Source of the DNA: Trichosphaerium sp. ATCC 40318
Lineage: Eukaryota > Protista > Tubulinea
DNA length: 64,000 bases
Direction of reading: 5' to 3'
NCBI GenBank assembly: GCA_038496445.1
Contig: JALMLS010000637.1
Coordinates: forward strand, 1-64,000
Shown: piece by piece, positions 1 through 64,000 of the stretch
Layout of the letters: each line of letters opens with the position of its first letter
Position numbering within the stretch: position 1 is the first letter of the stretch
Notes under the pieces: generated by a model
What the model saw: only the letters and a program-made list of their open reading frames with translations
Told to the model about the DNA's origin: nothing
Database searches by the model: none
Program-made: the position numbers and the translations under genes

Positions 1-661
1 GGAGTTCAAGGAAAATACAGCAGCTGAATATCGTTCCGATTATGGTATGAAATCAGAACTGTTTATCAATCAGACAAGGAGTAGTTTCTCAGTTTGATCA
101 AACCTAATAAAGAAAAATTGTCAACAAATAGAATTTGATGTACACTTTTCAAGCCATACCAAGTCACACATGATTTTGCTGACTCGAAATTTCACGAACT
201 TGTACTTTTGGTATGTATTGTTGCGTAGCTACGATTACATTGGGTTTTTTTTACTCTCGATAGCAGAATATTTCTCGAGAACTACCTGAAATTAAAATGA
301 AGATTTTTATCCAGATTTTTATCTCCAATACTTCGCTAACAACATCACGTGATCAAAAAAAACCCTCAAGAATTTGGATTATTCATACATCGCATAGATA
401 ATAAACAACTATCAAGCTCTTTCCATAGTTACAAAACGAAGGCATTTTACTCTGTCGAACAATTTCTTCTTATTAGAATTCTTTTGCGTTAGTTGTCGCT
501 AACCAAGGCAAGTGTCGTATAACTTAGCTACGGTTATAGGACGAGTTGTTGCAGGTACGAGGTAAGGAGAATTCTAATTTTATTAATCTTATTACAAAAC
601 AAGGGACTTCGTTATATTCAGATAACGAATGACGGATATGAACGTGTTCATATACGACACA

Positions 662-1258
662 TCTCGCCACGCTACAGGACATCATTTACTTTTTTTTGAA
701 AATCACGTGGGAAAGATAGATTTTTGCTCACTGTATTTGTTTATAAGGTTTTTTTTTCTATCCGACGCTTCTGTCACGTATCGTAGCAATTAAAATATAG
801 CGTAATGGAGCGAAAGATTAAAACATAAAGTATGAAATAGCAACCAACTACGCCATTAAACGCTATCTACGCGCTAATTATAATTAGAGCTTACTAGTTA
901 CATTGCAGGTTTAAAGAGCAAACCAAGCGATTTTAGTTTTCATTGCCTTTATTGTCGTAATACACAATACGTTCGTTGCGGTATGATATTGAGCTATCTT
1001 CCAAAGTTATCCAAAGCTGTCATAACGGCACATGTAACGAGTGAATCAGTACTTTTGCAACAACTTTACATAGTTGTTGGTACTGCCTACAACTTGTTTT
1101 AACAAACCAATGTAAAAGCAGACTATAAACCTTAGTGAACTCGTGTCCAATGGTGATACAACATAATCCAGCAGTAGCAATAAGATCAAAATTGCGAATG
1201 TACTGAAAATAAGATTTCTTTTCTTATAACTCTCGGCTTCAGGCAATGGCTTGGGTCC
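662..1258. repeat. Dispersed direct repeat, copy 1 (copy 2 at about 26500-27102)
   Basis: Sequence from ctcgccacgctacaggacatcatttac to caatggcttgggtccg aligns colinearly, with scattered substitutions, to 26500-27102. Confidence 0.9.
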
Positions 1259-1300
1259 GCGTGTAAAAAAGGAAAGGTAACCATAAAAAAGTCATAATAT

Positions 1301-1394
1301 CTGGCTTGAAAAATCGATTTTTGACCTGATTCTTTGCACACTAATGCGACATGTATATGTGCGTATAAAACTGCAATAAAAATATTTTCTCCAC
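1301..1394. repeat. Third partial copy of the inverted-repeat arm sequence (matches about 9198-9290)
   Basis: ctggcttgaaaaatcgatttttgacctgattctttgcacactaatgcgac... is nearly identical to 9198-9290. Confidence 0.85.
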
Positions 1395-2999
1395 TTGGTT
1401 TTCATTGAACGAGAAAACGTTTTTGTATACGTCACAAAAAAAAGCAGACTGTCTTTTCTCGGAGACGTTCATTTTCTTCTTTCAATCTTTTAATCATGAG
1501 CTCTTGTTCAGTCATTTGGTTCTTGACCTTGCTAGCAAGCTCTTGATTTTGTTTCTCAAGAGCCTCTATCTTATTTTGCATATGTTCATAATGCTTCTTA
1601 GCGAGTTCTCCATCTACAAACACAGTAAAAAAGCGAAGAAGAAAAATCCCAAAAAAAAAAAAAAGATAAACCAATTTTTGACTTCTAAACATATATGTTA
1701 CCGTATCAAGGAGCCTCATATTGAATGAAACAAGCTACCAAAGCGAAGCTGTACACGGAGGAGAGCATATAACTAGATCCAACTATTCAAACCTGAATGA
1801 CACGGATTGCGGATACTACATCATTAAGGTTTAGACAACAAATGGGTGGAAGCGTTCATGGTTGCTACAAAGATCATAGGCACACGTCATCATCAAAAAA
1901 AAAAGTTGTTGCAAAATACTGATGGTTGTTAGTGCTCAATACTAGTAACACTATATATCGGGTATCCGCCGTGGTAGGGCAATGTACAGACTGCATGTTA
2001 GCTTGATTACAAAGTAACCACAGTAAATTACCAAACCCTCAACAAAAAACAAATTGGAACGAAGCGGTGACGTCTATGAGACGTAGGAAGCATTCTTTAT
2101 GATCAATAACAACCGCACACTAAAATTATTTCAATACAACGCCTTGTTGGCACTCTATTAATCTTCTACGTCGTAGATACACAAAATAGCAGAAAAAAAC
2201 TGTTGTAGTACATGTTCTTCGGAGAGTAGAGTAGCATTGTGGTGCGTAAAGAGTTCTTTGGTGCCGTTTTCATGCCCCAGTGTTGTTGGTTCTGTTTAGC
2301 GCAAAAACAGTGCAATTTAAATAGCCATCGCCTACCCTGCCAATCTAAAGTGTTCAAACGAAACCAGTGGAAGATAGAAAATAACAACAGACGCAATAGA
2401 GAAAAAAATCTATTTCAACATGTGATCACACAAAAACCACAAGTGACTACAGCGTCTGCCTGGCGTAAAATGGTCGACGAATTCGTTGCCGGTTCTCGTT
2501 TTGATAATGTAGTTATAATAATACTTTGTGTTCCCTTTCGGGTTAAAAAATAGTCGCGAAAACAAAGCGTTCTACATTACTACAAACTACAAAGAAAATA
2601 GGTTTTGCCAACCAAGGGTTTTTCTTTGTTTTCACACTGTATTTTGAAAAACCGTTTCGTGCTTGTTTCGCTCTATCTGTACGCTTTTCTGATGATTTCT
2701 GAGCGACATCTCGTCAAATCACTTGCTCCTACCTACACTGCAGTACTGAAATCTTGCTGCCACTTAGACGCACAGGGGTTCGAAAGAAAAAAATTAGGCG
2801 CAGCGACAGCAAGCCTTTACGATGCTAACAAAACTCAAGCCTTTTCACTGTGATTATCTTTTATTTAAAACTTTGTAAGAAACGCGTTGTTACATAACGC
2901 TAGGCATACTTTAAATTTTTGTTTCGTGCTGCAAGATACTGTCAGTTCAATGTGAAGCGTTTATATCAACTTCAGTACTAGTACTTTCTAAGGGAAACG

Positions 3000-3690
3000 C
3001 TTCAACCCAAAGTGTAAGTAATCTGAGAATAAAATGATGTAGCCCGTGGTTGGAAGCTGTTCCAGCCAAATCTGCTACTATTTTGAATGGAGCAATTACC
3101 TCATCACATTCTTCTAATCGTAGGTGTTCGTCTTGTTTTCTTGGCTTGGCATTTAGGACATTCCTTGATCCAATTTTTAGTCAGCGTAGTATCCTTGCCA
3201 ATAATATCTAATTCTGAGTTTGTAAAACGTCTCGTCAAGCCTAAGTGTCCACTAAGTTTATCATAGTAGCACATGCGGAAAACTAAGTGTTGTAGATTCT
3301 TGGGAACTATCACTTGTTTGTATGTAATTTATGCGTTGATTGTGTCCGCACATGTGATAACAGAACACCATTTTAGATATCTAAAATGTTGTTAACATGA
3401 ACAATAATAGGTGGTCTTGATAGTGCATCAGCGTTACTATGAACATGTCCTGGTCGATATTGTCTTCAAAATACAGTTCTTGAAGTTTCATTATCCGTCT
3501 AGCCAATCGGTACAGTCGAGTTTTTAATGTTCTGTAAACAGTTAAGATTGTGGTGGTCTGTGATAACGGTAAAGGACCCATTAGTGACATCTAAACTTTT
3601 TGAACCTGTCTGCAATGGCTAAACATTCACGTTCTGTGACAGAGTAATGCTTTTCTGCTGGTTGGAATACTCCACTGCGGTACGCATTTA
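3000..3690 (-). mobile_element. Decayed Ty3/gypsy pol fragment (RNase H end to integrase zinc finger)
   Basis: Minus-strand motifs EKHYSVTERECLAI (RNase H) and IVPKNLQHLV..GHLG..WIKECPKCQ (integrase HHCC region), interrupted by stops and frameshifts. Confidence 0.75.
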
Positions 3691-3699
3691 CGCATTGAT

Positions 3700-6600
3700 A
3701 AAAACAATTTGGACAAAGAAATTTATAGAAACATTTGTTTGTTGGGATATTCTGACGTTGCAGTTCTTACTGAAAAATCTCATCCTACCCATGACTGTGG
3801 TGGTAGAATAGACATGATTTTTGTTTCTGATTTTGTTAAAAATCACGTGAATAGTTTTAAACTTGTCCCAACTGGGTTTTTCGCTTAGATCATAAATTAA
3901 TGTTGCTGGAGCTCAACTTTCCAAAACGCAGTGAGTGGAGTTTTAAACTAAATCAAGTTTTCTGGAATTCTTACAACAAAACTATAATCTGTGAGATGGA
4001 TTTTGGTCGCTCTGTTGACGACTACTTTTTTGCTAAACAGGCGATGATCAACATCTTAAAGGAAGCGCAAAAGGATGAATTAAAAAACAAAATTACAGCT
4101 TGTGAACTTATTGCTTCTCAAATAGCAAGTGGTACTGATATTACAAGAGGTTCTTAACATATCAATTTCTTTGTGAGGAAAAAAACCAACATCTTAATAA
4201 TCTAGCGGCATCAACAAAAGCTATGTTTGAGGAAGTTCCAAGTGCTTTTCTTACAAAAATGCTTAAAGGCAAGAAAGCGGGATTAAACATTAAGGAACTA
4301 CAAACTGGCAATGGTGATTGTTCTTCTGATATTCGTAAAATGCTTGTTGCGGGTGTTAACTTTTATAGTAATTATACGATGAGGTGGAGATTGAGGAAAA
4401 GGTACTTGAGTCGTTTATTAATAAATGGGACATTCCGTGTGATAACAAGTTTGTGGATAAGCTCAACAAAAAAATTACCGTCAAGGAAGTTACCAAGGTC
4501 ATAGCGAAACTCCCAATTAACAAGGCTCCTGGGCCTGATGGTTTAACAGTGTGCTTGTACAAATCAATGAGCGGTACGTTTGCTCCTATATCGACTAACC
4601 TCTTCAATCTGTTCCTTGAAAACGGTGAGGTTGATGAGCGTCTGTGTAAGGGAATCATTGTACCTATCTTTAAAAAAGGAGATGCTTCTGATCTGAGTAA
4701 CTATCGTCCAATTACTTTAGCAAATGTTGATTATAAAATTTTACAACCGTATGACTCCATTCATGCAAAAATACATTTTGGAATTGCAAAATGGATTCAT
4801 ACCAGGGCGAGATATTGTTGACAATCTTATAACAACTTTAGAAAAAGTTATTAGTTTTTGTAAAAAAGAATTAAAGTGGCTGAGCCTTATTGCATATGAT
4901 TTCTGAAAGGCCTTTGACTCTTGTAGTCATTTGGCATTGATCCGTATTCTAAAATTGGGTACAAGTCTGAGTTTGCTGAGGCGATTGTAAATGCTCTGCG
5001 CCTTGAAGTTAACGTGCGTATTAACAACAGCATCAGTGAAGGCTCTTTTACAACAAAACGTGGTACAGGTCAAGGCAATCCTATCAGCCCTTATTTGTTT
5101 GCTCTAATAGTGAACCTCTCAACTCTTTCATCAATAAAGTATCAAGAATTGCTGGTGTTACGCTTCCTGGTAATGTTTGTGTGAAGAATTTATTCTTTGC
5201 TGACGATCTCATTCTGAATGGCAGCTCTAAAAACGATATTGTTTATCTTAACAAGTATTTAGACAAGTATAAGCTTGCTACTGGTCTTTCTGTTAACAGT
5301 TCAAAGTGTTTTCAAGTGAATATTGTAGGTAATAAAGATGAAAACAAAATGTTTGATAATGGCACATGGATTAAGTACTTGGGTCTTCGGTTGGATGATG
5401 AAGGATTGGGTTATGATTGGGAATAGGCGATTGAGAAAATTGAATCTTGTTTGAAATGCCCATGTGCTCTACAATACGTCAAAAGATTAGCATTATAAGG
5501 AGCTACGCTCAAGCTAAGTTGATTTGTTGTGCTAGAGCACTTGATTTTCCCGTTCACCTTGTTCCTAGGTATCATTCTATTATTAATTGGTTTCTTTGGG
5601 AAAGTTCATACGTTTACAACCACAGCATTCATAAATCACGTGTCCCTTGGACTCACATGAATCAGCGCTACAAAAATGGTGGTTTACAACTTTTTCTATA
5701 GCGCAGATAGCTACTGGGTTTAAAGCGACATTGTGGGAAAGGCACTTGATCAAAGGTACTCTTTATTCGGAAGTATGGTTTGCTGGTACAGATTTAGGTA
5801 AAAAGTGCAGAGATGTGTGGTGTTCCCTAAACGTTAGTCTCAAAGCTAAACCTAGAAAGCTTAAGCAAGTGATGAAGATTAAGCTCAATCAATCAGTTCC
5901 ATGTTGGAAGCGTTGGTGGTTTGCTATCAAAGATCAGTGTACCTGTTTGCCTGCGTTGTTAGAACTTAAATCAGCCAATTATGTTAGAGATGTTATATGG
6001 AGAGTGATAATGAGGGTGATGCCTGTGACTCATGTCAAAGACGCTATGCCTCCAGAAAAACATGAGGAGTTATTCTACGGTTGGGAAGTCGTTGTTAGTA
6101 TTAGAGATGTACTGTCTGATCTCATAGAAGAATTTAATGTACCTGTTTTAACAGAGTAAAATCTAATCAAATGTAAAAAACCTGCTACTTTGTTTTGTTT
6201 AGGCGTATTATAAGGAATGACGTGAAACATAACGTTCCTAAGTACAAGTGGATGTCTGCTCAAATGTTACATCTTAGATTTTACAAGTGGCTTTCTTTGA
6301 CCATAGATTGTGAATCCTTTGATAAACCATCGTGGTTTGATAATGTCACTGCTGTATCTATTGTTAGAAGATTGAACGGTTCTCAAGCTTCCTTGGATTA
6401 TGGTACTGTGGGTTCAGAGGAGTGGCTCTTTAAGCGTAGACAGCGCAATACTCCTGCATTTGCTATTGGTCATGGTATAGATGGTTTTACCAGATGGTAC
6501 CGTTATTCTATCCAAGCATTTGGCTCCTTCACATAAAAAGTGTAAACCAAAACAAGTTAAACGAATTGGATTTATTGAGTGGGAAGATGATTACAAATAA

Positions 6601-6848
6601 TTAATATCCATTCGCTGGCACATGGCTCCTCTTTGAATTTCGAGCCTGATTCCCTGATCAAATTTTTGAATTATTTACTGGTTTATTAGTGGGTACGACG
6701 TGGCACGTGGCCCTCGAAATTTGTGAAAACAAATTTCGGAGCCTGATCGGGCAAGCTGGGATGGTGATTTTTTTCGATGTAAATATCTAGTAATTATTAT
6801 GAATAAAGTGAGGCTACGGCGCTCGCCTCTTGTTTGAAAAAAAAAAAA
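3700..6848 (+). mobile_element. 5'-truncated, frameshifted non-LTR retrotransposon (L1/Tx1-like LINE) with poly(A) tail
   Basis: APE endonuclease end (GRIDMIFVS). RT motifs KAPGPDG, NYRPITLANVDYKI, QNGFIPGR, DF.KAFD, GQGNPISP, FADD, KYLG are spread over several frames. AATAAA at about 6802 and an A-run at 6837-6848. Confidence 0.9.
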
Positions 6849-9712
6849 CAAGACTGCTACCTTGGCAGTATTCTTTTACAACCGTTGCGGCACCCTGAGA
6901 TGATTCTCACAATATTTTTTGCAGAAAAGGGGTAACAGGGTACCTAGTACTCATGTTGTCATCAGAACAGCGCCGAAGGTAGCCTTGCAGGCAGGAAAAA
7001 AACGTACATCGGTTTTTAAAGTTTTTGAGGCTTTTTGTCCTTCACCATTCCTTGAATCAGCCAACACCTGTATAGAGATGTACTCGCTGATAGATGGTAT
7101 AACGCTGGAAGGTTATTAGGAAAGTACCTTGTTATTTTTTTTACGAAGTCATTTAGGAAGTAAAAAACCGCACGTGCGTTTATGAAAATCGATTTTTCAG
7201 CCAGATATTACGACTTTTTTATGGTTTTTTTGAGCCAAAAACGAGGAATGTTTACAAATCTTTTTCTCATTGAAAATACAAAACGCGTGTATTGATATGT
7301 AGATCTGTTGTGGGAAAAATCAGAACTGAACTTGAATGTGTTTGCCATAAATGGTACCTTTCTTATTTTTTTCTGTATTTTCGCTGTGAAAATTTGTTGT
7401 GTCACTGGCAGGATGTTATGGATTTATTTGAGCACACTGACCATTCAAAGATACCGACGGTAATAATAGTATTTACATGCTGATGTCTCAACCTTTTAGT
7501 TGTTATGGTGACCGTTACAGGTCCATCGCTGCAGTATTTTATGCAGTTACAATATGTTCCTTTGAACTTTGTTCATGTTTGCATAGCTCTTTTCTAGTGT
7601 TATCAACCTTATTATTTGCTTCTTGTAACTCTAGTTCAAATCCATGTTACATTAACACTCTTGTCTAGTCACCAGGGATATTTATTGTTCACATATGATA
7701 GTTAGGAAAGAATGAAAAAACACTCAGCTTGAGTCTTGTCACTCCTGGCAATACCATAGATTTGGTTATTATTGGCTATGTGAGTGGTTCCTAACCACTC
7801 AAGTATAGCCTATCTGGTAGCCATTGAGCAAATGAGTTTACAATAATGGGTAGGTAAAAAAAATCTGCAGTAGGTTTACTCAATTTTATGGACCTTTGAA
7901 AATTAGCACAGGATTATTTAAAGTGGCAGTTCCGTTGTGAATGGTGAATAATATGGATATTCAAATACAGCCAGTATTCACTAGTATGAGAAAAAAATTC
8001 ATTATTCATAGCTATTTTACCTGCCAATAATGGTCGAAAAGTTTCCAACGTGTTGGGATTAGAGACGTTCACGTATTATAAGGTGTCACAGTAGACTTAC
8101 AGCGTCAAAATACTAAACTGTCAATTACTAGAGTTCCACAAAGTATGGCAAAGAGAAAAGTGTTATTATCTATTATCAAACTGATCTACTTTGGATAAGA
8201 AGAAATCGTAAGTACTGGTCTATTACTGAGAAACGCAGATTCATCAGAAATGACAAAGTTCTTATGTTGTGAAAACGATAGAGGCACGAGATACTACATG
8301 ATGTGTGGCTTTATTTTCCTTCAACGCTTAAAGTCTGAGAAAATCTTTTAGAGTACTGATTGGATGGAACATATTACAAAGATAAAAAACTTCATCAAGC
8401 CACTAGTTATGGAATAAACCTTTGAGCAAGGCCCATTGTTTGCAAAAGAATAAGTTGTAGGTGAAATAATTTTAATGTTCTGTTGGAACCACTCATATAG
8501 TAACCAAACCTATGGTATTGTCAGGAGTGACAAGACTCAAGATGTGTTTTTCATTCTTTCCTATATGAACAATCATGGTTTATACTTCTCTAAGTGTAAC
8601 AAGTAGGTATGAGAGCACACTGTGTATTTTGTAGTGTACTGCAAAGTATATCCCTGACCAAAGATAACCAGCATCCAACAAACTGACAATTCCAAAAACC
8701 AACCTTACATTACTGTAAGCTGATTTCATGGAAAATAAATATCTCTAGACAAGAGTGTTAATGTAACATGGAATTGAACTAGAGTTACAAGAAGCAAATA
8801 ATAAGGTTGATAACACTAGAAAAGAGCTATGCAAACATGAACAAAGTTCAAAGGAACATATTGTAACTGCATAAATTACTGCAGCGATGGACCTGTAACG
8901 GTCACCATAACGACTAAAAGGTTGAGACATCAGCATGTAAATACTATTACTACCGTCGGTATCTTTGAATGGTCAGTGTGCTCAAATAAATCCATAACAT
9001 CCTGCCAGTGACACAACAATTTTCACAGAAAAAAATAAGAAAGGTACCATTTATGGCAAACACATTCAAGTTCAGTTCTGATTTTTTCCACAACAGATCT
9101 ACATGTCAATACACGCTGTTTTGTATTTTCAATGAGAAAAAGATTTGTAAACATTCCTCGTTTTTGGCTCAAAAAAACCATAAAGAAGTCGTAATTTCTG
9201 GCTGAAAAATCGATTTTTGACCTGATTCTTTGCACACTAATGCGACTTGTATTTGTGCGTATAAAACGCAAATAAAAATAATTTCTCCACACAAGATTTT
9301 CATAAACGCACGTGCGGTTTTTTTACTTCCTAAATGACTTCGTAAAAAAATTTCCAAGGACTTTCCTAGTAACCTTCCAGCGCTTTACCATCTATCTGCG
9401 AGTACATCTATACAGGTGTTGGCTGGAAAGCTATAACTTTTTCCTCAAATTACGGCTGAAAATAATGTGTTGCTAACGCAAAACTCAGGGGCTAATCGTC
9501 TTGCTGAATAAAGGAATGGCGAGGACAAAAAGCCTCAACAAACTTGAAAAACCGATGTACGTTTTTTCCTGCCTGCAAGGCTACCTTCGGCGCTGCTCTG
9601 ATGACAACATGGACTAGGTAACCCTGTTACCCCTTTTCTGCCAAAAATATTGTGAGAATCATCTCAGGGTGCCGCAACGGTTGTAAAAGAATACTGTCAA
9701 GGTAGCAGTCTC
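6849..9712. repeat. Long inverted repeat (arms about 6849-7800 and 8485-9712, spacer about 0.7 kb)
   Basis: 6850 agactgctaccttggcagtattcttttacaacc is the reverse complement of the end at about 9710. ORFs 7477..7668(+) and 8745..8936(-) translate almost identically. The arms differ by indels. Confidence 0.92.
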
Positions 9713-10372
9713 GTTTTTGGTTTGTTTCCTTGCTACTTTGTTATGTTCGACCTTTCTGATTTTAATGTTTTGCTATGCATAGCAAACATGGTACAAGGAA
9801 ATTCTTATTGAAGCCTCGATTGAAGAAGGTGGCGACCGATATCCTCAAAGGGCTTCGCGTTCGTGTAAAAGGTTATGCTTTATTAACATCGGTATGAAGC
9901 TGAAGAAAAATTATTCCTAAGCACTTCATAACCACGTAAAAACACCAAGGGGCGTATGGCAGTTATGCTTAAAGTACCTGAACCTTGTTTCTTACCTTTC
10001 TCGTACCATGTACGTCTCGTGTATCTCGAAAAAGAGAGCGTGCATGAAAAGTCATAAAAACAAAACCAAATTATATAGCACGTGTTTAAAGAGAACAAAT
10101 TGAAGCGTATTTTTGTTCGTACATACAAGGGACACAATACACTAACGAATTAATACGCTAACAGCATAATAACTCATACAAAAACCTTGCAGTATGCGGC
10201 AATGTGCACCCGAGCCGGAACACAAATAATTCGATGAACCGTCGGCAAAACTTAAATCCATTTTACCGTACATCAACACTGGTTACACGCTTCATGGGCG
10301 ACATAGCATCAAAGAATCATCACAATTAAAAGGTAATAGAAGCGTTTATACAATCAACGGCAACAACTCTTC

Positions 10373-13300
10373 ATGGGGGGACAGCACAGCCTAAAAGATA
10401 CGCCAGAATTGAGAGGTGCTAGAAAGAATAATATGGCTGTACAGTTGTTAAACATTGTTTATAGCCGAATTGGTACAGCTACAAGAACTTTATCCCGAAA
10501 TTACATCACGTACTAATGGTTAATGTAATGCGCCTGTCAATTATTTTCTTTTAGGCGATAAACTCTATAAAAAGCTACGTAGCGCAGAGGAGGCAAAAAA
10601 CATTTTATTGTATTCGGGTTAGTATCTAAACAAGATTAAGTTGACCCATTTCTTAGCATCCCGTAACCTTGAAATTATTGTGATGGTGTGCATATACAAA
10701 CGAAAAGATATTGAAGCTACCGATCTTGGAGGAGAAACTGCTTTACTTGTTGCAAGTACGTTCAACCACAACATCTATAACTCACTTCCACGTAGGTAAG
10801 AACGGACATACCAAAATTGTTGAATTGTTGCTTAAGTCAGGTGCTAACAGTAACGCTAAAAGTATGGACCAAAGTACAGCGTTACATTGTGCAGGTTAGC
10901 TAAAGTTTATGCATGTATCCCAAACTTACAGTTTTTAGTGAATTACAGACATAGTGGAGTAGTACAATTATTGCTCAAATCAGGTTCAAACGTTGGAGCT
11001 GTAGATAAACAAGGACGTACAGCGCTACACGATGCAGGTAATCAACTGTAAACAAGAAAGAGTATAATTTGATTCTAGTACGTAATGGACACATTGAAGT
11101 TGCTGAATTGTTGCTCAACTCGGGCGCAAACATAGAAGCTATAGACAAGAACGGACACACACCTCTACATGATGCAGGTATCTTAAGACTTGTTGTCGTT
11201 GTAACTCACATTTCAAGCTTTTTATGGACACAAAAAAGTTGTAACGATGTTACTCAAAGAAAATGCAAACATAGAAGCGTCAAATCGATATGAACGTACA
11301 CCTTTACATTGCGCAGGTACGTAGTAAAGCTATATTTACTTGCTACAACTTATTATTAGCTGAAAATCGACACAATAAAATTGTTAAATTGTTAATCGCA
11401 GACGGTGCGAGCATCGAAGCTGTAGATAAAGATGAAAACACGCCTTTACACATAGCAGGTATTCTAAAATTGTAGGGTACAACCGACTTACTCTTACTAG
11501 CTGTCGAGGGACATAGTACAATTGTTAAAAGCTTAATTGAATTGAAAGCAAATGTTGAAGCTGCAAATAGCCGCGGGCAAACAGCCTTGCACTGCGCAGG
11601 TTTGTATTTGTACGCTATTGCCATATAAACAATATTTGTAGTACATCATGGACACACCAGAATTGTTAAAGTGTTAACCAAGAAACGTAAAACCATTATT
11701 GAAACCACTGATAAGGACGGTTGTACTGCTTTACTTGTAGCAGGTATTGAGTTGACACTGTACAGCTGTAATTATTTAACTCGTCTCTAGCCATTCAAGG
11801 ACAAGAAAGTGCTGCTGGAATGTTAATTAGCTCAGAGGCAAAAATTGGAGCCACTGATAAAAATGGATGGACGGCACTACATCTTGCAGGTAGTTTACTA
11901 TCAAGTCATTTCAAATCTACAGTTATTTAACATCTTAGCGCTAAATGGGCACAACCCAGTTTTGCTGACTTTATTGAAACCAAATGGAGCCATTTCATTA
12001 AGCACAGACAAATGGCAAAAAGCTTTCAAATGTGTACTGATACAAGTAGTTGATAATGATTCTGCATTCATCAATGTTTTTGAAACTCTTCTTTCATTTT
12101 TTCCAAATGACCAATGCAGTCGCGAACTATGGTTATCGTGTGCGCACATGAAAGAGATACCGTACTGGCGACTCAATCTTGCAAAATGGTTGCAATACTT
12201 GGTATGTTTCTTTGAAATAAATTAATAAATATTTAGTCTTACTTCAACTTCGCTAATGTAATATAGCCAACACATTCTTGTTTTAAAGTTGCAATGCAAA
12301 AAGGCATTTGCCATTTGATTTGTACATACAGTTCCATGTTTGTACAGTCTTCGGTACAAACACACAAAATACAAACGTACATTAACTTGTTTTTGTTTAA
12401 TTTAGAGCTTTTGGTTACAGCAAGGAGAGCTGATGGAAGGAATTCTGTCTGACTTACCAGATAAAATGTGGAGTAATACTACAACTGGGTCTGTTATTGA
12501 AATGTGTATAAAAGAAGGATGGTGTACAATGTCTCTTAAATACAGACCCAAAGAAGATAGTACGTGTATTAAGCAAAACGTATATTAACTCTTTAAAGTT
12601 TTTGAATGCCGTGATTGTGTTAAAAACACACGTGGATTATATTTGTGCAGTTATTGTGTTACTCAACACAACCACAAACAGGTAATTTCCCATGTACTAC
12701 TACTTGCTTATGTGTGTAGAACCTGGAAAAGTACCCCAACGTTTCAGGTTTTGTGAATGCAAGGATTGCAAACATGTCATTAATCCCATATCTCCAAATC
12801 AAAGTGTTGGAAATCCTGCAGCAGGTAAAAAAGCACTGTTAGTTCAATAACACTAAAACTTTCAGGATTAAAAAGTGAGATGTCATGGGACTTAAATCCA
12901 AGATTACATTATGCCCACACCTGGGATAGATCCAACAACGAGTGAGTAGTTACATTTGTATTTATTAACTCATGTTTAACTGTTTTTGTCAAACAAAAAA
13001 AGGGGTACAATTGAAAAAGCAACGCACTATAGAACACTGAATCTTCTTGATTCAAATAAAAATGATATTGTAGCCAATAGAGAACTAGACTTTCTTTACC
13101 AACAAATGTCAACGATGCATGGCTATGATAAATATGATATTGTAGAAGCTCATCTTGTTTGCAATGATATGTTGACTCAAAACTTTGGCATGTACAATAC
13201 AGTACTTAAACACAGACATCAGTATGTTTACATGTTTAATTCACTACAAAAATCTTAGCTGTTATTTAGGAAACTCCATGGCTTGTTTTGTAAAAATGAT

Positions 13301-14337
13301 TGGAAACAGGGAACCAACAAAAGTCATAAGATAAAGGTTGAAGATTGTTGTTCAAAACTTGTTCCACAAGCAAACAATAATTCAGAGCAGGTAGTTTGCC
13401 TCTTAAATATAATAATATCTAACCAATAATCAGCTACCAGTTGTATTAATGGTTCATGGAACAACTCGTGAAGCCGCTTGGAGTATTGTAAAAGCTGGAT
13501 TTGGAGTGATAAGTTCGTTGGATGCTGGATACTATGGTCAAGGAATCTACTTTACAGTATGTGCTTTTTAAAAATTCACCATTAACAATCTTACTTGTTT
13601 TTTTGAAATAGCGCAGTATTGAGTATGCCTGTTCATATGATACCTCTGGTAAAGACAAAAAGACACTTGTGCTTAGTTTGGTTACGCCTGGAAATGTATA
13701 TCCTGTACACAACTGCAACCAATCACATTATTGATTTGTTTATTTACAAAGCATTGATAGGTTACAGAAAACCCTCAAGATAAAGCTAATCTTGTTGGTA
13801 AGCCAATTAAAGCTGGATATCAAAGTCACTATGTATTGGTAAACAGGAAAGGACATGTGTTGGAGCAAGACAAAATAAATAAGGCAATATACGATGAACT
13901 GGTTGTAGCTCAAGGTAGTGATTATATTTGATGATGTACTTGTTGACTAAGTTGTGATTTTAGATGTACAAACTGTTGCTCGTTACATCATCACAGTTAA
14001 ACAAAAGAGGAAAAGAGCAAAGAAATCATCCAAGAAAACCAACAAGATTCAATCATCTGCAACATCAGCAGATGTTGACAAATCTGGTTCTGATGACTTG
14101 TCTGATTTTGATGATTGTGACAACTTTACCTCTAAGCGGTACAAAATAAGTGTGCATCAATCTCTTTCCTTACTTACTTTTGTGCAAAGAAAATTATGGG
14201 CCTCTAGCTATTTGAATGAGCACCAAATACAACAACCAACCACATATGACAAGCTATTGAAAGAAAACAAAAGATTAACACAAGTTTACACAAGACTTTT
14301 GGAAATCAACACTACACTAAACCAGCAATTAAAATAA
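10373..14337 (+). CDS. Ankyrin-repeat / UBR-type zinc finger / PARP-like ADP-ribosyltransferase, paralogue A (multi-exon)
   Basis: Nine exons of about 99 nt each encode one ankyrin repeat (e.g. VRNGHIEVAELLLNSGANIEAIDKNGHTPLHDA), separated by phase-1 introns. Cys/His pattern WCT..FECRDC..LCSYCVTQH.H..FCECKDC. ART motifs VHGT, GYYGQGIYFT, LVLSLVTPG, YDELVVAQ. C-terminal coiled coil. Confidence 0.85.
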
Positions 14338-14688
14338 ATTGTCAACACATGCACAACACAAACCTCAAAATGTCTTGTATTTATTACTGTTACAACTGAA
14401 AGTCTATATTAACATAAACACTTGTTATTTTGCTTTTTGTTGCTCATCTAGTGTTTAGAAACTACATTACTACACAAATTGTTTTTTACCAAAATCCTGT
14501 GCTGCCAACCAACATCTTAATAATTTGGTTTTCAACTGCATCAATGCCAATACAGATACTGTATGTAAAGCAAAATAGTTGAGAGTAGTTGTAATAGGTA
14601 TATTCTTGTATTAAGCGTCATGAGTACTTTAAGTGATTTGTACAACTTTCAGTATTGAATATAAAGTTTGTAAGGCAAAGCTTTGTTT

Positions 14689-14701
14689 AGTTTCAGCCCT
14701 G
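14689..14701. mobile_element. Orphan right-end TIR (agtttcagccctg) of the CAGGGCTGAAACT family
   Basis: Identical to the terminal 13 nt of the element ending at 17589. No matching left end was seen. Confidence 0.55.
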
Positions 14702-15837
14702 AACAAAGTCAACAAGTAGTAAATGATAAACAGTGGTGCAACAGATGGTTGCTAGTCCCTATACTAAGGTTGGAAGGTGGAACCACCGTGCTTTTATTGA
14801 ACAAGGTCTTACACAGCCACAAAGGCTCGAAAAGCTAGTCTTTGGCCTCCTCAGAAGAGGAAGTAGACAGGCCAGTCAAGTCAATACAACTTTCAACATC
14901 AGGATCAACATCAGGTGCAACCTCATGCTCAAAGTACTTCAAGGTGCTCTTTTGATGCTTAATAATGCATACACCCAAGATACAGTATGTTTGTTTAACA
15001 CCCTTGAAGTAGTGGCCTCTACAAGGACTTCTTTTCCTGTGAAAGTGGATCAAACAGCTACAAAAAAAAACAATGTCAATACAATACAATATATTGTGTT
15101 ATTAAAAATAATGTTATGGTTGTTCCTACCTATGACATGGGACTCAGCAATGCTTTTGCTACATGGCAAAGGTACGTTAACCTAGTTTTGGCCGGCTTAA
15201 ATTGGCTACATTGTCTTGTTTACATGGACGATATAAATATTTTTTCCAAAACTTTTGATGAGCACATAGAAAAATTGTGCCTTGTTTTGGAGCATTGTAA
15301 ACAATTTGGGGTTACCCTTAAACCTAAAAAGTGTAAATTTTTGCAAAAAGAAGTAGAGTACTTAGGTCACATTGTCTTGTATGACGGTGTAAAACCTTGT
15401 CCTACTAAAATTTCAGCAAATAAAAATACAAAACCAGGGCTGAAACTCAACAAGGCATTTTTGAACAATGCCTAGGCATTTTCATTCAAAAATGCCTTAT
15501 TTTTTACAAAAATACCTAGTTTTTGCCTCATTCAAAAAGGCAAATACAGGGCAATGCCTTATTTTTTGCTCCAAAAATGCCTTATATTTGATGAAAAATG
15601 CTTGCATCTGGTACACAAGATTGCAATGGTTTTGCTTGCATATTTTAAGGAATTATGCCTTCAAATTAGGGCATAACTCATGCATCAATGTCTTATTTTG
15701 AAGGCAAAAAGACGGCATTATCATAGTCTACAGTGCCTAATAAACCAGGGCATTTTTAGGTAATAACACAATTATTTATTTTATAATACAGTACACATAC
15801 AATACACAAAACTCCTAAGTCCACATTTGAAAAAACC

Positions 15838-16230
15838 TTAAGGGGGAACTTAATAGCACTAAGCTACCATTGGCAGCGTATTTCATTGCTATCATGCACA
15901 TGAAGGGGGAACTTATGACTATTAAGCCATCCACCATTGGCAGCGTAATACAGTTATTGTATGTGAGAAATAAACTTGTTACTTATGAGGGCAATCTAAC
16001 TGTTAAGGCACTCACTTAATGCACTAATTGTCATTATTACTTACCATTGGCAGCGTATTTGACTACTTTAAGTTAGTTGTGTTGTGAAATAGTTCACAAC
16101 CTACATGTCATCAATACACAACTTCTTTTTTTCTAAAAATCATCTTTTATTGGGGTAATCTCACTGTTAAGGCACTCACTTAATGCACTATTTATCATTA
16201 CTTACCATTGGCAGCGTATTAGAGCGCTTT
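15838..16230. repeat. Short internal direct repeats (ccattggcagcgta x4; ctgttaaggcactcacttaatgcacta x2) inside the TIR element
   Basis: Motif copies at about 15867, 15934, 16043 and 16205. The second motif is at about 16000 and 16164. Confidence 0.8.
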
Positions 16231-16416
16231 AAGGCAACAGTGAAGCCCATGTGAGCTGCAAATAACCTGAGTTTTCTGGGAAATCTTTGAGCTGGTATCA
16301 AAGATTTCCACCTTGTGATTACACAAAACTGGTTCTTTACTATTACATTACAGTTTTATTATTGAGGATGTTTCACTAAGTTTCACTAATGGGGGTAATC
16401 TAAGTGTATTAAGTAA

Positions 16417-16956
16417 GGGGGCACACTGAGATGTGCAGAAATTGTTCAAATCAGCTCAAATTTTCAGGCCTATATCTTTGACATGAGGGCTTTTGAAAAA
16501 CCCAACTTTTAGCGTGTGCCTTTTTGTGACATTTTTTTGTTGCAACAGTTTTTTTTTTTCAAAAAACGACTGCATTTTTTCAATCTTTCTGTTTAAAAGC
16601 ACATTTGTTCAAAACTACATTACCCATAGCATCTACACACATAGTACATGCTATGGGTACACTTTCAAAAAGAAGTCTCAATTTGAAAGCAAAAAAAAAT
16701 AACAAATTTGCTCTACACCACCTAAAATGCGTCTTCAAGTGGGGAAAAAGCGGACGAATAGCTTTAAAAGTTGTTTCAAATCCATGTAATTAAGGTCAAA
16801 AAGTGGAGAAAAAAATGAAATTTCGGGCTTTGAACTCAAGTAATCAATCTACACAGTTCGCTATCCTATTTTTTCAGCGTTTTACGCGATTTTAGATGGG
16901 TTTAAAGCCCGAAGATGCCCATGGGGTTAAGGTCATTTCATTCTCAGCATGCCCCC
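16417..16956. mobile_element. PIF/Harbinger (Tourist)-like MITE nested in the CAGGG element
   Basis: Left end gggggcacactgaga versus reverse complement of the right end gggggcatgctgaga (13/15 match), flanked by TAA and TTA. Confidence 0.7.
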
Positions 16957-19316
16957 TTAAAGAAAATATGAGATGGGGAAAAAAAAAAAAACCAAAAACT
17001 TACCTTGTAGTGTTAGAATTCCGCGGTCCTGGAAATATCGCGGAGTTCACTCCTACTACTGTTGTAGGTGAAATAGGGTGCTGCGGTTCATTTGGGCGTG
17101 GTTTCGTCTAATTTCATGAATTACTAAGAGCGCTAGATGCCTGTCTATATAAAACGTCAGTAGGTGATGTGAAAAAAAAAGTGTAAAAGTTGTTTGACTG
17201 TTACTTACCTTAAACCACTTCCTTAATGTGATCAGTCCTATGATATAGTATAGACAATGCCTTATATATGGATTAAAATACAAGGCATATAATGCTTAAA
17301 AAAATAAGGCATAATAAAGGCATAAAGTACTTGCAATACAGAGCATTACTTGATTTTATGCAATGCCAAAAAATGCAATACAAGGCATTACCTGATTTTA
17401 TGCAATGCCAAAAGATGCCCAAAAATGCCTGATTTTAATGCCTTTTTGATGAAAGCATTGCCTTTTTGTAAAAATGCCTTACTCTATTGGGCAATGCCAA
17501 ATGCAAATGCCTTGATTTTGCCATCAGATGCCAAATGTTAGGAATATGCATCATTTTTTAAGGCAATGCCTAGCTGAGTTTCAGCCCTGACGTCCTCACA
17601 CTAAAAAACAATTATGTTTGTTTTTAGGGCTGGCAAATTATTACAGCTGTTTTGTTAAAGAGCTTGCAACAATTGCAGCACTGTTGCACATTTTGATTAA
17701 GAAAAACACTGTGTTCAGGTGGTCCAATTTACAACAGGACGTCTTTGAAAAATTAAAGATTGCTCTAGTTAATGCGCCTGTGCTGGTGTATCCTGACTTT
17801 AACAGACTCTTTGAGTTACACACTGATGCCAGTAACTATGGTATTGGTGCAGCTCTTGTGCAGAAAGATGACGAGAGAGATGAACAGGTTATAGCATATT
17901 ATTCAAGAGCGCTATTTCCCACAGAACAAAGGTACCACACTTTTTTGCAAGAGGCGCTTGCTGTAGTAGCAGCTTGCCACAAATTTCATGTTTACCTTTT
18001 ATATAAACCTTTTGAAATTATACAGACCACAAAGCGTTATTACAATTTACTAAAACTTCTAATCCTGACGCTAAATGTGTCAGATGGTCTATTTATCTCT
18101 GAATTTGATTTTACTATTCATCATCACTTTAAATTCTGACAGTGATGTGTTGTCTTGGCAACCTATTGTTAGTATGCATATGTTAATGTTTTTTCTTCAC
18201 AAACTAAATACAAAACAATTCCGGATACGCTTTATGTGTTACTTTTATCAACAACATTTGGATCCAGACCTTTCTAAACTCATTTATTTTTTACAAAATC
18301 CTACAGCTTTTGAAAAATATGATAACTTTTCTAAATTAAAAGCTGCTACTAAATTCTTACATCTTGATGAATTCAGCATTCTTTGTAAAAATAGGAAACC
18401 ACAAGTGCATGAAGAAAATGTGCCTCAAACTACTTTGGTGGTTCCTAAAGATCTTATCCCTGAGGTCCTTGAGCAACATCACAACACGCCTACGGCAGGT
18501 CATCTTGGCTTTAATTGTACCTATAAAGCTGTTAGATGTTGTTTTTGGTGGAAAGGCATGGTAAATTATTTTTCGCGGTATGCTATTGCAGTACCAATTC
18601 GAAATAAGAAAAGTAAAACAGTAGCACATGCAATTTACAAAAACTTAATTTCAATTTATGGTGCTACTGAAAATTTTATTTCTGATAGAGGTGGAGAGTT
18701 TGAAGGTGTTGTTGATGAGTTAGCAAAATTGGTAAATGTTGAACAACGATGTATCGTAGCTTATCATCCACAAGCCAACGGCTTAGTTGAACATTTTAAT
18801 CACATCCTTTCTCAAATGTTAAAAATGTTTACCAATATGTACCAAACTAATTGGAACAAATTTATTTCTTCTTGTACTTTTGCATATAACACTAGCACAC
18901 AGAACAGTGTCAAACTCCCTTTCATGTTATCTTTGGCAGACCAGCAATCAAGCCATCCAATCAAGCTCTAGGTTTATATCCTAGTTTGCGCCTAAAGGTG
19001 GATGAGTGGGTGAAGCAACTTTCACAATCTAGTAAGAAATCCCACAAACTTGTCAAAGAAGCTAGAAAGAAAGCTCATAAACGTCAAGCAAAACATTTTA
19101 ACAAAAGAAGAAATCATGTCAACTTTAAAACAAGTGACCAAGTCTTGCTCTTAAGGATGCACCCTATCGAATATGAGTTTGCAAAGAAATTTGTACACCA
19201 TCAAGAAGGACCATTTACAGTAGTGAAGAGAGTAAACAATGATTATTGGTTGAAAGATGAAGATGGCATTTCTTTTGATACACCATTTCATGTTGAAAGA
19301 CTCAAAAAGTACAAGA

Positions 19317-19775
19317 CAGGTCTAAAAATTAAAGCGGTATATACCAGTTTTTTTATGGTATATACCACTTTTTTCAACAAAATGGTATATGGACTGGTAT
19401 ATACCATTTTGAAATACCACTTTTTTTAGAAATTAAGTGAATAAAAAAGTGGTATATGGAAGTGGTATATACCACTTTTCATTCACATAATGAGACCTTC
19501 TAAAAATGGTATATAAAGTGGATATACCACTTTTTTATGGTATGTGGTATATACCACCTTTTATTGGTATTTCCCACTTTTATGGTATGCTTCAAAAAGG
19601 TCATTAAGGAGCTTTTTGGTAACTTGTAACTCACAAACTGTGTATTAAATAAAGTGTATTTTCTGGAATTGCAGGTGTACCATAAGTAGGCATAAAGTGG
19701 TGTATAAGAGTGGTATATACCATAAAAACTGGTATAAAAAAGTGGTATAAAAGTGGTATATTTTTTTTAGACCTG
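19317..19775. mobile_element. MITE with CAGGTCTAAAAA termini and dense internal GGTATA/TATACC motifs, inserted just after the gypsy GPF region
   Basis: caggtctaaaaa ... tttttagacctg perfect inverted termini. The interior is packed with ggtatatacc-type motifs in both orientations. Confidence 0.85.
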
Positions 19776-21216
19776 TGAAAAGACCCAAACACTTACAACC
19801 TAAAAAGTCTATACTGATCACTGACCAGTTAGAGGAAATTATCATACCTGAATCAACTCCTGACTCTTCTGGTAACCCAACATCTGTCAAGAATCAACGA
19901 CTATGTTGCACATGAACTCCTGGGATTTAAAGAACTGAAACATTTATTGTTATTGATGCAAAGTACTTTAAAGAAAAATTGCTAAATCTGAAGCGAATTA
20001 AAGTATATCATCAACAACTAATTAATGTTTTAGTGGATAAATCAAGTGATTTCATAAGGTCCAACACGCAACAAGATTACTTCAGCAAGAAGATAAAGCA
20101 GGCAAAGTCAGCTAAAGCGTTGGTACAATTCGTGACAGATCTCGTTGAGAATTTTAAAGAAAAATTTTCATATGAAATTGGTAAAGCTACTGCTAAGGAT
20201 TTACACAGTAGTAACGCCATAAATTAGAGCATTTGCTCTGTTACAATAACTCTCACAGGCGCTAGAGCCAGATTATGTAAGCACTCCACTTTTAAAACAA
20301 AATTATTTGGTGTTAAAAATAGTTTTTTATGATTGACGCTTGAGTAAATAGTAGCTATACATACTGTAAATAATATATAGAGAGCACGAAACATTCACCA
20401 GCAGTGATGAGGCCTACAATGACTCTAAAAAATAGTGTAATTTTGTGACTTTTTAAGCATTGTTTAGCTAAGTTATACTTATTGCACACATTATCATTAT
20501 GTTTTCATCACTTTGAGTATGTGTCAATGGTCGTATTTAAAAGCCTCAAAGCATGTTGTTGAAAAGTAAACGCACAATAAAGTGCCTCAAATGTGGGAGT
20601 TTGTTGAATGATATTTGATGAAACAAAAGGTTTACTATTCTACACTGATGTTATATGTTATGTTCTACACTTTTCTTCATTAGAAAATGAGTATATGGCA
20701 TAGTGGTACCACTATGATCAATTGTAAAAATATGCATGCCAATAGCGTTTGCACCAAAAGTACTCACTTACATTTTTTTTTTCCCAAAGTTATCAAACAA
20801 TCAATTTTACATCTCAGTTATTGCCACCGATATACTCACATTTTGAATGTTTTTAGCACTACTCCTCAAAAAAATGCTGTATTTTATAACGAGCAACTTC
20901 AAATACTTAAAAGCGGTTTTACAGCTGTTTAAAGCATTGTTAATGAAGAAAAAATTAAAAATGCTAGTGTGGCTTTTCGCTTGTTTTTTTAACGCATTGT
21001 CTCTGAAAACAGCACTCAAAAAAGAGGGAAAGTATGCGCCAAACGATAGAGAGTGTTCTATAGAACTCAGAGTGAGCATTTTTCGTGAACAAACCAAAAA
21101 AAGCAAGAGTGTAAAAAATAACCATAAACAGAAGCTCAAATTCTGATGTACACTCTATAAACGTCTTTGCTAGTGTTACATACTACTGCATCAATGGAGT
21201 TCAACTCAGCTCTGAA

Positions 21217-24200
21217 CTACTTCTTTTTGTGTTTATTAATTTGATGTTGCAAAGCGTTGTTATTTTTCTCTAATTCTAGAATGGCTTGTGTAAGTTCTTC
21301 ATTTGCTTTCAGCAGTTGTTGTTCTAACCTGCCATTTGCAGTTGGTTGTTGTATTTGGCGCTCATTCAAATAGCTAGAGGCCCATAATTTTCTTTGCACA
21401 AAAGTAAGTAAGGAAAGAGATTGATGCACACTTATTTTGTACCGCTTAGAGGTAAAGTTGTCACAATCATCAAAATCAGACAAGTCATCAGAACCAGATT
21501 TGTCAACATCTGCTGATGTTGCAGATGATTGAATCTTGTTGGTTTTCTTGAACGGTTTCTTTGCTCTTTTCTTCGTTTTGTTTGGTTTTTTTTTAACTGT
21601 GATGATGTAACGAGCAACAGTCTGTACATCTAAAATCACAACTTAGTCAACAAGTACATCAAATATAATCACTACCTTGAGCTACAACCAGTTCATCGTA
21701 TATTGCCTTATTTATTTTATCTTGCTCCAACACTTGTCTTTTCTTGTTCACCAATATATAGTGACTTTGATATCCAGCTTTAATTGGCTTACCAACAAGA
21801 TTGGATTCATCTCGAGGGTTTTCTGTAACCTATCAATGCTTTGTAAATAAACAAATCAATAATGTGATGGTTGCAGTTGTGTACAGGATATACATTTCCA
21901 GGCGTAACCAAACTAAGCACAAGTGTCTTTTTGTCTTTACCAGAGGTATCATATGAACAGGCATACTCAATGCTGTGCTATTTCAAAACAAGTAAGATTG
22001 TCAATGGTGAATTTTTAAAAAGCACATACTGTAAAGTAGATTCCTTGACCATAGTATCCAGCATCCAACGAACTTATCACTCCAAATCCAGCTTTTACAA
22101 TACTCCAAGCGGCTTCACGAGTTGTTCCATGAACCATTAATACAACTGGTAGCTGATTATTGGGTTCAGAAACGTCATGGATACAAGCATTGGAGTTCTG
22201 TATGAGATTTACAGCATGTTTGGCAACTCTATTTTTGTGATTATTGTGCTTGTGATCTTTTTTGTTCCATGTGTCTGGTAGGTCTCTAATTAAAACAGCT
22301 CTGTTATGAATTCGCTTGTAGTAATAATAATTACAAACATACTGATGTCTTTGCTTCAGCATGGTATTGTATGTGCCAAAGTTTTGAGTCAATATATCAT
22401 TGCAAACAAGATGAGCTTCTACAATATCATATTTATCATAGCCATGCATCGTTGACATTTTTTTGTAAAGAAAGTCTAGTTCTCTCTTGGCTACAATATC
22501 ATTTTCAAGAAGATTCAGTGTTCTGAAGTGTGTTGCATTTTTAATTGTTCCCCTTTTGTTTGACAAAAACAGTTAAACACGAGTTAATAAATACGAATGT
22601 AACTACTCACTCGTTTTTGGATCTATCCCAGGTGTGGGCATAATGTAATCTTGGATTTAAGTTCCATGATGTCTCACTTTTTAATCCTAAAAGTGTTATT
22701 GTCAAATATTGAAATATAACAGTGTTTTTTTACCTATTATGGAGAGTTTACCTCCATGATTTGGTGAGAAGGTATTAATGAGTATGTGATTGCAAGCTTT
22801 GCATTCACATTTTTTGAAGCTACCAATTTGCTTTGAGAGCTTCTACTCAAACTGTTAGCAAAAATAAATACAAAACAAATACGTGGGTTTGATTATGTTG
22901 AGTAGCACAATAACTGCACAAATACAATCCATATTGAGAACAATCATAGCAAGCAAACGCTGTATAATGTTAATAAAAGAAATACCAACTAAACACATAC
23001 TATCTTGCTTGGGTACTTTTTGAAGAGAATTTGTGCACCATCCTTCTTTTACACACAGTTCAATGACAGACCCAGGCTGTGTAGTACTACTCCACATTTT
23101 ATCTGGTAAGTCGGACAGAATTCCTTCCATCAGCTCTCCTTGCTGTAACCAAAAGCTCTAAATTAAACAAAATAAGTTAATGTACGTTTGTATTTTGTGT
23201 GTTTGTACCGAAGACTGTACAAACATGGGACTGTATGTACAAATCAAATGGCAAATGCCTTTTTGCATTGCAACTTTAAAATATGGACGTGTTGGCTTTG
23301 TGTGATTAGTGCTTAATTGTTGGTAAAAAGGCCATACCAAGTATTGCAACCATTTTGCAAGATTGAGTCGCCACTGTGGTATCTCTTTCATGTGTGCACA
23401 TGATAACCATAGTCCACGACTGCATTGGTCATTTGGAAACAGTGTCAAAAGAGTTTCAAACACATTAATGAATGCAGGATCATCATAAACCACCTGTTTT
23501 AGTATCTTAATTAAAGCCTGTTTCCATTTTATAGTTATTAATGATATGTCTTTAGTTTGTTTCAATAAAGTCTGCAAAACTGGGTTGTGTCCAGATAATG
23601 CTAATATGAATTAGGTGACTTCAAATCAAGTCTATATACCTGCAACAATTAAAGCAGTACGTCCATTATCTTGTTTGGCTTCAATGTTGGCTCCTGATTC
23701 AAGTAATACTTTTATCACATTATCATGTCCTTTAATGGCTAACAATTAAAGTGTATGTGAGTAACAGATGTTGTTATGGTTAAGCATTATCATACCTGCA
23801 ACAATTAAAGCAGTACGTCCATTATCTTGTTTGGCTTCAATGTTGGCTCCTGATTCAAGTAATACTTTTATCACATTATCATGTCCATTAATGGCTAACA
23901 ATTAAAGTGTATGTGAGTAACAGATGTTGTTATGGTTAAGCATTATCATACCTGCAATAATTAAAGCAGTACATCCATTATCTTGTTTGGCTTCAATGTT
24001 GGCTCCTGATTCAAGTAATACTTTTATCACATTATCATGTCCTTTAATGGCTAACAATTAAAGTTAATGTGAGTAACAGATGTTGTTATGGTTAAGCATT
24101 ATCATACCTGCATCAATTAAAGCAGTACATCCATCATTTTCTTTGGCTTCAATGTTGGCTCCTGATTCAAGTAATACTTTTATCACATTATCATGTCCTT

Positions 24201-26061
24201 TAATGGCTAACAATTAAAGTTAATGTGAGTAACAGATGTTGTTATGGTTAAGCATTATCATACCTGCAATAATTAAAGCAGTACATCCATTATCTTGTTT
24301 GGCTTCAATGTTGGCTCCTGATTCAAGTAATACTTTTATCACATTATCATGTCCTTTAATGGCTAACAATTAAAGTTAATGTGAGTAACAGATGTTGTTA
24401 TGGTTAAGCATTATCATACCTGCATCAATTAAAGCAGTACATCCATCATTTTCTTTGGCTTCAATGTTGGCTCCTGATTCAAGTAATACTTTTATCACAT
24501 TATCATGTCCATTAATGGCTAACAATTAAAGTTAATGTGAGTAACAGATGTTGTTATGTTTAAACACTATTCGTACCTGCAACAATTAAAGCAGTACGTC
24601 CATTATCTTGTTTGGCTTCAATGTTGGCTCCTGATTCAAGTAATACTTTTATCACATTATCATGTCCTTTAATGGCTAACAATTAAAGTGTATGTGAGTA
24701 ACAGATGTTGTTATGGTTAAGCAATATCATACCTGCATCAATTAAAGCAGTACATCCATCATTTTCTTTGGCTTCAATGTTGGCTCCTGATTCAAGTAAT
24801 ACTTTTATCACATTATCATGTCCTTTAATGGCTAACAATTAAAGTTAATGTGAGTAACAGATGTTGTTATGGTTAAGCAATATCATACCTGCAATAATTA
24901 AAGCAGTACATCCATTATCTTCTTTGGCTTCAATGTTGGCTCCTGATTCAAGTAATACTTTTATCACATTATCATGTCCATTAATGGCTAACAATTAAAG
25001 TGTATGTGAGTAACAGATGTTGTTATGGTTAAGCATTATCATACCTGCATCAATTAAAGCAGTACGTCCATTATTTTGTTTGGCTTCAATGTTGGCTCCT
25101 GATTCAAGTAATACTTTTATCACATTATCATGTCCTTTAATGGCTAACAATTAAAGTTAATGTGAGTAACAGATGTTGTTATGGTTAAGCATTATCATAC
25201 CTGCAATAATTAAAGCAGTACATCCATCATTTTCTTTGGCTTCAATGTTGGCTCCTGATTCAAGTAATACTTTTATCACATTATCATGTCCTTTAATGGC
25301 TAACAATTAAAGTGTATGTGAGTAACAGATGTTGTTATGGTTAAGCATTATCATACCTGCATCAATTAAAGCAGTACGTCCATCATTTTGTTTGGCTTCA
25401 ATGTTGGCTCCTGATTCAAGTAATACTTTTATCACATTATCATGTCCTTTAATGGCTAACAATTAAAGTTAATGTAACAGATGTTGTTACGGTTAAGCAT
25501 TATCATACCTGCAACAATTAAAGCAGTACGTCCATTGTTTTCTTTGGCTTCAATGTTGGCTCCTGATTCAAGTAATACTTTTATCACATTATCATGTCCT
25601 TTAATGGCTAACAATTAAAGTGTATGTGAGTAACAGATGTTGTTATGGTTAAGCATTATCATACCTGCAACAATTAAAGCAGTACGTCCATTGTTTTCTT
25701 TGGCTTCAATGTTCAATCTTGGTTGGATGCATAACATTACGACAACATGGAGATTGTTGCGAGCTACAAATTGGGTTGATACTTACACTGTTGGTAAATA
25801 CAAACCTGAGTAGAATAGAATGTCTTTTGCTGTCTCAAGAGTATGTAGTTTTTGTTTCAGCACATCACCTAAAGGAGCAGTGTTTTTAGAAAAAGAGAAC
25901 ATGTTTAAACCAAGGAAGGTACATGTTGTAATATTGGGGTATTTGCATTGAAGCTGCGCCAATTCGGCTATTGAAGAATTTTAATAAACACAGAGGCAGA
26001 TCAAAGATTCGCTTCTATTACCTTTTAATTCTGATGATTCTTCGATATGTGGCTCCGTCAT
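21217..26061 (-). CDS. Ankyrin-repeat / UBR-type zinc finger / PARP-like ADP-ribosyltransferase, paralogue B (multi-exon, amplified ankyrin exon array)
   Basis: Predicted start MTEPHIEESSELK. 13 near-identical 99-nt ankyrin exons plus one hybrid exon. FACYDC..LCSYCATQHNQTH..CECKAC. VHGTTREAAWSIVKAGFGVISSLDAGYYGQGIYFT and YDELVV match paralogue A. Confidence 0.85.
23639..25712 (-). repeat. Tandem array of about 156-bp exon+intron cassettes (13 full units plus one partial)
   Basis: Each unit is a 99-nt exon (AI[K/N]GHDNVIKVLLESGANIEAK[E/Q][D/N][N/D]G[R/C]TALI[V/I/D]A) plus an intron of about 57 nt, GTATGA...TTAG. Confidence 0.95.
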
Positions 26062-26499
26062 GAAGCGTTGTAACCAGTGTTGATTGTACGGTAAAATGGA
26101 TTTAAGTTTCGCCGACGGTTCATAGAATTACTTGTGTTATGGCTCGGTGTACATTGTTTGCGTTCAACATATCTCCTCGTTCATATACAAAGCCTTTTCA
26201 CACGTACGATGAGAAGATACGGAGATAGTACATTATGGCGCAATACAAACCCAAAAATACGGTTCGTTTGCTTAAAATTATGCGCCATTTGTAGTTTTTG
26301 ACGTTTTTTTTTGCCGTTCCTTTTAAACTACAACTACTGCCAAAAAATTGGCTACATGGTCTACACGTATAGTATAAAGAGGGTTAAATCACTGGTTTGC
26401 CATCAGATTCCACGGGCAACGCACTCGCGTTATGATAATGTCATTATCATAACGAGAACCGGTAACGCGCATAGAATTCGTTGAGCAAGTTTCTCTATC

Positions 26500-27102
26500 T
26501 CGCTACGCTACAGGATATCATTTACTTTTTTTTTGAAAATCACGTGGGCAAGATAGATTTTTGCTCACTGTATTTTTTACAAGGTTTTTTTTTCTATCCG
26601 ACGCTTTTATCACGTATCGTAGCAATTAAAATATAGCGTACCGGAGCGAAAGATTAACAAACATAAAGTATGAAACGGCAACTAATTACGCCATTAAACG
26701 CTATCTACACGCTAATTATAATTAGTGCAAAGAGCCTACTGGTTACATTGCAGGTTTAAAGAGCAAACGAAGCGATTTTAGTTTTCATTGCCTTTGTCGT
26801 AATACAATACGTTCGTTGCAGTATGATATTGAGCTATCTTCGAAAGTTATCCAAAGCTGTCATAAGAGCACATGTAACGAATGAATCAGAACTTTTGCAA
26901 CAACTTTTACATAGGTTGGTTGGTACAGCCTACTACTCGTTTTAACAAACCAATGTAAAAGCCGACTCTAAACCTTAGTGCCCTCGTCTCCAATGGTGAT
27001 ACAACGTAATCCAGCAGTAGCAATAAGATAAGAATTGCAAATGTACTGCTGAAATAGGATTCCTTTCTTGTAACACTCGCTTCAGTCAATGGCTTTGGTC
27101 CG
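26500..27102. repeat. Dispersed direct repeat, copy 2 (copy 1 at about 662-1258)
   Basis: Colinear match to 662-1258. ORFs 1046..1246 and 26907..27089 translate to related peptides. Confidence 0.9.
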
Positions 27103-27769
27103 TACCCTAACAGTTAATACTTAATCAAATTTGAAAGTATACCAGTTGTCACTGACCACCAGTACTCAGTCATAATGGAAACAGAAGGTTGTTCCCTGTT
27201 TCAAATTCTCTGTGCTTTCTTGAAGCGTTCAGTATTCTTGCTTGATGGACTCATCATTGATTAAGAAGCTACTTTATCAATAACCCATAGTACGTCTTGT
27301 GTTACATATGATAAAGGTAATTTGAGCTCACATCTTATTATAATGATGCCCGCGCTTGGAAATAGCTTCCACGTTCTTTTTCAGGAACGACAGTGTTTGT
27401 CGACACAACTTTAAGACCGAGTGATTAACAGCACTAGAAATAATTGTTTTTCTTTGCCATGTGGTACTTAAAGTTGTTTTACTGCCAACCCTATTGCCAA
27501 CTAGAAAAGGTGTAGGGATAGCAAGATAATGACGGATGCATTTGAAACTGTGACGTATGCAAGCTTAAGCTTTATTGAAAAACACATGAGTTTCTTTACG
27601 TTATTCAAAAGGACGGATGATGTGTATTCTTACACGAAACATATCTATTCGCGTTTGATTCAAAAAAAATTGGAATCACGTGATCGAACAAACAAAAAAC
27701 CGACAAACACTTATGGCAGGGTTCAAGGCGCAAGGTCGAAAAAAACACATAGCGGGACACTGCAATCAA

Positions 27770-28455
27770 GCCTAAGGAAGTTATGAAGTTTATAGGAACA
27801 ATGTGGCTTTGGGAGCAAAGAAGTGGCGAAAGAAATTATGATGATGTTATTTAGTGTTTCAAAGGAAAACCACATCTAAAGGGTTTGATGATCTATGTAC
27901 ATGCTGTATTCTGACAAGCATGGTAAAAAGCCTTACATACTCGGTATCATTGCTCACTGGGGTCGCGGCACACCAGTTTCTCCTGTAGATGCTGCAACAA
28001 AATTGATTATAAAATTTGAACAATGTTATAAGTTTGCGCCTCATGTGGTACTGGATTCGAGATTCATGGTGGATCAGTTTGTAGATTGGACAACTGGGCG
28101 TTCTCAACAAAGTAAAACTGGAGACGTTACTACTGCTCTTCCAAGCACCCACAAGAAGAAACTATTGATAACTTGGAAATAATCTACTTTAAAATAAGTG
28201 GAGAATAGCAACAAACCCATGGTCAAGTTGCATCATTCATGCGTAAGAAATGAAAACGGTAAGACTATGGAGTGGAGGTTACTTGGATATGGCTGGAAAA
28301 CTGGTGAACCAATACAAACTTCCGACTATGAAAAAATCTGTAAATTGTCACAAAAATACTAAAACTCAGCTTGTAAAAATTGGGCTCTCCACGGAATGAC
28401 AAACCAGTTCTTCACAACTTCTATCATCACAACTTTGCAGCTATTGATAAGCTTA
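27770..28455 (+). pseudogene. Possible piggyBac-like (DDD) transposase remnant
   Basis: Ordered degenerate motifs EVMKFIG (cf. DE.M..F.G), RKPHLKGLMIY (cf. KP.K.G), HVVLDSRF (cf. V..DN.F) and FYHHNFAAIDK (cf. YN..M.GVD), broken by stops and frameshifts. Confidence 0.5.
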
Positions 28456-30809
28456 TTATTTGAATTGTCAAACACCACGCCGGCCGGATTACAAGCGATG
28501 AGTGCCGCACCTGGGCAACTGAAATTGACATGAAAAAAAAGGCGTTGAGCTTTTCCTCTTTATCTATTAGCTACAGAAGTGTTTGCGGTGGATCTGTTGT
28601 AGATCATTTGAAGTTGATGTAAGCTCAATCGCTGAGAAATAAATGTTACTACTTGGAAATATCTGTAATGAGATAAAATACTTAAAGATATGAACCAGAA
28701 GAAGTACTGAGACTATAGCACGTTCATTATTTTGGAGCAGCAACAGATGTAGAAAGTAAAAGGCTTGCTAACGCAAAGTGTGCTGTTAGAAAATTGCAAA
28801 ACAATAAAGCACATATTAGTAGTAGTTTGAAATTTGTTTGACACGCCAAGCGTTTAGCCCTTAGCTACTGATGTTATTATTGTTGATTCCGTACACGCGA
28901 TGTCTACTACTCTCAACAAAGGAAATGTTCGATTTTTGCTAACCTCTGTGAGTACTCGCTGTTTTACAATAACCAGGATTGTTACACTGAAACGAACGAT
29001 AGACGTAGTTGGAGATTTCGCACGACAATTGCCAGCCAGCTCTCATTTTCTACTTGCATTCCGCACGAGCGATAGATTTTACATCCGTTACTGGCTTATG
29101 CAAGGAGAGGCGCCTATTTGTGTGTTGAAACTAACAAAGTGATAGAGCTCTAATTGAAGCGTTCATACAGAACATCACAGCGTTTTTTGATTGCGTAAAC
29201 ACAGTTTGCGTAAGGGCGATTAGTTTTATGGCAAACGGCCATTTTATGGTTTGCAATAGCACAATTGCAACCTCAATACTTGTATGCGCATGTTTGCAAC
29301 GTCACAATAAAACAGCTCACAAAATTATAAGATGGTTTGAGGGAGAGCCTTTTTCAAAGGATCGCTCGCTGGTGCTTTGTCAGTATGATGGCGAAAAGAA
29401 TAAACCACAACGGAGCTGCACGAGGTAACAGTAAACCCTTATCACCTACGAATGGGATACCTCTACAATAAAGGCTAAACAGAGTTCAGCCAATACTCCT
29501 ATGTTGTTGCAGCGTAGTTCTTTCCTCCACAAGAAGCAAAGTCTTGCTTTTTCTTTAACGGTAGTTTTTTGAGAAAAATCTTGTATAGCTTTTCATAGTA
29601 CTAGGTGCTTTCTTTGCTTCAGTACTGTGCACGTTCATCTTTCTACACCGTGTGATATGTCATAGTAACACCAGCCAAACCGTAACTCTCCACTACGCGC
29701 CAAGACGATAAAGTTGCTAAGCACAAGCACTCTAGCAGAGAATACACGTTCCGTGCGTTTACAAGTAAATTAACTTTGGTCGCTCCTGCATTGCACTATA
29801 CTGGTTATGTACATATTGCGTTAGTTAGATCGTCATTATAGCGTTTAAAGTTCGCTATTGGTAGACAACGACTAGATAGACTTATGTTGCCCAACGATCA
29901 ACAGTTATTGTGTGCGTCTGTTCTTGTCTGTGGTAGCGAGAGAAATCAAATCTAACATTTGTCACATTCTAGCGCTCATTGTTCTTTGAAATCATACTTT
30001 AGTCGTTGTTTTTATTCCTAATTAGTGCTTTCGGTACTGTAGCTCTCCAATTGGATTGAAAAAAACGCGTAACACCAGGCATTCACATCCTAATGTACCC
30101 GCAAAATGGCATCGACAAAAATGTTGACACATTTTGACATGTGTCAAATTTATGCAATTTTGACGTAACATCAAGTGCAACTTGACGCCTGAAAATTTCA
30201 CGCGTCTATGAAAGGAATAAAGGTTTGTTTCAGACATGAGATTGTAATATTTGGCCCAAAAAAGAGTTCTACATTTTGTTTTCGGAGCAATTTCATGTCG
30301 TATGTTCGTCTGTTCTTTTTTTAATAGCACCTGCCTATATTTGCAAAATTTATTAACATCTGTCTTATATTTGCCTTTTACTCTTCAAGTATCATCATTC
30401 ACGTGACATGTCTTTTCGTTTATTACATGCACATAAACAAAAACTACACTATTTACGTCAACAAATACAGACCTTTTGCGCACCTCAGGTCTTAGCCTTC
30501 AAAGTAGAGTAAATCACTAACGAAAAAAGGAGCCAACAGTGAAGTCTTGCACTTTGCAAGATAAAAATCAATGTCGCGAAATCGTTGTTTTTATTAAAAC
30601 GGACTGTACCATTTCTTTCCAGCTAACTCTTTCCTGCAAAATTCCGTACAATTATAGTTTCACGTATTCAAGTGGAGAGATGTATGTACATACTGTACGA
30701 GGAATACAAACTTAGAAACAACCAATATGTACAAAAAATAGTTTGATTCTATAGTATACAAGCTCTACATATTCTTTACAAAGAAATCTCTTCTCACATT
30801 CACAAGGAA

Positions 30810-33800
30810 TCATTCATCACCTTCTCCAACTGCTGCTGGTATATTATTATTTGTTGGTCTTGCTACACCAACAAACAAGTTTTGTAGTTCAGCTACAGAT
30901 AGCCTAGCAGATAATTGTTGAATAGAAAATCCATCCTCAAGAGCAGCATCTGCTATGTTCTTTTTCTTCTTCTGTAAATCAAGTATACGCTCTTCAACAG
31001 TTTCCTAACATAAAGCACTTAATAACCCAAACTCCATAGCTCACAAAGAGAACACAAAAAGAAATAGGGCCTTGATAAAATCAAAGCATGATGGTTTCAA
31101 CGTGTAAGTTAAACTCACCTTCATAAAAAACCTTGTTACATATACAGGCTTTTTTTGACCAAATCTATGGACTCTATCAATTGCTTGTTGATCTATAGCT
31201 GGATTCCACCACCTTTAAAAATTAGTAAAACAAACACGTGTGGAAAAATCAACCAAAAAAAAAAACAGTTAAAAAAAAGCAGAACGAGGAAAAAAAAAAT
31301 GAGTTCGTACGGGTCAAGAAGAAATACATGGTTAGCCATTGTAAGATTTAAACCAACACCACCAGCCTTAAGAGAAACAAGCATAATCTTAATACTCTTC
31401 TCTTTTTTGAAGAGAGAAATGCTCTCACTCCTAAAAAAACAAATCAATAAAAAAAACCGATTTTACTTCTTCTTGAAGATTGAGCTGTTTAAGCTCAGTT
31501 GATATGAAAACTTGTAAACGAATATAAGTACCTATGCTTTATAGTCATTGTACCATCAACTCTAGTAAACTTGAAATTCTCTTTACTTAGAAATGGTTCC
31601 AATAAATTGAAATACATTGTGAACTGTGAAAAAATAACAGCTACAAAAAAACAGTATTAGAATTTGGTCAAAAGTAATCAATATCAATACCTTTGTCATC
31701 TCCTGTTTTCAACTTTTCTAGCTCTGAAAGCAGCGCTGTAATCTTTGAAGAAGGTTGGAACTCAGGTACTTCGTAAGTATTATCATCATCAAAGCAGATA
31801 TCTCCTAACACGATTTTAGAAGGCAACACTTAAAAAAATTTGCTTATTTTTGATTCGCCGCAAACTCGCTGTAAAAAAAATAGCTGAATCTAATTTAACA
31901 GTACTCTCCGATTATTAAATCAACCAGGAATAAATGAGCAATTTCTCTAATCATCTCAAATGCGCAAGAAACAAGAAAATTTTCAAAAACCAAAAGAACA
32001 AAACTATTTAATAATTTGGTGCTCTTACCGTCATCTAAACTGTACATATTCATAAGCTCTAAGGCATCTTGGGATGGCCTGTATATTCTCTTTGCCAAAG
32101 GAACATGTCCAGAAGAGTTCAAATCAATGTCATCATCGTCATCATCGCTGACTTCTTCTTTACCTTGTGAACGAGATGATTTTTTGTTTGTTGTTTCTGG
32201 GTTACAAACACTCATTATAATATCATCATCATTATCATCATTACAACTATGTTCTTCTTTATCTTTGGAATGAACTAAGGATTGATCAGATTCGCCTGAT
32301 TCTTGCTTTACATCCAATGTTTCAATTTCATCTTTCTCTTCTTCTTTTTCTTGTTTGTCTTCCTTTTCTTGTTTCAAACGTTCCTCAGGTTTTCTTTTCC
32401 ATGAGAATGTCAATATATCATCAGAATCAGAGTCAGAATCAACTATATCCAAAAAACTGCTTTGACTGGGTAGTGACTGGAACAACAGTTACAAAACGTG
32501 CGAAAAATCCAAGCAAAAAAAAAGTACTACTTACAAGTGTCCCACCCAACTCGTCTCCTTCACGCTCATCATCAGGTACAATAAATCCGCCAAGCGTTTC
32601 TACACCAAGCATTAGTAATTTAGAAAAAGTTCAAAAGAAGGGCATTGTACCATCAAAATCGCCATATTCAATAACACGTGTTTTTTTTGTTGTTTTAGTG
32701 CGCTCTTCAATTTCTTCCATACTTTTGAGTTTACCAACTGTAAGACCAGACGTTCTACAAATAGGACAAGTATCATGTTGTTCTAACCACATGGATACAC
32801 ACTATAAAAATTAAAAGGTAAGGCAGTGGGCGTTCAACAAGACAATGTTTTCTTCGAAAAACAAAATAAACAAGAATCAAGTGAAGACCAAGGAAGTACT
32901 CCCTGTACAACCATAGAACCATGTTCTGGAATTACGTGCATACCTCATTACAGAATTTATGCCCACATGGTGTTACCATAGGGTTATTCATCTCATCATA
33001 ACATATCTGACAAATCTTTGCGTTTCGATTGAATATTTTATAATTTGTTAACAATGATGAGTTGCCAGACTTTGATAGTTCTTTAACAATCTTTTCAAAG
33101 TCTTCATCAACATTTTCAATGAACTATCAAGGATCTTAGAGTTGCAAATACAAAGTTGAAGACAAGAGTTTGTTTTTTCTGTTCAAAAAATTCTAATAAG
33201 GAAAAAACTAACTCACCTGTTCCCATCTGAAATGTCGCCCTTGCTCATGTTTTTCAGGCCGATGTGCCAAAAGAACAAGATGTGGATGATCACATGTCTA
33301 TATTTAAGAGTTAATTAGTATACTTTACAAACAACAAACTCACCTGACGCAATCTAAGTAAAAGTTCAAGAATATAAAAATATTCTTTTACAACAGATCC
33401 TAAAACATTTCCATTCATCTCACCAATCTTAACAATTCTATTCCATTGTTCCTCAGTCTGTTCTTGAAGTTTTTGATAGAATACAGCATCTTTAGGATTT
33501 AAAGGAGCGTGTACTAGCTGTTCATGAACTACAGGTAAAGTCAAAAGAGGTTTCCCTCTTATAATTGTTTTCTTTGTTCTTCTTAACAAAACGGCATCCA
33601 GTAGTTTCTAGTGTTACAAGTTAATATGATGTAAGGGTGCTTATTAAACGACATACCCTAAGCCGTAGAATAGCGTGTTGTTTTGCTTCTTCACCTCCAA
33701 CCTTGAGTGGATTTGTGATGCTAGAAACAAAAACATTGTGATCTTTCTCTGTCCTGACTTTAAGATAAACAAGTTGGCTGTATATGTCTTCTAATGAATT

Positions 33801-35707
33801 ATGTATTGGCGTTCCAGTAAGAGACCAACGATAATCTGCTTTTACTAAACATGTATATGAGTTTAATTACCATAAATCACGTAGATGTATTTCAAAGAAT
33901 TGAAAAAAAAACTGAAAAAAAAAACATACACTGCGCTATAGCCTTGAATCGATGTGTTATTCGGTTCTTTATCGCATGGGCTTCATCTAACACTATTCTA
34001 TGGAATCTAAAACAATAAATAAGTACACAGTACAACACCCGAGACCCAAAATAAACGACAACTGACCATACCTTATACTGTAAAGGGAATTTGTATTCCA
34101 TCTCAATTTCTTCCTAAAATCAGCGCCAAGAGTTCCATAAGACGTTAATATTATATCATGTGAACGTAGCCAATCAGGTGATCCATCACGTTTAGCGCCA
34201 TAGTATGTATAAACAGAGAAAAAACCTGGTTCAAATTTCTCATCAACTTCTTGTCCCCATTGCGTAATCAAAGATGCAGGGACTACTATCTACATAACGA
34301 ATATTAATGCAAAGAAACACAAAATATGCGTGATATAAAACAAAACAAATCTGAACCAACGCTACACCACAAAACACGCAATGTAACAGCGATGTCCGAA
34401 AAAAGGAACAAGAAAGTTCCGTTCTGAAAAAAAACGCGCCAAAAACACGTGATTTCGAACGACACCTCTTTGTGACCCTTATTTTGTTGAAAAAAAATCG
34501 TACCAGTGTAGGTTTCCTTTTTTCTGGGCGATGTGCTGCTAGTAAAGCAAGTGTAGTGATCTAATGACGTACATTAAAAAAAAACATTCCAAAACAAAGT
34601 ACGCACTGTTTTACCAATACCCATGTCATCTTTTTACCGAGAGCACAAGATTAATAACTTGGTTGCTTAAATTTATTCAAAAAAAATTTAATTGTACCTG
34701 CCAGGATACCTCCTTTAACGCGACGTCTGCCTAACTTAACAGTTTTCTCCTGTGCAAGCATCCAAGCAAGAGCTTGACGTTGATGCCTTACAAGTTACCA
34801 GTTAGTTTAAATGGTATGATAATCATACAAGAGAGGTTGGTTGTATGTCATAAGAACTCGTACAAATGCAATGGGTTTGCTTTGCATAGACCTTCTGGAT
34901 CATCTTCCTCTGGCCAATCATCAAAATTCTTTGTTGGTACAAAACTTTCTATTTCTTCCTTCTCTTCGGCTTTAGACTCTTTTATATCTTGTCATAGTTA
35001 AGAACGCATAGTGTATTAGTATATACATACCTTGAATAATACTATAAAGGTCTTTAACGTCTGGTTTATCTTCAAATTCATTGTCAACTTCTTCAAAAAT
35101 ATTTTCAGTTAAATCAATCTCTTGACCTTCGAAGCGCGTTAAATCATATATCTTCTCCTGTTTTGGTTTTCTAACATTAGCATTGAGTGTATTAGAGCGT
35201 GGTGGGCCCGGTCTCCTTTTTGCTGGCTAATCAAGCATTAGATTAATAAAAGCGAAATTGACGTTCACGGGTGGGTTTATATTCTCGCGAAAGGGCGATA
35301 CTGTCATATCGTATACAGGTCTAGGCATTCTACCTGTCTTAGCGTTCGTAAGGTTATTTACCAAATCAATACAGACAGGCGGAAACCCCTTGGGTCTTCT
35401 TCTACGTCGTGCTGGCCTTCTTTCGTCTGGCGACGTTAAATCCAGCAATACTGTACTTTGTTAATCTTAATTACACAAAAACAGTACCTGGTCGCCTTTT
35501 TGAGCGTCCAGTTCGATTAATAACCTTTTTGGCGGAAGGTACAGGCACTTTAGGTGTTGCACGAGGCAAAGGTGCTGGTATGCCAAGTAGAGCGCTCAGA
35601 TCTCCTAGCATGTGAATATCAGGAGGCGCACTCGGTCTTTTCCCTCGTGTGCGTGAAAAAACGCCACGATTGCCAGTAACACCTTCCAGTATCTCTTGGA
35701 AGGACAT
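30810..35707 (-). CDS. SNF2-family helicase with RING finger (Rad5/Rad16/Uls1-like) and an N-terminal cluster of SUMO-interacting motifs
   Basis: [97 protein letters not shown] and [15 protein letters not shown] across many short introns. Confidence 0.92.
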
Positions 35708-36080
35708 TGCGCTTGTTTCAGTGGGAATGTAATGCTGTAAGCGAGGTCAATTGTGTTCTGTTAATAACAGCCCGCAATGCACCGCTAACCGCGCAAATGA
35801 ACACCGATCAAGCTTAGCGAGTAGACAAGACCTGAGCGAAATTCTTCAGCGCAAAAACAAATACGATCGCCAATGGCTTCGTACCATCTCCTGCGCGTAG
35901 TAAATGTGATTGCGAAAGTTATAAGCGGGTTTTTTTACACTTTCTTGGCCTTTTGAGTTGAATCACCTAACAATTCGAAAAAGGTACTCTACGACATAAA
36001 TACAGCAAAGTAATTGTCAAAGTCATTATTTGATTGACTGAAACAGAAATTTGGCATAACTTTACAAGTAAATATTTAAC

Positions 36081-36737
36081 ATGGCAGCAAGTCTAAAGAC
36101 AGCCATAATTCTTGGCGCTACTGGATTGACAGGCAGCAAACTATTGAATAAACTGGTAGATGACGACAGATACGATAAAGTAAAGGTATTTACGCGAAGA
36201 AACGTCACTTTACAAAACGACAAAATAGAAGAGCACATCGTAGATTTACTAGCGCTTGATGAACAAGCAGAAGAATTTACTGGAGACGAAGTTTATTGCT
36301 GTGTCGGCACAACAAAAGCTAAAACGCCAAACAGCGACATATATAAGAAGATAGACTATGGTATACCTGTTACAGCTGCTTCTTTATGCGTTCAAAACAA
36401 AATACCAACGCTTGTCATTGTTTCGGCTCAAGGCGCAAATGCAAAGAGCTGGATACAATATAACCGTATTAAAGGCCAAATGGAGGAAAAAGTCCTTACC
36501 TTCAAAGATATTCCAAAACTACACATTATGCAGCCTACTCTGATCATGGGAAAGCGTGAAGAGCATAGAACGGGAGAATTAATTGCTAAAAAACTACTTG
36601 GCTTTTTATCAAGCGCAAGTATTCACGCTGATGTTATCGTAGATGCAATGGTTCTAGCAGCAAATGATCCTGACTTTGTATCAAATAGAGTTTCAAGTAG
36701 CGCTATGCGTAAATTGGTATCAAAATACTCTTCATGA
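36081..36737 (+). CDS. NAD(P)-binding Rossmann oxidoreductase, CC3/TIP30(HTATIP2)-like, intronless
   Basis: 218-aa ORF with ILGATGLTG, YCCVGTT, KIDY and YNRIKGQME motifs. Confidence 0.9.
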   Translation: MAASLKTAIILGATGLTGSKLLNKLVDDDRYDKVKVFTRRNVTLQNDKIEEHIVDLLALDEQAEEFTGDEVYCCVGTTKAKTPNSDIYKKIDYGIPVTAASLCVQNKIPTLVIVSAQGANAKSWIQYNRIKGQMEEKVLTFKDIPKLHIMQPTLIMGKREEHRTGELIAKKLLGFLSSASIHADVIVDAMVLAANDPDFVSNRVSSSAMRKLVSKYSS

Positions 36738-36985
36738 CAATTTATCACGTGTTACATTAATCATAATAAAAAACTGTTAAAAACTTTCGACAGTTTTTTT
36801 GTAATGATTCCCTGCTGTGTCAACATACGACTTTCGCTTTGTTTTATTCGATAAAGTAAGGCAGGTATAGCAATGACTGGCTAACAGAAGTACTGAGTAT
36901 GGTCATCCTTTAAGGTCAGGAGAAAAACAATTAAGAGCACAAACGTATTTAATAATTTAAGTCTTTGTGCACAGTTCTACAGCAT

Positions 36986-38536
36986 CTAATTAAGAATGCG
37001 CCTCCAATCTTTGGCACCATATCTGTTCATAAACCCATCCACACGTTCTTGAGACAACCAATCGTTACTCAAATCCCTTTCAATACGACTGATCAAACTC
37101 TTCTTATCTTCCGTATTTTTTGATGACCTTACATAAGCGATAGCTTCAGATACTGTAGACTTTGAGTGACGTGTGTTACCAACAGAATATAAGAAATCTG
37201 CTTCTACCATAATAGAAGCATCAAAGTTAGCGCATTTAGCACGCCATATCTATGAGAAACTTTAGAACAAAGTTTGGAAAAAGAACTAAACAAGTTAGTG
37301 TAACTTACCTTCCACACATTTTCAATTTTGCCAATACGACATACAAGGAAACTAGCAATATTTATCTCAGTTTCAAAGCCCCAAGAACCGCCGCCATGAC
37401 ACTCAGCGTTCTCACAAGCGCCATCATGAATAGCGTAAATAATTAACTCCATCTCTGAGAAGAAATGATTAAGTAACAGTTAACTTTTCACAAAACGTAC
37501 TGTCAAGGTAAGCATCGTATGCTGTCTGATTACTTCGTAGTTCTTTCAACTCATTAGTCATATGAACAAGAAGAACTGCTCTTTTATCTTTGTTTATATC
37601 ATCTCGATTTTGTAGATGACTTCTATATCCAACAGCACTATAAAGTGAATCTTCGTTTTGATTAACTAAAAGTTTATCCAAAATATCCTTAGCATTCAGT
37701 TCTGATATTCTCTTACGATCCTGAACCTGAGTTTCTAGTAGAGTCTCAACCTTAAGGTACATGGTGAGTAAAATGTAGTTTATTACACGTGATAGAAGGC
37801 AGCAAAGAGGTAATTTCATTGAAAGGAAAAACAGTTTCGAAAAGGCTAGAATTAGTACCTTGTACGGTTTCCATTTTTTCTTCTCCCAGAAAGAGTTTAC
37901 TGCTTCTTGGGATAGCCAATTTCGTTTATCCTTCTCATATTGTTCGATAATAAGCGCTTGTTGTCCTCTTTTGCTTTTATCACGGTTTCGCTTAACCAAG
38001 TCCATCGTATCGCGTATGGAGGTATCTATAGAGCCTCCTAGGTACAACCAAGCAGGTTTAACCGCACATCTTCACCAGAACAATCAGAACTTTATAGCTA
38101 TCGGCTATTACGGTACCTATCGCATTGGACGTCTTCTTGGCATGAAAACAAGCTAAATATACGCCAAACGTTTTGGACGTTGTGGAACCTCGTCAGCAAG
38201 TGACAAAGCGCGTTACAGCTCTGAGAACACTGCGCATAGCGCAACTCCTGTTGAAAAAATAAGAACAATTTACTTACAGTTCATTTCCACCTGATTGGAC
38301 TTGGCGTCTGCAAAGTAGGCGATTTCTTGATCTGCTAGGTATGCAACAAGTTTTTCGTCTATTTCTTTGTTTAAACAATTCATTAATGCAGCCACCGCTT
38401 TTCTACGACCCTCTAGAGGTGTCTGCCATTTTTTTCTGTTATGTGCAAACAAGCCGCTTAGCGAGTTTGGCTTTGCTCTTGCTTGCTCCACTAGCTTTTT
38501 ACCCTCACTTAGTGCTTTAGTTGCGTTGACAGCCAT
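36986..38536 (-). CDS. Hypothetical protein with an internal two-fold duplication (multi-exon)
   Basis: Spliceable ORF pieces. The motif WLSQE occurs twice (EKDKRNWLSQEAVNSF / ERDLSNDWLSQERVDGF) and NVW twice (RFHNVQNVW / RIGKIENVW). No family was recognised. Confidence 0.6.
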
Positions 38537-40506
38537 TCGTATTTTTGTAAACAAGGACCACAGTCTGACGAATGAATCACTGAACACTTTGCAACTTTCT
38601 TGACAATTGAGAAAAAAATATGAAGCATGGCACAGACACATTCTAATTTATTTATCTATGGCTATAAAGTAGTTACGCCAACAGTATCAACACCTACTGC
38701 CAAACATAAAATAGGAAACATAAACCCTTGAAGTCACATGGCGATGTTCCAAAAGGACAGATTTAAAAATTTGTATTTGAAAAAATTTCTCGGTTTATTC
38801 TTCTAGCTTTTATGGTGACAATAAGGTACAAAGTAGGTCCTTATTATTACCCTAAAACCATTTATTAACATCCTCACAACGTCTGAGACTTTTTTTAGAA
38901 CTAAACAAACAGCGACTGAACAGATCAAGCTACAAAATTATGTAAAATACTGTGAAGGCACTAAAAAACGCCAAAATCACCGAACATGACAAAATTCTAC
39001 ATACCTTCCTTGCTGTTGTCAATGCACCCTTTAAGTACTTTCAGGTTTGGTTGTTCTAAGGATTTGACACGAAGGTCAAATCCAAAGTGATGAGATTTAA
39101 TTTTGTATTTACTTTGCTGTTGTTAACACACAAATATATCTGGTATTTGTATGTCGCCTTTGGCGTTATTAACATTACCTCACATTAGAGCATAATGCCT
39201 TTGCTGCTAACTACGAAGATACCTACACTAGGTAGGTACTTAGATATGATCAAAAGTCCGTAGAGTACGTATTACTTGTTTTAAACAGATTATCTGCATA
39301 ACCTTGTATTCTGGTGCTTCTAAAGATAACATCCTAAGAGAAGTTCTTCGAGGAGTTTCAATGACGTCATTGGAAACGCATGTGTATTGTTTATGCCACT
39401 ACGAAAAGAGTAGGATTTATCACAAGTACTGCAAAAAAAAAAAAAAGCAGTTGGATGCTTTTAATAAAACGGCTCCCAACTCTTTGAATAGGCTCGTGAT
39501 AACCGTCTTCGGAGACAACATTGTCGGCGCTATTGGTACATCCTCAAAGACTGCAATATTATAGAAAGGAGTCTATTAGAAAAATAACAGCAGAGCACGT
39601 GTTTAGATACGATTACAACTGTTTTTACTCCTAATTACACTTTTTTGTAATAACCTCTTTCGGATAAGCTACCTAAAAATATCTTATAAATATCTTATTA
39701 CGCCATATCTGTAATCTCGCACCAAGGATATCGCTTCCCAGCTCAAAAAAAAATATCCAAAACGTCACGCCGTTTCGAAACACTGTTGCTAGCAGTAAGA
39801 ATACACGTGTGCGTTGTATGTTATTTCTACGGTTAAACACTCCTGTATAGTTCCGGTATTATTTAAAGCGGGCGTAACAGTTATTGTGCACGTGTTGAGC
39901 GGTACGTTCTCATTGACATTGAACTTGGGAACCAACTATTGGGAAAAATTGTAACTGTAATGTATAGTTTTGGGAGCGCAGCAAAGAATACCAAAGACTT
40001 TGTTGTGTATTATCTATCATGTGGGTTAAGTATTGCCAACACCGAAGTAAATTACTTGTACGAGTTGTGTGATAATACTAGACCACGGAAAAGGCAAAAA
40101 ACTGACAGTATTAAATGACCAGAATATTAGAAAAACACCAAACGTCGCGTGTACCTTACTAGCGCTCGGAGCATTTAATTACGCGCTTACGAATTACATG
40201 TCAACAGATGGTATATTTGAGAAAGCATTGGCGATCAAATATAGGACTATACACGCACAACCTCACTTGCTGTAAATTCTTTTTTTGGTAGCAATCTCCA
40301 GGTAGGACGCAGTTATGTTAGAAGCATAATGATGCTACTTTAACGCAAGACAACTCCGAAAAAAAATCCTTGAACCAGGGTTATCCCGATATGTGTCACA
40401 TTGCGTGATATCTCCGGGGAGTTGGTAAGTCAGTGTTTCAGTTCCAGTTAGTTTCCAAAACATTTCGGTTTACATTCTTTCTGTAAAGCAACAAACTGTA
40501 AAAAAA

Positions 40507-41060
40507 ATGAGTAAAGTAGCAAGAGCACCAAGACCACGTGATAGTAGAAACAAAATATGGAAGTTCAAGTACCACAAAACAACAGGAATAGACGTAAAAT
40601 CATGTGGGAAAGCATACAGAAACCTATACCAGTTAATAGTAACCTCAAGACCCATAAAATATCAGCTAGAAGATTACAACCTTGTTTGGAACAGAAACGA
40701 AGGTACACCCTTTTTTTCCTTCTAAAACACACACCTCAAATACGCTCTCGATACTGGGTACTAATAATTGTTCCTTCAGCTTACTCAGATGAACACGACG
40801 GGTTTTGTATACACGAGTTTTTTCCTTGTCCTCTCTCTGTACAATCACGTGATAAAGCTTCATCAACATACGGCAGTACAGCGCGTATTCGATACGCTGG
40901 GAAACTACGACCTCATTCTGCTTTCAAAGCTGTCATAAAAGGAACAGATACATCACATGTACCGATAGGACGGCTAATACCAATGAAGATAAAGAAAATT
41001 GTAAAGAACGAAGAAAGAAAAATAACATTTGTAAAACAAGAAAACACCGTTGTGAGATAG
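40507..41060 (+). CDS. Hypothetical basic protein of about 160 aa (two exons)
   Basis: The ATG ORF at 40507 joins in frame to the ORF ending at 41060 through a GT-AG intron at about 40702-40779 with a CTAAT branch site. Confidence 0.5.
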
Positions 41061-41906
41061 TAGTCTCAAAAATAATAAAAAAGAAAAAGATTGTACAGAG
41101 GGAAACAGAAAGGGAAAGTGTGTGTCACGTCATTGTTTTTTGAGAATCATTTTTCATCTTGCGTCATATCTCATACTACTGAGTTCTTTTGTGTACCACA
41201 TCGCTCGGTTCAGTATTTGTCTAAATATGATAGATAGACGTTTATTGTTGGTTTTTTGTCCTTTTTTTCATCTTTTCTCTATTTGTTCGAAATATCATTT
41301 TTTTGTGCACGTGATTACACGTACTGCGCCATCTGACACTACCAAAGAGTTTTTCATAGGCTGTAAAGATGTTTAAACAAGGCGTAAGGGCCTACAATGT
41401 GCGATGAATGACGGACTTGTAACGTACAGAAAATACGCTTATTTCGAGGTGAGACTTTTCTGAGAGATAGGTCTGTAGTGAGTTGTTCCACACAATTTTT
41501 TAGTCGAAATATTTTTTATCATAAGCAAAAGGAACTAAAAACAAGAACCACATTTGTGCGTTCCAGGGAAAATTGTCTTGCTCTTTGCGACGCATTTCTA
41601 GACGTAGGGAACGCCAAACAAGTAGGTTTCGAAAAGGAATGGAGTAAGAAAAAGAGAGGTCAACTCACAACCCATACCAACTCTGAACATCTTCTTTACA
41701 AGCAAACAAATCAAAAAAACGTTTCCGTAGTAAAAACTCTTCCTGGCTCTTGAAAGTAGCGTTGGATAATCTATACACCAGCACCGTCTAAAATCGTCAC
41801 TTAGTAAACATGACGGGTAAAATATTACAGTTGTCTTGACACAGTTAAGTTTCAATGAAATGTGGTTCTTAAGTTGTTTTTTTTATTGTTTTCGCTTCTA
41901 GAAAAT

Positions 41907-44577
41907 TTACAATTCAATGTCGTCACCCACAACACTAGTCATAGTACTCTTATACAACAAGTTGTGATCACCATTACCAACAATAAGATTATCTGACTCG
42001 CTCTCTGAGATAAAGCTACTTTTTAAGCCAGAGTTACGATCTCGAGCTGGAATCAATGGATCTTCAAATTGATTATCACCTCTTGAAGAGGTAGCAACAC
42101 TCTCCTTCTGCTTTGCTTCGCTTTTCTCTATATCAAGTTCTAATCTATCCGTAGGTCCGTTTACTACAATATTAGGTGGTGAATAGCTATCTTCATCTTC
42201 TTGCGAAGACCCAGAGCTACCCAACTTTTGATTTGTAGATTTTGAACTCATTTCCGAGAGTTCTCTTCCTTGTACTGGTTTTCCAACACTTACAGTCTGT
42301 AGTGAAGCACTCTGGTTCACTGTGTATATGCTAGTCATAGTAGAAGCATGTTTAAATACTGTTCTACCAGCAAATGATATAAACCGATCATGAGCGTTTT
42401 TACTAGCATATGCACGGCTATCAACATTATTCACTAGATTCAACATAAGTCACGTGAATCACTTTTAACTTTGCGTACACTCATATGCCCCTTTTAGCTG
42501 TACTCCACTGAATCTTAGCACGGATCTATCTAGTGTGTTTTCAACACCTGGGAATATTCGTGTTCCCATTGCTGGTCCACCGTATGTTCTAAAAATAAGG
42601 GCTTGTTTACCAAGAAGCAATCTTTTAACACCAGTGCGCTAAGTAGATCGTTAGATATCGCATGTAACTTGCGAGTTGTCTTACTTGTGCCAGTGTACGA
42701 ACGCAAGGCATGAAGGTAAAAAAGAAAGAACCAAACCAAGTAAACAAGTATACAATAGGGTTGTATCGCCAGTTTCTATAAACAAGTGTTAGAGCGAAAC
42801 ATAACTACTTCAACAAGTATTGGCCTTACCTATCAGAAAAGAACTTGTATGCAACACCACTAACAAATGTACAGTCGATGAACAGTTTAAGATGCCCAGG
42901 TAAGTTATACCAGTGAACTGGGTACACGAAAACGTAAGTTTGTGCATCGCGTATTAGTTGTTGACATTGTTTAATATTTGCTGGGTTTAATTGTAACTCC
43001 TTAGAGGTTGTTAACAGTGAACTTCATTATAAACAATATATTGCTGGCTTCTTACCTCAACGTGTATTGTAGCCGTACACAAGTTTGTAAAAGAACCAAG
43101 CTGTTTTTCAATCTCACAAACAATCTGTTGCGAAAGTGTTTGGGTTGTCTTTTTTGATACACCGTCAGGATGTATTGAGCTGTATCCATTAATAATAAGT
43201 ATATCAGGCTTATTTCCATTTGAAAACGTGATTGCCTAATACAATCATTAAGTTAAATAAGTACAAACGGACTAATCGTATTCATACTGATGGCGCTTGA
43301 GTCAATTTCATCGGCTTTGATAATATTCTATTTGTCGAAATTGGTTGAACTTTAGTGTCCTTTACTGAGTTACTGACGTAAGCAGACGGTGGACATCTAT
43401 CCATCATTTGGTCTGTGTATAGTAGATAATGTATTAAAGCGTTAATAAGATATGAAGAGTGCTCCCACTGCTCATACTGATCACCAAAAAAGATATCACC
43501 TTTGATCAAAAATCAACCAAAAATTGAAAACCCCAAAAAAAGTACGCACCTAAACTAAATGCAACAAACAAGAATACAACTACTTTAAGACCGAATTTAG
43601 CTTTGTCCATATACCATAATTTCTGCAGCCACCCATCAGCATATGCTTCCTAAAGAAATAAAGTGAGCAACGCTTTGGATCACGTGTTAAATTGCGAAGC
43701 CATCAAAAAGTTCATCAAATAACAGTTCAGACAAGCTGGATTTGCTGTTGCCTTGGTCTATCCCTGCGTACTTTATAAGGCCAAATCATAGCTACTAAGA
43801 ACACAAACGCCATGGATGCTTCTAGAACCTTTGATCCATATAATACAGGAGTTCCCAAAGGCTTCATGCCAATACTAGCAAAATAAACTTCGAATGATGT
43901 ATCTCTTTCTTTGATAGTTAACTGGACAAAATGTAAGTAATATCCATCAAAATAAACCGGTTTAACGCATTGAAGATAGAAGCAACTCTAAGTACTAACC
44001 TTTGGAACAGCATCAAGTGCATTCATTCCCATAAAAAACATCCAAAAAAAAGGTACAAAGAAAGACCTTGTACGTCTCAACATAAGCTTTCTGAAAGGTG
44101 GATGTAACGCAATAAATACTATACTGAATGTGAACATAGCTATAGAAAGGTCAGAACGTGATTTCCAATAGTTTCAAAAAATTATGTCCAAGTACTTGTA
44201 TGTTTCCAAAGCGCTTTTCTTTCATTGAAAACAACGTCCATTGTGATAAGCCACGTGAAGAAAATAAAGTATATATACGTTAATGCTCTTCTCAGTTGGT
44301 TTACGAGGTCCATGAATATAGGTAGGATAGCGCCTATAGCAGCAAGACCGAGTATTATGTTTATAACACCGTAAGTGTACATAACAACCCTAGCGACATC
44401 TTTTCCTGTCTTTGGGCTGAAATTTGTTGAGTTGTACTTGGCAACATACTTCTGAGCGCTTTTATCAAGTCCAGTGTAGAAAGGTATCTATACAAACGCG
44501 TCACAGGTTAGTTTGAGGCAGTTTACAATTCAGCCAACGCACATCCACCCAATTCTCTCCATCGTATAACGTATCAT
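41907..44577 (-). CDS. Multi-pass membrane protein fused to a flavodoxin-fold NAD(P)H:quinone oxidoreductase domain (Flavodoxin_2/NQO/KefF-MdaB-like)
   Basis: Several hydrophobic N-terminal segments, then DILIING..HP, YVFVYPVHWYNLPGHLKLFIDCTFVSGVAYKF, LLLGKQALIFRTYGGP and SVLRFSG, followed by a Ser/acidic tail. Confidence 0.72.
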
Positions 44578-44917
44578 TTAGCCTGTTACCGCCAAAGTAT
44601 CGTGAATGAGGTGTAACTAGATCAATTCCATTGAAGAAAAAGTAGAAAAACTAATGTACTATGTTAAATAGCGCTATGGCGCTTTAAAACGCGCCCAGAA
44701 GGTAAATAATATGACAACAGGGTCATTCCAAATTCTCTTTATTAGGCGTAAGCCTCTATGAAGTAGACCTTTCTTTTTCTTTTTATCGCGTAGTTGCTTA
44801 TACGCATAAGCTTTTTCCATCGAGTAAACAGTTTTTTTAACCTAAAAAGAAGGTTCTTTCCGATAATGATAAGGGATTTAGTTCTGGCTTAATTAGGCGT
44901 TTTAATAACACCTCATA

Positions 44918-46048
44918 ATGACTACGTTCACGTCAATAGGTCCTAAGCAAACACTCGACCCCGAAGAGCTAACAGAAACGGAAAATGAATTGTTGCAAAC
45001 TCTTAAACTTAGTCCTAATACACAAGGTACGCGATAAAAACAAGAAATAGACCCAGTAAGAGCGATTTAAAATAATTTTTGTACTAACAGCCAACAGGTT
45101 TCGGTGACGCGTATCTAATGGCTTGTCTAATGAGTAGAAAGATGGATTTAGACCGTACAACAGAGATGATAGATAAATACCATGATTTCTTTAAAACGTA
45201 CAATAAAACACAAATACCGCCTCTTACTGATTGCTTTGATATATATAAAACAGGGTACGTATAGCTTAATAAAAAAAACGTACCATGAGTATTGTTATTA
45301 GTGAATCTTTTTCGAGTTTTAGCGAGTTTTTTCCTCCTGACATTTTTGTTAAAATAGCTGTTTTTGGATGGTTCCTGGGACTCGTACAAAAGATGGTCTT
45401 GCTATAAACTATGTGAGACCCAGTAAATTAAATATGCGTAAGCATTCCAATGATGTATTGCTTGATTGGCTCATTTGGCACATGACAACTGGAGTTTTCA
45501 CAGAAACGTAAGTACCTACTTTGATGTGCTTCCCTGGGTTTTTAAGCTTATTATGTTTGGTAGGATCGAAGCTATGCGTAATGGTGTTGCTGTCGTAGTT
45601 GATCTTAGTGGGTTTAGCATAACACAAGTTGATTTGGGTTTTAGTAAAATAGCTCTTCTTGCACAAGTATGCTACATATTCGAACAAAAAAACAATAGAA
45701 GGAGTTACAGCTGATACTTCTTAGAGTACTTTCCCAGTTCGTATAAAGAAAATATTTATTATAAACGCACCAATGGTAATGAGACCCGCTGTTCAAATTG
45801 GAAGGATGTTCTTTAAGAACAAATTAATCTCAAGAGTAAGAGAGTCTTGGTTTTTTCTTACACTTATGCATTTTTTTAGATTAAATTTTTAAAGCCTATT
45901 GAGCTTCTTGAACACTTTGATGCAAATCAGCTGCACACCAAATGCGGTGGTAATAAGAAATTCACATTAGGTATACTATTCGGATGTTTGAACCTCTACA
46001 TACTAAGTGTTAACAGGAAAATGGCTTGCTCTATTGCAGAAAATGTAA
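44918..46048 (+). CDS. CRAL-TRIO (Sec14/alpha-tocopherol transfer-like) lipid-binding protein
   Basis: Spliced motifs LMACLMSRKMDLDRT, PGTRTKDG, NGVAVVVDLSGFS, FPVRIKKIFIINAP and LHTKCGG. Confidence 0.85.
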
Positions 46049-46466
46049 ATCAAAATAAATGTACATTAACTTTAAACGTTGACACTGTGAGTTTCTTTGT
46101 AAAGGTCATACCAGACAGGAAAGTTTGAATCTTTTTAGTATTGTTAATGGAACGCCGAATATTTGAAGAAGTCGAGAATTCAGTTCAATTTTACTCAATG
46201 GCAACTTATTGTATATCAACAACTAAAAAACCATTTTTGTGACTTAATTACGGCCATCATTGTAGCAACTCGATATCTACGTTGCATTGAAGAAGAGAAA
46301 GCAATAAGTCTAGTCCTATGAGGTTCAACTCAGACAACAGTGACAAAGCCATCATGAGTTAATTTTCGCGTAGCGGAAAGTATTTAACAAAATGAGCATG
46401 TAATCTTTGTGTTTTATTTTATTCCCAAAGTCACTATTGGCTTTTTGGTGTAACAACTTCTTAGTT

Positions 46467-49034
46467 CTACACTTCCACCTCAATTCCCGCTTTTTTCAGC
46501 AAAGCGCGAAGCCTTTCATTTTCATTTTCCAAACTTTGTGTCTTATCCTTCTCAGCACTGTACTTATGTTCTAGGTCCTCAATACGTGCATACAAGTCAG
46601 CAACAAGTTTCTTATTTCCAACAGTCTTTTCAATAGGCGTTAACCTGACACATGAAGTGCCACCAGAAAGCTTAACAAGAGGCAAGTTCTCGGTGAGTTG
46701 TGATAAACACACAAGAATATCAGACGCTTTTGGCCTCTTCTTAGGCGCATCAGTACACCTAGCAGCAAGCGCAGCTTGAGACGTATATACATTACGAAAA
46801 GTAGCAGGTAGCTATGAAATAACAAAAAATCAATAAAACAAGTAGATACGGTTTACGCGCAAACACGTACAATACCCTTTCTAGCTTCCGATAGAGTTCT
46901 TGCTCGTTCTCCAAGTGTATTGAATGGGTTGTACATCTCTAGTAGAATCAAACCCAAAGGGAAGATGTCAACAGATTGATCGTAAAGTCCATCAACTACG
47001 TAAAAACGGTCAATCTCGAATGTGGTTTGCTTACTTGCAACGTACGTATTTCAGGAGCGGCCTACAAGGTATCAGCAACGAATTCTATGCCATTACTATG
47101 AGAAAAACGTACGTAAAGAGGAGTTCCAAGCGCTGTTGTGTGAGAATCATGAAGAATAGCTGGAGCGAAATTCTCTGGCTCTACAAAGAGTTCTTTCTTT
47201 GATAGTGTGAGATCTTTGGCCAATCCAAAGTCTGTAAACAAGTATGAATACCAAAAGCAGTATAAGATTTACTTTGCTTACCTCCTATCTTTACAATACC
47301 ATTACCATCAATAAATATGTTACTTGGCTTAATATCTTTAAGGCAGTTAGCAAAAAAAAGGTTTCCTTTGCTGTTGGCAGGTAATTTTAAATTTAAGCGT
47401 ACCACGATGAACTATCTGTGCGTTGTGAATGTAGTCAATACCTTTAACTATTTGCTCAAAAATATTCCTACAAAGGCCTTCGTCCACTGTACGTTTTGGT
47501 GCTTGCAGAAGGTCCCTGAGACATTATTAGTATTGTATACGTTATTACTAGTCGCTTACTGTAGCGTATGCTTTGAGCACAATTGAGTCTAGGGATTAAC
47601 AGTATGAGTAATGACATGTTAAGTGGCGATAACTATAAGGTACCTTAATGTATAATGTAAAACTCGGGCAGCAAATATCTGAATTGTATGGGATTATACC
47701 ATCCACAAGGCTACTATCGCTAGCACTCAGCTAAATAAAAATCAATATTATTCCACGTTTAATAACTAACGTACTCGTTTACCAGTATTACTAGCTGATT
47801 TTTCAGATTCAACCAACCAATCATTCGGTGTATCGCCAACTGAAGACTGTGACAAGTTTCCAGCACTTTGTACTGAAACTGGGCCATAATTTGAATTAGA
47901 AGCAGGTCCTTGTGTTGATCCTAAGGACACAGAGTGTACAGGTCTAGGGCCTGAAGATACAGAGCTAGAGTAATCTAATAAAGAAAATAAGAAAATAAAA
48001 CAAAACAATCCGTTTCAATACCTTCATTTTTGGGCTTAATGCTCGTGGGACCTGTATATGCCTTCCCCTCTTCTACCCACGCATGGTACTAAAAATGAGT
48101 TTAGCATAAAAAAATACGCAAACAGAAAGGCTTGCAAGAAGGAGTGAATACGACTACTTGTTCATTCTTTTTTTGAGAAACGCGTAGAAAAACTTTCTTT
48201 TAAGTCACTTGCAAATTTAAATAACGGGAAACGTACGTATCGAACGATATGGTGGTGTTCGAGGCGAGCCAAAGTCCGTACCTACAAAGTTAAGTCAAGA
48301 ATTTGGCCAAAAACTGAGAATAACGTAGGAGCTATTTCTTTACCTCTCTAAAGGTCTTCTCTAGCTTCTGTGCGCACTCATAAGCGCTCTTAGCTTGTAC
48401 TTTTATCTTTTTAATGGCATAAAACCCGCCTGAATTCCAGTGAGTTTAAAAAATCACAAAGCGTAAAAACTGTCTTTTCTAAGCGCAAGGGCTATGTGTC
48501 AACGATTCTGGAAAAAAAGACAGCGTCGTTTTTAGATAGGTAGACAGAACATACCATCAAGTCTGTCACGCGCTTTATACACGGAACCGAAGCCCCCCTT
48601 GCCTAGTCTCTCTCTTTTTTCGAAATAATTTTGAAATACTCCTCGAGAGACAGTGTAAGGGTTCGTTGTAGAGAACCTATAAGTGTACTGTTAGCTATAG
48701 AGGTACCTCCTTTGCGCCGTACCTAGGTGAGCCGCGTAACGCAGAATAATACAGTTTTTCTAGTCCCTTTAGCAAGAAGTGTGGCTGCTACAGTTACGTC
48801 ATCAAAGATGACGGATATGTGGCTCCAATTGGAACAAATTGACAGTAATGAATGGAAGAAAACTTAATTTTTTGAAAAAAATTGTTTAACGTTATACCGC
48901 CGTATGTGGATACTATTTTACTAAAAATGGCGTATTTTGCGTACCTCTGGCCTGTATTGTACAATTTGATTTTCGCTTGTTGCTTTAAGTACTGCTAAAT
49001 CACTTTCACTACTGCTACGGGTTGTTTTATACAT
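46467..49034 (-). CDS. eIF2-alpha kinase (HRI/PKR-type) with kinase insert and C-terminal coiled coil
   Basis: LGKGGFGSVYKARDRLD, YAIKKI, EVRTLARLEHHHIVRY..AWVE, a Ser-rich insert, IVHRDIKPSNIFID, IGDFGLAK, AAPE and RPKA. Confidence 0.85.
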
Positions 49035-49892
49035 TATTTAACAAACGGTATCTTATTTACAATGGTTTGTTTAAAACTTCGTTAAATAGTCGTTGACGCA
49101 AACCAATGGCTAGCCAACAGTTACAGCGTTATTCATTATTTGTTTTTAGTGGGTTTTGTTGTATTGATGACGCGGTTTTAACTGACCGTTTCTTGTTGGT
49201 AGAATTACTGATATTTCATAGGAAATTCGCTTGTTTTTCACTTTTCTTTACACGTAACCGGTTACTCACGAAAGAGTCATTTCAGTTCTTTGCATTTCCT
49301 TGCCACCTATCGTTTAATCAGTATAACAATCACGTGTACGTCCACGTTGATTTTGTGGTGCAATTTTAGTTTGTAACGTGCACTTTAAAGTCAACTTTTG
49401 TCACTAGTTTTCTTCTGCTCATTTACAGATGGAAGCCAAAAAAAATAAAACATAAGTATCTAGCTTGTCAGCAACGAAAAACACAACTCAATCGCATGTT
49501 CAATAAACAAAACGAGCCTAATTGCAGTTCAGGATTCAACAATTCTTTGAATAACACTGAAGTTCTACGTAACTTTTGAGCCGTAGTATCCTCAAAACCT
49601 ACCCAGTAACCTGCACACTATTGGGTACTTATTGAATTTAAATCTAATTGTCATTACTCCAGTGTCACATCTTACTTATCAGTCACTAAAAGGATTTCTA
49701 ATCTTATGTGTAAGTATAATAGATACTGGAAACAGTTTTATTCGTACGGCGTTGTTCCTACTTAGTAATTTCTTGCCACATAAGCTAATACTGGTTGAAT
49801 CGTTTAACGATTGTCAATGACTTTCTTGGGTGTTCTTTTTGACGTTGCTATTTTATGCCAATAAATACTCAGATAATCGGCTACACGCTACA

Positions 49893-52095
49893 ATGAGGAC
49901 AGTACTAAACATTTTTAGATTTGTTTCGCTCCTAGGCGGTGTTGCTGTTTGTATTGGTTGTGGTTCCCTCTACGCCATGCCAATCTTCTCAGATTACCTA
50001 GAAAGGGAGCTAAAAGCAACGCCAGTAGAAGTACGTTACTACTTTTGTTATTTGCTTATCTAAGCCAACAAACACAGATGGGGCTTATTGCCGCTCTTGG
50101 CTGGGCCGGCTTTGCTATTGTTTGTGTTCCACTTGGTATATTACAAGTACGTACTAAAATGGCGCTTTTATCGTTAATGTTCACGTGATTTTGCGGCTAA
50201 CACGTGCTTTTGGAACTTTTTTTTGTACGCGTTTAAGAATTGTTATTAACATAATTCTCAAGGGACATTTTGGACATCGTCCACTATTAGTGTTATCATC
50301 TCTTATTGGCGGTATTGGGTATATATTACTGTGGTCTTCTACAACACATAGCAAGCCTAAACCATCACTTTCCCTTTTTGCAAGCTGTTTCTTTTTCATT
50401 GGAATGAGCAGCTATGCCGGGTATGGAAACTACTAAATTGTGTGACAAAATACTTACTCGTTTTACTAAGATTCAGCGCAGCTCTTTGTGGAAATATTAA
50501 GAACTGGACGCCAAGGCATCGTGGCGTTATCATCGCTATACATGGTACAAAGTAATTTTTTACTTTTTTTTTGGAACTAACTGTCAGTTGTTCAGTTGCT
50601 GGTTTTGGATTCTCTTCGGGTTGGTATGCCTTTATGCATAGATGGGCCCTTGATATGAGTTATGAAAGACTATTTTTCACGCTTGCTGTTTGTCATATTC
50701 TACTACCGATCATAGGACTCTTCCTTGTCAGAGGTCAAGTGTTATTATTTTACTTTCTATTTGTTAAAGTTTTGCTAAAGACGGACTCATACCTGAAGTA
50801 CTACATATTACTGATGATGTAGTTGATAAAACCAAAATCCCTGTATCATTATATGGAGAAATCACGTGCCCTGCGATTGCAACTCATCCAGGTATGCTCT
50901 TTTTTAGAACATAGTCCGTGCTTTTTCCTCTTTATACGGATATACCATGCCTGTCAAGTTTTTAATATATTAATATATCGATAGTCTGGTTGTTCGTATG
51001 GGCAGGGTTTATAGTAGGTGGAAGCTCAGCGCTGATGCTACCTCAGGTACTATTTGATTCGTAAATGGCATCTTGATTTATTCTTTTTTTGCTATATAGG
51101 TTCTTGGTCCACTTTCTAAGTCACTTAGAGGTATATCTATGGAGGATGAGATGGTATTCGTTATGGCTATTTGTTTTGGTATATCTGCCCTTGCATCAGG
51201 ATTCCTCAGTGATTTTTTTATAAGAAGAGCACCACGTGTACAACAACTATTTATCATTTTTAACTAAAATCTCCGAAATAGATAACATGGATGGTGCCCG
51301 GTTTATTATCCATAGCCATTGCCCAGGTACATACTGTACCTTTTAGTATTTTAAATAGTGTATAGATTCTATCAGCTATAGGTATGAGTTGGTATGTATT
51401 ATGGGTGGCTGTTGTAATGAATGGTATCGGGCTCGGACTTATTTTTGTTGGAAGTACGTTTAACATATACCATGAGCTCTGTGCTTTCGTAGAAACTACA
51501 TAGACAGTTTTTGCTTAGTCAAGACTAATTTAATTTAGCACTAATAACAATAAATGCTTATTTCGGAGACACCAACTACGCAGCAAACGTTGCATGGGTT
51601 TTACTAGGTAAGCTTTGTCACCAAAAAAAAATTAACAGAAAATTTGAAAATAAACAAAGATTGATTCAATTGTTACTTAAGGTATGGCTTTTGGTGATAT
51701 TTTACTTGAAATTATTGGTGCTGAGATATATAAGTCAAAAGCCAACGACAGCGGAATATGTGAAGGTGAGTATTTAACACATTTTTAAGTGTCACAGTTT
51801 TCAGTTTTTTTCGAGGTTGTTTTAATACTTTCTAGATGGGTATAATTGCTTTCGTATAATATTTATTATAACGTCAGTTGCAACAGTATTAGTTTGTTTG
51901 CCAATGACAATTCTTGTTCGAAATGCAAGAAAGAGAGAACACAGGTATGACCTATTTCACAAAAACAACTGTGCAAATAAGCTAAACGATCTCGCTTTAT
52001 TTTGTTTTACAGTAATATCTAATTTCTTACTGATTACTAATGTTACTAATAGATGGTTACACATGGAAGAAATGTCAGATTTTGAAGATTATTGA
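49893..52095 (+). CDS. Major facilitator superfamily transporter (nodulin-like/OFA type)
   Basis: Multiple TM exons with GSLYAMPIFSDYL, G.LQGHFGHRP, NIKNWTPRHRGVI, GFGFS and SGFLSDF motifs. Confidence 0.8.
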
Positions 52096-52425
52096 AAGCT
52101 GCTAAGCTGCTGTTAAAGAAAAAAGTTTTTTTGTTGATGCTGAGTTTCATATGTCTTTCAATTACCAATATTGAGAACGTGTTAGATGATGTCTTACCCA
52201 TGAGTATACTTTGAATGTTGACGTCACTGTTTTGGTTTCATATCACGTGTACGCAACAGCGACTGCTTTTGTGAATAGTTCGATGAGATCTCGAAAACGC
52301 TTTTATCGACAGGTTCTCTGAATTAGGTTTTTTGTAGTCAGTTGTGGTCTTTTGGTCTTTTCTGAATTTATAGCCTGCAAAACACAATTCCAGTTAATAA
52401 AACAGTTTCTTTGCAAGTAATAAGA

Positions 52426-53981
52426 ATGGTTGAAGACAGTACGTCGCGTTTAATATATGTACAGACCTTTTTTCGTACTTTTTAGGCAAATGCACTTCAA
52501 ACGCATTCTTTACAATTACAGACGCCATAACCTTCGATTTAATAGCTAAAAATAATAAATTGCTTTGTACTCAGCTGGAGGGACCTCTAACATTTACTAG
52601 CACAAACAATTGTCATTGACAACGGATCGCACAAAATTAGGGCTGGGTTTTCGGGCGAAGAAGAGCCAAACATAATTTTCTCGTCTATAATTGGTTTCCA
52701 ATCAAAAACTGACTCGGAGCAAGAAAAAACCGATTCCTACGTTGGCGATGAAGCAATGTCAAGACGTGAAACCTTGTCTATAAGAAATCCAATTGAAAAA
52801 GGAAGAATCAACAGCTGGGACGATATGGAGAAGATATGGCATCATGCCCTATATGATAAGCTCAAGGTTGCTCCAGAAGATCACACGTTCCTAATGACTG
52901 AAGCTCCACTTAATCCAAAAGCCTCAAGGTTCGAAACAACGTTCAAGGAAAGGAAGTTGAGGGGGTTTTTTTCTTTTTTTTTTCCTCTTTTTTTCAGTGC
53001 TCATCGTTTTCTTTTAGAGAAAATATGGTTTCTATCTTGTTTGATAAGTTTAATGTAAAGGCGATACATATTGCGTCACAACCTGCATTATGTCTTTATG
53101 GTTCTGGTAGAACGACAGGTATTGTGATTGACTCTGGGCGTGATATTACAAGAGTTGTTCCAGTCAGTGATGGTCTTGTGCTTCCGCATGCAATACTCAG
53201 TATAGATATTGGTGGCCGCACTATAACAGAGTATTTGAATAAACTGATTTCTAGCGGAAAGGATAGTTCCATTAAGACAGTATATGATGTTAATACTGTG
53301 CGAGAAATGAAGGAAAACTTATGCTATGTGGCCAATGACTTTGAAAAAGAAATGAAAAAAGATACTTTGGAAGGTTCAAAGGTACTTGCTTGAAGTACAT
53401 GTCCTATTTTTAAACTGCTTTTATCATTATGCACCAGTTTCGTATGTTTATACTTCATTATTGTAGTGTTTACAGTCTCCAATGAACCTAAAAAAATTTC
53501 GCAGTTGATTTTTTGGAGCAAAGATTCACTTCTCTTCATGCTTCCTCTTACCCTTATTTTCTCTTAGTCTTATGAAATATCAAGCGGTAATAATATCAAG
53601 ATAGATAAAGAAAGATTTAGGTGCACAGAAGCACTATTTCAACCAAGACATATTGACATGAATTGCTCTGGCATTCATGAAATGGCTTATAGCTGCTTAA
53701 CAAAATGTGATGTAGAGTTCCGTAATGAATTATATGGGAATATTGTGTTGTCTGGAGGTAATACAATGATAAAGGGTTTCGAAGAAAGATTACAAAAGGA
53801 ATTAACCTCAAAATGTGGAGATGTATTTACACCAACAGTGTTTGCAGAAAATAGTAGAGATTATAATGCATGGATTGGTGGTTCTATAGTTTCTTCACTT
53901 GATGGATTCTCCGATATGTGCCTAACAAAAGAATGGTTCGATGAGCATGGACCAAGTAGAATACACACGCTTTGTATGTAA
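52426..53981 (+). CDS. Divergent actin / actin-related protein
   Basis: IVIDNGS, YVGDEA, NPIEKG.I.SWDDMEKIWHH, TEAPLNP, GRTTGIVIDSG, NIVLSGGNTM and WIGGSI. Confidence 0.93.
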
Positions 53982-54250
53982 ACCATAAACACAGATTTTA
54001 GTGTTGCCTTTCACAGATAGAAATATCCAAAAATGAGTTTTTAGTCTTTCTTTGTTCCGTTAAAACGGGTCATTCACGTGACTTGTTTGCTATCAGTTAA
54101 TTCTGATAGCAAGGAATCCGTTGTTGTTTTTGACATAGTGAGATTGATCGAGTTGTACGTAATAAAGTCAGAGGCAGAAAACAGTTGACTTTGTGCCAGG
54201 CAGCGCTTTGCGAATTTAGTACGCGTGGCACGCAAGTTGTCGTTTCAGTT

Positions 54251-54959
54251 ATGGCTTCTGTAAAATTTGTGTATCGCTACAAACAGCGCAATTATATTGT
54301 AGCTGTTAAAAAGTTTGGTACAACTGTTTTAGATTTAAAAAAGGCTATACACGCCTCATGTGGTCTTGGTATGCTCTATAACATGTCATCAAACTAATAA
54401 TAGCACAGAAGTAGCCAAACAAAAGATAATAGGATTGGAAAAGGGTAAAGTAGCTCTAGATAATGTAAGCGTTTTCTATTACGTATATTGACGCGTCCGT
54501 AGGTATATTTATCGTCAGTGAAGCTTAAACGAAAAAACAAAATAAAACTCATCGAAATATCGCCACAATCATTTAAAGAACCGCCAAAACCTCAACCAAA
54601 AGCGCCTGCACCAAAACCGTCACCTCAACCACAAAAACAACAAAAACCACAAAAGGTACCTCAAAACGCTCTTAAATAATACCTAAAACAATATACAGAC
54701 AAAACTAGAGCAATTACGTGAGATTGCAGAAGAAATTGTAACAACAGAGACAGAAGTGACAATACTCACTTCTATATCACCAACAGAACTTACAGACACA
54801 CAGAGATTCGACCTTCGGAAATATGCGGAGTACTTGACACAAAAAATGCTGGTTCTAGACGGCGTCAGTGGTGGTGATGATGTTCGTGTTGAAAGAAAAA
54901 AACTTATTGTACACATACAAGACCTTCATAAGAAAATAGAAGAAGCTCTAAAAGCATAA
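54251..54959 (+). CDS. BAG-family Hsp70 co-chaperone (ubiquitin-like domain, Pro-rich linker, BAG domain; BAG1-like)
   Basis: N-terminal TVLDLKKAI..GL..KQKII (Ubl), PKPQPKAPAPKPSPQP linker, and EYLTQKMLVLDGV..VRVERKKLIVHIQ (BAG). Confidence 0.85.
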
Positions 54960-55504
54960 AAATCATCAAACAAATCACGTGTTTTGGAAAAGAAAAAAAA
55001 GTACAAAAACAACCGTGTCTCAACTGGTTTGGGAGTAGTGTGTGGGAGTTCTATGAGGGAAAAATATTGATGGATGTAATACATCGACAACAGGATAATC
55101 ATTGTACTTGTAACATAATACAAAACATAAATGTTAATGAAAAACTAAGCAAGAAAAACTCGTTATTTTAGTTTGGATGTTTTGTCTACATGTGATCTAA
55201 TACAATTCAACGTGCCATAAAGGGCGTTAGCCCTTACCTCCACTGGCCATTCATCCAGCGTAGTAACGTAGTAAGGTCATATTCATCTAAGCCCAAATTC
55301 AGTAAATATTGTTGTTTGCAGTGTTACGTAAAATATTCACTCATGAGATCTCGTTGTTTTGACTTGAGATGCAGAGGTAGTTTTGGCTTCAGTAATTTTG
55401 TTTTAATCATACAAACTATCTTGGTTTACACATTACATACTAATATCAAGCATACACATTTTGTTTAGAAGACCTTTCTTTACTAATCTCCCTTGTTAAA
55501 TAAA

Positions 55505-57513
55505 TTATCCTAGACAGCACTCTCCACTGACACCAGGACAATATCCTTTAGCGAATTTACCGTTGCATGAACCAGATGGTAGGCACAGACCAATTTCACG
55601 TCTTACAACGCACAAGTCACGAACGTAGTCACTATCCTAAAGAAAAAAAAAGATGTCAGTCAAGATATCTCTTAACTTTGTTTGAGTGTAGAAGATGTAC
55701 GTACATTATAGTAAGTAGCTTCTATTGTACGACGGTTTACGAGACCAGCTGGTGTAGTTCCTCTAGTGGTTCTAGCAAGACTCAAAAAGGCGGTTTTAAT
55801 TGAAGCTGAAAGAAGTTAGTACAACAAAGGAAAGTTTTTAGTAGATGTATGGGTAACGTACATGCTCTCGCTCCTTCACTGGCTCTCTTATATAAATCAG
55901 AAGACTTGAATCTTTTTACGCCAACGCTTAAGGCAACAGATACCAATGCGTCAAACTGGTGTTGTTTCAAAGGAAGGCGTATTGCACTAAAAAAGTACAT
56001 CAGTATTGTCTTAACAAACGGTTCAAGCGTATCTACGTACCGAACAGCTCGAGCTTCAGGAGTCATAGAACTATCAAAACGTAATATGGCGTCACCTTCA
56101 AAATGAGATAGAAATGGGATAACAATAAATGGCTATTGAATAAAAGTTAGAGCATGTCAAAAAAAAAACTCTTCCAAAAAAAAACAATCACAAAGAAAAG
56201 AGCAACGTACTTTTCCTCTAGGATTCAATGCGATAATTTTATCACAATCGTTATAATCTGTAGCTTTAGAACCTCTTACACACTTGTGACCATATCCAAC
56301 AGCAGTAATACCGTTTGAGTACGTTTTGAAATTTCCAATGAATCCTTCAAAATTTTTCATCATTTCTAATCCACGTTCAGTTACTGTCATTTCTGAGTTT
56401 ACTGTTGGTTCAGCTTCTTCTTCTTCTTGCGGTATTTCTTCCTCAGGGACTTCAATTTCCTCTTCTTCTTGCTCACAAGTTGAAGCAATTGCAAATCCTG
56501 CAAGTGGAGCTGAACCAAGTTTTCTACCCGTATTCCAACCATATCTACCATCTACTTTAAGTGGCCTAGCGTTTGGATTGTTGATATTCCAAAGTCTAAG
56601 CAAACTAAGTTAACAACAAGCCGAGAAAAGAAAAGGAAAAAAAAAATCAAAAACAACATCTAGATGTTGAACACTGAGCTTCTAAACTCTCGCTATGGTA
56701 TGTCACTTACTGTTGGAATGCCTTAATAGACTCAGGGATGATTGTATTATCACCATGAACGTAATCAAAATGAACTGGATCCCAACTACCAAGAAATTTC
56801 CAACCAAACCTTCTAATCGTATCGATGGTATACCTAGAAGGATTATGTCTCACTCCGTTTCTCACTTCAACGAAATCCACACCGAGACCGCCATTATGGT
56901 TGCTTTGGCCTAAGGAATCAATAAATACGACTTATCTTGAGGTTATCGCTTTGTTCGCGTATAGAGATAATTATACACTCCATACCTGGTGGTGCGGCAG
57001 CTCGAATACATCCTGAACCTCTCCAGCTTCTTAAAACATATTGGTCAGCTAAAGTACGAAAACCGCTGTTGATTCTGATTCTGAGGCTAGGACGAGTATC
57101 TAGGTATGCAAATAGCGCGTCTACTGCAGGTGCTTGCATGAATCTGTAATTCCGAAAAGGTTTAGTGAACTGTGTTTTGGAATCAGAACAATCCAATAGC
57201 GTACGAGAAGATATGAGAGTCGTGTGCGATTTGTGGGTGCCCCGAGAATGATTTAAACTTTGTTTTAGTAATGCATTGCATTTGTTTAACAAGTTGGGTG
57301 CTTAGTGCATTTACTTTCGCTGTAGAGCATCTTTCGCTATTTGGAGCATTGCGTGCATCTAATAAGGTATTAGCGCACACTCTTAATACCACAGGAGGCT
57401 CCTATGTTGACTTTGAAGTATTTCGTACAAGAATAAAGCGATTGAGCTTGTACTATTGATACAATGGTTATAAATAATGCAAGAACTGCAAAGTTCTTTG
57501 CTGTTGTGGTCAT
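55505..57513 (-). CDS. Secreted multidomain peptidoglycan hydrolase: signal peptide, M15 (VanY-like) Zn peptidase, PG-binding domain, acidic linker, GH24 lysozyme, Cys-rich tail
   Basis: MTTTAKNFAVLALFITIVSIVQA; INSGFRT, SNHNGGLGVD, DPVHFD; AFQ.LWN..LKVDGRYGWNT; GLEMMKNFEG..TAVGYGH, QFDALVS, GLVNRR.E; C-terminal CLPSGSCNG..CPG..CCLG. Confidence 0.85.
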
Positions 57514-58059
57514 TCTTTTGAAATACGAGAATTATAAGGCAAAAGAAAAACATACTTTCCTTTTTTAATCCCTTTGTTCCTTTTTCATCGTAATACTTGG
57601 GTTGGTATTTGGGACCTAGCGTATAACAAAAGCAGTAGCTGAGACAACATTGTTAAGGCATTAGAACGATATACAACAATTTCTGAAAGTCCGCTAATTT
57701 CTGAAAAAAAATTTTCATCGACATACCGTAAATCAACATTAACCATAAGCTTGAGCATAACATTACCGACACTATTACTTTTTTTTTCCTCTTATAGTTT
57801 TTCTCCTTCTTCTTTCAAAAACCCAAGAATTTTTGATATTGTAACGCCTTTATTGTTTTGTTTGTACTAGTAGAGCATACAATAGGCTTCTTATAAGCAA
57901 CAAACGAGAAAATAAGGCAAGTAATGGTAATGGTTGTTGAGGTTAAGAGGGAATACAGAGTTGGTGACTATTAGCGTCACCAAAACAGTTAATGGCGCCA
58001 AACACTAAGTGTTTGTTTTCATCAACCGTCGACTGTCAAGTCAGACACTTTTTTTTTTT

Positions 58060-58806
58060 CTAATGACAACCGTTTATAGCGTCATATGTTTGAGTATCGT
58101 CATCTCCTGGTAACTACACATCTTTAGCATCGTTATGTTTAGTCATTGCTTTGTATTCATTATAAGGGCGTAACTATACTCAAACGTAAACTGAGCGCCC
58201 TCACAAAGTAACAATAAAAAAAATGACAAGTTTCTCTTTCGGCCGAATTTCGGCTGAGAATTGGTGGACGAGTTAATGTCAACGTTTTACGTACCCACAA
58301 GTGGAAGAACCAGTAACCAACAGTAAGAGCTACTACTATCGTAATAAACAAGCCAAGGTTATACGTCATTGCGATAAGCATGATTAAATACGATAGAATT
58401 ATCTGTGTTGCGTATACAATCAGTTGGAAGAGCGTAAATAGCGTTCTACGGTCAGAATAGTAGCTTTAAAAAAAAAAGAGTGAGTTTCTTTCGTCGGCTT
58501 CGTTTTTTGTTATTTTGCTTGTTTAGTACCTCGTTTTGCGTTTGCGTTCTCTTGCGAGCTTTTGCGAGAAATAATTCAACGCAACATAGCCAATACAGCT
58601 CAGAAACACCACAAATATGCTATTATAGCGTCAATAGGTAAATTTACGAGATGAAAGTACCTAATGACGTAAATAAGGACACTTTTTACGTCCCAGAAGT
58701 CGAAAAGTATTTTAAAGCCTGTAACGTCTGTATTAAAGGTCATTGGCATCATCATCATCATAGGTTTATGGCCGTGCATTGGAGGCATAGGCATAGTTGT
58801 CTGCAT
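58060..58806 (-). CDS. Ctr-family (SLC31) copper transporter
   Basis: Met/His-rich N-terminus MPMPPMHGHKPMMMMMPMTF, ILFDFW, the MxxxM motif YLIMLIAMTYN, and C-terminal GCH. Confidence 0.92.
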
Positions 58807-59196
58807 TTTGTAAAACTATTGAGGAAAATATTTCTTTCGTTGCTTAGAGTAGGAGTATTCAGGCGAAATGTTATTGGGGCACGATAATTTTTCGGCTTCT
58901 TTGTTTCGCGCATTTATCAAAATCAAGATTTAATGTGCTCACTACCGTTTATTATTACTTCCCACGCGATAACAATAACAAAAAGATCAATACGTACTGA
59001 TTCCAAAATATGATTACCGGCGTATAATTGCCACAAGGTTTGTTACCGGGTTTATCGCTTGTTCCATACGATACACACGTTTCTCACTGAGGTGTTAAGG
59101 TAGTTTAGGCCTTGATATAAGTCTGAGAAAAAAAATAGTAGCTTCACCAATTTTGACTGAATTACGTTTCATCAAACAACATCAAAACTACAAGCG

Positions 59197-61189
59197 ATGG
59201 AACACAAGCAACCACGAAACGAAGAACAGAACTCCTTGCCAGTGTCAAAAGACAATGCCGGAAAGCAAAACAGCGCCAACCAGGTTTCTGCAACCGAAGA
59301 AGGCTCTTTTTGACGTATGTTGGGGTTTATTTAACAGTTAGAACTAATTTGTTTTAGTATCGGCTCCAGGGCCTAAGCCGGTCCTGTCTGAATCTACACT
59401 CGCTGCTATGCCGCATTTAAACATTGTTTTCATCGGTCATGTTGACGCTGGAAAATCTACCTTGTGTGGTAATACTTTGTACCATACAGGTATGGTAGAT
59501 GCGCGTAAAATACAAGAGTGCAAGAATGAGGCGAAAAAGAACAAGATGGAAGGATGGTAAGCGCTTCTAAACAATTTTACTTCAAAATGTTTTTTTTGAA
59601 TGGAAAACGCAAACAAATGCTCATCATTTCGTTAGGTTCGCTGCCTATTTGATGGACACCGATAAGGACGAGCGTGCTAGGGGTAAAACAGTAACTGTAG
59701 CGAGAGCGTGGTTTCACACTGCTAAAAAACGTTACACGATGCTTGATTGTCCAGGTCATCGCAATTATGTCCCTAATCTGGTCCCAGCAGTTGCTCAAGC
59801 AGATGTTGCTGTATTGGTTATATCAGCACGTGGTGATGAGTTCGAGAAAGGTAACTTCAAGCGACAAGTCACTTGTTTTTCTTTGTTGTTGACTTTTTTT
59901 TAAAGGTATTGGAAAGGACAACAATAAGAGCGAACATTCGCATACTGGGCAAACCAGAGAGCATGTTATTATTGCACGTTCTTTGGGTGTATCCCGGTTT
60001 GTTGTTGTGATATCAAAGATGGACGATAGCACTTGTAACTGGGCTGAATCGAGGTACGAGTTTGTTTTTTTTTCTGTTTATTTTTGCGTCTACAAGGCTT
60101 GATGTTATTGACTGACTTTGCCTGTTTAGGTTCAAAAAGATCAAGGATAAGCTATCTACGTTTTTCAAGAGCTTACGTATCTCTAAGAATGCCGTACACT
60201 TCATGCCAATTTCAGGTAATTTTTTGATTTTTTTTTTGATTTTGATGTGTTCTTATTAATCGTTTGTAGGTTTGTCTGGCGCCGGTATCAACCAACCTGT
60301 ACCCGCTAAATGGTACACTGGACCTACTCTATGTGGTCACTTGGATGAACTTCCTGAACTCCGTGATGGTACTGCAAAGGCGCTTTGTTTGCCTGTTCTT
60401 GATATATTCAAAGATCCTGAAGGCAACAGTCAAGTGGTACATATTTGAGTTTTTTGCTCTAGTCTTATTAAACATCGTTCTAGGTCATCACAAAGGTCGA
60501 AGAAGGTACTGCCAATACTGGTGATGTACTGTATATTCACCCAGGACCAGTACGTGCATTTGTTAGATTATATGGCTTCGTTTACTTATATTCTATGTTC
60601 AGGGCACTTGCAAGGTTACCTCACTTTCTATATCAACTCATGCTGTTCCATTGAACAAAGCAAAGCGCGGGGAAAACTTGTGGATGACTGTATCGATCTC
60701 TTCTGGTGCTGATTTGCGTGTTGGATCGGTTTTATCTGACCAAGAAGCTCCAATGGTTTGCAAGGAATTTCTCGCTGAGTGTGGTATTTTTGCGCTTCCA
60801 GATCAAGTATTATTTGCTCCAGGACTTACAGGAATCATGCATATTCATACTGCAACTGTAGGATTTAAAGTAGTGGTAAGACAAAACAAACAAAAACACC
60901 AAGCTCATCTTTTTTTCCGTTTTTCTTTTTATGCTCGACACCTGTTTTTGACACTCTGTCTTAGCGTTTGATGGAAAAGTTTGATCCTTCGAAAGGAGAG
61001 ATGGTCAAGGTTCCAAAAACAAAGCAATTTGTTGGTGTAGGCGTTAAAGTAACATGTATTATTGTTCTTGATTCCAAAGTGGCTGCCACCACTTTTAAGC
61101 AGTCTTCAAAGCTTGGGCGCTTTGTTATGCGCGGAGGTGGTATGTCTTTTGGATCAGGTAGGATAATTCGCATTAAGCCATCCAACTAA
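59197..61189 (+). CDS. eRF3 (Sup35/GSPT)-like translational GTPase with an in-frame UGA at 59311-59313 (alternative start ATG 59408)
   Basis: HLNIVFIGHVDAGKST, TGMVD, ERARGKTV, LDCPGH, VLVISAR..EFEKG, GQTREH, SKMDD.T.NW, PISG and LGRFVMR. All downstream exons splice in frame. Confidence 0.85.
59311..59386 (+). promoter_or_regulatory. Candidate stop-codon readthrough signal (spliced UGA-CUA plus a downstream GC-rich hairpin)
   Basis: TGA C|gtatgt...ctaat...ttttag|TA TCG gives UGA CUA after splicing. Stem CAGGGCC (59367-59373) pairs with GGTCCTG (59380-59386) and starts 10 nt after the stop in the mRNA. Confidence 0.55.
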
Positions 61190-61575
61190 ATACAAAAAAA
61201 TATGACGCTGCAAGGATAACCACTACAAATACAAAAAATCACGTAATAAACATTTACAATAATTTCCTCCTTGTCATTAATTGTGTAACAGTGTTATGAA
61301 GTATTGACTACTCTTTATGTATCAATACATGAATGAACTTTGACCACAACACATACTTTTGCGCAAGTTTCCCAGTCGCTGGAACGAAAAACATAGTCGG
61401 TGATTGCAATAATTTTTTGTTGTATTTTCGTGGGTTTTCTGCTTGTGAAGTTGTTAAGTACTAATTTGTCCTTAGAAGGGTCTATACAATCACCACTCAA
61501 CAAGCCCTTACATTCTTTGAGGTCAACTGAGTTATTGTACTGAGTGGGTACCGAACTTTGTTTATTTTATTCATA

Positions 61576-62363
61576 ATGCTGACCAGTCCCAATACTATGG
61601 TGTGCGAGGTATCATAATCCTAATATAAGGCGAAGTAGTTAACAACTAATATTAATAGAGATTAACTGCACTATCACGTAATTTCCATCTATTAAACCTA
61701 CCAGTTGAGATCCAGCTAGATATTACAGATTTGGACTCATTTGCATATTTTATATGGCCACTTATGTCGAAACAGGCAGCAATGACCACAAGGTTTGATG
61801 GTGAGATGAAAAAGCATGGAAAATGGGTTCGAAGGTTCAATAAGAAACTTGTAGAGCAAAACTACTGGAAACACGGAGTAAGAGACGGAGAACACAAAGA
61901 ATGGCATTTCAACGGCCAATTGGAGACCCAGTGTAATTACATCAATGGCAAACGAGAAGGAGAATGTAAACAATGGCATTTCACTGGTGAATTATATAGC
62001 CAGTTTAATTACATCAATGACAAACTGGAAGGTGAATACAAGCAATGGCATGACAATGGCCAACTGAGGAAGCGTTTTAATTACGTAAATGGCAAACGAG
62101 AAGGAGAATGCAAACAATGGCATTTCACTGGTGAATTATATAGCCAGTTTAATTACATCAATGACAAACTGGAAGGTGAATACAAACAATGGCATCACAA
62201 TGGCCAATTGTGCGTGCAGTTTAATTACATTAATGGCAAACAAGAAGGAGAATGCAATGTATGGTATGCCAATGGCCAATTGGAGAGCCAGTGTAATTAC
62301 ATCAACGGTAAACAAGAAGGAGAAGGCAAACGCTGGCGTGATAATGGCCAATTAATTGTGTAA
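61576..62363 (+). CDS. F-box-like plus MORN-variant (YwqK-like) repeat protein
   Basis: Exon 1 MLTSPNTMVCE, intron 61609-61658, then LLNLPVEIQLDI (F-box-like) and about 7 24-aa repeats NY.NGK.EGE.KQW..NGQL. Confidence 0.8.
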
Positions 62364-64000
62364 CACGATGTTCATTAGTTAAGGAGTTTGATGGTGGATT
62401 ACCACGTGTCATTGTTTTTTAAAGTACCACCTTTTCCAAAAATGTACAAAACTTGTTATAGCTTGGTGCTTGTACCGTGAGTTACAAATAGGTAACGAAA
62501 CGAATGCCGGTTGAACAAAAATAATTCTCAAAATTTTCTTCTTTATATTTTTATGTTTTGTTGAAAGTGTACCGCCTGTTTGAATTCTAGATTTACATTT
62601 TATAATAGCTGCGATTTCTTTGCAAACCCTGTCACAAAAGTCAAGGTGAAATTGTTTAACTGTTAGCCGACACGCTATTTGCATCCACACAGTTGCAAAG
62701 TTCTATGAGTAGCCAGCCGTTGTGCACTAGTCTACTATTACTACATTAGTACTACGCGTATGCAATAAAGGGCCTCCTTAAAGGAGAGGTAATAACAAAG
62801 TAAGAATAATCTGAGAATCAATTGTAGTTCAATGGTATTTTGGTTTTTGTTGCCTACAGGCTACAAGTCTTTTCAAAAGATAAACATAGAAACGCATTTG
62901 TGCGATGACAAGAACCATTAAATTTGGGGTGTAGTGTTTGCTATCTATTAGCTAACATAACACAGGGTTGTAGCGGTGGTATTAGTAAGTTGTAGTCAAC
63001 CAAGGTTATTTGTGGCGGCTGTAGATTAAAATGGTAATGACTAGTAAAGTTGTTAGTAAACTGTTGGCGTTTAAAACCAAGCAAATATATTTTACCACCA
63101 CCGTCTTTTATTTGAAGTATGGTGTGTCCTTCGCCATTTTGCTATGAGCACACTAGGTGTATTCGCGCAACAGAAGAATTAAACATTAGGATTTTATTTT
63201 TCGTCTTCCTGCTAAAACGATATCCTTAAGTTGCTATAAACAAAATGCAGTTGGATAGCATTTGTTGAGTGGATTTACTCAATAAGCATTAAGTGATACC
63301 CTTACTACTGTTAATGTTATTACAGGCAATAGTATTGGATACATCTGAGGCACACAGTGGAGATTCACATTACGCAAAATACATTACAACAACAAACACT
63401 GTTTTGTCGTAGATTGTCTATGTAGATCTTATTGCCTACGTTTAGGCTAAACTAAGATGTGTACTATTGCTATAATGCTAAAAACTTCGCATTATTGTAT
63501 AGCAGATACGTTCTTCTCCTTTAAAAATGCTGTAAGATTGACAACTCCTTACAATTTGCAAGAACGTACCATTAATTCCAACGCGTTTCTGATTGCGATT
63601 AGGACTTGCTATAAGCACTCTAGAGTTTACAACGAGAAGTACTTCACGAAATACTACACGAAGGCACACTGAATTGTTATGATAACAATTGCGATAGAAT
63701 GTTAATGTTGGTTTTTATTTCGCTTGAACGGATCTAGGTTGTACATGGATAGCCAAACACAATCCAGTTTTTTTCCTTCTTCGACGAAAAAGCGGATACA
63801 CAATTCTGCTCTAACGTATAATAAACTAATTGAACAAGGTATATATTGGAAAGAAACGGCGAACATGTGACGCTATGCTTTTTACCCTTCTCTTAATATT
63901 AAAAATAGAATACAGCACAAAAACCGTATGGTTCGCTGTCATATTCACCCTGGCACTCACTGAAATGCACGTGACCAAGTCGTGGGCTCGAGATCTTTAG

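Follow-up and report, generated by a model that had tools for sequence, protein, structure and literature searches.

Termination factors regulate their own synthesis through their own stop signals in the case of bacterial RF2 and plant eRF1 and, by inference, mimivirus eRF1. In plants, eRF1 autoregulates by stop-codon readthrough and NMD (PMC5397192). The prfB gene, which encodes RF2, uses a +1 frameshift at CUU UGA C, while the eRF1 genes of the Mimiviridae require UGAC readthrough together with a CUUUAG shift (PMC3521657, PMC6582330). UGA-CUA is known to promote high readthrough in fungi and animals (PMC4207609, PMC4359377, PMC12233894), and readthrough at UGA-CUA(G) is described for the metabolic enzymes MDH1, LDHB and fungal PGK and GAPDH (PMC4207609, PMC4359377). 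The Marseillevirus and Lausannevirus GTPases of the eRF3-like family have eRF3 activity (Zinoviev et al. 2019, PMC6582330). For eRF3, no description of recoding or of uORF-linked self-regulation was found in the literature.

The window analysed here, a stretch of 64,000 nucleotides from Trichosphaerium sp. ATCC 40318, contains a real and unusual architecture, in which a coding-like ORF and an in-frame UGA-CUA precede an eRF3-like GTPase. The features of the locus are as follows.

59174 to 59196, + strand: 5′ UTR of the dominant mRNA, 23 nt, without AUG, delimited by contig starts
59197 to 59313, + strand: upstream ORF or candidate N-terminal exon, ATG and 37 codons followed by the TGA at 59311–59313, present in cDNA contigs
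59311 to 59313, + strand: in-frame TGA, unchanged in four runs and on both haplotypes
59315 to 59357, + strand: intron 1, 43 nt, GT..AG, phase 1, with GTATGT, CTAAT and TTTTAG
59358 to 59407, + strand: linker, GC-rich and with rare codons, forming with C 59314 the 17 open codons that lead to ATG 59408
59367 to 59386, + strand: stem of 7 bp (59367–73/59380–86, one G-U) with a 6-nt loop, 10 nt past the stop
59408 to 61189, + strand: eRF3-like GTPase ORF, 442 aa from ATG 59408, TAA stop, all joints in cDNA contigs
to 59556; 59636–59850; 59906–60053; 60130–60215; 60270–60436, + strand: exons of the GTPase ORF
60484–60549; 60603–60875; 60965–61189 (TAA), + strand: exons of the GTPase ORF, continued
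61190 to 61260, + strand: 3′ UTR, about 65–70 nt, the contigs ending at 61253–61260

Intron-free cDNA contigs of the eRF3-like gene are available in four public runs, which come from three samples and studies. Nine exons, separated by eight short GT-AG introns (43–89 nt), make up the gene model, which ends with the TAA at 61187–89. The joint 59314>59358 is present in all four runs and the other seven joints are each found in three runs or more, the contigs of run X2 stopping short of the last one. The 5′ ends of the contigs are at 59174 (run X6), 59181 (X1) and 59187 (X2). Since the SMART template-switch oligo directly precedes the X6 contig end, 59174 is probably the cap site. Because the 23-nt leader has no AUG, ATG 59197 comes first among the AUGs of the dominant mRNA, which is the form that cDNA contigs show; minor start sites and minor splice forms could escape them. 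This ATG, 23 nt from the 5′ end, is set in the context GCG AUG G, with a purine at −3 and G at +4. The coordinates given in the first-pass annotation for ATG 59197, TGA 59311–13 and the intron at 59315–59357 are right base for base, and the TGA and the 59314/59358 junction, which it had read from the DNA, are both seen in the cDNA contigs of the four runs. Transcripts that start downstream of the TGA or splice around it are not found among the contigs, which begin at 59174–59187 and keep the TGA. The divergent Ctr-like neighbour gene starts at 59088, also with SMART evidence, and its 5′ UTR, 226 nt long, contains one intron as well as three uAUGs.

In the spliced mRNA the reading is GGC TCT TTT TGA C/TA TCG GCT, the slash marking the joint, where C 59314 and the removal of the intron create the CUA. 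The UGA is in frame with the 442-codon GTPase ORF through the 17 open codons. This splice-made UGA-CUA, described in the first reading, is thus real in the mRNA, being present in the cDNA contigs of all four runs. The stop context, UUU UGA CUA U, is of the leaky type (UGA-C, UGA-CUA), with the G of CUAG absent and U as the next base. The same short motif directly follows the UGA of MDH1, LDHB, PGK and GAPDH, which, however, gain a short C-terminal targeting signal, whereas here the stop precedes the entire enzyme and position +7 is occupied by U, not G. An early in-frame UGA-C with a U-rich codon before it, here UUU UGA C, is also the likeness to prfB and the Mimiviridae eRF1 genes. Unlike those, the gene encodes the GTPase partner and not the stop-decoding factor, and a bypass is possible from the downstream AUG. 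Past the U-run, the +1 frame ends after 21 codons and the −1 frame after 7; with both of them closed, only readthrough could work. In-frame splicing round the TGA, from a donor at 59242 or 59284 to an acceptor at 59377, would use poor sites and is represented by none of the contigs. Neither a frameshift nor an alternative splice with contig support therefore removes the stop. Plant eRF1 resembles the locus in having a termination-factor mRNA with a leaky stop, and by analogy the introns downstream could couple termination to mRNA decay. The leaky stop of plant eRF1 is, however, the normal eRF1 stop and its intron is in the 3′ UTR, whereas here the stop precedes the catalytic ORF and readthrough would make the factor, not spare the mRNA.

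The bare in-frame TGA is all that speaks for decoding of the UGA, as selenocysteine, as a reassigned UGA or through RNA editing, or for an assembly or sequencing artefact, and such explanations are scarcely credible. The same TGA stands in the cDNA contigs of four runs, and is therefore neither an artefact nor edited. The Rfam search gave no match to SECIS or to any other family, and the 3′ UTR has only about 70 nt. The eRF3-like gene and its MORN neighbour together have 15 Trp codons, all of them TGG, and neither gene has a TGA in frame as a sense codon, in agreement with the earlier statement that UGA is a normal stop in this organism. No tRNA, and hence no suppressor tRNA, was found in the 64,000-nt window.

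By sequence comparison, the GTPase appears to be a member of the termination GTPase family, very divergent, eRF3-like and paralogue-like, and not canonical eRF3. Pfam places GTP_EFTU on exons 2–4 and the eEF1A C-terminal domain on exon 9, where the score against GTP-eEF1A_C is 26 bits at a cut-off of 27; Pfam D2 gave no match. The NCBIfam archaeal EF-1alpha profile aligns along the whole length, with ATG 59408 near profile position 5, and covers positions 272–424 in the domain II/III region. In the PDB, exons 2, 3, 4 and 9 match eRF3 best, above HBS1 and eEF1A (for exon 3, 79 bits with eRF3 and 56 with aEF1A and HBS1L), while the best match of exon 8 is aEF1A, at a weak score. The G motifs GHVDAGKS, RGKT, DCPGH and SG are present, and the best full-length relatives are 35–41% identical. 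The G domain is closest to that of canonical eRF3 (GSPT1/Sup35), with which the protein appears to share the three-domain EF1A architecture. It differs from canonical eRF3 in its low identity (37–41%) and very long branch, in the G4 motif, which is SKMD instead of NKMD, in a 9-residue insert ahead of GQTREH, in a domain II/III that is barely recognisable, and in having no long N/M domain.

In a 71-row tree, in which no named HBS1 row is included, the protein has the longest branch (1.88) and lies inside the eRF3 side. With an SH-aLRT of 90 it falls into a loose group of eRF3-like proteins, all without an N-terminal extension, whose members are L013 (441 aa), P0056, P0024, P0108, P0135, a gene from the metagenomic contig L001 and the Marseilleviridae GTPases; all of them are long-branched, and long-branch attraction is possible. 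The name of eRF3-like release-factor gene, given in the first-pass annotation, fits in that four exons are closest to eRF3, and has to be qualified in that the protein is not canonical and stands on so long a branch. Among the Marseilleviridae members, L090 and L093 are the “translation elongation factors” of Brazilian marseillevirus and Noumeavirus. Like the Trichosphaerium ORF from ATG 59408, the GTPases of this family are short (about 410–440 residues) and have no N-extension, and their start, M-S-H-L/I-N (MSHLN in L090, MSHIN in L093), resembles the MPHLN at ATG 59408. In contrast, they are only about 35% identical to it, and neither an internal stop nor an in-frame ORF upstream is present in the viral genes, whereas the gene in the window is cellular, transcribed and split by eight spliceosomal introns.

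Judged from these alignments, ATG 59408 is likely to be a natural start, placed as in the Marseillevirus factor, and an active GTPase core would need no readthrough. From such a start the core can be obtained without passing the UGA, and the earlier claim, in which inefficient termination is the sole condition for making full-length protein, was too strong. A start at this position is also what a plain regulatory uORF would call for. In that case, the GTPase would come solely from AUG 59408 as an extension-less protein of 442 residues, while the 38-codon ORF, which may encode a functional peptide, would throttle its translation and might trigger NMD; that this ORF shares the frame and ends in a UGA-CUA context would be a coincidence. 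AUG 59408 aligns with the Marseillevirus GTPase start and lies at most four residues from the start of the EF-1alpha profile, all relatives in the loose tree group lack N-extensions, and the linker is not coding-like. The upstream ORF also fits the definition of a uORF, as it is initiated by an AUG in the mature mRNA and closes before the main AUG at 59408. With the Ctr-like neighbour having an intron and uAUGs in its leader as well, uORFs and 5′-UTR introns are ordinary in this neighbourhood.

The codon structure of the upstream ORF, however, is of the coding type, and that of the neighbour's uORFs is not. Codon structure was scored as the likelihood under the codon table of the window's genes, relative to composition-matched stop-free shuffles. 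For the 37 codons that follow ATG 59197, z is 3.3 (p≤2e-4); it is 3.2 when the codon table is trained without the eRF3-like gene and 1.9 when it is taken from the eRF3-like gene alone. Among the controls, real 37-codon windows of the GTPase have p of 0–0.04 and the true coding start of the Ctr-like gene has z 2.9, while the three uORFs of that gene have z of −0.6 to 0.1. Because of this difference, the upstream ORF looks like protein-coding sequence and unlike an ordinary uORF. The coding signatures of the upstream ORF and of the downstream GTPase ORF follow a single frame. A 37-codon open frame is expected by chance with a probability of 0.07–0.18. The same frame is expected in 1/3 of cases and an open 17-codon linker in 0.3–0.6, the two together at about 0.1–0.2, and the CTA trinucleotide has a frequency of 0.009, which makes CTA after the UGA improbable by chance. 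The joint chance of the architecture is small, yet its features were picked post hoc. In addition, a first AUG in a purine −3/G +4 context and 23 nt from the cap should catch most ribosomes. If the ORF were a plain regulatory uORF, its coding-like codons, the frame that it shares with the GTPase and the stop context would all have to be coincidences; we consider this unlikely.

A recent nonsense mutation would need no programmed event to explain why the ORF is coding-like and why it shares its frame with the GTPase. The upstream ORF would then be a former N-terminal coding exon 1, in which a sense codon has become TGA and a dispensable N-extension has been lost; the core protein would be made by reinitiation at AUG 59408, and exon 1 would be starting to decay. 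The N-domains of eRF3 are in fact dispensable for termination, and in vitro the working form of human eRF3 lacks the N-terminal 138 residues (PMC6582330). The upstream ORF contains two variants that are linked, 59264 A>C (K>T) and 59273 G>C (S>T), both nonsynonymous, while the remaining ~1.4 kb of mRNA has no allelic SNP (59516 G>T occurs in X6 only), a distribution that fits relaxed constraint. Both alleles of 59264/59273 occur in one sample. Both haplotypes retain the TGA, however, and it is found in all three studies. A chance mutation would also leave the UGA-CUA context and the GC-rich patch behind it as coincidences, and a first AUG that catches ribosomes ahead of seven downstream junctions should be costly, yet it has been kept. 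On balance a nonsense mutation is improbable.

Behind the stop, the codon test of the linker is not significant against shuffles (p 0.14), and its likeness to the pre-G-domain segments of canonical eRF3 is not significant either. The 7-bp stem proposed in the first reading is contained in the minimum-free-energy fold of the region (−17.1 kcal/mol for 63 nt), but this fold is no better than those of dinucleotide shuffles (z −1.1, 29/200), so that the stem is predicted and its significance is not borne out. The 1587-nt mRNA nevertheless reaches its highest GC content just after the stop, in its richest 51-nt window, and the local stability of this stretch ranks about 11th of 514 windows (top 2%). 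The N-extension that the upstream ORF and the linker would provide has at most 56 residues and is reached solely through the stop, whereas canonical eRF3 has a long extension with a PABP-binding PAM2; inspection by eye showed no PAM2-like motif in it.

Programmed readthrough is the favoured explanation, as it accounts for the coding-like ORF, the shared frame, the stop context and the GC patch together. The form of it that we put forward, at slightly less than an even chance, is a mixed mechanism in which readthrough yields an N-extended isoform and termination may act as a sensed input. Most ribosomes would initiate at the first AUG, 59197, and terminate at the UGA, while a minority would read through it, inserting Trp, Cys or Arg, to produce a 498-residue GTPase with a disordered N-extension of 56 residues. 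The 442-residue core would also be made from AUG 59408, via reinitiation or leaky scanning. When termination is weak, readthrough and the output of GTPase would increase; when it is strong, output would be lower, with seven exon junctions remaining downstream of the terminating ribosome. The outcome would be negative feedback like that known for RF2 and plant eRF1, and we infer that this feedback may be gated by NMD. If the readthrough of the UGA depends on termination, the GTPase half of the eukaryotic termination complex would be tunable in the same manner as the factors described above, which, if real, would be a new variation on the theme of release-factor feedback. Together, first AUG, short ORF, splice-made UGA-CUA and GC-rich patch would then make up a compact natural sensor cassette.

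Searches for orthologues were made exon by exon, not with the spliced whole protein, and with these queries no orthologue was found among 1.8 billion representatives, metagenome contigs and viral contigs. The best match of exon 2 among the 1.8 billion representatives is P0002, a 53-aa fragment with 69% identity, which comes from a non-orthologous gene. The word-index search with exon 8 gave no match, exons 8 and 3 gave matches at the level of canonical eRF3 only in the metagenome contigs, and exon 3 gave none in the viral contigs. In the metagenome matches, identity does not exceed 67% on the best-conserved exon, and the full-length score is about 300 bits. No comparable upstream ORF is present in the upstream regions of the extension-less relatives L013, L165, L168, L170 and L001, and the viral eRF3/eEF1A-like genes of IMG/VR have no in-frame stops. 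The mixed alignment A1 of exon pieces was too poor for use, and the contig L171, which carries a relative with several frameshifts, probably assembly errors, was excluded.

The fragment P0002, the closest one to exon 2, led to the metagenome contigs L001–L004 and L172–L174, in which another eRF3-like gene is interrupted by the same type of stop. This gene starts with MDIREHLN, and the sequence TGG TGA CTA GCT interrupts its G domain. The TGA stands at the Y/F of canonical eRF3 in SW[Y/F]LA..MDTNEEER, where a related sequence has W. Since the stop lies behind the P-loop, a downstream start cannot rescue the gene. On contig L001 another gene terminates with TGA, and a neighbouring gene of 592 aa has no in-frame TGA. 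Among the variants (L001–L004, L173–L174), there are 16 synonymous and 5 nonsynonymous codon differences, which lie on either side of the stop, and TGA-CTAG is retained in all of them. The gene was rejected as an orthologue of the Trichosphaerium gene, as it is 31% identical beyond exon 2 and 44% identical to canonical eRF3. Judged from these sequences, eRF3-like genes that are read through at UGA-CUA probably exist. It is conceivable, though rather unlikely, that the output of eRF3-family GTPases has convergently come under a UGA-CUA termination-sensing loop in at least two unrelated lineages, that of the amoeba gene and that of the L001 type; such a loop on the GTPase partner would complement the recoded eRF1 genes of giant viruses. 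The L001-family gene, with an obligatory UGA-CUAG, offers an independent and cleaner test case. Its contigs have 30% GC and dense intronless genes, and possibly belong to a compact genome of a giant virus.

Eukaryotic release factor 3 (eRF3)-like genes with irregular frames were also found on contigs other than that of the window, two of them as follows:

L001:4001-5299, metagenomic eRF3-like gene without an N-extension, the same gene being present in contigs L002-L004, L173 and L174
L171:1606-2900, eRF3-like gene with GHVDHGKS, on a contig of 25% GC

An in-frame TGA breaks the G domain of the L001 gene; it stands in TGG TGA CTA G, at a position that is occupied by Y or F in canonical eRF3. 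Fragment clusters of this gene were found on 20 contigs; the TGA is present in every variant, and the codon differences are 16 synonymous versus 5 nonsynonymous. The UGA of this family is probably a site of obligatory readthrough. The contigs that carry the gene have 30% GC and densely packed, intronless genes, with Elp3-like, ankyrin and methyltransferase genes among them. The L171 gene, which has W where the L001 gene has its stop, is spread over at least three frames, the result of either pseudogene formation or long-read indel errors; the adjoining genes include a PNKP-type ligase, Hen1 and a TnpB-like ORF. In a third locus, an eRF3 fragment that is canonical elsewhere, a TGA (L041:1076) replaces the conserved Trp of ..YLSWALD.. 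and a stop is absent at this position from near-identical loci. An error or a variant may account for this TGA, as may decoding of UGA as Trp in the source organism.

The GTPase of the window has its own distinctive features in the G domain (59906-60053), where SKMD stands in place of the NKMD of the family and a nine-residue insert (the IGKDNNKSEHSHT region) lies ahead of GQTREH. These features may alter nucleotide specificity. Two linked SNPs, 59264 A>C (K>T) and 59273 G>C (S>T), are the sole differences common to several runs over about 1.6 kb of mRNA, and one sample holds both alleles. At 59516, T is found in the contig of run X6 alone; all other runs have G, among them X5, which comes from the same sample as X6. 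The T would change GAG (Glu37 of the GTPase ORF) to TAG and probably arose from an error in assembly or sequencing. The X2 contig has 28 extra, unrelated letters (ATTGGTATTCATTTCTACCCAATTTGGG) 5' of 59187, for which no match was found within the window. A splice acceptor at 59187 was rejected, since AG is missing directly before it, and the extra letters are probably a chimeric contig end.

The surroundings of the GTPase gene in the window, together with a more distant element, are:

58807-59088, minus strand, divergent Met-rich neighbour, like a Ctr copper transporter by eye
58942-58997, minus strand, 5'-UTR intron of this neighbour
61731-62363, intronless 210-aa ORF of MORN_2 repeats, with a Pfam E-value of 8e-28
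17591-18971, ORFs matching Pfam RT_RNaseH_2 (E 2e-33), the RNase H-like domain of reverse transcriptases

The Ctr-like neighbour has no Pfam match. Its transcript starts at 59088, as marked by the SMART oligo, only about 85 nt from the start site of the GTPase gene, and its ATG (58806) is preceded by three upstream AUGs, with uORFs of 17, 23 and 51 codons. The MORN_2 ORF lies directly 3' of the GTPase gene, and the ORFs at 17591-18971 are a retroelement.
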